IMG/VR virus record: IMGVR_UViG_3300048574_000427
Location: 1 to 40,209 of that record
Length of the DNA: 40,209 bases
Source of the DNA: a virus
Lineage: Duplodnaviria > Caudoviricetes
Reading direction: 5' to 3' (one strand)
Shown piece by piece: positions 1 to 40,209 of the stretch; the stretch's first letter is position 1, and every line of letters begins with the position of its first letter. The notes below the pieces were generated by a model. That model saw nothing but the letters and a program-made list of their open reading frames with translations, ran no database searches and had not been told where the DNA came from. Both the position numbers and the translations under genes were made by a program.

Positions 1-3000
1 CTACACCGCCTGCACCTCGACGACGCCCGGCACCGCCTTGATGGCGCCCGCGATCTGGGGCGAGACCTTGTAGCGGCCCGGGAGCTTGATCTCCACTTCG
101 GTACCGGCCGAGAGCATCAGCACCAGATTGACCTCGCCGTCGGCCGCACCCGGGCCGCCCATATTGGCGAGCCGGTAGGAGACCGCCTCGAGGGGCTTTT
201 CGTCGCGCATGAAGACGCGCAGGCCCTTCTGCATCTTGGCGGCGGCTTGGTCGAGGAGTTCGGCGGTCTGGATGCGGGCGCGCACGTCGTCGCCTTGAGC
301 CTCGGCGGTCATGAACAGGAGCACCGCCTGCCCGGGCTCCAGGAGATCGCGGTACTGCTGCAAACCTTCGGAGAACAGGATCGCCTCGTAATGGCCGGTC
401 GGGTCGGACAGGCCGATGATGCCCATCTTGTTGCCGGTCTTGGTGCGCCGCTCCATGCGCGACACCACGGTGGCAGCGACGCGGCCCGCATTGGCGCCCG
501 CCTTGACGGCGCGGGAGAACTCGGCCCAGCTCTGCACCCGCAGCTTCTTCAGGACCTCCGCATAGTCGTCGAGGGGATGGCCGGTTAGGAAGAAGCCGAT
601 GGCGTCGTATTCCTTCTGCAGGCGGTCGGCCGGCAGCCACGGCTGCACCGCAGGGATCACCAGCGCCTCGCGCGCCGCCGGCCCGCCGAACAGTTCGTTC
701 TGTCCGGAGGTGGCGGATTCGTAAGTGCGCTGGGCGGTCGCCATGATGGACTCGACCGCCGCCGCGGCGCGGGCGCGGTCGGGTTCCAGACAATCGAAGC
801 CGCCGGCGGCGGCGAGGCTTTCGAGCACGCGCTTGTTGACGGCGCGCGGATTGATGCGCCCGGCGAAGTCGGCCAGGTCCTTGAAGCGACCGCCCTCCTG
901 GCGCGCCACCACGATGCTGCGGCAGGCTTCCGGCCCGACCCCTTTCAGGGCCGCGAGTGCGTAGAGGATGGTCCCCTCCTCGACGTCGAAGTCGACGCCC
1001 GAGCGTACCACCGACGGCGGCTCGATCTTGATGCCGAGACGCAGGACCTCGGAGCGGAATTCGGCCAGCTTGTCGGTATTGCCCATTTCCAGCGTCATGG
1101 ACGCCGCCATGAACTCGACCGGGTAGTTCGCCTTCATGTAGGCGGTGTGGTAGGCGACCAGCGCGTAGGCGGCCGCATGGCTCTTGTTGAAGCCGTAGTC
1201 GGCGAACTTCGCCAAGAGCTCGAAGATGGTCTCGGCCGTCGCCTTGTCGATGCCGCGTTCGACGCAGCCGGAGACGAAGCGGGCCGTCTGCTTCTCCATT
1301 TCGGAGCGGATCTTCTTGCCCATGGCGCGGCGCAAGAGGTCGGCCTCGCCGAGGGAGTAGCCGGCCAGCACCTGGGCGATCTGCATCACCTGTTCCTGGT
1401 AGATGATGACGCCGTGGGTCTCGCGCAGACAAGGCTCGAGCTTGGGATGGGCGTATTCGGGCTCCTCGTCGCCGTGCTTCCTCGCGCAGTAGGTCGGGAT
1501 GTTGGCCATCGGGCCCGGCCGGTAGAGGGCGACCAGCGCGATGATGTCCTCGAAACGGTCGGGGCGCATGTCCAGGAGCGCGCGCCGCATGCCCTGGCTT
1601 TCCAGCTGGAACACGCCCACCGTCTCGGCGCGCTGCAGGAGTTCGTAGGTCTTGCGGTCGTCGAGCGGCACGGTGGCGAGGTCGATGTTGATTTTGCGGT
1701 TCTTCAGGAGATCGACGGCGGTGCGCAGCGTCGTCAGGGTCTTGAGGCCGAGGAAGTCGAACTTCACCAGGCCGGCCTGCTCGACCCATTTCATGTTGAA
1801 CTGGGTCACCGGCATGTCCGACTTGGGGTCGCGATAGAGCGGCACCAGTTCGGACAGCGGCCGGTCGCCGATGACGATGCCGGCGGCGTGGGTCGATGCG
1901 TGACGATTGAGGCCTTCGAGCTTTTGCGCGATCGCGAAGGCGCGGCCGACCACCGGTTCGGTGTCGCGCGCCGCCTGCAGCTTGGGCTCGCCCTCGATGG
2001 CCTTGGCCAGAGTCACGGGTGCGGCCGGGTTCTGGGGCACGAGCTTGCACAGCTTGTCGACCTGGCCATAGGGCATTTCGAGCACCCGGCCGACGTCGCG
2101 CAGGACGCCGCGCGCCTGCAGGGTGCCGAAGGTGATGATCTGGGCGACCTGATCGCGGCCGTAACGCTCCTGGACGTAATGGATGACCTCGTCGCGGCGC
2201 GACTGGCAGAAATCGATGTCGAAGTCCGGCATCGACACGCGCTCCGGATTGAGGAAGCGCTCGAACAGGAGATTGAACCGCAGCGGATCGAGATCGGTGA
2301 TCTTCATGGACCAAGCGACCAGCGAGCCGGCGCCGGAGCCGCGGCCCGGCCCGACCGGAATGCCGTGGTCCTTGGCCCAGGTGATAAAATCCGACACGAT
2401 GAGGAAGTAGCCCGGAAACTTCATCTTCTCGATGACGCCGAGCTCGTAGGCGAGCCGGGCGTGGTAGTCCTCGACCGTATGGCCCGACGAGGTGCCGTGA
2501 TGGGCGAGCCTCGCTTCGAGGCCGAGCGCGGCGCGGCGCCTGAGTTCGGCCGTCTCGTCGTCGCGTCCGCTGTCTCCGGCGAGGAAGCGCGGCAGGATCG
2601 GCTTGTGGGTTCTGGGGCGAAAGCTGCAGCGCTTGGCGATTTCGACGGTGGACGCCAGCGCCTCGGGCAGGTCGGCGAACAGCTTGACCATCTCGGCGCG
2701 CGTCTTGAAGCGGTGCTCCGGGGTCAGATGGCGGCGCTCGGCCTCGGCGAGCATTCGTCCCTCGGCGATGCACAGAAGCGCGTCGTGGGCTTCGTAGTCG
2801 TCGGCGGCGGCAAAATAGGGCTCGTTGGCGGCCACCAGCGGCAGGCCGCGCGCATAGGCCAGATCGATCAGGACGGATTCGGCCGCCCTTTCCTCGGCGG
2901 TGCCGTGGCGTTGCAGCTCCACATAGAGGTTGGTGCCGAACAGTTTTTCCAACGCATCGGCGCGGGTGGCGATCAGGGGCGTCTGGCCGGCCCGGACGGC

Positions 3001-3504
3001 CCGGTCGAGTGGCCCGGCGGGCCCGCCCGTGAGTGCGATCAGCCCGTCGGTCAGCCCCTCCAGCCAGTCGAGCTTGAGATGGGCCGTCTCCTGGGCGGGA
3101 TGATCGAGAAAGGCCCGCGAGCTCAGCCGCATCAGGTTGCGGTAGCCCTCCTGGCGGATGGCGAGCAGCACGATGCGCGGGAATGTCCGCAGGGACGGGC
3201 TCACAGGCCCGCGGACGCCATGATCGAGGTCACCGAAATCGATGGCGAGCGAACAGCCGACGATGGGCTGGATGCCCATGCCGGCGAGCTTTTCGGAAAA
3301 CTCCAGCGCGCCGAACATGTTGTCGGTGTCGGTCAGGGCCAGCGCCGGCTGCCTGTCGGCGTCCGCGAGTTTCGCCAGCTTGGCGACCGGCAGCGCGCCT
3401 TCCAGGAGTGAATAGGCAGAGTGCACGTGCAGGTGCACGAAGCCGGGATCGGAGCTCGCGGATGTGCTCGCAGACGTGCTTGCAGGTTTGGGCAACTCTC
3501 GCAC
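1..3504 (-). CDS. dnaE: DNA polymerase III alpha subunit (host, replicative DnaE1 type)
   Basis: 1167-aa ORF with PHP domain (FVHLHVHSAYSLLEG), GPGRGSGAGS, MPDFDIDF catalytic motif, FADYGFNKSHAAAY and C-terminal OB fold. True start may be TTG at 3495, which has GAGGTG upstream. Confidence 0.98.
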   Translation of the reverse strand: MRELPKPASTSASTSASSDPGFVHLHVHSAYSLLEGALPVAKLAKLADADRQPALALTDTDNMFGALEFSEKLAGMGIQPIVGCSLAIDFGDLDHGVRGPVSPSLRTFPRIVLLAIRQEGYRNLMRLSSRAFLDHPAQETAHLKLDWLEGLTDGLIALTGGPAGPLDRAVRAGQTPLIATRADALEKLFGTNLYVELQRHGTAEERAAESVLIDLAYARGLPLVAANEPYFAAADDYEAHDALLCIAEGRMLAEAERRHLTPEHRFKTRAEMVKLFADLPEALASTVEIAKRCSFRPRTHKPILPRFLAGDSGRDDETAELRRRAALGLEARLAHHGTSSGHTVEDYHARLAYELGVIEKMKFPGYFLIVSDFITWAKDHGIPVGPGRGSGAGSLVAWSMKITDLDPLRFNLLFERFLNPERVSMPDFDIDFCQSRRDEVIHYVQERYGRDQVAQIITFGTLQARGVLRDVGRVLEMPYGQVDKLCKLVPQNPAAPVTLAKAIEGEPKLQAARDTEPVVGRAFAIAQKLEGLNRHASTHAAGIVIGDRPLSELVPLYRDPKSDMPVTQFNMKWVEQAGLVKFDFLGLKTLTTLRTAVDLLKNRKINIDLATVPLDDRKTYELLQRAETVGVFQLESQGMRRALLDMRPDRFEDIIALVALYRPGPMANIPTYCARKHGDEEPEYAHPKLEPCLRETHGVIIYQEQVMQIAQVLAGYSLGEADLLRRAMGKKIRSEMEKQTARFVSGCVERGIDKATAETIFELLAKFADYGFNKSHAAAYALVAYHTAYMKANYPVEFMAASMTLEMGNTDKLAEFRSEVLRLGIKIEPPSVVRSGVDFDVEEGTILYALAALKGVGPEACRSIVVARQEGGRFKDLADFAGRINPRAVNKRVLESLAAAGGFDCLEPDRARAAAAVESIMATAQRTYESATSGQNELFGGPAAREALVIPAVQPWLPADRLQKEYDAIGFFLTGHPLDDYAEVLKKLRVQSWAEFSRAVKAGANAGRVAATVVSRMERRTKTGNKMGIIGLSDPTGHYEAILFSEGLQQYRDLLEPGQAVLLFMTAEAQGDDVRARIQTAELLDQAAAKMQKGLRVFMRDEKPLEAVSYRLANMGGPGAADGEVNLVLMLSAGTEVEIKLPGRYKVSPQIAGAIKAVPGVVEVQAV

Positions 3505-3730
3505 CTCACGCGGCCTGGGAATCGGGCCGGCATGGTGCGGATGCTCCGACGCCCTGTCCAGCCGCGAAGCCGCTGGAGGCGCCCACTCTTCACAGAGTTG
3601 CGCGCTGGTCCGCTCCGATCAAAGCGACGCGATCACTTGGGCCCATACGGCCAGCATGCCCAGAAACAGAGAAATCGATGCGAGGGCGACGGCTTCTTCC
3701 ACAACGGCGCGGATCATCTGTGTCCTCCCA

Positions 3731-3745
3731 GAACATAATGAGAAC
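3731..3745 (-). promoter_or_regulatory. Alphaproteobacterial LexA (SOS) box upstream of dnaE
   Basis: GAACataatgaGAAC is an exact GAAC-N7-GAAC (GTTC-N7-GTTC on the minus strand), about 230 bp upstream of dnaE. Confidence 0.75.
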
Positions 3746-3846
3746 TTAGTACTCGATATGTTCTCTTGTCAATGGCCAGCAAGTCGGATCATGCGACCGA
3801 ACTCGTGCTGATCAATCACAAGGTTAACGAGGGCCGACGAACTTTC

Positions 3847-4170
3847 TGTAACGCGCAGGATCACATGGCACTTTTGGGCGAAATGGCGGGATCGTCCGGG
3901 ATAGGGCGGGACGGGGCGGGAAACTGTGGCGCCACAAGGGTTTGGGCGGGCGCTGGCGGCGCAAAAGGGCTCACCTGGCCAAAGGTGGCCGCGCAACTTC
4001 AAATGTCACAAACGCGATACGGCGGCGGAAAAAACCGTTGTTTGTCAGTGAGAACTGGGAAATCGATTCCCAGTTCGGCTACAGCCCGACGCAAGACAAA
4101 TATAGAAGCAGCAGCAATAGCTTACGCCAATTAGGCGAGCCACCCGCGATTATGGAAGTGGGAAAAATCG
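3847..4170 (+). repeat. Probable prophage left end (attL) with repeated transposase/repressor-type sites
   Basis: Starts TGTAACGCGCAGGATCACATGGCACTT at 3847 (TG terminus). Contains inverted repeat GAACTGGGAA-atcga-TTCCCAGTTC (4052-4076), related GAAGTGGGAA (4155-4164) and imperfect IHF-like sites (4031-4043 minus, 4112-4124 plus). Alternative TGT start at 4043. Confidence 0.5.
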
Positions 4171-4219
4171 GAACGCTCTGAAGGCGCAATTAACCGGCCT
4201 CAAATAGCCGTCACGAGCC

Positions 4220-4525
4220 CTAAAGTTTGCCGGCGAGCAACTTCCCATCCAGGGTAACCGATCTCGTCTCGCCGAACTCAAACCGGCACATAGCCACACG
4301 TTGCTTGCCACCAGCATCGAAGGGCATGGTGACGATACCGGTGTAAACGTCCCCTTGAACGCCTGCCCGGGTCACATCACTCAAGCCCACGTCATAACTG
4401 GTGAAACGCTCGACGGCAGCTTCGCACTTTATTTTGGCCAGCGACACCGGATCGGCGGGCGATAGCACTATCCAGCCGGCGAAAACGATCCCCAGTAACA
4501 GCAAAAAACCCAACAACCGCTTCAC
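4220..4525 (-). CDS. Small exported or membrane-anchored protein downstream of the repressor (moron candidate)
   Basis: 101 aa, N-terminal hydrophobic helix (LLGFLLLLGIVFAGWIVL), two Cys, RBS AGGAGG, starts 20 bp after the repressor stop. Confidence 0.75.
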   Translation of the reverse strand: MKRLLGFLLLLGIVFAGWIVLSPADPVSLAKIKCEAAVERFTSYDVGLSDVTRAGVQGDVYTGIVTMPFDAGGKQRVAMCRFEFGETRSVTLDGKLLAGKL

Positions 4526-4544
4526 TGCCCCCTCCTACAACGGG

Positions 4545-5201
4545 CTAGATACTACGCCCGAACCACCTCACTCGTCCTTCGATTTTGAGGTCGTTCACCT
4601 CGGTCGCGGGCACGATCTCATCCTCGTAACGATCGTTGTCAGACTTCAGGATGGCGCTACCGTCGCGCCGCGTCTGGATGCGTTTGACCAGAACCATGCC
4701 GGCCAGGACGAGGACGTAAATCCCCTCGTCGCGAACCCTTTCAAACGATCGGTCAATCAGAAGCAGGTCTCCATCCCGGATCGTCGGCTCCATCGAGTCG
4801 CCGACGGCGATGAGCACCTCCGCGCGCCTTGGGTTGACGCCGACGCGGTGCAACCACTCGGTGCGAAAAGCCACGAATTCAGCGGCGCCGTTAAGGTCGT
4901 CAAACGGGACGATCGCTCCAGGCCCTGCGCTGGCCCTCACGTTATAGCGATGAATGAAGGAAAACTTGGCCTCGTCCACCCCATGCACTTCCTGACTTTG
5001 GCCGAGCACGAGCCAGTCGAGCGATTCTCCGCACGCCGTGGCCATCGCCGCCAAATTGTCCATTGACGGCCTAGAATTCTTGGCTTCGTCCAGCCACTGG
5101 CGGACAGACTCCGCATTTACACCGCAAAGCCTTGCAAATGCAGCATTATTCCCTCCGGAATGCCTATCTATTAAGTCTAAAAGCCGGTGCCTGAACGACA
5201 C
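4545..5201 (-). CDS. CI-like repressor, XRE HTH plus S24 autopeptidase domain
   Basis: HTH (NAAFARLCGVNAESVRQWL), Ala-Gly cleavage site (RASAGPG), catalytic Ser (GDSMEP) and Lys (VKRI). GTG start at 5201 has GAGG upstream. Confidence 0.92.
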   Translation of the reverse strand: MSFRHRLLDLIDRHSGGNNAAFARLCGVNAESVRQWLDEAKNSRPSMDNLAAMATACGESLDWLVLGQSQEVHGVDEAKFSFIHRYNVRASAGPGAIVPFDDLNGAAEFVAFRTEWLHRVGVNPRRAEVLIAVGDSMEPTIRDGDLLLIDRSFERVRDEGIYVLVLAGMVLVKRIQTRRDGSAILKSDNDRYEDEIVPATEVNDLKIEGRVRWFGRSI

Positions 5202-5224
5202 GAAATAGGCCCTCGTCCCAATAT

Positions 5225-5244
5225 TTCTTGTGTCATCACAAGAA
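5225..5244. promoter_or_regulatory. Candidate operator in the repressor/ner divergent region
   Basis: Perfect inverted repeat TTCTTGTG-tcat-CACAAGAA in an AT-rich intergenic stretch. Confidence 0.6.
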
Positions 5245-5320
5245 CTGTTGCATGGTGTCACCCAAGTGATTTGCGCGGCCCGAAAAACCGCCCGGGGGAG
5301 GGCGGTGATCCGAGGGGGAG

Positions 5321-5620
5321 ATGCGGACCTATCGTTGGGATCGCCACGCCATCAAGGCGGAGGTGCACCGCCGTGGGCTGACCCTGTTGGGGATCGCCCA
5401 GGCAGCCGGGCTGGAGCCGAGCGCCTGCAAAGTGGCGCTCCGCCGGCGGAACTACCGCGGCGAAGCCGCCATTGCGGCGGCCCTCGGGATCGACCCCTCC
5501 GTCCTGTGGCCTGATCGCTACCGCAGGCCCGTATCTTCCGGGCGGAACCCTAGCCGAATTCAACCGCGGACGGCGAGTCCAAACGCGCCCTCTCCGTTGA
5601 CATTGCGGGGGGCCGAATGA
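5321..5620 (+). CDS. ner: Ner-like DNA-binding protein
   Basis: WDRHAIKAEVHRRGLTL...GEAAIAAALGIDPSVLWPDRY matches the Ner/SfsB pattern; divergent from the repressor; GGGGGAG upstream. Confidence 0.9.
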   Translation: MRTYRWDRHAIKAEVHRRGLTLLGIAQAAGLEPSACKVALRRRNYRGEAAIAAALGIDPSVLWPDRYRRPVSSGRNPSRIQPRTASPNAPSPLTLRGAE

Positions 5621-5775
5621 CCCCCTCCCCGGTCCAATTACCGCAAAACTTGGACATCACGCCGGCGCAGTGGCGCCAAGTGCTGATCCTGGTCGTGGCC
5701 GGCCTCGTGTGCGCCTGGCTGACCCTGTCGGCGGCGATCCTGGAAATGATGATCTGGAGCGGGGCAGCGTCATGA
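5617..5775 (+). CDS. 52-aa single-TM hypothetical protein (not in ORF track)
   Basis: MTPSPVQLPQNLDITPAQWRQVLILVVAGLVCAWLTLSAAILEMMIWSGAAS; ATGA overlaps with ner and with the next gene. Confidence 0.65.
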   Translation: MTPSPVQLPQNLDITPAQWRQVLILVVAGLVCAWLTLSAAILEMMIWSGAAS

Positions 5776-6032
5776 CCGACCCGTATCTTCTCTGCGCACA
5801 GACTATTGCTGCCGCTGCGACCGGCGCATCGACGCCTACGCTGAAGCAAGCGGTCGAAGCCTTGTCTGTGGCTGATCCCGAACTCGACGAGCTGGCGCAG
5901 TGCCGCCGCACGGTCGAGGCCGCGATCGAGGCCATCGGCGGCACCGACGTCGATAAGTGGAGCAGCCTACTTGGCGTGATCGCCTTCCACTTCGCTCCGC
6001 AGCTTCTGGAGACGGTCGATGGCGCCCTCTAA
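5772..6032 (+). CDS. Hypothetical early protein (86 aa)
   Basis: ATGA coupling to the previous ORF; MTDPYLLCAQ...; 3' end overlaps a convergent ORF. Confidence 0.55.
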   Translation: MTDPYLLCAQTIAAAATGASTPTLKQAVEALSVADPELDELAQCRRTVEAAIEAIGGTDVDKWSSLLGVIAFHFAPQLLETVDGAL

Positions 6033-6236
6033 CGTCCCGGCAGTCAACGGCGGATCGTCGGTTTCGAGCGGTTCCCGCAATCGCACCAACAGCGTGTCGA
6101 TCGTGACTGGCGTTCCGGCGCGCAGCAGCGACATCGCGGCGTCTGCCAGGGCGAGGCGCCACAGCGTGCTGTCAGTCCTCATCCGCTCTCGCAGGCGTTC
6201 AAACCGCTCTACAACCTTCTTTTCACGTTCCTTCAT
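5967..6236 (-). CDS. Antisense-oriented hypothetical helical protein (89 aa)
   Basis: ATG at 6236 preceded by GGGGGAG; MKEREKKVVERFERLRERMRTDSTLWRLALADAAMSLL... Confidence 0.55.
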   Translation of the reverse strand: MKEREKKVVERFERLRERMRTDSTLWRLALADAAMSLLRAGTPVTIDTLLVRLREPLETDDPPLTAGTLEGAIDRLQKLRSEVEGDHAK

Positions 6237-6398
6237 GATCTCCCCCAGTTCGGTAGTTGGCACTCCGATCCTAGGGGAAGCGCGCCGCCTGCGTCAGTGG
6301 CGGGAATCGCGCACGCACGACGCCCTCCAAGCTCTGCGTGTGCATGGCCGGGCGGGCCAAATCGCCCGTCCGGCCTGTAAATTCGGCGAGAAGCCGCG

Positions 6399-6716
6399 AT
6401 GACGCGCATCTCGCTCCAGCGCCAGATCGAGGCCGTCACGCTCGCCCATGTGAGTGCGCGGCATCAGCTCGCGCAGCGTCTGCGGACCGGCGGTCTGAGC
6501 GAACCCGAGCGGGACCTCAAGCAGCAGCACGTCCTCGCACTGCGCGCTGCCCGCGAGACGCTCTTGGTGTTGGTGCGCGACCAGGCGCCGGGCATCGCCC
6601 GCCTGCATCACGACGCCATGGTGCAGGCCGCTTCCATCTCCCCCGACGAATTCACCGACATCCCCCTGCAGCCCGATCCGGAGGACGCGCCAGACGCGCG
6701 TTCAACCGCCCTTTAA
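6399..6716 (+). CDS. Hypothetical early protein
   Basis: 105-aa ORF in the early operon orientation with host-like codon usage. Confidence 0.7.
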   Translation: MTRISLQRQIEAVTLAHVSARHQLAQRLRTGGLSEPERDLKQQHVLALRAARETLLVLVRDQAPGIARLHHDAMVQAASISPDEFTDIPLQPDPEDAPDARSTAL

Positions 6717-6740
6717 CGCCTCGTAACGGCCAGCTCGAAA

Positions 6741-7577
6741 ATGACCATCAAGACCATCGAAATCGCCAAGATCGACGTCGGACAGCGCCTACGCGCGCGC
6801 CGGCAGGACTGGGTCGAGACATTTGCCGAGCAGATCACGGGCGGCGAGGAACTGCCGCCGATCGAGGTGGTCGAGCGCGCCGACGGGCGTTTTGCCCTGA
6901 TCACCGGCGAACACCGCACGGCGGCGCACCTCAAAGCTGGCCGCACCGAGATCGTCGCCGACGTCAAGGATGCCACCGCTTTCGCGGACGAGGCTGCCTG
7001 CCGGCTGCGCGAGATCAAGGAGAACCTGTGCCGGGCGGGCCTGACCGAGCTCGACCGTGCGGTCGCCATCGCGACCTGGAAGGCGATCTACGAGGCGGCG
7101 AACCCCGTGCGGAAGCGTGGTCGGCCGAGTGCAGACAAAAATATTCCAGATTCTGGAGAATTCTTTTCCTCAACGTTTTCAAAGGCTGCCGCCAGTGCAA
7201 TCGGCATCTCGCAGAGCTCCGTCTATCTCGCCGTAGAGATCGCCAACGGCATCGCCGAGGACGTTCGCACCAGCATCGCGGCCCATCCGATCGCCGATCG
7301 CCAAGCCGAGCTGCTGGCGCTCGCACACCAGACTGCCGCCCGGCAGGCCAAGATTGCCAAGCTGCTGCTCGACCCCGAGTCCGGCGTGCATTCGGTCGCG
7401 GACGCGATCGCGGCGATCGACAAGACGCCGGCGCCCGACAAGGCCGCCGCCTGGGAGAAGCTATCCAGCCGCTTCGCCCGGCTGAAAGAGTCGCAGCAGC
7501 ACGCCTTCTTCGAGGCTCACCACGACGCCATCGAGCTGTGGCTCGCCAAGCGCGGCAAGGGCAAGACGAGGCGGTGA
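6741..7577 (+). CDS. ParB/Srx N-terminal domain protein with HTH
   Basis: LPPIEVVERADGRFALITGEHRTAA and EIKENLCRAGLTELDRA; position upstream of the transposase is typical of B3/BcepMu-like phages. Confidence 0.85.
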   Translation: MTIKTIEIAKIDVGQRLRARRQDWVETFAEQITGGEELPPIEVVERADGRFALITGEHRTAAHLKAGRTEIVADVKDATAFADEAACRLREIKENLCRAGLTELDRAVAIATWKAIYEAANPVRKRGRPSADKNIPDSGEFFSSTFSKAAASAIGISQSSVYLAVEIANGIAEDVRTSIAAHPIADRQAELLALAHQTAARQAKIAKLLLDPESGVHSVADAIAAIDKTPAPDKAAAWEKLSSRFARLKESQQHAFFEAHHDAIELWLAKRGKGKTRR

Positions 7578-7581
7578 CGCC

Positions 7582-8034
7582 ATGCGGCCGCGCGACACCA
7601 ACACGCTCGATCTCTTCCGCGACCTCACGCCCAAACCCGTGGTGCCACGCTTCGGCGACGACGACGTCAAGGCGTGGACGCCGGCACGCCGGCTGTCACG
7701 CGCCATCGCCAAGACCTTGGACGAATGCGGCCGCTCGCGCGAGGAGATCGCGGAGGCACTCTCCGAGCACCTGGGCGAGCGCGTCTCCAAAGGCATGCTC
7801 GACGCCTACGCGTCGCCTGAAAAACCACATGCGATCTCGGCGCTGCGGCTCGCCGGCCTGGTGATGATCACCGGCGACGCCCGCGCCCTCAATACCCTGT
7901 TGTCCGGCGTCGACTTGATCGTGGTCGAGGCCCGGTACGAGGCACTGCTCAAGCGCGAGAGGGCCCGCGAGCTGAAGGAACGGCTCGAACGCGAAGAACA
8001 GGCCGCCGACGCGGAATGGAAAGCCCGGCGATGA
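7582..8034 (+). CDS. Conserved HTH protein preceding the transposase ('DNA transposition protein')
   Basis: SREEIAEALSEHLGERVSKGMLDAYAS motif; ATGA overlap with MuA. Confidence 0.75.
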   Translation: MRPRDTNTLDLFRDLTPKPVVPRFGDDDVKAWTPARRLSRAIAKTLDECGRSREEIAEALSEHLGERVSKGMLDAYASPEKPHAISALRLAGLVMITGDARALNTLLSGVDLIVVEARYEALLKRERARELKERLEREEQAADAEWKARR

Positions 8035-10211
8035 AAGAGTGGTTCACCTCGAACGAACTGGCGGATGAGGCACTGCCAGGCCTGCCCGATACAAAGCGCG
8101 GGGTGCAGCTCCTCGCTGATCGCGCTGGCTGGAACGAGAGCCTCGCCTATGTGCGCGACCGCTCCGGCCGCGGCGGCGGACTGGAATACAACGTCGCGCT
8201 GCTGCCGGTGTTAGCACGGATCGAACTGGAGCGCCGGCATCGCCGTATCGAGGCGCCGGAGCCGGCCCCGGCAGAGGATATCGCCCTGGGCGACGATCTG
8301 TCCGATCGTGCCGCCCGCGAGCGCGACGCGCGTCTCGCCATCGTCGCCGCCTTCGAGGCTTTCTCGACCGGTCAGCGCCTGTCGATCCGCTCGCGCGCCA
8401 AGATATTCACCGATGCCTACGCGGCCGGCACGCTCGCTATCGACCCGTGGATCCGCGAGCTGGTACCGGGGATGTCGCCGCGCACGCTGATGCGCTGGCG
8501 CGCCGCCAAGGCGATCGGCCGCGTATCCCGACTCGCCGTCGACCGTGCCGCGGCCCGCAAGGGCACGGGCGTCATCGACCTCGCCAATGACGGCGCCGTG
8601 CGCACCTACGTGCTGGCGATGATGGCCTACAGCAATCACCTATCAGCCCAACACCTGCGCCAACTCATCCGCAGCAAATTCGGCGACACGCTGAGCGTCG
8701 GCGCCAAGACCGTTCCGGTGCCGCCGGTTCGCACCATCCAGCAGGCCGTCAAGACGCTCAGGGAGACGGAACACGTTGCCCTGACCAAACTGTCGGACCC
8801 CGACCGGTACCGCTCGACCATGGCACCGTCGGGCGTCGGAACATATCGCTGGGTCAAAGAGCCGAACACGCTGTGGATGATCGACGCCTCGCCGATCGAT
8901 GCTCTGTGCGTGGAAGGAAGGCCGACGATCTATGCCTGCATCGACATCGCCACCCGTCGTCTGATGCTCTACGTCTCGCATACGCCGCGCGCGACCGCCG
9001 TAGCGCTCTTGATCCGCAAGGCAATCATGGCGTGGGGTGTGCCGGACAAGATCAAGACCGACAACGGCTCCGATTTCGTCGCGCAGGCGACGCAGCGATT
9101 GTTCGCCGCCCTCGACATCGAGATGGAGCTGTCGGACCCCTATACACCGCAGCAGAAGGGCCACGTCGAGGCGGCCATCCGCACCTTTCAGCACGATTGC
9201 GCCGTGTTGCTGAAAGGGTTCGTCGGCCACTCGGTCGCGGACCGCAAGAAGATCGAAGACCGCAAGAGCTTTGCAGACCGCCTGGGCGAAGAGACCGCCG
9301 ACACGTTCGGCGTCACGCACACCATCGCCGAGCTGCAGATCCTGGTCGATCGCTGGAACGAGACGATCTACTCACAGCGGAAGCACAGCTGGTTGAAGAC
9401 GACGCCAGCCCTCGCGGCGGCCCGCTCGCTCAGGCCGATCCGCAGTGTCGATCCGCGCGCGCTCGATCTGCTGCTGATGCCGGTCGCTACCGGCGGCGGC
9501 ATGCGCGATGTCACAAAGTTCGGTGTCCGCGTCGCCGGCTTCCACTATCGTGTACTCGACGCGCTCCCCGGCGATCGTGTCCTGGTCCGCCTGGACCCGA
9601 ACGACGCCGGCCTCATCTATGCGTTCGATGCGGAAGACGGCCGTTTTGTCGGCGAGGGCATCTGCCCTGAGTTGGCCGGCAGGAACCCGGCCGAACTGCA
9701 ACGCGCCGCGCGCGAGGCCCAAGCCGAGATCCTCGCCGAAACCACCCGCCAGGCCAATAAGATCATCAAGGAAATCACCAGCGGTCCCGCCCTGCTGGAG
9801 CGCGTGCTGGAGGTCGCGGCCCGCGACATGCCCAACGTCATCCCTATGCCCAAGCGCACGGAGGCGCACGAGACGCCGGCCATCACGGCCGCGCTCGACG
9901 CGATGGCGCCGCGGCCCTCCGTGACTCCGACGCCCTCGGCCGACCTGCTGGCGATGCAGGCGCGCCTCATGGCCAACGAGACCGTGGTGCCGCTGCGGAC
10001 CGAAGAGACCAAGCACCAGCTGTGGCGGCGCGCGCTCGCCCTGATCGCCCGCATGGAGGTCGGCGATCCGGTCGCCGCCGAAGATGCGATGTGGCTCGGC
10101 AGCTATCGCACCAGCACCGATTTTCGGGGGTTCGCGCTCACCTACGGCGATCCCTTCGAAAAGAACCCCGCGGCGCCTGGGGAAGACGCCGCGGGGCAAA
10201 AGACACTCTAA
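8031..10211 (+). CDS. MuA-like DDE transposase
   Basis: Mu-type N-terminal HTH (MKEWFTSNELA...LPGLPDTKRGV), DDE triad (WMIDAS / KTDNGSDF / KGHVEAAIR), Mu transposase C-terminal region (VLVRLDPNDAGLIYAFD). Confidence 0.95.
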   Translation: MKEWFTSNELADEALPGLPDTKRGVQLLADRAGWNESLAYVRDRSGRGGGLEYNVALLPVLARIELERRHRRIEAPEPAPAEDIALGDDLSDRAARERDARLAIVAAFEAFSTGQRLSIRSRAKIFTDAYAAGTLAIDPWIRELVPGMSPRTLMRWRAAKAIGRVSRLAVDRAAARKGTGVIDLANDGAVRTYVLAMMAYSNHLSAQHLRQLIRSKFGDTLSVGAKTVPVPPVRTIQQAVKTLRETEHVALTKLSDPDRYRSTMAPSGVGTYRWVKEPNTLWMIDASPIDALCVEGRPTIYACIDIATRRLMLYVSHTPRATAVALLIRKAIMAWGVPDKIKTDNGSDFVAQATQRLFAALDIEMELSDPYTPQQKGHVEAAIRTFQHDCAVLLKGFVGHSVADRKKIEDRKSFADRLGEETADTFGVTHTIAELQILVDRWNETIYSQRKHSWLKTTPALAAARSLRPIRSVDPRALDLLLMPVATGGGMRDVTKFGVRVAGFHYRVLDALPGDRVLVRLDPNDAGLIYAFDAEDGRFVGEGICPELAGRNPAELQRAAREAQAEILAETTRQANKIIKEITSGPALLERVLEVAARDMPNVIPMPKRTEAHETPAITAALDAMAPRPSVTPTPSADLLAMQARLMANETVVPLRTEETKHQLWRRALALIARMEVGDPVAAEDAMWLGSYRTSTDFRGFALTYGDPFEKNPAAPGEDAAGQKTL

Positions 10212-10228
10212 CCATCGGGACCAAAAGC

Positions 10229-10990
10229 ATGGGGACGACGACGAACAACGTCAAGGGTCAACTGCCGTTGAAAAACGTGGCGAGCTTCATGGCACTCGCC
10301 GTCAAGCTGATCGAGCGCGACGCGCACGAGCCCAATATCGGCGTCTGTTACGGCCCGTCGGGCTACGGCAAGACTTACGCGTCGATCTATGCGGAAAACC
10401 GCACGCGGGCGCTGCGAGTCGAGGTCCGGGAGACCTGGACCCGCAAGACGTTCCTCAAGTCCCTGCTGTTCGAGCTCCGCGTGCAAGCGCGCGGAACAAT
10501 TTCCGATATGGCCGAGCAGACGATTGCGTTGCTCGGCGACGATCCGCGCCGCCCCGTGATCGTCGACGAGGCCGACAAGGCCGTCGCCAAAGGGATGGTG
10601 GAGATGATCCGCGAGATCGGCGATGCCAGCGGCTGCTCCATCATCCTGATCGGCGAGGAGCGGCTTCCGCAGCGGCTCGCAGCGATCGAGCGGGTACATA
10701 ACCGCGTCCTCGACTGGATGCCAGCTCAGCCGTGTGATGGTGAAGACGCTGCCGCCCTTGCCGCGGCGTTCTGCCCGCAGCTCACCATCACGGCCGACCT
10801 CCTCGAAGAAATCCGACGCCAGTCGGACGGGCGCGCGCGCCGCATCGTGAGCAACCTGTCCCGCGTCCGCGACTTCGCACGCACCCGCGGCCTCAAGACG
10901 GTCGATCTCGCGGCCTGGGGTACCACGGCGTTCTTCACCGGCCGCCCTCCAGAGCCGCGCGTCGTCGATGCCTTCCGCAGGAGCGCCTGA
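10229..10990 (+). CDS. MuB-like AAA+ transposition ATPase
   Basis: Walker A GPSGYGKT, Walker B VIVDEAD, ILIGEERL; directly follows MuA. Confidence 0.92.
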   Translation: MGTTTNNVKGQLPLKNVASFMALAVKLIERDAHEPNIGVCYGPSGYGKTYASIYAENRTRALRVEVRETWTRKTFLKSLLFELRVQARGTISDMAEQTIALLGDDPRRPVIVDEADKAVAKGMVEMIREIGDASGCSIILIGEERLPQRLAAIERVHNRVLDWMPAQPCDGEDAAALAAAFCPQLTITADLLEEIRRQSDGRARRIVSNLSRVRDFARTRGLKTVDLAAWGTTAFFTGRPPEPRVVDAFRRSA

Positions 10991-11616
10991 TGGGCCGGCG
11001 CTCCGCTCCCGAGACGCACGCTCTCGCGATCCGCGTGCCGCGCGGCCAGGACGGCTTCTGGCAGATCATCCGCGAGCTCGACAAGAAAGGCCCGTGGTCG
11101 GTCGGCCAGGTCGACGGCCGCTCCAATGTGGAAATCGCGACCGTACGCGACTTCGTGCGCCGGCTGGTCAAGGCGGGCATCGCCGTCGTGGCCGGCCAAA
11201 CCTCCATTTTGAAGCCCTCGGCGACGCTGTACCGCCTCGTCAAGCGCCCGACCGAAACTCCCCGCCTGCGCCGTGACGGATCGGCCGTGCAGCCGACTGG
11301 CCAACAGCAGATGTGGGTGGCGATGCGCCGGCTTCAGCAGTTCGACGCCGACGAACTCGCCCTCGCAGCGACGACCGACGAAACGCGGGTCGATCCGACC
11401 GCGGCCCGCTTCTACATCGTGCGCCTGCAGGCCGCGGGCTATCTCGCCATGGTGGCGCCGGGAAAGACGACCGGCGGGCGCGCCATCTGGCGCCTCAAGC
11501 CGGCGATGGACACCGGCCCCAAGGCCCCGCAGGTGATGCGGACGCAGTTCATCTTCGATCCGAACCGCGGCGCCATCATGGGCGGGCCTGTGACAGCCCA
11601 GGAGGCGCGCTCATGA
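10990..11616 (+). CDS. Conserved Mu-like early protein with tandem winged-helix-like domains
   Basis: QQQMWVAMRRLQQFDADELA and DTGPKAPQV motifs typical of the gene after MuB; translational coupling. Confidence 0.75.
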   Translation: MGRRSAPETHALAIRVPRGQDGFWQIIRELDKKGPWSVGQVDGRSNVEIATVRDFVRRLVKAGIAVVAGQTSILKPSATLYRLVKRPTETPRLRRDGSAVQPTGQQQMWVAMRRLQQFDADELALAATTDETRVDPTAARFYIVRLQAAGYLAMVAPGKTTGGRAIWRLKPAMDTGPKAPQVMRTQFIFDPNRGAIMGGPVTAQEARS

Positions 11617-12026
11617 AACGCGGACCGAAGGTGGGCTTGAAGACGGAGCGAGATTTCGTCGCCAAGGCGAAGGAGGCCTGGGGAAGCGCGCTGCCGGACT
11701 GGGTGCACGAGCTGGCGGTGTTCGCCTCCCAGACCTCGCAGCGGACCGCTGCCGAGCGGATCGGCTACTCGGCGGCAGTCGTCAGCCACGTGTTCGCCAA
11801 TTCCTACAACAACGGTGACCTGGGTCGGGTCGAGGAGAAGGTCCGTGGCGCCCTGATGGGCTTGACGGTCGTCTGCCCGGTCTATGGCGACATCGGCCGC
11901 GACCGATGTCTCGACATCCAGAAGCAGCCCTTTGCGGCCACGTCTTCGGTCCGCGCCCGTGTCTACTGGGCGTGCCGCAAGGGCTGCCCTCACTCGCGGA
12001 TCACACAGGAGGGCGGCGGATGTTGA
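11613..12026 (+). CDS. HTH transcriptional regulator with Cys-rich C-terminus
   Basis: SQRTAAERIGYSAAVVSHV HTH; VCPVYG..RDRC..ACRKGCPHS; ATGA overlap. Confidence 0.8.
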   Translation: MKRGPKVGLKTERDFVAKAKEAWGSALPDWVHELAVFASQTSQRTAAERIGYSAAVVSHVFANSYNNGDLGRVEEKVRGALMGLTVVCPVYGDIGRDRCLDIQKQPFAATSSVRARVYWACRKGCPHSRITQEGGGC

Positions 12027-12274
12027 GCCACGATCTCATCGCGCTGCGCGTTTGGCTCGACGCCATCCGGGCCTCCGGCGATGCCGCGCAGCACCTGGAC
12101 ATAGGCTCCCTCTCCCGCCTGGTCGGCGACGCGATCGACAAGGCCGAGGTGCTGGAGCGCACCACCGTGATCCAGGCGACGCTCCTGACCAGGCAAGCGC
12201 TCGCCGCTCCGAACGTCATCACGCTGCCGGCGATCCCACGCGCCGTGCCCCTGCAGGGTGGAGACCTCGCATGA
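12020..12274 (+). CDS. Hypothetical early protein
   Basis: RBS AGGAGG, overlapping coupled start and stop. Confidence 0.7.
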   Translation: MLSHDLIALRVWLDAIRASGDAAQHLDIGSLSRLVGDAIDKAEVLERTTVIQATLLTRQALAAPNVITLPAIPRAVPLQGGDLA

Positions 12275-12612
12275 GCGAAGCCCCCGCCCCCACCCTCGCC
12301 GACCAGGTCGCCGCCGTCGATGTTCTCGCCGTCGTCGACACCATCCTGACCCGCCCACGCCACGGCTCCATGTCGGCCTCGCTCGCCGCCATCGTCGCCA
12401 TGGCGGAGCGCATCCGCGATCTCGATGCCATCGCCGCCGGCAGTGCCGAGCTGATCGGCCAATTCGCCCAATGGCGCGGCGTTCTCGCGGTCGACGCCGT
12501 GCGCAACTCGGCCCGCTTCGGGCCGATCATCGAAGGTCCCACGGGCGCCCTGACGGCGCTCGGCTACGTCCAGCCCGACATCCCTGCCCCACCCCAAGGA
12601 GACGACACGTGA
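12271..12612 (+). CDS. Hypothetical early protein
   Basis: GGAG RBS, ATGA coupling, MSEAPAPTLADQVAAV... Confidence 0.7.
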   Translation: MSEAPAPTLADQVAAVDVLAVVDTILTRPRHGSMSASLAAIVAMAERIRDLDAIAAGSAELIGQFAQWRGVLAVDAVRNSARFGPIIEGPTGALTALGYVQPDIPAPPQGDDT

Positions 12613-13142
12613 TGGCCAAGAAGACGAAAACCCCGGCGCTCAATCTGCCGGTGCCGCAGAGCGACCAGGAGGCCGAGGTGGCCATAGCCCGCATCGGAAC
12701 GCTGATGCGCCAGATCGAGGGCATCGAAGCCGCGGCCAACGACCGCATCGCTGCCATCACGGCTGAAGCCGGCGCCAGTGCCGCGCCCGTTCGTGCAAAA
12801 CTCAAGGCCGAGATCGAGGGCCTGAAGACCTATTGCGAGGCTAACCGCAGTCGCCTGACGGCCGTGTTCACGCGCAAGACCGCGGCGTTCGCGACCGGCA
12901 CGGTGGCGTGGCGCGCCCGGCCCGCCAAGGTGACGCTGCGCGACAAGGTCGAGGAGGTCATCGCGCGGATCAAGACGCTCGGCCTCAAGCAGTTCATCCG
13001 CACCAAGGAGGAGATCGACAAGGAGGCGATGCTCAAGGTGCCGAAGCTCGCCGCGACGATCGCCGGCGTGTCGATCGGCTCCGCCGGCGAGGATTTTGCC
13101 GTCGAGCCGCTCGCCATGGAGATCGCGGAGGCGGTGTCGTGA
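12612..13142 (+). CDS. gam: Gam host-nuclease inhibitor (DNA end-binding)
   Basis: PQSDQEAEVAIARIG...YCEANRSRLT...KTAAFATGTVAWR...FIRTKEEIDKEAML...EDFAVEP fits Mu Gam. Confidence 0.92.
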   Translation: MAKKTKTPALNLPVPQSDQEAEVAIARIGTLMRQIEGIEAAANDRIAAITAEAGASAAPVRAKLKAEIEGLKTYCEANRSRLTAVFTRKTAAFATGTVAWRARPAKVTLRDKVEEVIARIKTLGLKQFIRTKEEIDKEAMLKVPKLAATIAGVSIGSAGEDFAVEPLAMEIAEAVS

Positions 13143-14002
13143 GGATCGGCTACAGCCTGTTGCTCGGCGAGCACGTGATGGCCGTCGACTTGATCTACAG
13201 CGACTGCCGATCGCTGCAGGTCGTTTGTCCGGCCTGTAAGGAGCCCCTGTTCAAGGGTGAGCGGGCGCGCGACAGCGAAGGAGCGCACTATCTATCGCAC
13301 TACTCGCGAGACCGATCTTTCGTAGAGGAATGCGAACTGCGGGTTGCTGCCATTGCATCCAAGGTGATCGCCGACCACACCATCGCGTCCAGAGGGCAGC
13401 GGCTCCAGTTGTTCCTCCGGGTGCTTCAGGACGAATTGGTCCGGAGCACTGCCACGGATGCAAGTGCAGAGGTCGAGTTGCGCCGAAAGCATGCGCTTTC
13501 CCGCAGGTCGGCATGCCTACGGTGGTTGTCACGGCAGAGCCGAGACGCGCTGGCCGGGCATCGATTTTCTTGCGAACAGTTCAATGAGTACGCCGACAAC
13601 TACGTTGCCGACGCTGGCCTCGATCTCCCGGCAGGCTCGTTTTCGGTGGCTACTCAAAAGCGCACGGCCTTCGACGTCTACCAACATCTTCTGTCGCCGG
13701 CGGCATTTCCTTCGTTCGAGTTTGTCTACAGGCACGCTGCCATCGTGTTGTACGAGCGGGTTTTGGCTGCCGGCTGTCGCCTCGAACCATGGCAAGCAGC
13801 ACTTACGATCCTGCTGTTCGGAGGCAAAAGGCGCGGCATTGAAGTACTCACGGCGCTTCGTCAGGTCAGTTGCGAGTCGCCGTTCGCGTCGGACCTCACC
13901 CAGTTCGGAAAGCTGCTCGCCGAAATCCAACATGAGCTGAACGGCGCCCTTTTGAGGGTGCCGTATCTCGACATTCTCCGCCGCGAGCGAGCAGCCGCAT
14001 GA
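13139..14002 (+). CDS. Hypothetical protein with N-terminal CoiA-like zinc-binding motif
   Basis: GTGA overlap with gam; VCPACKEPLF..HYLSHY..EECELRV; codon usage visibly less GC3-biased than neighbours. Confidence 0.7.
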   Translation: MRIGYSLLLGEHVMAVDLIYSDCRSLQVVCPACKEPLFKGERARDSEGAHYLSHYSRDRSFVEECELRVAAIASKVIADHTIASRGQRLQLFLRVLQDELVRSTATDASAEVELRRKHALSRRSACLRWLSRQSRDALAGHRFSCEQFNEYADNYVADAGLDLPAGSFSVATQKRTAFDVYQHLLSPAAFPSFEFVYRHAAIVLYERVLAAGCRLEPWQAALTILLFGGKRRGIEVLTALRQVSCESPFASDLTQFGKLLAEIQHELNGALLRVPYLDILRRERAAA

Positions 14003-14259
14003 ACTACTCCGGCAACAACCGTCGGGGCGAGATCGCGATTGCGCCGCACGCGCACCCGCTCGTGCGCGAGTTCCTCGCCGCCATGAACGAGCAGCAGACG
14101 ACTTTCGCCGAGATCGCCGAGCGGTCGCGTGTCGGCGTCGACACCATGCGGTTCTGGCAGAAGCGCCACATGCCGCGTCTGGACCTGTTCGAGGCCGCGC
14201 TCAACACGCTCGACCTCGAACTCTGCATCCGCAAGCGCCGCACCGGGAGGCCATCATGA
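13999..14259 (+). CDS. XRE-type HTH protein
   Basis: TFAEIAERSRVGVDTMRFWQKRHMPRLDLFEAALNTLDLEL. Confidence 0.8.
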   Translation: MNYSGNNRRGEIAIAPHAHPLVREFLAAMNEQQTTFAEIAERSRVGVDTMRFWQKRHMPRLDLFEAALNTLDLELCIRKRRTGRPS

Positions 14260-14660
14260 TCGGCGCCCTCGAAACCGCGCCGACGGCGCAGCTCACATTT
14301 CCGCTCATCATCGAAGCCGAGCGCGCTGCCCAACGGGCCGTAGCCAAGGCCGACCCACGCGGTCATCGCGACACGCTCGTATTCGACAATTGCGTTTGGC
14401 CGGCACTCGCCTATTCCAGTCCCGAAATCCCTGTCAGGCGTGGACGCGGCATCGTTCGTTTCGGCTGGACGGTGCAGCCAAACGCGGCCGGCTATCACCT
14501 CATCTTCCGCGAGACGACGATCCGCTGTCGGCGTGCTCCGGCACGTACCGTCCGGCGCGAGGTCGTCGACTCCACCATCCGCAAGAGCGAGGCGCCGGTC
14601 ACCTGCCGGCGTCTTGCCGCGGCCTATTCAACAGCCCTTGAAGCCCGGAGGAAATCATGA
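14256..14660 (+). CDS. Hypothetical protein
   Basis: GGAGG RBS; ATGA coupling at both ends. Confidence 0.7.
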   Translation: MIGALETAPTAQLTFPLIIEAERAAQRAVAKADPRGHRDTLVFDNCVWPALAYSSPEIPVRRGRGIVRFGWTVQPNAAGYHLIFRETTIRCRRAPARTVRREVVDSTIRKSEAPVTCRRLAAAYSTALEARRKS

Positions 14661-15355
14661 GCCTCAACGCTCCCATGGCGACGCCGAAGCAGATCGGCTT
14701 CATCCACGGTCTCGCCAAGCGCGCCGGCCTGGACGATGACACCTACAGGGATTTCCTGGAACGGGAGGCGGGCGTGCGCTCGGCGCGCCACCTCAGCGCC
14801 GTCGCCGCCGACCGGGTGATCACGACGCTCCGCGGCTCGGCCGGCAGCACCGGCCGGCCGGTCGGCGCCGTCGCCGGCCTCGACAGTGCCGTCGCCCGCA
14901 AGATGCAGGCCCTGTGGATCGCCGGCCACAATCTCGGCATCGTGCGCGACCGCACCGATCGCGCCATGCTGTCGTTCCTCGAACGCCAGACCGGCGTCGG
15001 TCATACACGCTTCCTGCGCGAGCCCGGCGCCAGCGCCAAGGCGATCGAAGGCCTGAAATCCTGGATTGCCCGCGAAGGAAAAGTCGAGTGGCCGGCCGAC
15101 GATCGCGACGCCATCGCCAACAAGCGGGCGATCCTCGACGCCCAATGGCTGCGCCTGGTCCGGCTCGGCGCCGTGGAACCGTTCATTTCCACCGAACCGC
15201 TCGGCGACCTGCCGGCCTACGCCTACCGGGTCGCGCACAAGAACGGCTGGGAGTTCTTCGCGCCGCGCGACTATGACGCGGTCGCGGCGGCGCTCGGCCG
15301 CAAGCTGCGCGCCGCCTTGGCAAAGCGACGCGACCGCAGCGAGCAGGAGGACTGA
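14657..15355 (+). CDS. gemA: GemA / Mu gp16 (DUF1018) family protein
   Basis: IHGLAKRAGLDDDTYRDFL...GVRSARHLS; KMQALWI; ASAKAIEGLKSWIAR. Confidence 0.88.
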   Translation: MSLNAPMATPKQIGFIHGLAKRAGLDDDTYRDFLEREAGVRSARHLSAVAADRVITTLRGSAGSTGRPVGAVAGLDSAVARKMQALWIAGHNLGIVRDRTDRAMLSFLERQTGVGHTRFLREPGASAKAIEGLKSWIAREGKVEWPADDRDAIANKRAILDAQWLRLVRLGAVEPFISTEPLGDLPAYAYRVAHKNGWEFFAPRDYDAVAAALGRKLRAALAKRRDRSEQED

Positions 15356-15357
15356 CC

Positions 15358-15807
15358 ATGTCGCGCCTCTGGCTCGCTCAAGAGCGCCTGCAGGTCCGCC
15401 TGATGCTGGCGGAGCGGCGCGGGATCGAAGACATCGCGGTCGCGTTCAATTGCACCCGACACGACGTTCACTTGCTCGTCAAAGGCGCCCTCTGGGACTG
15501 GACCGACGACGAACTCGTGGATCTCCGGCGGATGCAGACAACGCTCGGATATACGATCGCAGAAATGGCCGAGGAGACCGGCCGCGCAGCCGCCAGCATC
15601 CGCGCGCGGCTCAAGGCCGGGCTCCCCAGCCTCGGCCCTGCGGGCCGGCCGGCGGGCAATCAGGACCTCTACGATCGCCCGCGCAGCGTTCCGGCCGCCA
15701 CGCTGGCGGACCGCGCGGCCCGCCAACTCGCGCCGGCCCGCGACCTCACGGGCCTGGTCCTCGGCGATCCGCCGGTCGGCTATTCCGCGCTCGATAGGAG
15801 GGCATGA
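15358..15807 (+). CDS. Hypothetical HTH-like protein
   Basis: WTDDELVDLRRM..GYTIAEMAEETGRAAASIRARL; AGGAGG RBS. Confidence 0.7.
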   Translation: MSRLWLAQERLQVRLMLAERRGIEDIAVAFNCTRHDVHLLVKGALWDWTDDELVDLRRMQTTLGYTIAEMAEETGRAAASIRARLKAGLPSLGPAGRPAGNQDLYDRPRSVPAATLADRAARQLAPARDLTGLVLGDPPVGYSALDRRA

Positions 15808-16106
15808 TGGCTGCCATCCGCAAGTTCTCGATTGGGTCCCTTCGCTTCGAGGAGGGTTCGCGGGTGGTGCTACGCGCGGACGGATCGCCGACGAGGCTGT
15901 CCTTCAAAGAGTACGTCGTCATGCACGAGCTCTGTACGACCGGCCGCCTGCGCACGCAGATCACTCGTAACGCCCACAATCTGATTTATCGGCTTCGCAA
16001 GAAGCTCGGCCTCGACGCGCATATCGTCGTCGATTGGCGTGACGGTTACCGCCTGCTCAACGTCATCGAAGAACAGGACACAGCCGATCACGGGAGGCCG
16101 GCATGA
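15804..16106 (+). CDS. Winged-helix (OmpR C-terminal-like) protein
   Basis: TRLSFKEYVVMHEL...LIYRLRKKLG..IVVDWRDGYRL resembles Trans_reg_C. Confidence 0.75.
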   Translation: MMAAIRKFSIGSLRFEEGSRVVLRADGSPTRLSFKEYVVMHELCTTGRLRTQITRNAHNLIYRLRKKLGLDAHIVVDWRDGYRLLNVIEEQDTADHGRPA

Positions 16107-16486
16107 ACAGCGCAGCAGCGCTCGCCACCCGGGACGAGTCCGCGGTGGCCCACACCGTTCGGGTCGTTCGCATGTACGGGGCCACGTTCCTGATCGCCTA
16201 CGGGCCCGGGGGGCGGGTGCTCGCCTATCTGCGCGAGCGCGACCGAGCTCTGTTCATCGCCGCCTATCGGAACGCCCTCGATGCCCGCACGCTCGGCGGT
16301 GTGTCGTCGCTGATCGAACTCATGGATCTCGGGGACGCTCTTCCGGTGCGGTTCGCGGCCGCGGTGCGCATCGCGGCCGACATGCACGGGGTGAACGTCG
16401 AGTGGCTCGATCACCACGGCCGGCCGATGGCGACCGGTGCCTTCGGAGAAGACCTGTTCGGCCAAATAACCGCCGACGTCGAATGA
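16103..16486 (+). CDS. Hypothetical protein
   Basis: GGAGG RBS, ATGA coupling. Confidence 0.7.
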   Translation: MNSAAALATRDESAVAHTVRVVRMYGATFLIAYGPGGRVLAYLRERDRALFIAAYRNALDARTLGGVSSLIELMDLGDALPVRFAAAVRIAADMHGVNVEWLDHHGRPMATGAFGEDLFGQITADVE

Positions 16487-16842
16487 GCGCGGATGCCGGT
16501 GCCGCCGTGGCGCCGGCGCGAACAACGGGGGACGGCGTGAACACCAACAAGAGCGAACTGCCGGCGGAAAGCTTCGGCGAACTGGTGATCGAGCTGCGGC
16601 GGATCGCCGGCGAAGAGGCGGCCGCCGTCGGTCGCTGCGAGGAAGCCGTGGCGCGCATCGAAGCCGGCGCGTCGGCGCTGGTCGGCGAGCCCGTGAGCTA
16701 CGAGGGCTTGCGTTTCGCGTTGTCGATCCAGCGCCAGCGCGCCGCCGCGGCGGGGTCGCTGTGCCGTATCTTCGAAAGCCTGATCCCATTGGAGCGCGAG
16801 GTCCGTGCGCTGCACGCGTCGAAACGGATGCCGTCATGCTGA
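16483..16842 (+). CDS. Hypothetical protein
   Basis: ATGA coupling (an internal GTG start is possible); helical. Confidence 0.6.
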   Translation: MSADAGAAVAPARTTGDGVNTNKSELPAESFGELVIELRRIAGEEAAAVGRCEEAVARIEAGASALVGEPVSYEGLRFALSIQRQRAAAAGSLCRIFESLIPLEREVRALHASKRMPSC

Positions 16843-17360
16843 CCTGGCCCGAGAGAGACGGCTGGAACGAACAGCGCGTCGAGCGGCTCAAGATCATGTG
16901 GGCCGAAGGCCGGTCCGCCGCGGTCATCGCCGGCGAACTCGGCGGCATCACCCGCAACGCGGTGATCGGCAAGGTGCATCGCCTTGGTCTTCCGGGTCGC
17001 CCCAAGACCACAGCGTCTCCAAGAGAGCCGAAGACACCCCAGCCACCGCGGCCGGCGCGCCTGCCCAAGCGGGTTGCCCGTGCCCAGGAGATCGCGGCGC
17101 AGCCGGAGGCCGTCGTCGACGTGTCGGCGCCGTTGGACGTCCGGTTTCCGCCAGAGTGGCGCCGCTCGCTGTCGGAGCTGACAGCGACGTCGTGCCGGTT
17201 CCCGGTCGGAGATCCTCGCGGCTGCAATTTCTTCTTCTGCGGCGCACCGGTCCTCGATCCGCTGCCTTACTGCGGGCGCTGCGCCCGCATCGTCTACGAT
17301 TTCCATGCCACTCGACGCAGCCGCAGCTACTTCCGGAGTTCGTGGGGATCCCGATCATGA
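16836..17360 (+). CDS. gcrA: Phage-encoded GcrA cell-cycle regulator homolog
   Basis: WNEQRVERLKIMWAEGRSAAVIAGELGGITRNAVIGKVHRLGL DNA-binding domain plus SLSELTATSCRFPVGDP..FFFCG..LPYC..CARIVY sigma-interacting domain. Confidence 0.92.
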   Translation: MLTWPERDGWNEQRVERLKIMWAEGRSAAVIAGELGGITRNAVIGKVHRLGLPGRPKTTASPREPKTPQPPRPARLPKRVARAQEIAAQPEAVVDVSAPLDVRFPPEWRRSLSELTATSCRFPVGDPRGCNFFFCGAPVLDPLPYCGRCARIVYDFHATRRSRSYFRSSWGSRS

Positions 17361-17590
17361 ACCGCAAGCGGTCACCGAAGCGCGGCACGGTCCAGTTCGA
17401 TGCCATCATAGCAGCGTGTCCGTCGATCGACGCCGCCGACGCCTACTGGCGTGGCGAGGGTTACGTGCGGGCGAACGCCCAGGCCTTCCGGCGCCGCGAC
17501 GGTACTTACACGGTTCGCCTGGTGTGGCGCTGCCGCACCCGGCTCGCCTCGGCGGTCACCTGCACCTATGTGGGACTGGTGATGGCATGA
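17357..17590 (+). CDS. Hypothetical protein (77 aa)
   Basis: ATGA coupling at both ends. Confidence 0.7.
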   Translation: MNRKRSPKRGTVQFDAIIAACPSIDAADAYWRGEGYVRANAQAFRRRDGTYTVRLVWRCRTRLASAVTCTYVGLVMA

Positions 17591-17991
17591 GGCTGCCGGG
17601 CGTGCTCGCAGAGATCGCCGAGGTCGCGGGGGAAGCCGCCGCGGTCCAGATCTGTGCGCGCGCCGGCGGCACCCGAGTCTATATCCCGGCCACCTGCTCC
17701 GACGACCACTGGCTCGTCGAATGCGTCGGCCGCGAGAAGGCCGACCGGATTTGTGCTCATCTGGCCGGCGGCGAGCGCAGCGGCCAGCGCTACGAGATTC
17801 CCCTTGCGGAGCGGGGCGCCTACCGTGCATTGCGTATGGCGGTCGCTCGGCAGGTTCACGAGCTTGACGCCGCCGCGAAGTCGTCGCGTGATATCGCCCG
17901 CGAAGCCGGCATCTCGCAGCGGACCGTGCACCGCCACCGCGCGGCGCACCGCGGCGACAATAAGGACAAGCGGCAGGGATCGCTGTTCTAG
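17587..17991 (+). CDS. Mor/C-like late transcription activator
   Basis: LPGVLAEIAEVAGEAAAVQICARAGGTRVYIP and C-terminal HTH (SSRDIAREAGISQRTVHRH); last gene before the lysis module. Confidence 0.85.
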   Translation: MRLPGVLAEIAEVAGEAAAVQICARAGGTRVYIPATCSDDHWLVECVGREKADRICAHLAGGERSGQRYEIPLAERGAYRALRMAVARQVHELDAAAKSSRDIAREAGISQRTVHRHRAAHRGDNKDKRQGSLF

Positions 17992-18011
17992 GTCTGCCCG
18001 CTCAGATGGCT

Positions 18012-18025
18012 CTGTTAGCTGTCAG
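18012..18025 (+). promoter_or_regulatory. Candidate activator site of the lysis/late promoter
   Basis: CTGTTAGCTGTCAG, an imperfect copy of CTGACACGTGTCAG found before the protease gene. Confidence 0.5.
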
Positions 18026-18102
18026 CCATTTTCAATCGGGACATTTCGGGATGAATAGATTCAGGGTGAGGCGCCGTTGCGCCCACACGGGATCGAGCCG
18101 TC

Positions 18103-18981
18103 GTGAAGGCAAACTACAACAAAGCACTCAAGCGCGTGCTCGTCTATGAGGGCGGGTACAGCAATCATCCGGACGACACCGGTGGCCCGACCAACCAGGG
18201 CATCATCCAACGCGTCTATGACGGCTATCGCAAATCCAAGGGCCAGCCGACGCGCAGCGTCCGGCTTCTGACCGACGCCGAGCGGAACGAGATTTATCGG
18301 CGCCAGTACGCCGACAAAATCAGGTTCGATGCGCTGCCGGCCGGCGTCGACATCGCGGTATTCGACGCGGCCGTGAACAGCGGCCCGTCGCAATCGACCA
18401 AATGGCTGCAACGCGCCGTCGGTGTCACCGCCGATGGGGATCTCGGCGAAGCGACGCTCGCCGCCGTCAAGGCGCATCCCGACCACGATGCCTTGATCGC
18501 CGACATGTGTGCTCGGCGCCTCGGCATGATGCAAAACCTCCGGAACTGGGGAACCTTCGGCGACGGCTGGAGCAAGCGGGTCGCCAACGTGGTGCTGACC
18601 GGCCAGGCCTGGGCGATGGGCTCGGTCGGCCCGAAGCCGATCGCCGTGCACGAAGAGGGCGGCGACGCCAAGGCCGTGGTGTCCGACGTCGCCCTGCCGT
18701 CGGTCTCCGCCGAGGCCGGCGTACAGACGGGGCTGGGCGGCGGCGCCGGCGTCACGGCTGTGCAGACCGCACAGGCGCAGCTGCAGCCGCTGGTCGGCAC
18801 CAACAAGACCATCGATTTGATCTTCACGCTCCTCACCGTGGCGGCCGTCGTCATCGCGGTCAGCGGCGCGGCCTGGGCGCTCTACGCCGGGCGTCAGCGG
18901 CGTAAGGCCGAGCGTGCCTGGTCGGGTGAAGCCGTCGGCAATCTCTCGCCGCTTCTGTCGCAAGCGAGGGCAGCGGCATGA
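18103..18981 (+). CDS. Endolysin, glycoside hydrolase family 108 with PG-binding domain and C-terminal TM segment
   Basis: YEGGYSNHPDDTGGPTNQGI; VFDAAVNSG; WLQRAVGVTADGDLGEATLAA; FGDGWSKRV; hydrophobic tail (LIFTLLTVAAVVIAVSGAAWALYA). Confidence 0.9.
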   Translation: MKANYNKALKRVLVYEGGYSNHPDDTGGPTNQGIIQRVYDGYRKSKGQPTRSVRLLTDAERNEIYRRQYADKIRFDALPAGVDIAVFDAAVNSGPSQSTKWLQRAVGVTADGDLGEATLAAVKAHPDHDALIADMCARRLGMMQNLRNWGTFGDGWSKRVANVVLTGQAWAMGSVGPKPIAVHEEGGDAKAVVSDVALPSVSAEAGVQTGLGGGAGVTAVQTAQAQLQPLVGTNKTIDLIFTLLTVAAVVIAVSGAAWALYAGRQRRKAERAWSGEAVGNLSPLLSQARAAA

Positions 18982-19382
18982 TGGAACTGCGTATCGTCGT
19001 CTGGTTCCTCGGCGGCGGCTGGCGCTGGATCGCCGGCGGAGCCGCCGTCCTCGCGGTCGCAGGGCTGTTCTACTTGACGTGGAGTGCCGGCTACGAGGAT
19101 GCCGCGGCGGAATGCGATGCCGCCGCCAAGCAGGCGAAGATCGAAAGGCTCGAACTTGAGCTCAAGGCGGCGGATGCCGTCGCGGAGGGCGCGCAAGAGA
19201 CTGTCATGACGCTGCGCGAGCAGGAGCGCTCGGCGCAGAAGCGCGTGCAGGAACTGGACCAGGAGATCGGCGAGTTGCGCAAGCGCCCCGCGGCCGCTCC
19301 CAAGGCCGGGAGGCAGAAAGATGCGTTGGTTGATGGCCGTTGCGACCTCACTCGTCGCGGCGTGCAGTTCTTTACCCGCTAG
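18978..19382 (+). CDS. Rz-like inner-membrane spanin
   Basis: N-terminal TM followed by coiled coil and a C-terminal Cys; follows the endolysin. Confidence 0.75.
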   Translation: MMELRIVVWFLGGGWRWIAGGAAVLAVAGLFYLTWSAGYEDAAAECDAAAKQAKIERLELELKAADAVAEGAQETVMTLREQERSAQKRVQELDQEIGELRKRPAAAPKAGRQKDALVDGRCDLTRRGVQFFTR

Positions 19383-19614
19383 CGAGCCGGTTGCCTCGCA
19401 CGTGCCGCCGCCGCCGGCTTATCTGCAGCCGGTCGCGCCGGTGCCGCCCCGCGAGGGTGAAAGCGTCCTGTCGCTCACGGCGCGGGAGCAGAACGCCCGC
19501 AAAAGCCAGAACACGATCATCTGCGCGGCGCGCCGCGACTGGGAGCGGATGCGCCAGGGGCTCGCCGGCGACAAGATCGAGGACGGGCCCGTGTGTGAAC
19601 AGGAGGTTGAGTAA
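19321..19614 (+). CDS. Rz1-like outer-membrane spanin lipoprotein
   Basis: Lipobox LVAAC, Pro-rich mature part, starts inside the Rz 3' end in another frame. Confidence 0.75.
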   Translation: MRWLMAVATSLVAACSSLPASEPVASHVPPPPAYLQPVAPVPPREGESVLSLTAREQNARKSQNTIICAARRDWERMRQGLAGDKIEDGPVCEQEVE

Positions 19615-19980
19615 GTGCTGGATCTGAATCCCGCGTGGGCGAGCGTGGCCATCGCGCTCGGCGCGCTCGTCTACACGATATACAGCGGCCGTTCGAAGGC
19701 CCGCGCCGACAAGGTCGTCGAGCTCGAAAAGCTCATCATGGCCAAGGCCGACAAGGCGTTCGTCCTCGCGATCGACGATCGGGTCGACAAGCTCGAAGAT
19801 CGCGCCACCAAGGTCGAGGCGACCGTGTCCCACCTGCCGGACAAGGACTTCACCCATCGGCTCGAACTGTCCATCGCCCAACTCCGCGGCGAGGTCTCCA
19901 CGCTGACCGAAAGCGTCAAGCCGGTGGCGGCCATCGCCGGACGTCTGCAGGAAGCCATGTTGGAAAAGGCCCTCTCATGA
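19615..19980 (+). CDS. DUF2730-like membrane coiled-coil protein (Mu gp25 position)
   Basis: N-terminal TM; RATKVEATVSHLPDKDFTHRLELSIAQLRGEV. Confidence 0.8.
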   Translation: MLDLNPAWASVAIALGALVYTIYSGRSKARADKVVELEKLIMAKADKAFVLAIDDRVDKLEDRATKVEATVSHLPDKDFTHRLELSIAQLRGEVSTLTESVKPVAAIAGRLQEAMLEKALS

Positions 19981-20279
19981 GTCTCGATCGCATCATCCGC
20001 GAAGAAGCCCGGCTGATCATGCTGAAAGCGCTCGCGGCCCAGGACAACGAGTCCCTGACTTCTGAATCTCTTCGGACGGAGCTCGACATCTCGTTCGGCA
20101 TCAGCAGGAGCCGCGCCTGGGTGCACGACGAGCTCGCCTACATGAAGGAGATGGGGGCGATCACGGTGCTCGACGCCGGCTCCATCAAGGTCGCGACACT
20201 GACCGAGAAGGGCACGCGGCATCTCAAGCGCCAGATCGCGATCGAGGGCATCAAGCGGCCGAGTCGTCCCGGGGAGTGA
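19977..20279 (+). CDS. Mu gp26-like winged-helix protein
   Basis: REEARLIMLKAL...SRAWVHDELAYMKEMG...VATLTEKG...IEGIKRPS. Confidence 0.8.
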   Translation: MSLDRIIREEARLIMLKALAAQDNESLTSESLRTELDISFGISRSRAWVHDELAYMKEMGAITVLDAGSIKVATLTEKGTRHLKRQIAIEGIKRPSRPGE

Positions 20280-20893
20280 TGAACATGGCGCGCGCCCGCC
20301 GCGGCCGTGGCCGCTTGTCCGCGATCGACCAGCTGCCGGCGTGGGCCGACGAAGTCAAGATGTGGGCGTTCCGCGAGTTGAAGGAGCGCAAGCGCACACA
20401 GATCGACGTCTGTGCGGAATTCAACGAACGCCTGCGCGCGGCAGCACACGAAGAAGGTGTTGCGCCGCCGAAGCCGGTCTCAAAGTCGGCGTTCAACCGA
20501 ACCTCCTGTGCAATCGCCATCCAGGGGCGTCGACTGGAAGAGACCCGCGAGATCGCCGCCGTGCTGGCGCCGCGCCTCGACGAGGCGGGCGACAATTCGC
20601 TGACTCTCCTGATCGCCGAAACCATCAAGACGCTGGTCAACGAGATGCTGGCGAACGCCGGCGAATTGCCCACCGACGGCGACACCGCCGAAATGCTGAT
20701 GCTCACCGCACGCGCGGTCAAGCACGCCGAGGAGGCCAAGCGGATCAGCTCCGACACCCGCAAACGGATCGAGGACGAACTCGCGGCCAGGACCGCCAAG
20801 GCCGTCGACACCGTCGCCAAGGCGAAGGGCCTGACCAAGGACACTGTCGACGCCATCAAGGCGCAGATCCTCGGCATCCGGGGCGGCACGTGA
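20279..20893 (+). CDS. DUF3486 / Mu gp27, putative terminase small subunit
   Basis: GRGRLSAIDQLP...SKSAFNR...GLTKDTVDAIKAQILGI; directly before terminase large subunit. Confidence 0.85.
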   Translation: MNMARARRGRGRLSAIDQLPAWADEVKMWAFRELKERKRTQIDVCAEFNERLRAAAHEEGVAPPKPVSKSAFNRTSCAIAIQGRRLEETREIAAVLAPRLDEAGDNSLTLLIAETIKTLVNEMLANAGELPTDGDTAEMLMLTARAVKHAEEAKRISSDTRKRIEDELAARTAKAVDTVAKAKGLTKDTVDAIKAQILGIRGGT

Positions 20894-20903
20894 TCGATCG
20901 CAA

Positions 20904-22538
20904 ATGAACGCTCTCGTCACCGCCGAGGACTGGGCACGCCACCGCCGCGAGCAGCTCGGCGCACTGCCTGCCGTCCTGCGCGGCACCTCGTTGCCCGACA
21001 TCCTGTTGCCGTACCAGCGCGAGCTGCTCGCCTCGACCGCGACGAACCCGCTGACCGTCGCCGACAAGTCGCGCCGCATCGGCGCCACGTGGGGGGTCGG
21101 TGCCGATGCGGTTCTGACGTCCGGGGCGACGAAGGCCGCCGGCGGCATGGACACGCTCTATATCGGCTACAATCTCGACATGGCGCGCGAGTTCATCGAC
21201 GTCTGCGCCATGTGGGCGAAGGCATTCGCGCCGGCCTGCAGCGCCGTCGACGAATTCCTGTTCGCCGACCAGGACGACAAGGGCGCCGAGCGAAACATCC
21301 AGGCGTTCCGCATCACCTTCGCGTCCGGTTTCGAAATCGTCGCCCTGTCGTCGCGCCCCCGCTCGCTGCGCGGCCGGCAGGGCTATGTCATCCTCGACGA
21401 ATTCGCTTTCCACGACGATCCGATGGGCCTGCTCAAAGCCGCCATGGCGCTGCTCATCTGGGGCGGCAAGGTCCTGGTCATCTCGACGCACAACGGCGAC
21501 GACAATCCGTTCAACGAGCTGATCAACGACATCCGGGCCAAGAAACGCCGCGGCCATGTCGTGCGCTGCACCTTCGACGATGCTCTCGAACAGGGGCTCT
21601 ATCAGCGTGTCTGCCTCGTTACCGGCAAGGAATGGTCGCCCGAGGCCGAAGCGACCTTCCGGGCGGAGATCCGCGACTACTACGGCAGCGATGCGGCGGA
21701 AGAGCTGGATTGCATCCCTTCACAGGGCTCCGGCGTCTATCTCACCGGCGCCCTGATCGAGGCGTGCATGACGGCGCAGGCGCCGGTGTTGCGTCTCACC
21801 TGCCCGCAGGGCTTCGAGCTGCAGAGCGACGAGCTCCGCCGGTCGTTCGTCAACGACTGGCTTGAAGAACACTTGAAGCCGATCGTCGACAAGCTCGACC
21901 AACGGCTGCGGCATTTCTACGGCTTTGACTTTGCGCGTTCCGGTGACCTGTCCGTGTTCCTGCCGCTCGCCGAGGAGAAGAACCTGGTGCTGCGCGCGCC
22001 GTTCATCCTCGAACTGCGCAATGTGCCGTTCCGCCAGCAGGAACAAATCCTGTACTGGATCGTCGACCGGCTGCCGCGCTTCGCAGCCGGCAAGCACGAC
22101 GCCCGCGGCAACGGCCAGTTCCTGGCCGAGTACGCCATCCAGAAATACGGCGCGCTGCGCGTCGAAGCGGTGATGCCGTCCCAGCCTTGGTATCTCGCCA
22201 ACATGCCGGTGATGAAGGCGGAGTTCGAGGACCGCACCATCGAGCTGCCGCGCGATGCCGACGTGAAGGCCGACTTCCGCCTGATCAAGCAGGTGCGCGG
22301 CGTGCCGCTGGTGCCGGACACTGCCCACACCAAGGGCAGCGATGGCGGCCAGCGCCATGGCGACGCGGCGATTGCGGGCTGCCTCGCCGTCGCGGCGGCC
22401 AAGAGCGACGTCGCCGAAATCGACTATCGGTCGCCGGCGACCGACGCGGCGCGAGAAGACGGGCCGCCCGACGACGACGGGGATGAGCGCGGCTGGTGGC
22501 AGCCGCCGCTCGGCGCGGCAGTTCGGGGGAGCATCTGA
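20904..22538 (+). CDS. Terminase large subunit (Mu gp28-like)
   Basis: LLPYQ, KSRRIGATW (Walker A), VILDEFAF (Walker B), GFDFARSGD and HGDAAIA nuclease motifs. Confidence 0.95.
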   Translation: MNALVTAEDWARHRREQLGALPAVLRGTSLPDILLPYQRELLASTATNPLTVADKSRRIGATWGVGADAVLTSGATKAAGGMDTLYIGYNLDMAREFIDVCAMWAKAFAPACSAVDEFLFADQDDKGAERNIQAFRITFASGFEIVALSSRPRSLRGRQGYVILDEFAFHDDPMGLLKAAMALLIWGGKVLVISTHNGDDNPFNELINDIRAKKRRGHVVRCTFDDALEQGLYQRVCLVTGKEWSPEAEATFRAEIRDYYGSDAAEELDCIPSQGSGVYLTGALIEACMTAQAPVLRLTCPQGFELQSDELRRSFVNDWLEEHLKPIVDKLDQRLRHFYGFDFARSGDLSVFLPLAEEKNLVLRAPFILELRNVPFRQQEQILYWIVDRLPRFAAGKHDARGNGQFLAEYAIQKYGALRVEAVMPSQPWYLANMPVMKAEFEDRTIELPRDADVKADFRLIKQVRGVPLVPDTAHTKGSDGGQRHGDAAIAGCLAVAAAKSDVAEIDYRSPATDAAREDGPPDDDGDERGWWQPPLGAAVRGSI

Positions 22539-22540
22539 TC

Positions 22541-24085
22541 ATGGCCGACAAGCCCATTCTCTACGGCCCGGACGGCCAGCCGATCCGGCGCGAAGTCCTC
22601 ACGGTGGAGATCGCCGGCCCGACCATCACCGGCGTGCGCTCGCCGATCACCGGCTATCCGGGCGACGGCCTCAATCCGCGCCGGCTCGCCTCGCTGTTGC
22701 GCGAGGCCGACGAGGGCGAGCCCCTGCGCTATCTGGAACTGGCCGAACAGATCGAGGAGCGGGATCTCCACTATGCGGGCGTCCTCGGCACCCGCAAACG
22801 CTCGGTCGCCCAGCTCGACATCCAGGTCGACGCCGCCTCCGACGATCCCCTGCACGTCCAGCAGGCCGACATGATCCGCGACTGGCTCACCCGTGACGAG
22901 CTGGAAGACGAGCTGTTCAACATGCTCGACGCGATCGGCAAGGGCTGGTCGTTCACCGAAATCATCTGGGACACCTCGACCGGCCAGTGGTGGCCGAAGC
23001 GGCTGGAGTGGCGGGACCCCCGCTGGTTCCGGCCGGCGCGTCACGACGGCACGACGCCGCTCCTGCGCGGCGACATGGGCGATACGCCGCTGCCGCCGTT
23101 CAAGTTCATTTGCGCCGTCATCCGCGCCAAGTCCGGCCTGCCGATCCGTTCCGGCCTGGCGCGGCTCGCGGCCTGGAACTGGATGTTCAAAGCGTTCACC
23201 CAGCGCGACTGGGCGATCTTCACCCAGACGTTCGGCCAGCCAGTGCGCGTAGGCAAGTATCCTTCAGGTGCGACCGCAAAGGACAAGGACACCCTGATGC
23301 GCGCCGTCGCCAACATCGCCGGCGACTGCGCAGCGATCATCCCCGAATCGATGCTGCTCGAATTCATCGAGTCGAAGAACGTCGGCCAGGGCTCCGACCT
23401 CTACGAGAAGCGCGCCGACTGGCTCGATCGCCAGGTCTCCAAGGCGGTGCTCGGCCAGACCGCCACCACGGACGCCGTCACGGGCGGGCTCGGATCGGGC
23501 AAGGAGCATCGGCAGGTCCAGGAGGATATCGAGCGCGCCGACGCCAAGGCGCTCGCGGCCATCATCAACCGTGACCTGGTGCGGGCATGGATCGACCTGG
23601 AATTCGGCCCACAGCAGAAGTACCCGCGGCTACGCATCGGCAGAAACGAAGAGGTCGACATCGCCAAGATGTCCGACTCGCTCGCCAAGCTGGTGCCGGT
23701 CGGCCTCAAGGTGCAGATGTCCGAGGTGCGCGACCGGCTCGGCTATTCAGATCCGGAGCCGGGCGCCGAGTTGCTGGTGCCGCCCAGCGTCGCGCCGGCG
23801 ACGCCTCCCGCGGCGCCGGCCCTGCAGGCGGCGCGTCAAGCCGCACGGGCGCGCGACGCGATCGACGAACTGGTCGACGATACCGAGGCGCTGGCCGCCC
23901 CGGCCGCAGAAGACATGATCGACACGGTGCGCGGCCTGGTCGAGCGCGCCGGCAGCCTGGACGAGGTGCGCGACGGCCTCCTGGCACTGTCCCCGAAGAT
24001 GCCGGCTGCCCGGCTCGCCGAGGCGATGCGCATGGCCCTGGTGATGGCCGAGCTGATGGGTCGCGCCGACGTCGCGGGGGACTGA
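22541..24085 (+). CDS. Portal protein (DUF935, Mu gp29-like)
   Basis: EERDLHYAGVLGTRK; FGQPVRVGKY; SKAVLGQTATT. Confidence 0.93.
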   Translation: MADKPILYGPDGQPIRREVLTVEIAGPTITGVRSPITGYPGDGLNPRRLASLLREADEGEPLRYLELAEQIEERDLHYAGVLGTRKRSVAQLDIQVDAASDDPLHVQQADMIRDWLTRDELEDELFNMLDAIGKGWSFTEIIWDTSTGQWWPKRLEWRDPRWFRPARHDGTTPLLRGDMGDTPLPPFKFICAVIRAKSGLPIRSGLARLAAWNWMFKAFTQRDWAIFTQTFGQPVRVGKYPSGATAKDKDTLMRAVANIAGDCAAIIPESMLLEFIESKNVGQGSDLYEKRADWLDRQVSKAVLGQTATTDAVTGGLGSGKEHRQVQEDIERADAKALAAIINRDLVRAWIDLEFGPQQKYPRLRIGRNEEVDIAKMSDSLAKLVPVGLKVQMSEVRDRLGYSDPEPGAELLVPPSVAPATPPAAPALQAARQAARARDAIDELVDDTEALAAPAAEDMIDTVRGLVERAGSLDEVRDGLLALSPKMPAARLAEAMRMALVMAELMGRADVAGD

Positions 24086-25344
24086 TGCGCTTCTGCCCAA
24101 ACTGTGGCGGCGTCGCGCTCGCGGCCGCGGAGGCGGTTCCCTTCGCGGTCAAGCCGCGCGACGCGATCGATTTCCTGCGCCAAAAGGTCGACGTACCGAC
24201 CCGGACTTGGACCGACATCTGGGAGGGGATGCACAGCCAGGCCTTCGTGGTGGCCGGTGCCCGATCGAGCGCACTGCTCGCGGACTTTCACGAAGCGGTC
24301 AACCGCAATGTCGACGAAGGCCGCACGATCGAACAGTTCCGCAAGGACTTCGACCGCATCGTCGACGACCACGGCTGGGACTACAAGGGCGGGCGCAATT
24401 GGCGAAGCCGCGTCATCTTCGACACCAATCTGCGCATGGCCTACTCGGCCGGCCGCTGGGCGCAGATCCAGCGCGTCAAGCAGACCCGGCCGTTCCTGCG
24501 CTACGTCGCCGTCATGGACGGGCGCACGCGCCCTCTGCACCGGGGCTGGCACGACACGGTCCTGCACGTCGACGATCCATGGTGGGAAACCCACTATCCG
24601 CCCAACGGCTGGTATTGCCGCTGTGCCGTCATGAGCCTCAACGAGCGCGACCTGAAACGCTACGGACTAAAAGTGTCCGATCGCGCGCCAGCGATCGAGA
24701 TGGTGGAGCGCACCATCAATACGCCGACAGGCCCGCGCGCCCTCCTGGTGCCGGAAGGGATCGACCCGGGCTTCGCCTACAACCCCGGTATTGCCGGCTT
24801 CGGGCGCGGCGCCGAGAGCCTGGCCCTGGAGCGTCACGGCGATTGGCGCTCGCTGTCGGCGCCCGGTCAGCCGGCACGGGACCTGCCGCCGCTGCCGCTC
24901 GATCGGGCCCCTGTGGCGCCTCTGCGCGGCAGCGCCACGAACGAGGCCGATCTGCGCGCGGCACTCCGCGAGGCACTCGGCGGCGATGAACTGATCGTCG
25001 CCGACCCGACCGGCAACCGTGTGCTGCTCGGCCAGGCGATCGTCGACCACCTCCTGGCCGACCCGTCGCGCCGGGACGGCCGCGAACGCTACTTCCCCTT
25101 GATGCCGTCGCTCGTCGCCGACCCGGCCGAGATCTGGATCGGCTGGGCGCAAAATGCGGTGTCGGGGCGCGTCGCCCTGCGGCGGCGGTACATCAAGCTC
25201 GTGGAGCTCGGCGGTGGCCGCACCATCGGCATTGTCTGTGATGCAGACGACAGCCTGTGGTCGGGAATGACGTTCTTCCGCAGTACGGCGCGCGGTGGGG
25301 GCAATTTGCGCACCGGTCACCTGGTCTATCGCCGTGGGGGATGA
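24085..25344 (+). CDS. MuF minor head protein with C-terminal PBECR2-like (BECR-fold) nuclease domain
   Basis: MuF core (AFVVAGA; IFDTNLRMAYSAGRW; DGRTRPLH; YPPNGWYCRC; IDPGFAYNPG) plus ~185-aa extension containing HL..RDGRERYFPLMPSLVADPAEIW..RRRYIK..GMTFF..RTGHLVYRR. MuF is confident; the toxin family is recognised by pattern only. Confidence 0.8.
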   Translation: MRFCPNCGGVALAAAEAVPFAVKPRDAIDFLRQKVDVPTRTWTDIWEGMHSQAFVVAGARSSALLADFHEAVNRNVDEGRTIEQFRKDFDRIVDDHGWDYKGGRNWRSRVIFDTNLRMAYSAGRWAQIQRVKQTRPFLRYVAVMDGRTRPLHRGWHDTVLHVDDPWWETHYPPNGWYCRCAVMSLNERDLKRYGLKVSDRAPAIEMVERTINTPTGPRALLVPEGIDPGFAYNPGIAGFGRGAESLALERHGDWRSLSAPGQPARDLPPLPLDRAPVAPLRGSATNEADLRAALREALGGDELIVADPTGNRVLLGQAIVDHLLADPSRRDGRERYFPLMPSLVADPAEIWIGWAQNAVSGRVALRRRYIKLVELGGGRTIGIVCDADDSLWSGMTFFRSTARGGGNLRTGHLVYRRGG

Positions 25345-25428
25345 TGGTGACTGCGGCGCCGCGCCATCCGCGTCGCACTGCCCTGGCCATCGGGATCGCG
25401 GCCCGGCCCAGACAGGCATTCCCTTATA
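25343..25428. ncRNA. Candidate structured RNA immediately 3' of the MuF-nuclease gene
   Basis: Pairings GATGGTG/CGCCATC, TGCGGCG/CGTCGCA, TGCC-CTGGCC..GGG/CCC-GGCCCAG..GGCA, loop-loop CCGCG/CGCGG; minus-strand TATAAG at 25423-25428. Confidence 0.4.
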
Positions 25429-25702
25429 CCCCAAATCGTCCTCCGACCGAAATCCCGAATCCGGGCCGCTGATGGCTTTGCCGCCCCCCGGGGCTACAGT
25501 TGACGCCCGTCGGGGGCTGCCTGCCCCACAAGCCGTTGAAAACCCCTTGAACGGGGCTGCAAGGACGAGACCGGGTCCGTCGAAACCGGCCGGAGCGCCC
25601 GGGGAGCCAAAATCGACCCAAAATCCGGTCGGCGAAGGTGGGGCGTCGGGAGGTCCCGGGACGGAAGTCGCCTGGCCGGCGGGATCGGTCTACAGTCGGC
25701 CC

Positions 25703-25825
25703 ATGGCGAGCGGCTACGAGCGATCCCCGGACTACGGCGGCGATGACTGGACGCCGGCCGACATCGTTTTGTGGCTGGCGATCGTCGCGGCCGTCTCGAT
25801 CGGGATCGCCGTGCTGCTGATCTGA
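25703..25825 (+). CDS. 40-aa single-TM protein, probably leaderless
   Basis: MASGYERSPDYGGDDWTPADIVLWLAIVAAVSIGIAVLLI; TACAGT (-10-like) 6 nt before the ATG. Confidence 0.55.
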   Translation: MASGYERSPDYGGDDWTPADIVLWLAIVAAVSIGIAVLLI

Positions 25826-25850
25826 GCGCCGGCATCCGGTCGTCAACATG

Positions 25851-25870
25851 ACCCTGACACGTGTCAGGGT
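25851..25870. promoter_or_regulatory. Perfect 20-bp palindrome, candidate activator site of the head-gene late promoter
   Basis: ACCCTGACACGTGTCAGGGT, 36 bp upstream of the protease ATG; GATTC at 25874-25878 and a weak -10 (GACGAT) at 25891. Confidence 0.7.
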
Positions 25871-25905
25871 TGAGATTCGCGCGGCGTGGGGACGATTGTG
25901 GCCCC

Positions 25906-26964
25906 ATGTCCGGGGTCAACGCAACATCGTCGATTTACTTGTCGCTCAACGCCGAGGCCGGCGCGCCCGAATGGGTGATGCTGTTTCCGGCGGGCGAAGG
26001 CGGCGTCGTCACCACGGTCGACGGCCGCGGTCCGTATCGCGCCGCAAACCTCACTGCCCTCGCCGAGGCGAGCCTGCAGGCTGCGGGCGGCAAGCTCGCG
26101 ATCGATGAATGCCATTCGACCGATCTGGCCGCCCCCAAGGGTCTGCCGGCGCCGGCGCGCGGCTGGGTGGTCGCCGCCGAGGCGCGCGACGACGGACTGT
26201 GGGGCCGGGTCGACTGGACCGACATCGGCCGCGACCTGGTCGCAGGCCATGCCTACCGGGGCATCTCACCGGTTTTCGCGCACGACCCCAAGGGCAACGT
26301 GCTGCGCTTCCTGCGTGCCTCCCTCACCAACACGCCGAACCTGCGCGGCATCGCCGCGCTTCACTCTGAAGGAGTCCCTATGGACCTCACGAAGCTGCGT
26401 GAAATGCTCGGCTTGGCGGCCGACGCCGACGAGGCGGCCATCCTGGCCGCGATCCGCGCCCTCAAGGACAAGCCGGCGCTGCAGTCGGCGCTCGCCCCGA
26501 TCGCCAAGGCGGCCGGCCTGAAGGACGACGCCGATGTGACGGCGATCGCCACCGCGGTGACGACGCTCGCCACCCGCGCCGGCCAGGACCAGGCCGCGGT
26601 TATCACGGCCCTGCAGACCGAGCTCGCCACCGTCTCCACCACGCTCGCCACCCTGCAGTCCGACGGCGCCAAGGCGCGCGCCACCACTTACGTCGACGGC
26701 GAGATCGCCAGAGGCCGCGTCGGCGTCAAGCCGCTGCGCGACCACTACATCGCCATGCACGCTGCCGACGCGGCGCGTGTCGAGAAGGAGATCGGCGCCA
26801 TGCCGATCATCGGACCGTCGGGCGCCCGGGTCGATCCGCCGGCCACCAAGGACGGCAAGATCGCGCTCAACTCCGAGCAGCTCCACACCTGCAAGCTCCT
26901 CGGCCTCGACCCCGAGGCCTACCGCAAAACCCTGGAAGCCGAACAGGCCGAGCAGGCGGCGTAA
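25906..26964 (+). CDS. Mu gpI-like prohead protease
   Basis: PEWVMLFPAG; DGRGPY; IDECHST; APARGWV; GLWGRVDWT; YRGISPVF; ASLTNTPNL. Confidence 0.92.
   Translation: MSGVNATSSIYLSLNAEAGAPEWVMLFPAGEGGVVTTVDGRGPYRAANLTALAEASLQAAGGKLAIDECHSTDLAAPKGLPAPARGWVVAAEARDDGLWGRVDWTDIGRDLVAGHAYRGISPVFAHDPKGNVLRFLRASLTNTPNLRGIAALHSEGVPMDLTKLREMLGLAADADEAAILAAIRALKDKPALQSALAPIAKAAGLKDDADVTAIATAVTTLATRAGQDQAAVITALQTELATVSTTLATLQSDGAKARATTYVDGEIARGRVGVKPLRDHYIAMHAADAARVEKEIGAMPIIGPSGARVDPPATKDGKIALNSEQLHTCKLLGLDPEAYRKTLEAEQAEQAA
26380..26964 (+). CDS. Nested in-frame scaffolding protein (Mu gpZ-like)
   Basis: Strong internal RBS GAAGGAG before MDLTKLREMLGLAADADEAAILAAI, right after the protease domain, as in Mu I/Z. 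Confidence 0.75.
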   Translation: MDLTKLREMLGLAADADEAAILAAIRALKDKPALQSALAPIAKAAGLKDDADVTAIATAVTTLATRAGQDQAAVITALQTELATVSTTLATLQSDGAKARATTYVDGEIARGRVGVKPLRDHYIAMHAADAARVEKEIGAMPIIGPSGARVDPPATKDGKIALNSEQLHTCKLLGLDPEAYRKTLEAEQAEQAA

Positions 26965-27007
26965 CGCCGCCCCTGCCGCCTCACCGTCACTGGAGACCAC
27001 TTAGTCC

Positions 27008-27781
27008 ATGACCGCGCTCACCGCCGATCGCAACACGCCCCGCCTTGAAGGCGAGATGAAGTCTGCCCCGCTCGCCGCCGTGAAGGTGTTCGCGGGCGCC
27101 CTGCTGATGCGCAACGCCGCCGGCTACGCCACCAAGGGCGCGACCGTCCTCGGGCTGCGCGGCATCGGCGTCGCCTGGGAGCAGGTCGATAATTCCGGCG
27201 GCAGCGCCGGCGACGTCAGTGTCAGGTATCGCGAGGGTATGTTCCGGTTTGTCAACTCGGCCGACGCCGACGCGATCGCCGAGACCGACGCCGGCAAGCT
27301 CTGCTACGCGGTCGACGACCAGACCGTCGCCAAGACCCACGGCTCCAACACCCGTTCGGTCGCCGGCATCATCCTCGGCGTCGACAGCCTCGGCGTACAT
27401 GTGCTGGTGTCCGAGGTGGCGCTCGTCGCCTATCTGCAGACACGCCGCGTCTTCGTGCCGGTCCGGGTCGCAACCCTGGTCGGTGCCAACGTGTACCGCC
27501 AGCTCTCCATCCATGCGGGCCGGATCGTCAAAATCTGGTCAGTGACCGAGGGCGTGCTGACGACCGGCGACGCGACCCTGACCGCCAAGATCAACGGTGT
27601 TGCCGTCACCGACGGCGTCATCACCATCACGCAAGCCGGCTCCGCCGCCGGCGACAAGGACTCGGCCACGCCGAGCGCCGCCAATGTGGTCGCGGTCGGC
27701 GACGACCTCTCGCTCACGGTCGGTGGCACCAACGCCACCGCGACGGTCGCCAACGTCCTCTTCGAGATCGAGCGCGACTGA
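27008..27781 (+). CDS. Head decoration/cement-like protein with extra C-terminal beta domain
   Basis: MTALTADRNTP...CYAVDDQTVAKTHGSNTRSVAG N-terminal domain typical of the gene between protease and capsid, plus ~115 Gly/Thr/Ala/Val-rich residues. Confidence 0.75.
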   Translation: MTALTADRNTPRLEGEMKSAPLAAVKVFAGALLMRNAAGYATKGATVLGLRGIGVAWEQVDNSGGSAGDVSVRYREGMFRFVNSADADAIAETDAGKLCYAVDDQTVAKTHGSNTRSVAGIILGVDSLGVHVLVSEVALVAYLQTRRVFVPVRVATLVGANVYRQLSIHAGRIVKIWSVTEGVLTTGDATLTAKINGVAVTDGVITITQAGSAAGDKDSATPSAANVVAVGDDLSLTVGGTNATATVANVLFEIERD

Positions 27782-27827
27782 CGGGCGATCAGAGACAGCC
27801 AAGACACAATCGTAACCGGAGCACTCC

Positions 27828-28850
27828 ATGTCCAAGTTCTACAAGTGGGCCAATTTCCACAAGTGGGTTTTGCCGATCGGCCTGATCGTCTGCCTCGGCG
27901 TCCTGGCCTATGCGACCGCGCCGGCCTCTTCGCACGAGGTCGGCGGCTTCACCCTCGCCATGCTGGTCAACGCCGCCAATCTCGACGGCCTGCGCGCTGG
28001 CTTCAAGACCTCGTTCCAGACGGGGCTCGGCATGGCGCCTTCGCAGTATCAGCGCGTCGCCACCGTGGTGCCGTCGTCGACGAAGGAGCAGAAGTACGGC
28101 TGGCTCGGCAAGATCCCGCGGGTGCGCGAATGGATCGGCGCCCGCGTCATCCACAATCTCGAACAGCACGACTACGCCATCAAGGAAAAGCCCCTCGAAC
28201 TGACCGTCGGCGTCGACAAGGACGATATCGAGACCGACAATCTCGGCATCTACACGCCGCTGTTCCAGATGATGGGCCAGTCGACCGGCTCCGAGTGGGA
28301 GTCGATGGTGTGGGCTTTGATCAAGGCCGGCTGGACGTTGAAGTGCTACGACGGCCAGTATTACTTCGACACCGATCATCCGGTGCTCGATGCGGCGGGT
28401 GCGCCTCAGTCCATCGCCAATACCGATGGCGGTGCCGGAGAGCCCTGGTTCCTGCTCTGCACCAAGATGCCGCTCAAGCCGTTCATCCTGCAGAAGCGCA
28501 AGGACTTCCAGTTCGTCGCCAAGGACGACCCCCGCGACGATCGCGTGTTCATGAACAAAGAGTTCATTTACGGCGCGGACGCGCGCGGCAATGTGGGTTT
28601 CGGCTTCTGGCAGATGGCCTGGGGTTCAAAGCAGACGCTCGACGCCACCCACTACAAGGCGGCGCGCGCCGCGCTCACCGGCATGAAGGGCGACTACGGC
28701 CTGCCGCTCGGCCTGCAGCCCGACCTCCTGGTGGTCGGCTCGACCAACGAGAGCGCCGGCCGCAAGCTCCTGAATTCCGAGTACGGCGCCGGCGGCGAGA
28801 CCAACGAGTGGAAGGGCACCGCCGAGCTGCTCGTCTGCCCGTGGCTCTGA
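27828..28850 (+). CDS. Mu gpT-like major capsid protein with 44-aa hydrophobic leader
   Basis: YGWLGKIPRVREWIGAR; CYDGQYYFDTDHPV; YGADARGNVGFGFWQMAWGS; NEWKGTAELLVCPWL. GGAG RBS at the upstream ATG; canonical homology starts at Met45 (27960). Confidence 0.93.
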   Translation: MSKFYKWANFHKWVLPIGLIVCLGVLAYATAPASSHEVGGFTLAMLVNAANLDGLRAGFKTSFQTGLGMAPSQYQRVATVVPSSTKEQKYGWLGKIPRVREWIGARVIHNLEQHDYAIKEKPLELTVGVDKDDIETDNLGIYTPLFQMMGQSTGSEWESMVWALIKAGWTLKCYDGQYYFDTDHPVLDAAGAPQSIANTDGGAGEPWFLLCTKMPLKPFILQKRKDFQFVAKDDPRDDRVFMNKEFIYGADARGNVGFGFWQMAWGSKQTLDATHYKAARAALTGMKGDYGLPLGLQPDLLVVGSTNESAGRKLLNSEYGAGGETNEWKGTAELLVCPWL

Positions 28851-28858
28851 GGTGAGCC

Positions 28859-29455
28859 ATGGCCAGCGAGGCAAAGCAGAAGAATTCAGCGCCGCGCAAA
28901 TCCGCGAAAGCGGAAGCGGCTTCACGGGCGGAAGGGCCAAGCCCGACCGCCGGGGCCGGCGCTCTCCAGGCGCCGGTCACCGATCAGCCCGCCGGCGAAG
29001 AGCCGGGGGCAGTCGACCGTGTTTTCGAGGCCGGGACGGTGAATGGCACAGCCAAGACGCTGCTGCGCTCAGCGTCGATCGGCGAGCTCCCGGTCGGCGA
29101 GCTCCAGCTTCAACCCGCCGGCGACGCTGCGCCGGCGGCTGACAATACCCGCGAGCGCAGCACGGAAGCCGAAGGGGCGGCGGAATCTGCCGCCGCCCCC
29201 AAGGCCCCGGACGCGGGCGAGAAGGGGCGCTTCGTCATCCTGTCGCCACCGGTGCCCGCCGACGTTCCATCGCTTCTGCTCGCGGGTGCGACCTACATCG
29301 TCAAGGCGAAGCCGGAGCGCGGACTGCGGCGCGCCGGCCGGGCCTTCACCCGGGAAGAGACGCTGATCCCGTATGCCGATCTCTCGGCCGGGCATCGCGC
29401 CGCCATTGAGGGCGAGCCCGACCTGGTCGTGACCATCCGGCTGCCGCTCTCGTAA
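28859..29455 (+). CDS. FluMu gp35/HI1506-like protein
   Basis: Low-complexity N-terminus then GLRRAGRAFTREETLIPYADLSAGHRAAIEGEPDLVV; follows the capsid gene. Confidence 0.75.
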   Translation: MASEAKQKNSAPRKSAKAEAASRAEGPSPTAGAGALQAPVTDQPAGEEPGAVDRVFEAGTVNGTAKTLLRSASIGELPVGELQLQPAGDAAPAADNTRERSTEAEGAAESAAAPKAPDAGEKGRFVILSPPVPADVPSLLLAGATYIVKAKPERGLRRAGRAFTREETLIPYADLSAGHRAAIEGEPDLVVTIRLPLS

Positions 29456-29466
29456 CGCCCCGTTTC

Positions 29467-29553
29467 CGCGGGGTGGCGCAGTCAGGTCAGCGCGTCAGGC
29501 ACGTCCTCTTGGAAGGCCTGGAGGCCGCCGGTTCAAATCCGGCCTCCGCACCA
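29467..29553 (+). ncRNA. tRNA-like RNA (initiator tRNA-Met-like body) with expanded anticodon arm
   Basis: Acceptor CGCGGGG/CTCCGCA, D arm GCGC/GCGC, anticodon stem TCAGG/CCTGG enclosing 17 nt, variable loop AGGCC, T arm GCCGG-TTCAAAT-CCGGC, encoded CCA. Confidence 0.8.
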
Positions 29554-29690
29554 GAATTCCGGTCGCCGGCTCAACCCGGCAGCGGCGATCGGATCAGAGG
29601 CCGGTCCGCAAGACCGCCGGCCGCACGTGACCCCGGCGCGCGCAAGGAGCGGCGCGCGCCGGGTGGTCCTTCGAAGAGGTGGAGCCGTCC

Positions 29691-29885
29691 ATGCCGATGA
29701 CCGATGACGAGCTGGCGAAGTTCCTGGGCATTGCCGGCCACCCTAAGGCCCTGTTCGTCATTGCCGAACTGACGCCCGAAAAGCGCGCGCTCTACGACCG
29801 CATGGCCGAGATCGAGGTTGCCCGCAAGGCGCGCGGTAAACACCTGCCTGACCGGGCGACCAAACGACGAGGGTCCGGGCGATGA
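29691..29885 (+). CDS. Hypothetical protein (64 aa)
   Basis: GGAG RBS; MPMTDDELAKFLGIAG...LTPEKRALYDRMAEIE. Confidence 0.7.
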   Translation: MPMTDDELAKFLGIAGHPKALFVIAELTPEKRALYDRMAEIEVARKARGKHLPDRATKRRGSGR

Positions 29886-30016
29886 TCAGGTTCTTTCCGA
29901 GCGTGATGATCGTCCTCTCTGTTGGAGCCGCCGCCGTCTACGCGTGGGACACAGACTGGCGGCGCGCCATCTACTGGACCGCGGCAGCCGTGCTCACGGC
30001 ATCGGTCACATTCTGA
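29882..30016 (+). CDS. 44-aa two-TM membrane protein (not in ORF track)
   Basis: MIRFFPSVMIVLSVGAAAVYAWDTDWRRAIYWTAAAVLTASVTF; ATGA overlap with the previous gene. Confidence 0.7.
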   Translation: MIRFFPSVMIVLSVGAAAVYAWDTDWRRAIYWTAAAVLTASVTF

Positions 30017-30038
30017 GAGGCAACAAGGATCTGATCCC

Positions 30039-30335
30039 ATGGACGAAAATCTCAGGATCGACGACGCTGCCTATCAAAATGGGCGCGACATCAGCGCCAC
30101 CGGCGGCACGCTGCGCACACTCATCGAGCAAGTCGTGATTGCGAACGACGAGGATATGGCTGTCAGCCTGGCGCTCGGCTTCTTCGATGGTTTGATTGCC
30201 GAGCTTCGGCGTCCGCTGGCGGTCGTGAACATCGACGGTCTGTCGCGTTCTGATCCGCCGCGCCCGAGCGTGCAGCCGGTGACCACGCCTTACAATCCGA
30301 CGGCGCCTGGTCGACCGCCGCGGCCGACGCGATAG
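30039..30335 (+). CDS. Hypothetical protein (98 aa)
   Basis: AAGGA RBS; MDENLRIDDAAYQNG...; Pro-rich tail. Confidence 0.6.
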   Translation: MDENLRIDDAAYQNGRDISATGGTLRTLIEQVVIANDEDMAVSLALGFFDGLIAELRRPLAVVNIDGLSRSDPPRPSVQPVTTPYNPTAPGRPPRPTR

Positions 30336-30346
30336 CGAGGGCCGAG

Positions 30347-30775
30347 ATGACCTACGCCACCCAACAGCAGCTCGTCGATCGCTACGGCGAGGACATGCTG
30401 CGCAAGATCACCGATCGGGCCAAGCCACCGGCCGGCGCGATCGACGCCGCCGTGGTCGCCCGCGCGCTCGCCGATACCGATGCCGTGATCGACGGCTACC
30501 TGCTCGGCCGCTACCAGCTGCCGCTCGCCACCACGCCGGCGCTGCTCGCCGAACTCGCCTCGACGATCGCGATCTACAAGCTGCACGGCTCGACCGCGGC
30601 CGAGAAGATCGCCGACGACTACAACGCGGCTTTGCGCACGCTGCGCGAGATCGGCCAGGGCATCGTGCGCCTTGGCGTCGCCGGCATCGAGCCGGCGGCG
30701 AGCGGCACCGAGGGCGTGCGCGTCATCGACCGGGAGCGCGACCTCACCCCCGACAATCTGAAAGGCTTCATCTGA
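30347..30775 (+). CDS. Head-tail adaptor (DUF1320, Mu gp36-like)
   Basis: MTYATQQQLVDRYGE...IDGYLLGRYQLPL...IAIYKLH. Confidence 0.9.
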   Translation: MTYATQQQLVDRYGEDMLRKITDRAKPPAGAIDAAVVARALADTDAVIDGYLLGRYQLPLATTPALLAELASTIAIYKLHGSTAAEKIADDYNAALRTLREIGQGIVRLGVAGIEPAASGTEGVRVIDRERDLTPDNLKGFI

Positions 30776-31347
30776 TGGCGGCCGACGGCGTCCGCATCGA
30801 GCTCAAGAGCGAGGACATCGCGCAAGGCGTGTTCGCGCGCGCCGCCGATCGCGCCGTCAACGCCCAGCCCATGTGGGAGGACATCGGCGCCTCTCTCGTC
30901 ACCTCGACCCAGCACCGCTTCGAACGTGGCGTCAGGCCCGACGGATCGCCCTGGCCGCCGTCCATGCGGGCGCTCGCCGAAGGTGGCAAGACGCTGGTCG
31001 AGAGTACCCGCCTGATGCTGTCGCTGACCTCCGAGGCGACAGGCGTCGGCGTCATGGTCGGCACCAACGTCCTCTATGCCGCCGCGCACCAGTTCGGCGC
31101 CGACATCCAGCAGGGCGCCCGCACCCAGACCATCCGGTTCAAGCGCCACAAACGGTCCGGGAAACTTCTGAAGGGTTTCCGCCGCGCCAAGGATGCGACC
31201 GAGGAGCGCCAGGTCGATGTCGGCGCCCACACGATCCACCTGCCGGCGCGGCCGTTCCTCGGCCTGGACGATGACGACCAGGCCGAGATCGCCCGCATCG
31301 TCGAGGACTGGCTGACCGGACCGGGAGGTCTCGATGCTCGTCAATGA
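30775..31347 (+). CDS. Virion morphogenesis protein (Mu gpG / tail completion)
   Basis: RFERGVRPDGSPWPP; VGTNVLYAAAHQFG; LPARPFLGL. Confidence 0.92.
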   Translation: MAADGVRIELKSEDIAQGVFARAADRAVNAQPMWEDIGASLVTSTQHRFERGVRPDGSPWPPSMRALAEGGKTLVESTRLMLSLTSEATGVGVMVGTNVLYAAAHQFGADIQQGARTQTIRFKRHKRSGKLLKGFRRAKDATEERQVDVGAHTIHLPARPFLGLDDDDQAEIARIVEDWLTGPGGLDARQ

Positions 31348-31771
31348 CGTCATCGCGAGGCTCGACGATCGCGTCGCCGACCTCAAGGGTCGGATCGAAG
31401 GCGCGGCCGAACTCTCGGCGCTGATCCGCGACGGGGCCCTGCCGCCGGTCCTGCCGGCCGCCTTCGTGGTGCCACTGGGATTGCGGCCCGGACAGGTCGA
31501 CGCCGCCGCCGGCCTGTTCCGCCAGGACGTCGACGAGGTCGTCGGCGTCGTTCTGATCACAGATGCGCCCGGCGACGTCACCGGCGCCGGCGCCCTGCCG
31601 ACCATCGGCGAGCTGATCAAGGACACGATCGAAGCCGTGTGCGGCTTCGCACCCGGCGACGAGGTCGGCGTATTCCGCCTCTCCCGCGGCGCGCTCGTGA
31701 GCCTCAACGCCGGCACGGTCATCTACCAGCTCGATTTTGCCATCGCGGATCAACTGAGGATCGCAGGATGA
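31334..31771 (+). CDS. Tail terminator-like protein
   Basis: PAAFVVPL...YQLDF motif and position between gpG and tail tube. Confidence 0.75.
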   Translation: MLVNDVIARLDDRVADLKGRIEGAAELSALIRDGALPPVLPAAFVVPLGLRPGQVDAAAGLFRQDVDEVVGVVLITDAPGDVTGAGALPTIGELIKDTIEAVCGFAPGDEVGVFRLSRGALVSLNAGTVIYQLDFAIADQLRIAG

Positions 31772-31998
31772 GCCAGCAGCCAAGCCGAGGCGGCTCCTAC
31801 GTGCAGGACAAGGACGGGGCGCTCAAGCGCGTCGCGTTCACGGCGTCCGACGCCGGGCTGTCGATCGCCTCCGACGCCGGACTGTCGATCGCCGAGGCAA
31901 ACCGCGTCCGCGCGGTCGTCGGCATCGCTCCGCAAGCCGAGCCGGTCGCGAAGACCCAATCCGTTGCGCCCGCGAAGGGTCGCAAGTCGAAGGAGTGA
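31768..31998 (+). CDS. Small protein preceding the tail tube
   Basis: RGGSYVQDKDGALKRV motif; ATGA coupling; contains an 8-aa duplication. Confidence 0.7.
   Translation: MSQQPSRGGSYVQDKDGALKRVAFTASDAGLSIASDAGLSIAEANRVRAVVGIAPQAEPVAKTQSVAPAKGRKSKE
31846..31893 (+). repeat. 24-bp tandem duplication (one mismatch)
   Basis: TCCGACGCCGGGCTGTCGATCGCC / TCCGACGCCGGACTGTCGATCGCC, encoding SDAGLSIA twice. Confidence 0.9.
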
Positions 31999-32003
31999 CA
32001 CCG

Positions 32004-32945
32004 ATGCCGGAGCCGATCCGTTATCGTCTGATGGTCTTGCTCGCCAAGATCGAGACCGAGTACGCCACCGATCCGACGCCGACCGGCGCCGCCAACGGCA
32101 TCCTGGCCAAGAACGTCGAGATCTCGCCCATGGAGGGCGAGGACGTCTCGCGCGAGCTGATCCAGGCCTTTCTCGGCGCCCAGGCGACGGTCCCGACCGG
32201 GTTGCGCATGGTGCTGTCATTCGACACCGAGCTGGCCGGTTCGGGCGCCGCCGGCACGGCGCCCAAATGGGGTCCGCTCGCCCGCGGCGCCGGCATGGCC
32301 GAGACGATCGTCGCCGACACCTCCGTGGCCTACACGCCGGTCAGCGAGGAGATGGAGAGCCTGACCCTGTGGTTCTGGATCGGCTCGACCAAGCACGTCC
32401 TCACCGGCGCCCGGGGCGGCGGCGAGGTGACGGTGAACGCCCAAGGCATTCCGTTCATCCGCTGGACGTTCACCGGCCTGTGGAACGCGCCCGGCGAGGC
32501 GACGCGCGCGACGCCGACACTGACCGGCTTCCAGAAGCCGCTGGTGGCTTCGAAGACCAACACGCCGACCTTCACGGTCAACAGCGTTCCCCTGGTGCTG
32601 CGCAGCTATTCGCTCAAGTTCGGCAACCAGGTGGAGCCGCGCCTCCTAATCGGCCGCGAGTCGGTCGAGATCGTCGACCGCGCCGAGGCCATCGACGTGG
32701 TGGTCGAGGCGGTGCCGCTGACCACGCTCGACCCGTTCACGCTCGCCAACGCGCAGACGCTCGTTCCGGTCGCGCTCGTGCACGGCACCGTGGCTGGCAA
32801 CATCATCTCGCTCACGGCGGCGACCTGCCAAGTCAAGCGGCCGACCGGCTACCAGAACAACCAGGGCACGCTGGAATGGCCGCTCGCCCTGGCGCCGCTA
32901 CCGACTTCGACCGGCAACGACCAGTACGCCATCACCCTGACCTGA
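32004..32945 (+). CDS. Major tail tube protein
   Basis: LLAKIETEYATDPTPTG; ELAGSGAAGTAPKWG; AGGAG RBS 8 nt before the ATG; precedes the chaperone. Confidence 0.88.
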   Translation: MPEPIRYRLMVLLAKIETEYATDPTPTGAANGILAKNVEISPMEGEDVSRELIQAFLGAQATVPTGLRMVLSFDTELAGSGAAGTAPKWGPLARGAGMAETIVADTSVAYTPVSEEMESLTLWFWIGSTKHVLTGARGGGEVTVNAQGIPFIRWTFTGLWNAPGEATRATPTLTGFQKPLVASKTNTPTFTVNSVPLVLRSYSLKFGNQVEPRLLIGRESVEIVDRAEAIDVVVEAVPLTTLDPFTLANAQTLVPVALVHGTVAGNIISLTAATCQVKRPTGYQNNQGTLEWPLALAPLPTSTGNDQYAITLT

Positions 32946-32996
32946 CCCGGCCGGGATCGGGTTTTCAAACGCGCTTCAACGAGAGGTCTGCAAACC

Positions 32997-33326
32997 ATGT
33001 TCACGATCGTCGACAAGCCCACCTTCCGTCACGAGATCAAAATCCACGTGCCGGTCGACGGCGGCTTCAAGGATGAGACCGTCCAGGTGACCTATCGGGT
33101 CCTGCCTGTCGAGGAAGCCGAAAAGCACGATCTCTCGACGCCGGCGGGCACGAAGGAGTTTCTCCAGGCGGCGCTGGTCAAGATCGACGACATCGTCGAC
33201 GGCGCCAAGCAGCCGGTGCCGTACTCAGATCAGCTGCGCGATCTCATGCTGTCGTTCTCCTATGTGCGCGTCGCGCTCGCGGGCGGCTACTTCACCGCCG
33301 TGGCCGGGGCGCGCGCGGGAAACTGA
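32997..33326 (+). CDS. Tail assembly chaperone (G-like)
   Basis: Between tube and tape measure genes; ends GCG GGA AAC TGA. Confidence 0.85.
   Translation: MFTIVDKPTFRHEIKIHVPVDGGFKDETVQVTYRVLPVEEAEKHDLSTPAGTKEFLQAALVKIDDIVDGAKQPVPYSDQLRDLMLSFSYVRVALAGGYFTAVAGARAGN
33317..33323 (+). other. Programmed -1 ribosomal frameshift site
   Basis: G GGA AAC (X XXY YYZ) immediately before the stop; the -1 frame is open into the 33428-33712 ORF. Confidence 0.85.
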
Positions 33327-33712
33327 GATGGGCCGCCCGCCGCTGGGCGACCGGCGACGGGGCGGCCGATAAGGCGAGCGAGAAGGCGACCGAGGATGCG
33401 CGCGCATTCGGCTTCGACGAACAGTCCATGGCCGAGCTGGCTGCGGCCCTCGCCGAAGTCCACGACGACGAATTCTCCGGCTTGTGGCGGGAAAACGTCG
33501 CCGTGTTCGACGCCTTCGTCGCCGTCGGCACCCAATGGCGCACGGCGCCGATCGGCGGCGGTATGGCGCCGGTCGGCATCGTCTATGTGGGCCTCGATTA
33601 CGCGGCGGTCCGCGCCGGCCTCGACGCCGCCGGCATCGTGGTCACCCCGGAGCTGTGGGCCGGCCTGCGCGTCATGGAAGATGCCGCGCGGGCGGCGTTG
33701 AACGGACGGTGA
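33323..33712 (+). CDS. Frameshift extension of the tail chaperone (GT-like, DUF1799-like)
   Basis: -1 frame LRWAARRWATG...LWRENVAVFDAFVAVGTQWR..YVGLDYAAV..LRVMEDAARAALN. Confidence 0.82.
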   Translation: MRWAARRWATGDGAADKASEKATEDARAFGFDEQSMAELAAALAEVHDDEFSGLWRENVAVFDAFVAVGTQWRTAPIGGGMAPVGIVYVGLDYAAVRAGLDAAGIVVTPELWAGLRVMEDAARAALNGR

Positions 33713-33719
33713 GCTGATC

Positions 33720-36206
33720 ATGTCCATGCGCCTCGCCCTCGTCATCGACGGCAATGCCGCCGGCGCCAAACAGGCGCTCGACGAGACGGCGCGTGGGCTC
33801 GCCAATATCCGCCAGGTGGCGGCCGGCGCTGCGGCCGCGACGGGACCCGCGCTGTCGGGGGTCGCCCCGGCGATCGACAAGGCGTCCGGTGCCCTCAAGG
33901 GGTTCGAGGCCGAGCTCGCCAAGGCGACCGGCGCCATCAACGACATGAGCGCGGTCGGCCAGCGCGGCCTCGACCAGATTCGCGCGCGCTTCGATCCGCT
34001 CTTCGCGTCCGGCCAACGCTACAGGCAGGAACTCGCCGACATCCGCGAAGCGATGGCCTCCCAGGCGCTCACCCAGGCGCAAGGGGCCGCCGCCATCGCG
34101 CGCACCAAGGAAGCCTTCACGTCGCAGGTGGCGGCGATCAATGGCGCCAAGACGGCAGCCAAGGGCATGTCGTTCGAGGCGAAGAACCTCAGCTATCAGC
34201 TGGTCGATATCAGCCAGGGCGTGCTGATGGGCCAGTCCGCCTTCATGATCCTGGCCCAGCAGGGCGGCCAGGTCGCGCAGGTGATCGGCACGGCTCAGGG
34301 CGGCCTGGGCGGCCTGATGAAGGAGCTCAAGACATCCGTCCTCGGGCTCGTCACGCCGATGCGGCTCTTGGGGCTCGGTGCAGTAGCCGCCGGCGCCGCC
34401 GGCTACGCGCTCTACAGTAGTTGGAAGTCGTCGGCGCTGGCGCTCGACGATACGGCGCGTGCGGCCGGAACGACCATCCGCGTCATCCGGGAGCTGCAGT
34501 CCGTCGCCGCCGGCAAGGGCATCAAGGCGGACCAGTTCCTGCCCGACATGGAGCAGTTCGGCCAGCAGGTCTATCAGGCCCGCAGTGGCATGGGCGGACT
34601 CGCGGAGGTCCTGCGCGCCAACGGCGTGCCGGCCGCCAAGGATTTCGAAGACGCCTTCAACAAGGTTGCCGACCTGATCGCGCGTGCCAAGGACGATCAG
34701 ACTCGGCTGTCGCTGCTCCAGCAGGTGGGGCTGCCGGCGACGATGCAATACGTGCGCCTGATGCAGCAGGGTGCGGACGGCATCAAGACGGCGCGTGAGG
34801 AAGCAGTCAAATTCAACGACGTCGCCGAAGAGAAGATGATCGCCTCGGTGCGCCGCTTCGACGAGGCCTGGGACAGGTTCTGGGACAAGTTCGGCAAAGC
34901 CGTCAAGAGTGCGACGGTTTCCGCCGGCGGTTGGCTGGACGACCTCAGCGACAAAGTGAACCGCCTTGTCATGCGGTTCGACGTCGCGACCGGCGGCTCG
35001 GGGCGGTCTGCCCTCAGTCTCATCTACGGCGCCGCAGTCCAGCAAGGAGAGGCATCTCGGCTCACCCAGGGCGATGCCCAAAAGTACTATGAAGCGACGG
35101 GTCGCGGCAAAACTCCGTTCGAAGCCAGCGAGCCTGCTCCCACCGGTAGGCTTCGAATAACGGTCAACCGCCCGACGGGCGATGTCGATCCCGCCAAACA
35201 GAAGGCCGACGCGGCTCGATACCAGCAGATGATCGGCCTGCTCGGTCAAACCGCGACCGCCACCGAGCAGGTGACGGCGTTCGAAAAGCAGCTGCAGCTC
35301 GCTTGGCTGACCACCGGCGTATCGATCCCGAAGGAGCGAACCGCGGTCATCAAGAAGATGATCGAGGAGCAGGCGCTCGGCATCACCCAGATCAAGGCCA
35401 GCGCCGATGCCCAGCGCCTGGAGGCCGACGCGATCGGCATGTCGGTCGGGCAATCGACCGCCTACCTCGCGGTCCAGAACGCGATCCTCGACGCCAAGCG
35501 GCGCGGCCAGACGCTCACCCAGGACAACATCGCGGCGATCGAGCGCGAGGCCGCCGCGCTCGGGGCCGCCGCCCAGCGCACCGACAATTTGAAGTCCAGT
35601 TACGACACCGCCAAAGGTGCCTTCACGACCTTCCGCCAGGAGATCGCCCAGGGTACCGGCGTCTGGGATGCGCTCGCCAAGGCCGGCATCAACGCCCTCG
35701 ACAAGATCGGCGCCAAGCTCGGGGATCTCGCGTTCGACCAGGCGTGGCAGATGTTCTTCGGCAGTTCGGGCGCCGCATCCGGCGGCGCCAGCGGCGGCGG
35801 CATTTTCGCGTCGATCGGAAAGCTGCTCGGCTTCGCGCGAGGCGGCTACACCGGCGACCGCGGCCGCCAGGCCGTTTCCGGCGTGGTGCACGGACAAGAA
35901 TTCGTCGTCAATGCGCAGGCGACCGCGCGCCACCGTCCGCTCCTCGAAGCCCTCAACGACAACCGCCTGCCGGGCTACGAGGACGGCGGCTATGTGGGCC
36001 CGCCGCCGTCGAACGTGGTTGCGTTTCCGGGCACAGCCAGCGGCGGCACGGCGCCGATCCAGGTCACCTACGCGCCCGTCTACAACGTGCAGGGCGTCGG
36101 TCAAGAAATCGACGATCTGCGCACCCAGATAGCGCGCGATCGCGCCGAGGCGCCTGCCGTCATCGTCCAGACCATCAAGGAAGCTCAATCCCGGAGAATG
36201 ATCTGA
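33720..36206 (+). CDS. Tail tape measure protein
   Basis: 828 aa, Ala-rich helical; NLSYQLVDISQGVLMGQSAFMILAQQGGQV; FARGGYTG..GVVHGQEFVVNA. Confidence 0.93.
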   Translation: MSMRLALVIDGNAAGAKQALDETARGLANIRQVAAGAAAATGPALSGVAPAIDKASGALKGFEAELAKATGAINDMSAVGQRGLDQIRARFDPLFASGQRYRQELADIREAMASQALTQAQGAAAIARTKEAFTSQVAAINGAKTAAKGMSFEAKNLSYQLVDISQGVLMGQSAFMILAQQGGQVAQVIGTAQGGLGGLMKELKTSVLGLVTPMRLLGLGAVAAGAAGYALYSSWKSSALALDDTARAAGTTIRVIRELQSVAAGKGIKADQFLPDMEQFGQQVYQARSGMGGLAEVLRANGVPAAKDFEDAFNKVADLIARAKDDQTRLSLLQQVGLPATMQYVRLMQQGADGIKTAREEAVKFNDVAEEKMIASVRRFDEAWDRFWDKFGKAVKSATVSAGGWLDDLSDKVNRLVMRFDVATGGSGRSALSLIYGAAVQQGEASRLTQGDAQKYYEATGRGKTPFEASEPAPTGRLRITVNRPTGDVDPAKQKADAARYQQMIGLLGQTATATEQVTAFEKQLQLAWLTTGVSIPKERTAVIKKMIEEQALGITQIKASADAQRLEADAIGMSVGQSTAYLAVQNAILDAKRRGQTLTQDNIAAIEREAAALGAAAQRTDNLKSSYDTAKGAFTTFRQEIAQGTGVWDALAKAGINALDKIGAKLGDLAFDQAWQMFFGSSGAASGGASGGGIFASIGKLLGFARGGYTGDRGRQAVSGVVHGQEFVVNAQATARHRPLLEALNDNRLPGYEDGGYVGPPPSNVVAFPGTASGGTAPIQVTYAPVYNVQGVGQEIDDLRTQIARDRAEAPAVIVQTIKEAQSRRMI

Positions 36207-36859
36207 TGGCCCTGATCACCTTCCCGCGGGCCATGCCGGACGAACTGCCGATCGTCGGCCTGTCGTTCACACCGTCGCCCATGATCGAGCTGTCGGCCCT
36301 GCGATCCGGCAGGCAGATTGCCAAGGAGCTCGGACCGACCCTGTGGCGCGCGACCTGGCGCACCGCAAAGATGACCGATACCGAGACCGGGATCGTGCGG
36401 GCCTGGTACGACACCCTTTTGAGCCTGGAGGCATTCCTTGGCTACGACAAGCTGCGGGAATACCCGCTCGCCTATAAGCGCGGCTTCGCCGGCCTGACCG
36501 TCGGCGGTAATCCCTTCGCCGGGACTTGCACGCTCGCCGGCGTCGCGAGCGACAACCTGCAGGTCTCGCTCTCCGCGCTGCCGATCGGCCTCGTGCTGTC
36601 GCGCGGGGACTATCTCGCCTTCGATTATGGGACGGACTCGCGCGCCCTGCACCGGTGTTCGGCCATTGCGACGGCAAACGGCAGCGGCACCCTCACCATC
36701 GAGGTGCGGCCGCACGTGCGGACAGGCTGGACAGCAGGCGCGACCGTCGCCCTGCGCCGGGCCGCCGCGCACATGAAGATCGTGCCCGATAGCTGGTCCG
36801 AACAGACGGAGGCGCCGTTCGGCACCACGCTCTCGTTCGAAGCAATCCAGACGCTCTGA
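36206..36859 (+). CDS. Distal tail protein-like
   Basis: Coupled to the tape measure stop; LRSGRQIAKELGPTLW; SFEAIQTL. Confidence 0.75.
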   Translation: MALITFPRAMPDELPIVGLSFTPSPMIELSALRSGRQIAKELGPTLWRATWRTAKMTDTETGIVRAWYDTLLSLEAFLGYDKLREYPLAYKRGFAGLTVGGNPFAGTCTLAGVASDNLQVSLSALPIGLVLSRGDYLAFDYGTDSRALHRCSAIATANGSGTLTIEVRPHVRTGWTAGATVALRRAAAHMKIVPDSWSEQTEAPFGTTLSFEAIQTL

Positions 36860-36868
36860 GGGCCGATC

Positions 36869-37453
36869 ATGAGGAACCTGACCACCGCACAGATGGAAGC
36901 GCTCGCCGCCGGCACGGTCGTTCGGCGCATGTTCGTCTGGTGTGACGCGCTCGATCTCTATGGCAATCCGGACCCGGCCGGGTTCTGGGATGACGCCGGC
37001 ACGATCGAGTACGACGGCCGGGTCTATCACGGCTCCGGCACCGTAATCTCGATCGAGACCTTGTCGGCGACTTCCGATTTCAGCATCCCGCGTCTCCGCG
37101 TCACAGCCTCCGGTCTGGAGCTTTCCACCAACGAACTGGTGCGCACCCGCAAGCTGGCCCAGCGGCCGATCTCCATCTCGATCGGCCTGTTCGCACCGGC
37201 GAACCGAGCCCTGATCCCGCCCTTGATCCCGTATTTCGAAGGCGTGGTCGATGACCCCGACATACCGACGGCTGCGGGTGGCAAGTCGCAGATCATCCTG
37301 ACCTGCGAGTCGGCGTCCCGCGCACTCACCATCAAGCGCACCGAGACGCGCTCGAAATCGTCCCTGTCCCAGCGCACCGCCGGGGACCGCTTCTACGACT
37401 ACACCGCGGGGCAGCGCGAAAAGACGATCTACTTCGGACGGAAGGGCCCATGA
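36869..37453 (+). CDS. Tail tip/hub protein (DUF2163-like)
   Basis: GFWDDAGTIEYDGRVYHGSG; LTCES; GDRFYDY; IYFG. Confidence 0.72.
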   Translation: MRNLTTAQMEALAAGTVVRRMFVWCDALDLYGNPDPAGFWDDAGTIEYDGRVYHGSGTVISIETLSATSDFSIPRLRVTASGLELSTNELVRTRKLAQRPISISIGLFAPANRALIPPLIPYFEGVVDDPDIPTAAGGKSQIILTCESASRALTIKRTETRSKSSLSQRTAGDRFYDYTAGQREKTIYFGRKGP

Positions 37454-37848
37454 ACGCGCGCCGCCTCATGGCAGAAGCCTACCGGGAGTGGTCGACGCGG
37501 CCGTTCGACTGGAACGGAGCGTGCTGCCTCGCCTGGTGCGGCGACGCCGCCCGCCGCATCACCGGCACCGACCCGACCGTCGCGTTGCGAGCCCGCTATG
37601 ACAGTGAGTTTTCGTGCCGGCGCGGCATGGTCGAGGAAGGCTGGAAATCGATCGCAGATGCGGCCGCCTCGCTCTACGCCGAGATCCCGGTGGCGATGGC
37701 CAGATCGGGGGACTGGGCGCTTTGCGTCGACGAGCGCGGCGAAGAAGGACTGGGGGTCGTCGTCGCCTCGGTGGTGGCTGTGCGCGGACCGGCCGGCATG
37801 GGTCAGGTTCCGCTGCTCTGGGCCCGACGAGCATTCAGGGTCGAATAG
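37450..37848 (+). CDS. NlpC/P60-like tail-associated protein (DUF6950-like)
   Basis: PFDWNGACCLAWCGDAARRITGTD; ARSGD; lambda K-like position. Confidence 0.72.
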   Translation: MNARRLMAEAYREWSTRPFDWNGACCLAWCGDAARRITGTDPTVALRARYDSEFSCRRGMVEEGWKSIADAAASLYAEIPVAMARSGDWALCVDERGEEGLGVVVASVVAVRGPAGMGQVPLLWARRAFRVE

Positions 37849-40209
37849 ATGCGGTTCATTCTCGCCATCGCCCTGGTTCTTTCGCTCGCCCTCCCGGCCA
37901 ACGCGGGCTTCCTGGTCCCGCTGATTGGTGGTGCGGCCTTCGCAGCGACCACCGCCGGCCTGGCGTTGAGCTTCGCGCTCAACGTCGTCGGTGCCTTCGC
38001 GTTCAGCTATGTCGCCGGCAAGCTCCTGGCCAAGAGCCAGAAGCAGGAGAGCGGAGTCCAGACCGGCGGTACCCAGCTCGACATCAGGATCGACGCCGAT
38101 GTCCCGATGTCGCTCCTGGTCGGTTATGCCGTCACGGGCGGCTCGCGGGTTGACGCCCGGACCTATGGCAAGCGCGGGGAAGACGACAATTCCGACCTGA
38201 TCGAGTTCATCTCGCTCGCGGACTGCGAGTGCGACGGCTTGGAAGCGGTGTTCGTCGAGGGCCAGCCGCGCACCCTGGGAGCCGATGACGGGTACCGTGG
38301 CCAGGTGGTCGACGGCTACGACGGCAAACTGGCGCTCAAATTCTACAACGGCCGCCAGACGGCCGCAGATGCGTTCTCGGTGGCGGCGTTCGGCAGCGCC
38401 GCCCAGCCATGGGATGGTGCTTTCATCGGCACCAGCGTCACCTACGCGCGGCTGCATTCGATCTACGACCGCGAGCGGGTGCCCGGCCAGCTGCCGTGGA
38501 AATTCGTGGTACGCGGCAAGCCCCTGTACGACCCTCGGAAGGATTCGACGGTTGCGGGCGGATCGGGATCGCACCGCTTTGCCGATCTCTCCACGCATGA
38601 GTGGACCCGCAACATGGCGGTGATCGCCTACAACGTTTTGCGCGGCATCTACGTTCTCGACGGCAACGGCGCTCGGCAATTTTTCTATGGCCTGGAAAAC
38701 ACCCGGCCGGAGCAACTGCCGCTCGATGTGTGGTTCGCGGCCATGAACGAGGCGGACATCGCCATCGCGCTCGCCGGCGGCGGCACCGAGCCGCAATACA
38801 CGGCCGGCGGCGAGATCACCCTGGACACCGAGCCGCTCGAAGCCACCAAGGAACTCGTCAAGGCAGGCGGCGGGCGGTTCGTCGAGATCGGCGGCATCTA
38901 CAAACTCTACCTGGGTGCACCGGGCCTGCCCGTGATGGCAATCGACGACGGCTCGCTGCTGGCCACCGTTGAAGACCGCTTCAAGCCCTTCATGGCGCTC
39001 GAAGGCCGGATCAACCACATCACCGGCAAGTACACCTCGCCGGCGGACGGCTGGATCGACGCGGTCGCCCCGGCGCGCAGCCGCGAGGACTGGCGGGCGG
39101 AGGATGGACGCCGCAAGTCGGCCGACTTCGCGGCGCCGATGGTGCAGTCCGGCACTCAGATGCAGCGGCTGATGGAGCAGTTTATCAACCGGTCGCGGCG
39201 CGAACGCAAACACGTCCTGCCGCTGCCGCCGGCCGCCTTCGTGCTGGAGCCCGGCGACGTGATCCAGTGGACCTCGGTCCGGAACGGCTATGCGGCCAAA
39301 GATTTCGAAGTCGACAGCGCCGACTATGCGACCAGCCTGGACACGACCATTTCGGCCACCGAAGTCGACGGCACGGATTTCGACTGGGACATCGGCCAGG
39401 AACTGCCGTTGCCAGACGGCCGCATCGTCACCACTCGGCCCGCCGGAAAGGTCGTCACGGGCTTCGACGTCGCCCCCTTCGTGTATCTCGGGGATGTCGG
39501 TACTAAACGGCCGGCCATCCGAATCTCCTGGGACGACCCGGAAGACGGCGACGCGATCGGCATCGCTTACGAAGTACGCGCCCTTGCCGACATCGCCAAT
39601 GCGACGAGCCATTCGATCACGGACGCCGATGTCGTCGCGAGCGGCGTTTTGACGATCGTCGGCGGCCTGCAGCCCCTGACCACCTATCAGGTGCGCGCCC
39701 GGTTCGTCTCCGCCAACGGCTATCCATGCGAGTGGAGCCTGTGGATGCCGGTCACCATGCCGGACACACGCATCGACCGTGATGAACTGTCCCGCCTGAT
39801 TGACGCGCGGTTGCGCCAGATCGAGGAGCAGCTGCCTGACATTCTCACGGTCCGGAAAGAACTCGATGCGCTGTCCGGTGCCGTCAACACCCAGGTCACC
39901 ACACTGGTCGAGCGCCTCGGTCAGGTGAACATCGGCGCGGGGGCGCGGTACGGCGAGAACAAGGCCTCCGTCGAACTCGCGCTCGGCGCGATCGCGGACG
40001 TGGACAGTGCGCTGTCTCAGCTCTCCATCGATCTCACGGCCGAGATCAATAACATGGGGGACACTGTCTCGGCGGGTGGCCGCTTTCGTATTGTCACAGC
40101 TGCGACACCAACTGGAGCTGTTGCCAGCATCGCCATGGAGGTAAATGTGGGGACGCCGGGAACACCGAGTTGGGATCGCGCCGGGATCTATCTGGACGTG
40201 GTGTCATGA
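37849..40209 (+). CDS. Tail tip / host-specificity protein (lambda J-like)
   Basis: VRGKPLYDPRKDSTVAGGSGSHR; LEPGDVIQW; FN3-like GLQPLTTYQVRARFV; then coiled coil. Stop at window end; may be C-terminally shortened. Confidence 0.88.
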   Translation: MRFILAIALVLSLALPANAGFLVPLIGGAAFAATTAGLALSFALNVVGAFAFSYVAGKLLAKSQKQESGVQTGGTQLDIRIDADVPMSLLVGYAVTGGSRVDARTYGKRGEDDNSDLIEFISLADCECDGLEAVFVEGQPRTLGADDGYRGQVVDGYDGKLALKFYNGRQTAADAFSVAAFGSAAQPWDGAFIGTSVTYARLHSIYDRERVPGQLPWKFVVRGKPLYDPRKDSTVAGGSGSHRFADLSTHEWTRNMAVIAYNVLRGIYVLDGNGARQFFYGLENTRPEQLPLDVWFAAMNEADIAIALAGGGTEPQYTAGGEITLDTEPLEATKELVKAGGGRFVEIGGIYKLYLGAPGLPVMAIDDGSLLATVEDRFKPFMALEGRINHITGKYTSPADGWIDAVAPARSREDWRAEDGRRKSADFAAPMVQSGTQMQRLMEQFINRSRRERKHVLPLPPAAFVLEPGDVIQWTSVRNGYAAKDFEVDSADYATSLDTTISATEVDGTDFDWDIGQELPLPDGRIVTTRPAGKVVTGFDVAPFVYLGDVGTKRPAIRISWDDPEDGDAIGIAYEVRALADIANATSHSITDADVVASGVLTIVGGLQPLTTYQVRARFVSANGYPCEWSLWMPVTMPDTRIDRDELSRLIDARLRQIEEQLPDILTVRKELDALSGAVNTQVTTLVERLGQVNIGAGARYGENKASVELALGAIADVDSALSQLSIDLTAEINNMGDTVSAGGRFRIVTAATPTGAVASIAMEVNVGTPGTPSWDRAGIYLDVVS

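Follow-up and report, generated by a model that had tools for sequence, protein, structure and literature searches.

A probably maintained, non-decoding relative of initiator tRNA in the late operon of Mu-like prophages

RESULTS

A tRNA-derived element between head and tail genes

The window (the whole analysed stretch of 40,209 nucleotides) is a complete provirus record. Its prophage, distantly related to RS1, RC1 and D3112, encodes Mu-type transposase A and B, Gam, terminase, portal, protease, major capsid, gp36 and a siphovirus-type tail; relatives of the capsid gene align from the ATG at 27960. The tRNA-like element that had been placed inside the virion operon indeed stands between head and tail genes, 11 nt after the stop of a gp35-like gene and with gp36 downstream (Table 1), and its 87 bases are present as originally described. 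It was said not to be an attachment site, and this agrees with its mid-operon position and with the presence of Mu-type transposase A and B: a tRNA attachment site would be sought at a prophage end beside an integrase, and the element does not lie at such a place.

A simple scan of positions 27500-33800 found two sigma-70-like sites, neither of them near the element (an activator-dependent late promoter would be missed by it), and no terminator-like site on the plus strand. The absence of promoter-like and terminator-like sites of its own fits co-transcription of the element with the late operon, as judged from sequence. The Mu-gpT-DE motif gave no match. Pairing of the arm of the element with the downstream ribosome-binding site was considered and rejected: its 6 bp in the window are lost in two other copies (L001 and L236, by eye).

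Beyond the element and three predicted hairpins lie three small ORFs without Pfam matches, of which the first two are replaced in L001 and L236; these ORFs are possible anti-defence genes. The third has homologues in seven viral loci, in 6/7 of which it stands beside a slot tRNA.

Table 1. Features of the element and its surroundings (window coordinates unless a locus is named)
Feature	Coordinates	Strand	Basis
Major capsid gene (Mu gpT-like)	27960..28850	+	PHROG 371 major head protein, E 1.6e-116, on ORF 27828-28850
gp35-like gene	28859..29455	+	ORF; FluMu_N below cut-off, E 0.017
Leader of element	29456..29466	+	predicted pairing with 5' acceptor strand
tRNA-fMet-derived element	29467..29553	+	ARAGORN, Rfam, fold, comparison with copies
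Unpaired C1 (element position 1)	29467	+	fold/alignment
Acceptor stem, 6 bp	29468-73/29544-49	+	fold
D arm	29476-93	+	fold
Rebuilt anticodon arm: 6-bp stem, 3x2 internal loop, hairpin	29495..29521	+	fold energies, copy alignment
Decayed anticodon inside internal loop of rebuilt arm	29500-04	+	copy alignment
TCC-tctt-GGA apical hairpin of rebuilt arm	29504-13	+	fold
T arm (A-CCA closes the element further on)	29527-43	+	fold
Downstream hairpin 1, 4 nt after CCA	29558..29593	+	fold; kept in 5 copies
Downstream hairpin 2	29599..29622	+	fold, copy alignment
Downstream hairpin 3, 12 bp without U tract; invariant stem, variable loop	29632..29663	+	fold, copy alignment
Three small accessory ORFs	29691-29885, 29882-30016, 30039-30335	+	ORF list
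Mu gp36 head-tail adaptor, first neck gene past slot	30347..30775	+	PF07030, E 1.5e-36; PHROG 195
L387/L388 pair: capsid, small gene, 10-11 nt, element	L387:3487-3569, L388:725-807	-	capsid by PHROG, E 2e-23
L130 tRNA-like, 46 nt after capsid gene	L130:2500-2582
L103 group (L103 and 10 sister loci), 5 nt after probable tail tube	L103:2500-2581
L171 tRNA-like, 34 nt after tail protein that follows tail terminator	L171:2500-2589

Run on the whole window, ARAGORN made a single gene call, at 29467-29552, and left its anticodon undetermined (tRNA-???), as had been anticipated. The element scores 44.7 bits against Rfam RF00005 (gathering score 29, E 2.2e-07), with the surplus bases falling in the anticodon loop, and matches no other Rfam family; this score, together with 54-55/66 positions shared with host fMet genes outside the loop, bears out the described likeness to alphaproteobacterial initiator tRNA-Met. 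The predicted fold of the 87-mer is a cloverleaf, with TCC-tctt-GGA as its apical hairpin and with stems of 6 (acceptor) and 5 bp (T), and its T arm carries, next to mRNA, the motif GGTTCRANYCC in the form used in PMC1920247. Stability of the whole is unexceptional (z -1.35; 20/200 shuffles are as stable), and that of the rebuilt arm folded alone gives z -2.17; the case for tRNA identity rests on the tRNA signature, not on folding energy. The arm prefers its register by -11.3 against -3.3 kcal/mol. The alternative register, with CC/GG closing an 8-nt loop, was prompted by another aberrant tRNA (L080) and rejected as about 6-10 kcal/mol worse in three variants. Of the extended arm as first drawn, the internal loop and the apical hairpin hold, and the C-G pair is lost in the L001 variant.

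What changed from initiator tRNA

Comparison with the fMet genes of Astrobacterium (L242) and Rhizobium daejeonense (L228) makes clear that the 7-nt anticodon loop has been replaced by one of 17 nt and that the 3' end is one base short before CCA, both as proposed. Outside the loop, identity with these two genes is 54/66 and 55/66, and with tRNAs found at the same place in related prophages 42-53/66; C1, the TCAGG stem and the T loop are shared with the host genes. A 5-bp anticodon stem, a 7-nt loop and U33 are absent; in their place stand the 17-nt loop and an extended arm with a tetraloop. The claim that the element does not decode is supported, there being no decodable loop.

Bacterial initiator tRNA-fMet is marked by CAU in a canonical loop, by the A11-U24 pair and by a C1-A72 mismatch followed by N73-CCA. 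In the element CAT is absent from 4/5 known copies; L238 alone retains it, within the internal loop and preceded by A in place of U33. Host genes have A11-U24, whereas the element has C11-G24, which is common to most intact slot tRNAs. C1 of the C1-A72 mismatch is present, but a single A precedes CCA in 5/5 copies, against two bases in 13 intact slot tRNAs and the two host genes. Two changes are derived: on the 3' side of the anticodon 10 bases have been gained (net), and ahead of CCA one base has been lost. What remains of the old anticodon, still recognisable but decaying, is CACAT in L238, CACGT in the window, L235 and L236, and CTGAT in L001. The added bases can be aligned with the 8 nt that follow them as a tandem duplication, if four inserted bases are allowed (post hoc comparison with shuffles, p about 0.003).

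One argument of the original prediction fails. Its altered yet paired D and T stems were taken as a sign of selection on structure; GCGC/GCGC is found in 9/13 intact slot tRNA-Met genes and GCCGG/CCGGC in 2/13 (L059 and L079), and because decoding relatives in the same slot carry both stems, they could simply have been inherited from a decoding tRNA.

The gp35-gp36 slot across Mu-like prophages

From 184 loci with gpT and gp36 we obtained 135 distinct slots and, at 95%, 130 clusters. An intact tRNA is present in 21 (L008, L040, L059, L065, L069, L088, L156, L226, L245, L248, L250, L275, L282, L315, L316, L319, L329, L340, L342, L350 and L380), the extended form in three (the window, L001 and L238), another aberrant tRNA in one (L080) and none in 105; one anchor is absent from L005, L079 and L252 (intact) and from L235 and L236 (extended), which are outside this count. 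No canonical tRNA other than Met(CAT) was found in the 130 slots. At gathering level Rfam reported RF00005 only, on 20 loci, and missed L080 and L252. Among 401 genomes sampled from the family of Astrobacterium, 23 had a gp36 match, and the nine closest comprise five intact tRNA-Met, one extended and three empty slots (one perhaps incompletely covered).

In the 13 intact slot genes examined the loop is always U33-CAU-A37. Their anticodon stems are variable and unlike that of host fMet, but remain paired; we therefore regard the ancestral slot gene as decoding and under selection. Since all 21 intact slot tRNAs are Met(CAT), its ancestral job was probably decoding, not punctuation. In a gp36 tree (89 rows, slots with gp36 identity of at least 52%, with many forks unresolved), the three extended copies fall in one well-supported clade beside L042 (tRNA-less) and L316 (intact), and intact and empty slots are interleaved. 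Strong downstream hairpins accompany 10/16 slots with a tRNA and 21/50 without, giving no clear signal (66/135 slots were scorable).

The aberrant slot tRNA at L080:5631-5721 has a different body (G1-C72, 7-bp acceptor; 41/69 positions match the element), lies below the Rfam threshold and shares a CCTCTT motif in its extended arm with the window. A pattern common to its arm and the extended copies matches only those four loci, from which it was built. Elsewhere, an unannotated intact tRNA-Met(CAT) with a GCGC D stem lies between the terminase and portal genes of Erythrobacter phage ZS04 (PV416405.1; L229:2502-2578), and tRNA-likes with an 11-nt anticodon loop, left undetermined by ARAGORN, lie near terminase-like genes in L216, L219 and L220.

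Five copies and the conservation of the fold

Five prophages carry the element: the window, the L001 lineage and three in Astrobacterium formosum Astr-EGSB (Nitrobacteraceae); L081, identical to the window, was left out of the count. The A. formosum genome (G001) has four Mu-like capsid loci, on contigs C41, C47, C48 and C77, at least three of them with the element; their backbones are mosaic, and their gpT is 68-100% identical to that of the window. The search of related prophages that had been proposed as a check yielded intact stems in all five copies and no covariation within the family. Decay with broken stems, named in advance as the outcome that would count against the element, was not seen: variation affects 5/87 sites, 0/48 paired against 5/39 unpaired (p 0.016), and three of the five variable sites fall in the old anticodon. 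The apical hairpin has 1/13 sites variable (p 0.013).

How far this reflects maintenance depends on the flanks. At the adjoining end of gp35, 12/30 four-fold sites vary, against 5/87 in the element (p 3e-5), a comparison that overstates maintenance because the phages are mosaic: L238 and the window share a near-identical downstream block (0/37, 0/27 and 1/29 four-fold sites differ), so the identity of the L238 element shows nothing. Mosaic recombination thus weakens the conservation argument. The most independent copy, L082, is more telling. Its pooled four-fold sites differ at 145/656, the region of the first downstream hairpin at 8 in 43 nt and the adjacent hairpin region at 18/111, against 0/70 for the tRNA body (p 1e-4); in a conservative test, 0/48 paired sites at the adjacent synonymous rate of 3 in 40 gives p 0.024. 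In L236, 1/87 element sites differ against 5/43 (p 0.015), and in L235 0/87 differ (p is 3e-4 if downstream sites are pooled for the comparison, and 0.09 if the nearest downstream gene is used). The element block persists in L001 and L236 despite different downstream ORFs, which excludes hitch-hiking with those ORFs for both. Selection on the fold of the element is likely on this comparison.

A metagenome scan for extended fMet-like genes with a GCGC D stem returned five matches, none Mu-like or of the family of the element; a genome scan also returned five, two of them unrelated (L234, a tRNA-Ser, and L237, archaeal). When the element was compared by BLAST with GenBank phages and plasmids, no record reached 80% query coverage, and the best annotated matches are ordinary tRNA-Met genes. 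One DNA run (X1) shows three upstream haplotypes, among the matches listed none differing inside the element, which may not be independent and were left uncounted; another (X2) covers only 34 nt, outside the element.

A predicted switch in the leader

The 10-12 nt between the gp35 stop and the element are predicted to pair with the 5' acceptor strand in 5/5 extended copies (probability 0.94-1.00), whereas 13 intact slot tRNAs, L080 and the two host genes do not exceed 0.12 (in this comparison the start of L069 is one base off). In this model, which ignores tertiary contacts, the leader fold is 5-8 kcal/mol more stable than with the leader forced open. Four different leader sequences keep the pairing, and since their changes are mostly transitions opposite G this is weak support. 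The leader is thus predicted to sequester the acceptor stem and to block the cloverleaf in the precursor. A terminating ribosome covers seven bases past the stop; with these masked, acceptor pairing returns to 0.80-0.97, but to only 0.39 in L238.

Similar elements behind capsid and tail genes of other phages

A scan for long fMet-like genes covered at least 119 loci with at least 93 distinct sequences. Among the matches listed, eight lineages have an extended arm and no canonical loop (by eye), and 5/8 stand just behind capsid, post-capsid or tail-tube/tail genes; four unrelated phage lineages carry such tRNA-likes directly behind capsid or tail-tube genes (Table 1). The other three, L133, L153 and L111, have non-canonical arms but no such position behind virion genes; in L111 the D arm is extended as well. 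Canonical-arm controls (55, drawn from 65 distinct sequences in 80 loci with full flanks) stand behind such genes in 1/55 among the matches listed, and this one, L156, is itself a Mu slot (Fisher p 5e-5 for 5/8 against 1/55). The association, again among the matches listed, is 3/8 (p 0.005) by PHROG labels only, and against 14 solitary tRNA controls p is 0.011, rising to 0.12 if PHROG labels alone are counted. Annotation is lacking for many control ORFs, and Atlas was applied only to two extended cases. Between L387 and L388 there are four compensatory pairs, and the apical loop AAGGAC is conserved. Also common among the matches listed are phage tRNA-Met(CAT) genes in which an initiator-like acceptor goes together with a long variable arm or an extended D loop (for example L113, L122, L147 and L164).

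DISCUSSION

A possible processing mark in cis

The element is real and probably maintained, a derivative of tRNA-fMet that, to judge from its sequence, does not decode. We suggest, with a probability of roughly 0.4, that it acts in cis as a tRNA-shaped cut mark which splits the late message between the head and the neck/tail genes. In the raw transcript the leader would pair with the acceptor strand until a ribosome that has reached the gp35 stop masks it; the cloverleaf could then fold, whereupon RNase P may cut on its 5' side and a 3' nuclease after CCA. The missing base would leave a paired G-C followed by A-CCA, that is, an RCCA end on a 6+5 bp helix offered to RNase P. Bacterial RNase P is described as reading the 3' RCCA, by pairing, and the leader (PMC4919922), and in plant mitochondria tRNA-like t-elements as well as real tRNAs are described as setting mRNA ends (PMC1920247). 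The three downstream hairpins might then shield the new 5' end, and the outcome would be head and tail messages with separate lifetimes.

Of the two functions first proposed, a processing signal and a decoy for anticodon nucleases, the former seems to fit better, because the anticodon stem-loop that such nucleases read is the very part replaced, because published phage rescue replaces the host tRNA and needs the anticodon, and because capsid and tail-tube genes are followed by elements of this kind in several lineages. The products of these genes are needed in high copy, and a late message might well be divided where such genes end. The tRNA body and RCCA end that are kept, the nuclease target that is not and this position led us to rank the cis mark first; variation confined to unpaired sites, three of them in the old anticodon, and the same layout in L387/L388 (capsid, small gene, 10-11 nt, element) also speak for it. 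It should be noted, however, that 105/130 related slots have no tRNA, including that of L042, its closest neighbour by gp36, so that this virion can be built without the cut. The slot is accessory, and 21/50 scorable tRNA-less slots have at the site a plain hairpin with at least 10 bp. For a mere processing mark the apical hairpin is conserved beyond need, and the loop sequence is kept in L387/L388 too; the leader fold, as predicted, would moreover disfavour the cloverleaf.

Alternatives

The conserved sequence of the apical arm would also fit an element that is excised from abundant late message and binds a host tRNA-targeting toxin or defence enzyme in trans. Such an enzyme would have to read the fMet acceptor, the elbow or the CCA end, as the element offers no cleavable anticodon loop. 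Slot anticodon stems that vary, differ from host fMet in 13/13 and keep CAT are the pattern expected of counter-defence tRNAs (PMC10264068, PMC11464382), and an accessory locus with variable small ORFs would suit a decoy. The host of three copies encodes 23 PIN proteins over the cut-off and one AAA_13 protein, a content that does not discriminate, PIN being present in 10/14 control genomes. Against it, anticodon nucleases read the replaced stem-loop, as is described for AriB (PMC11464382), and the rescue reported for phage tRNAs works by replacement of the host tRNA, anticodon changes abolishing it (PMC11555353, PMC11464382). The leader is also predicted to hinder release of a folded tRNA, and lineages in probably different hosts converge on position, not on arm sequence. 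We consider a decoy less probable than not, but it is the main rival and ranks not far below the cis mark.

The resemblance of the insert to a tandem duplication of the next 8 nt allows another history, in which slippage destroyed the anticodon and a dead gene was spread by recombination among close prophages too recently to erode. The five copies are of single origin, three of them in one genome; the L238 block and the p of 0.09 for L235 against its nearest downstream gene point the same way, as do the frequent loss of the slot tRNA and the lack of a close family member among the five metagenome matches. Changes nevertheless avoid paired sites, L082 and L236 keep the body while both flanks diverge (0.024 in the most conservative test), and compensatory pairs occur in the same design in other lineages, which makes recent decay improbable. 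Other roles, apart from all those named here, are together slightly less probable again. Least credible is an interrupted tRNA that would decode after splicing of a short intron. In its intron mode ARAGORN calls L001 a tRNA-Ser(GGA) interrupted by 8 nt, and tool-predicted tRNA introns are reported in Lak phages (10.1101/356790). The 8-nt reading, however, leaves a 6-bp anticodon stem, a 6-bp acceptor and no serine-type variable arm, and 0/8 of the 10-nt deletions from the loop of the window give a 7-nt loop with U33. We know of no bacterial route for such an intron.

A wider reading and known systems

A broader proposal, which we hold unlikely as a whole, is that a tRNA gene behind a capsid or tail-tube gene has repeatedly, in unrelated phages, lost its decoding role and had its anticodon arm rebuilt. 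The resulting elements would form a phage class of t-elements that cut late operons with host tRNA enzymes. In the Mu-like lineage the leader hairpin would tie the cut to a ribosome reaching the upstream stop, and so sense translation, and the slot would preserve the path from intact initiator tRNA through mimic to loss. If true, tRNA-shaped punctuation, known from organelles, would tune the output of virion genes in phages. The prevailing view of phage tRNAs is that they stand in for host tRNAs which defence nucleases have cut, and pseudo-tRNAs of phages receive little attention. Here three states can be compared in a single genetic context (intact tRNA-fMet in 21/130, a non-decoding mimic in 4, none in 105), and this natural comparison bears on whether a phage tRNA can matter without decoding. 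In the open-access literature, which leaves most subscription papers outside the scope, we found neither the element nor an initiator tRNA or tRNA-Met in Mu-like or transposable phages.

The C4 RNA of phages P1 and P7 is reportedly a substrate of RNase P. It is thus a phage transcript that is not a tRNA and yet is processed by an enzyme of host tRNA maturation, and in this it resembles the processing proposed here. C4 is, however, an antisense regulator of immunity, while the only Rfam match of our element is tRNA. Non-canonical cloverleaves, some probably untranslating, have been described in bacteria and phages as allo-tRNAs and irregular tRNAs (Mukai et al., PMC5389517); allo-tRNAs are defined there by 8/4 or 9/3 acceptor/T stems, and the element, with 6/5 and its alteration in the anticodon arm, is not one of them. 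Counter-defence functions are reported for T5 tRNA-Lys against PARIS (PMC11464382) and for a T5-like tRNA-Tyr against retron-Eco7 and tRNA-Lys against PrrC170 (PMC11555353). As described in these reports such tRNAs differ from the host tRNA in the anticodon arm, a pattern that the 21 intact slot tRNA-fMet genes fit, but they still decode and replace it, and the element has no decodable loop. Coliphages are said in PMC10264068 generally to avoid encoding tRNA-fMet where VapC-LT2 targets the anticodon, which makes a slot holding fMet only a notable one.

A close parallel is with the t-elements of plant mitochondria (Forner et al. 2007, PMC1920247), where a tRNA-like fold with GGTTCRANYCC likewise stands beside coding sequence and is proposed to direct the RNase P and RNase Z cuts that set mRNA ends. 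The element differs in lying in the late operon of a bacterial phage, in its full cloverleaf, encoded CCA and rebuilt arm, and in being known here from sequence alone. It differs also in that intact orthologues exist in its own slot.
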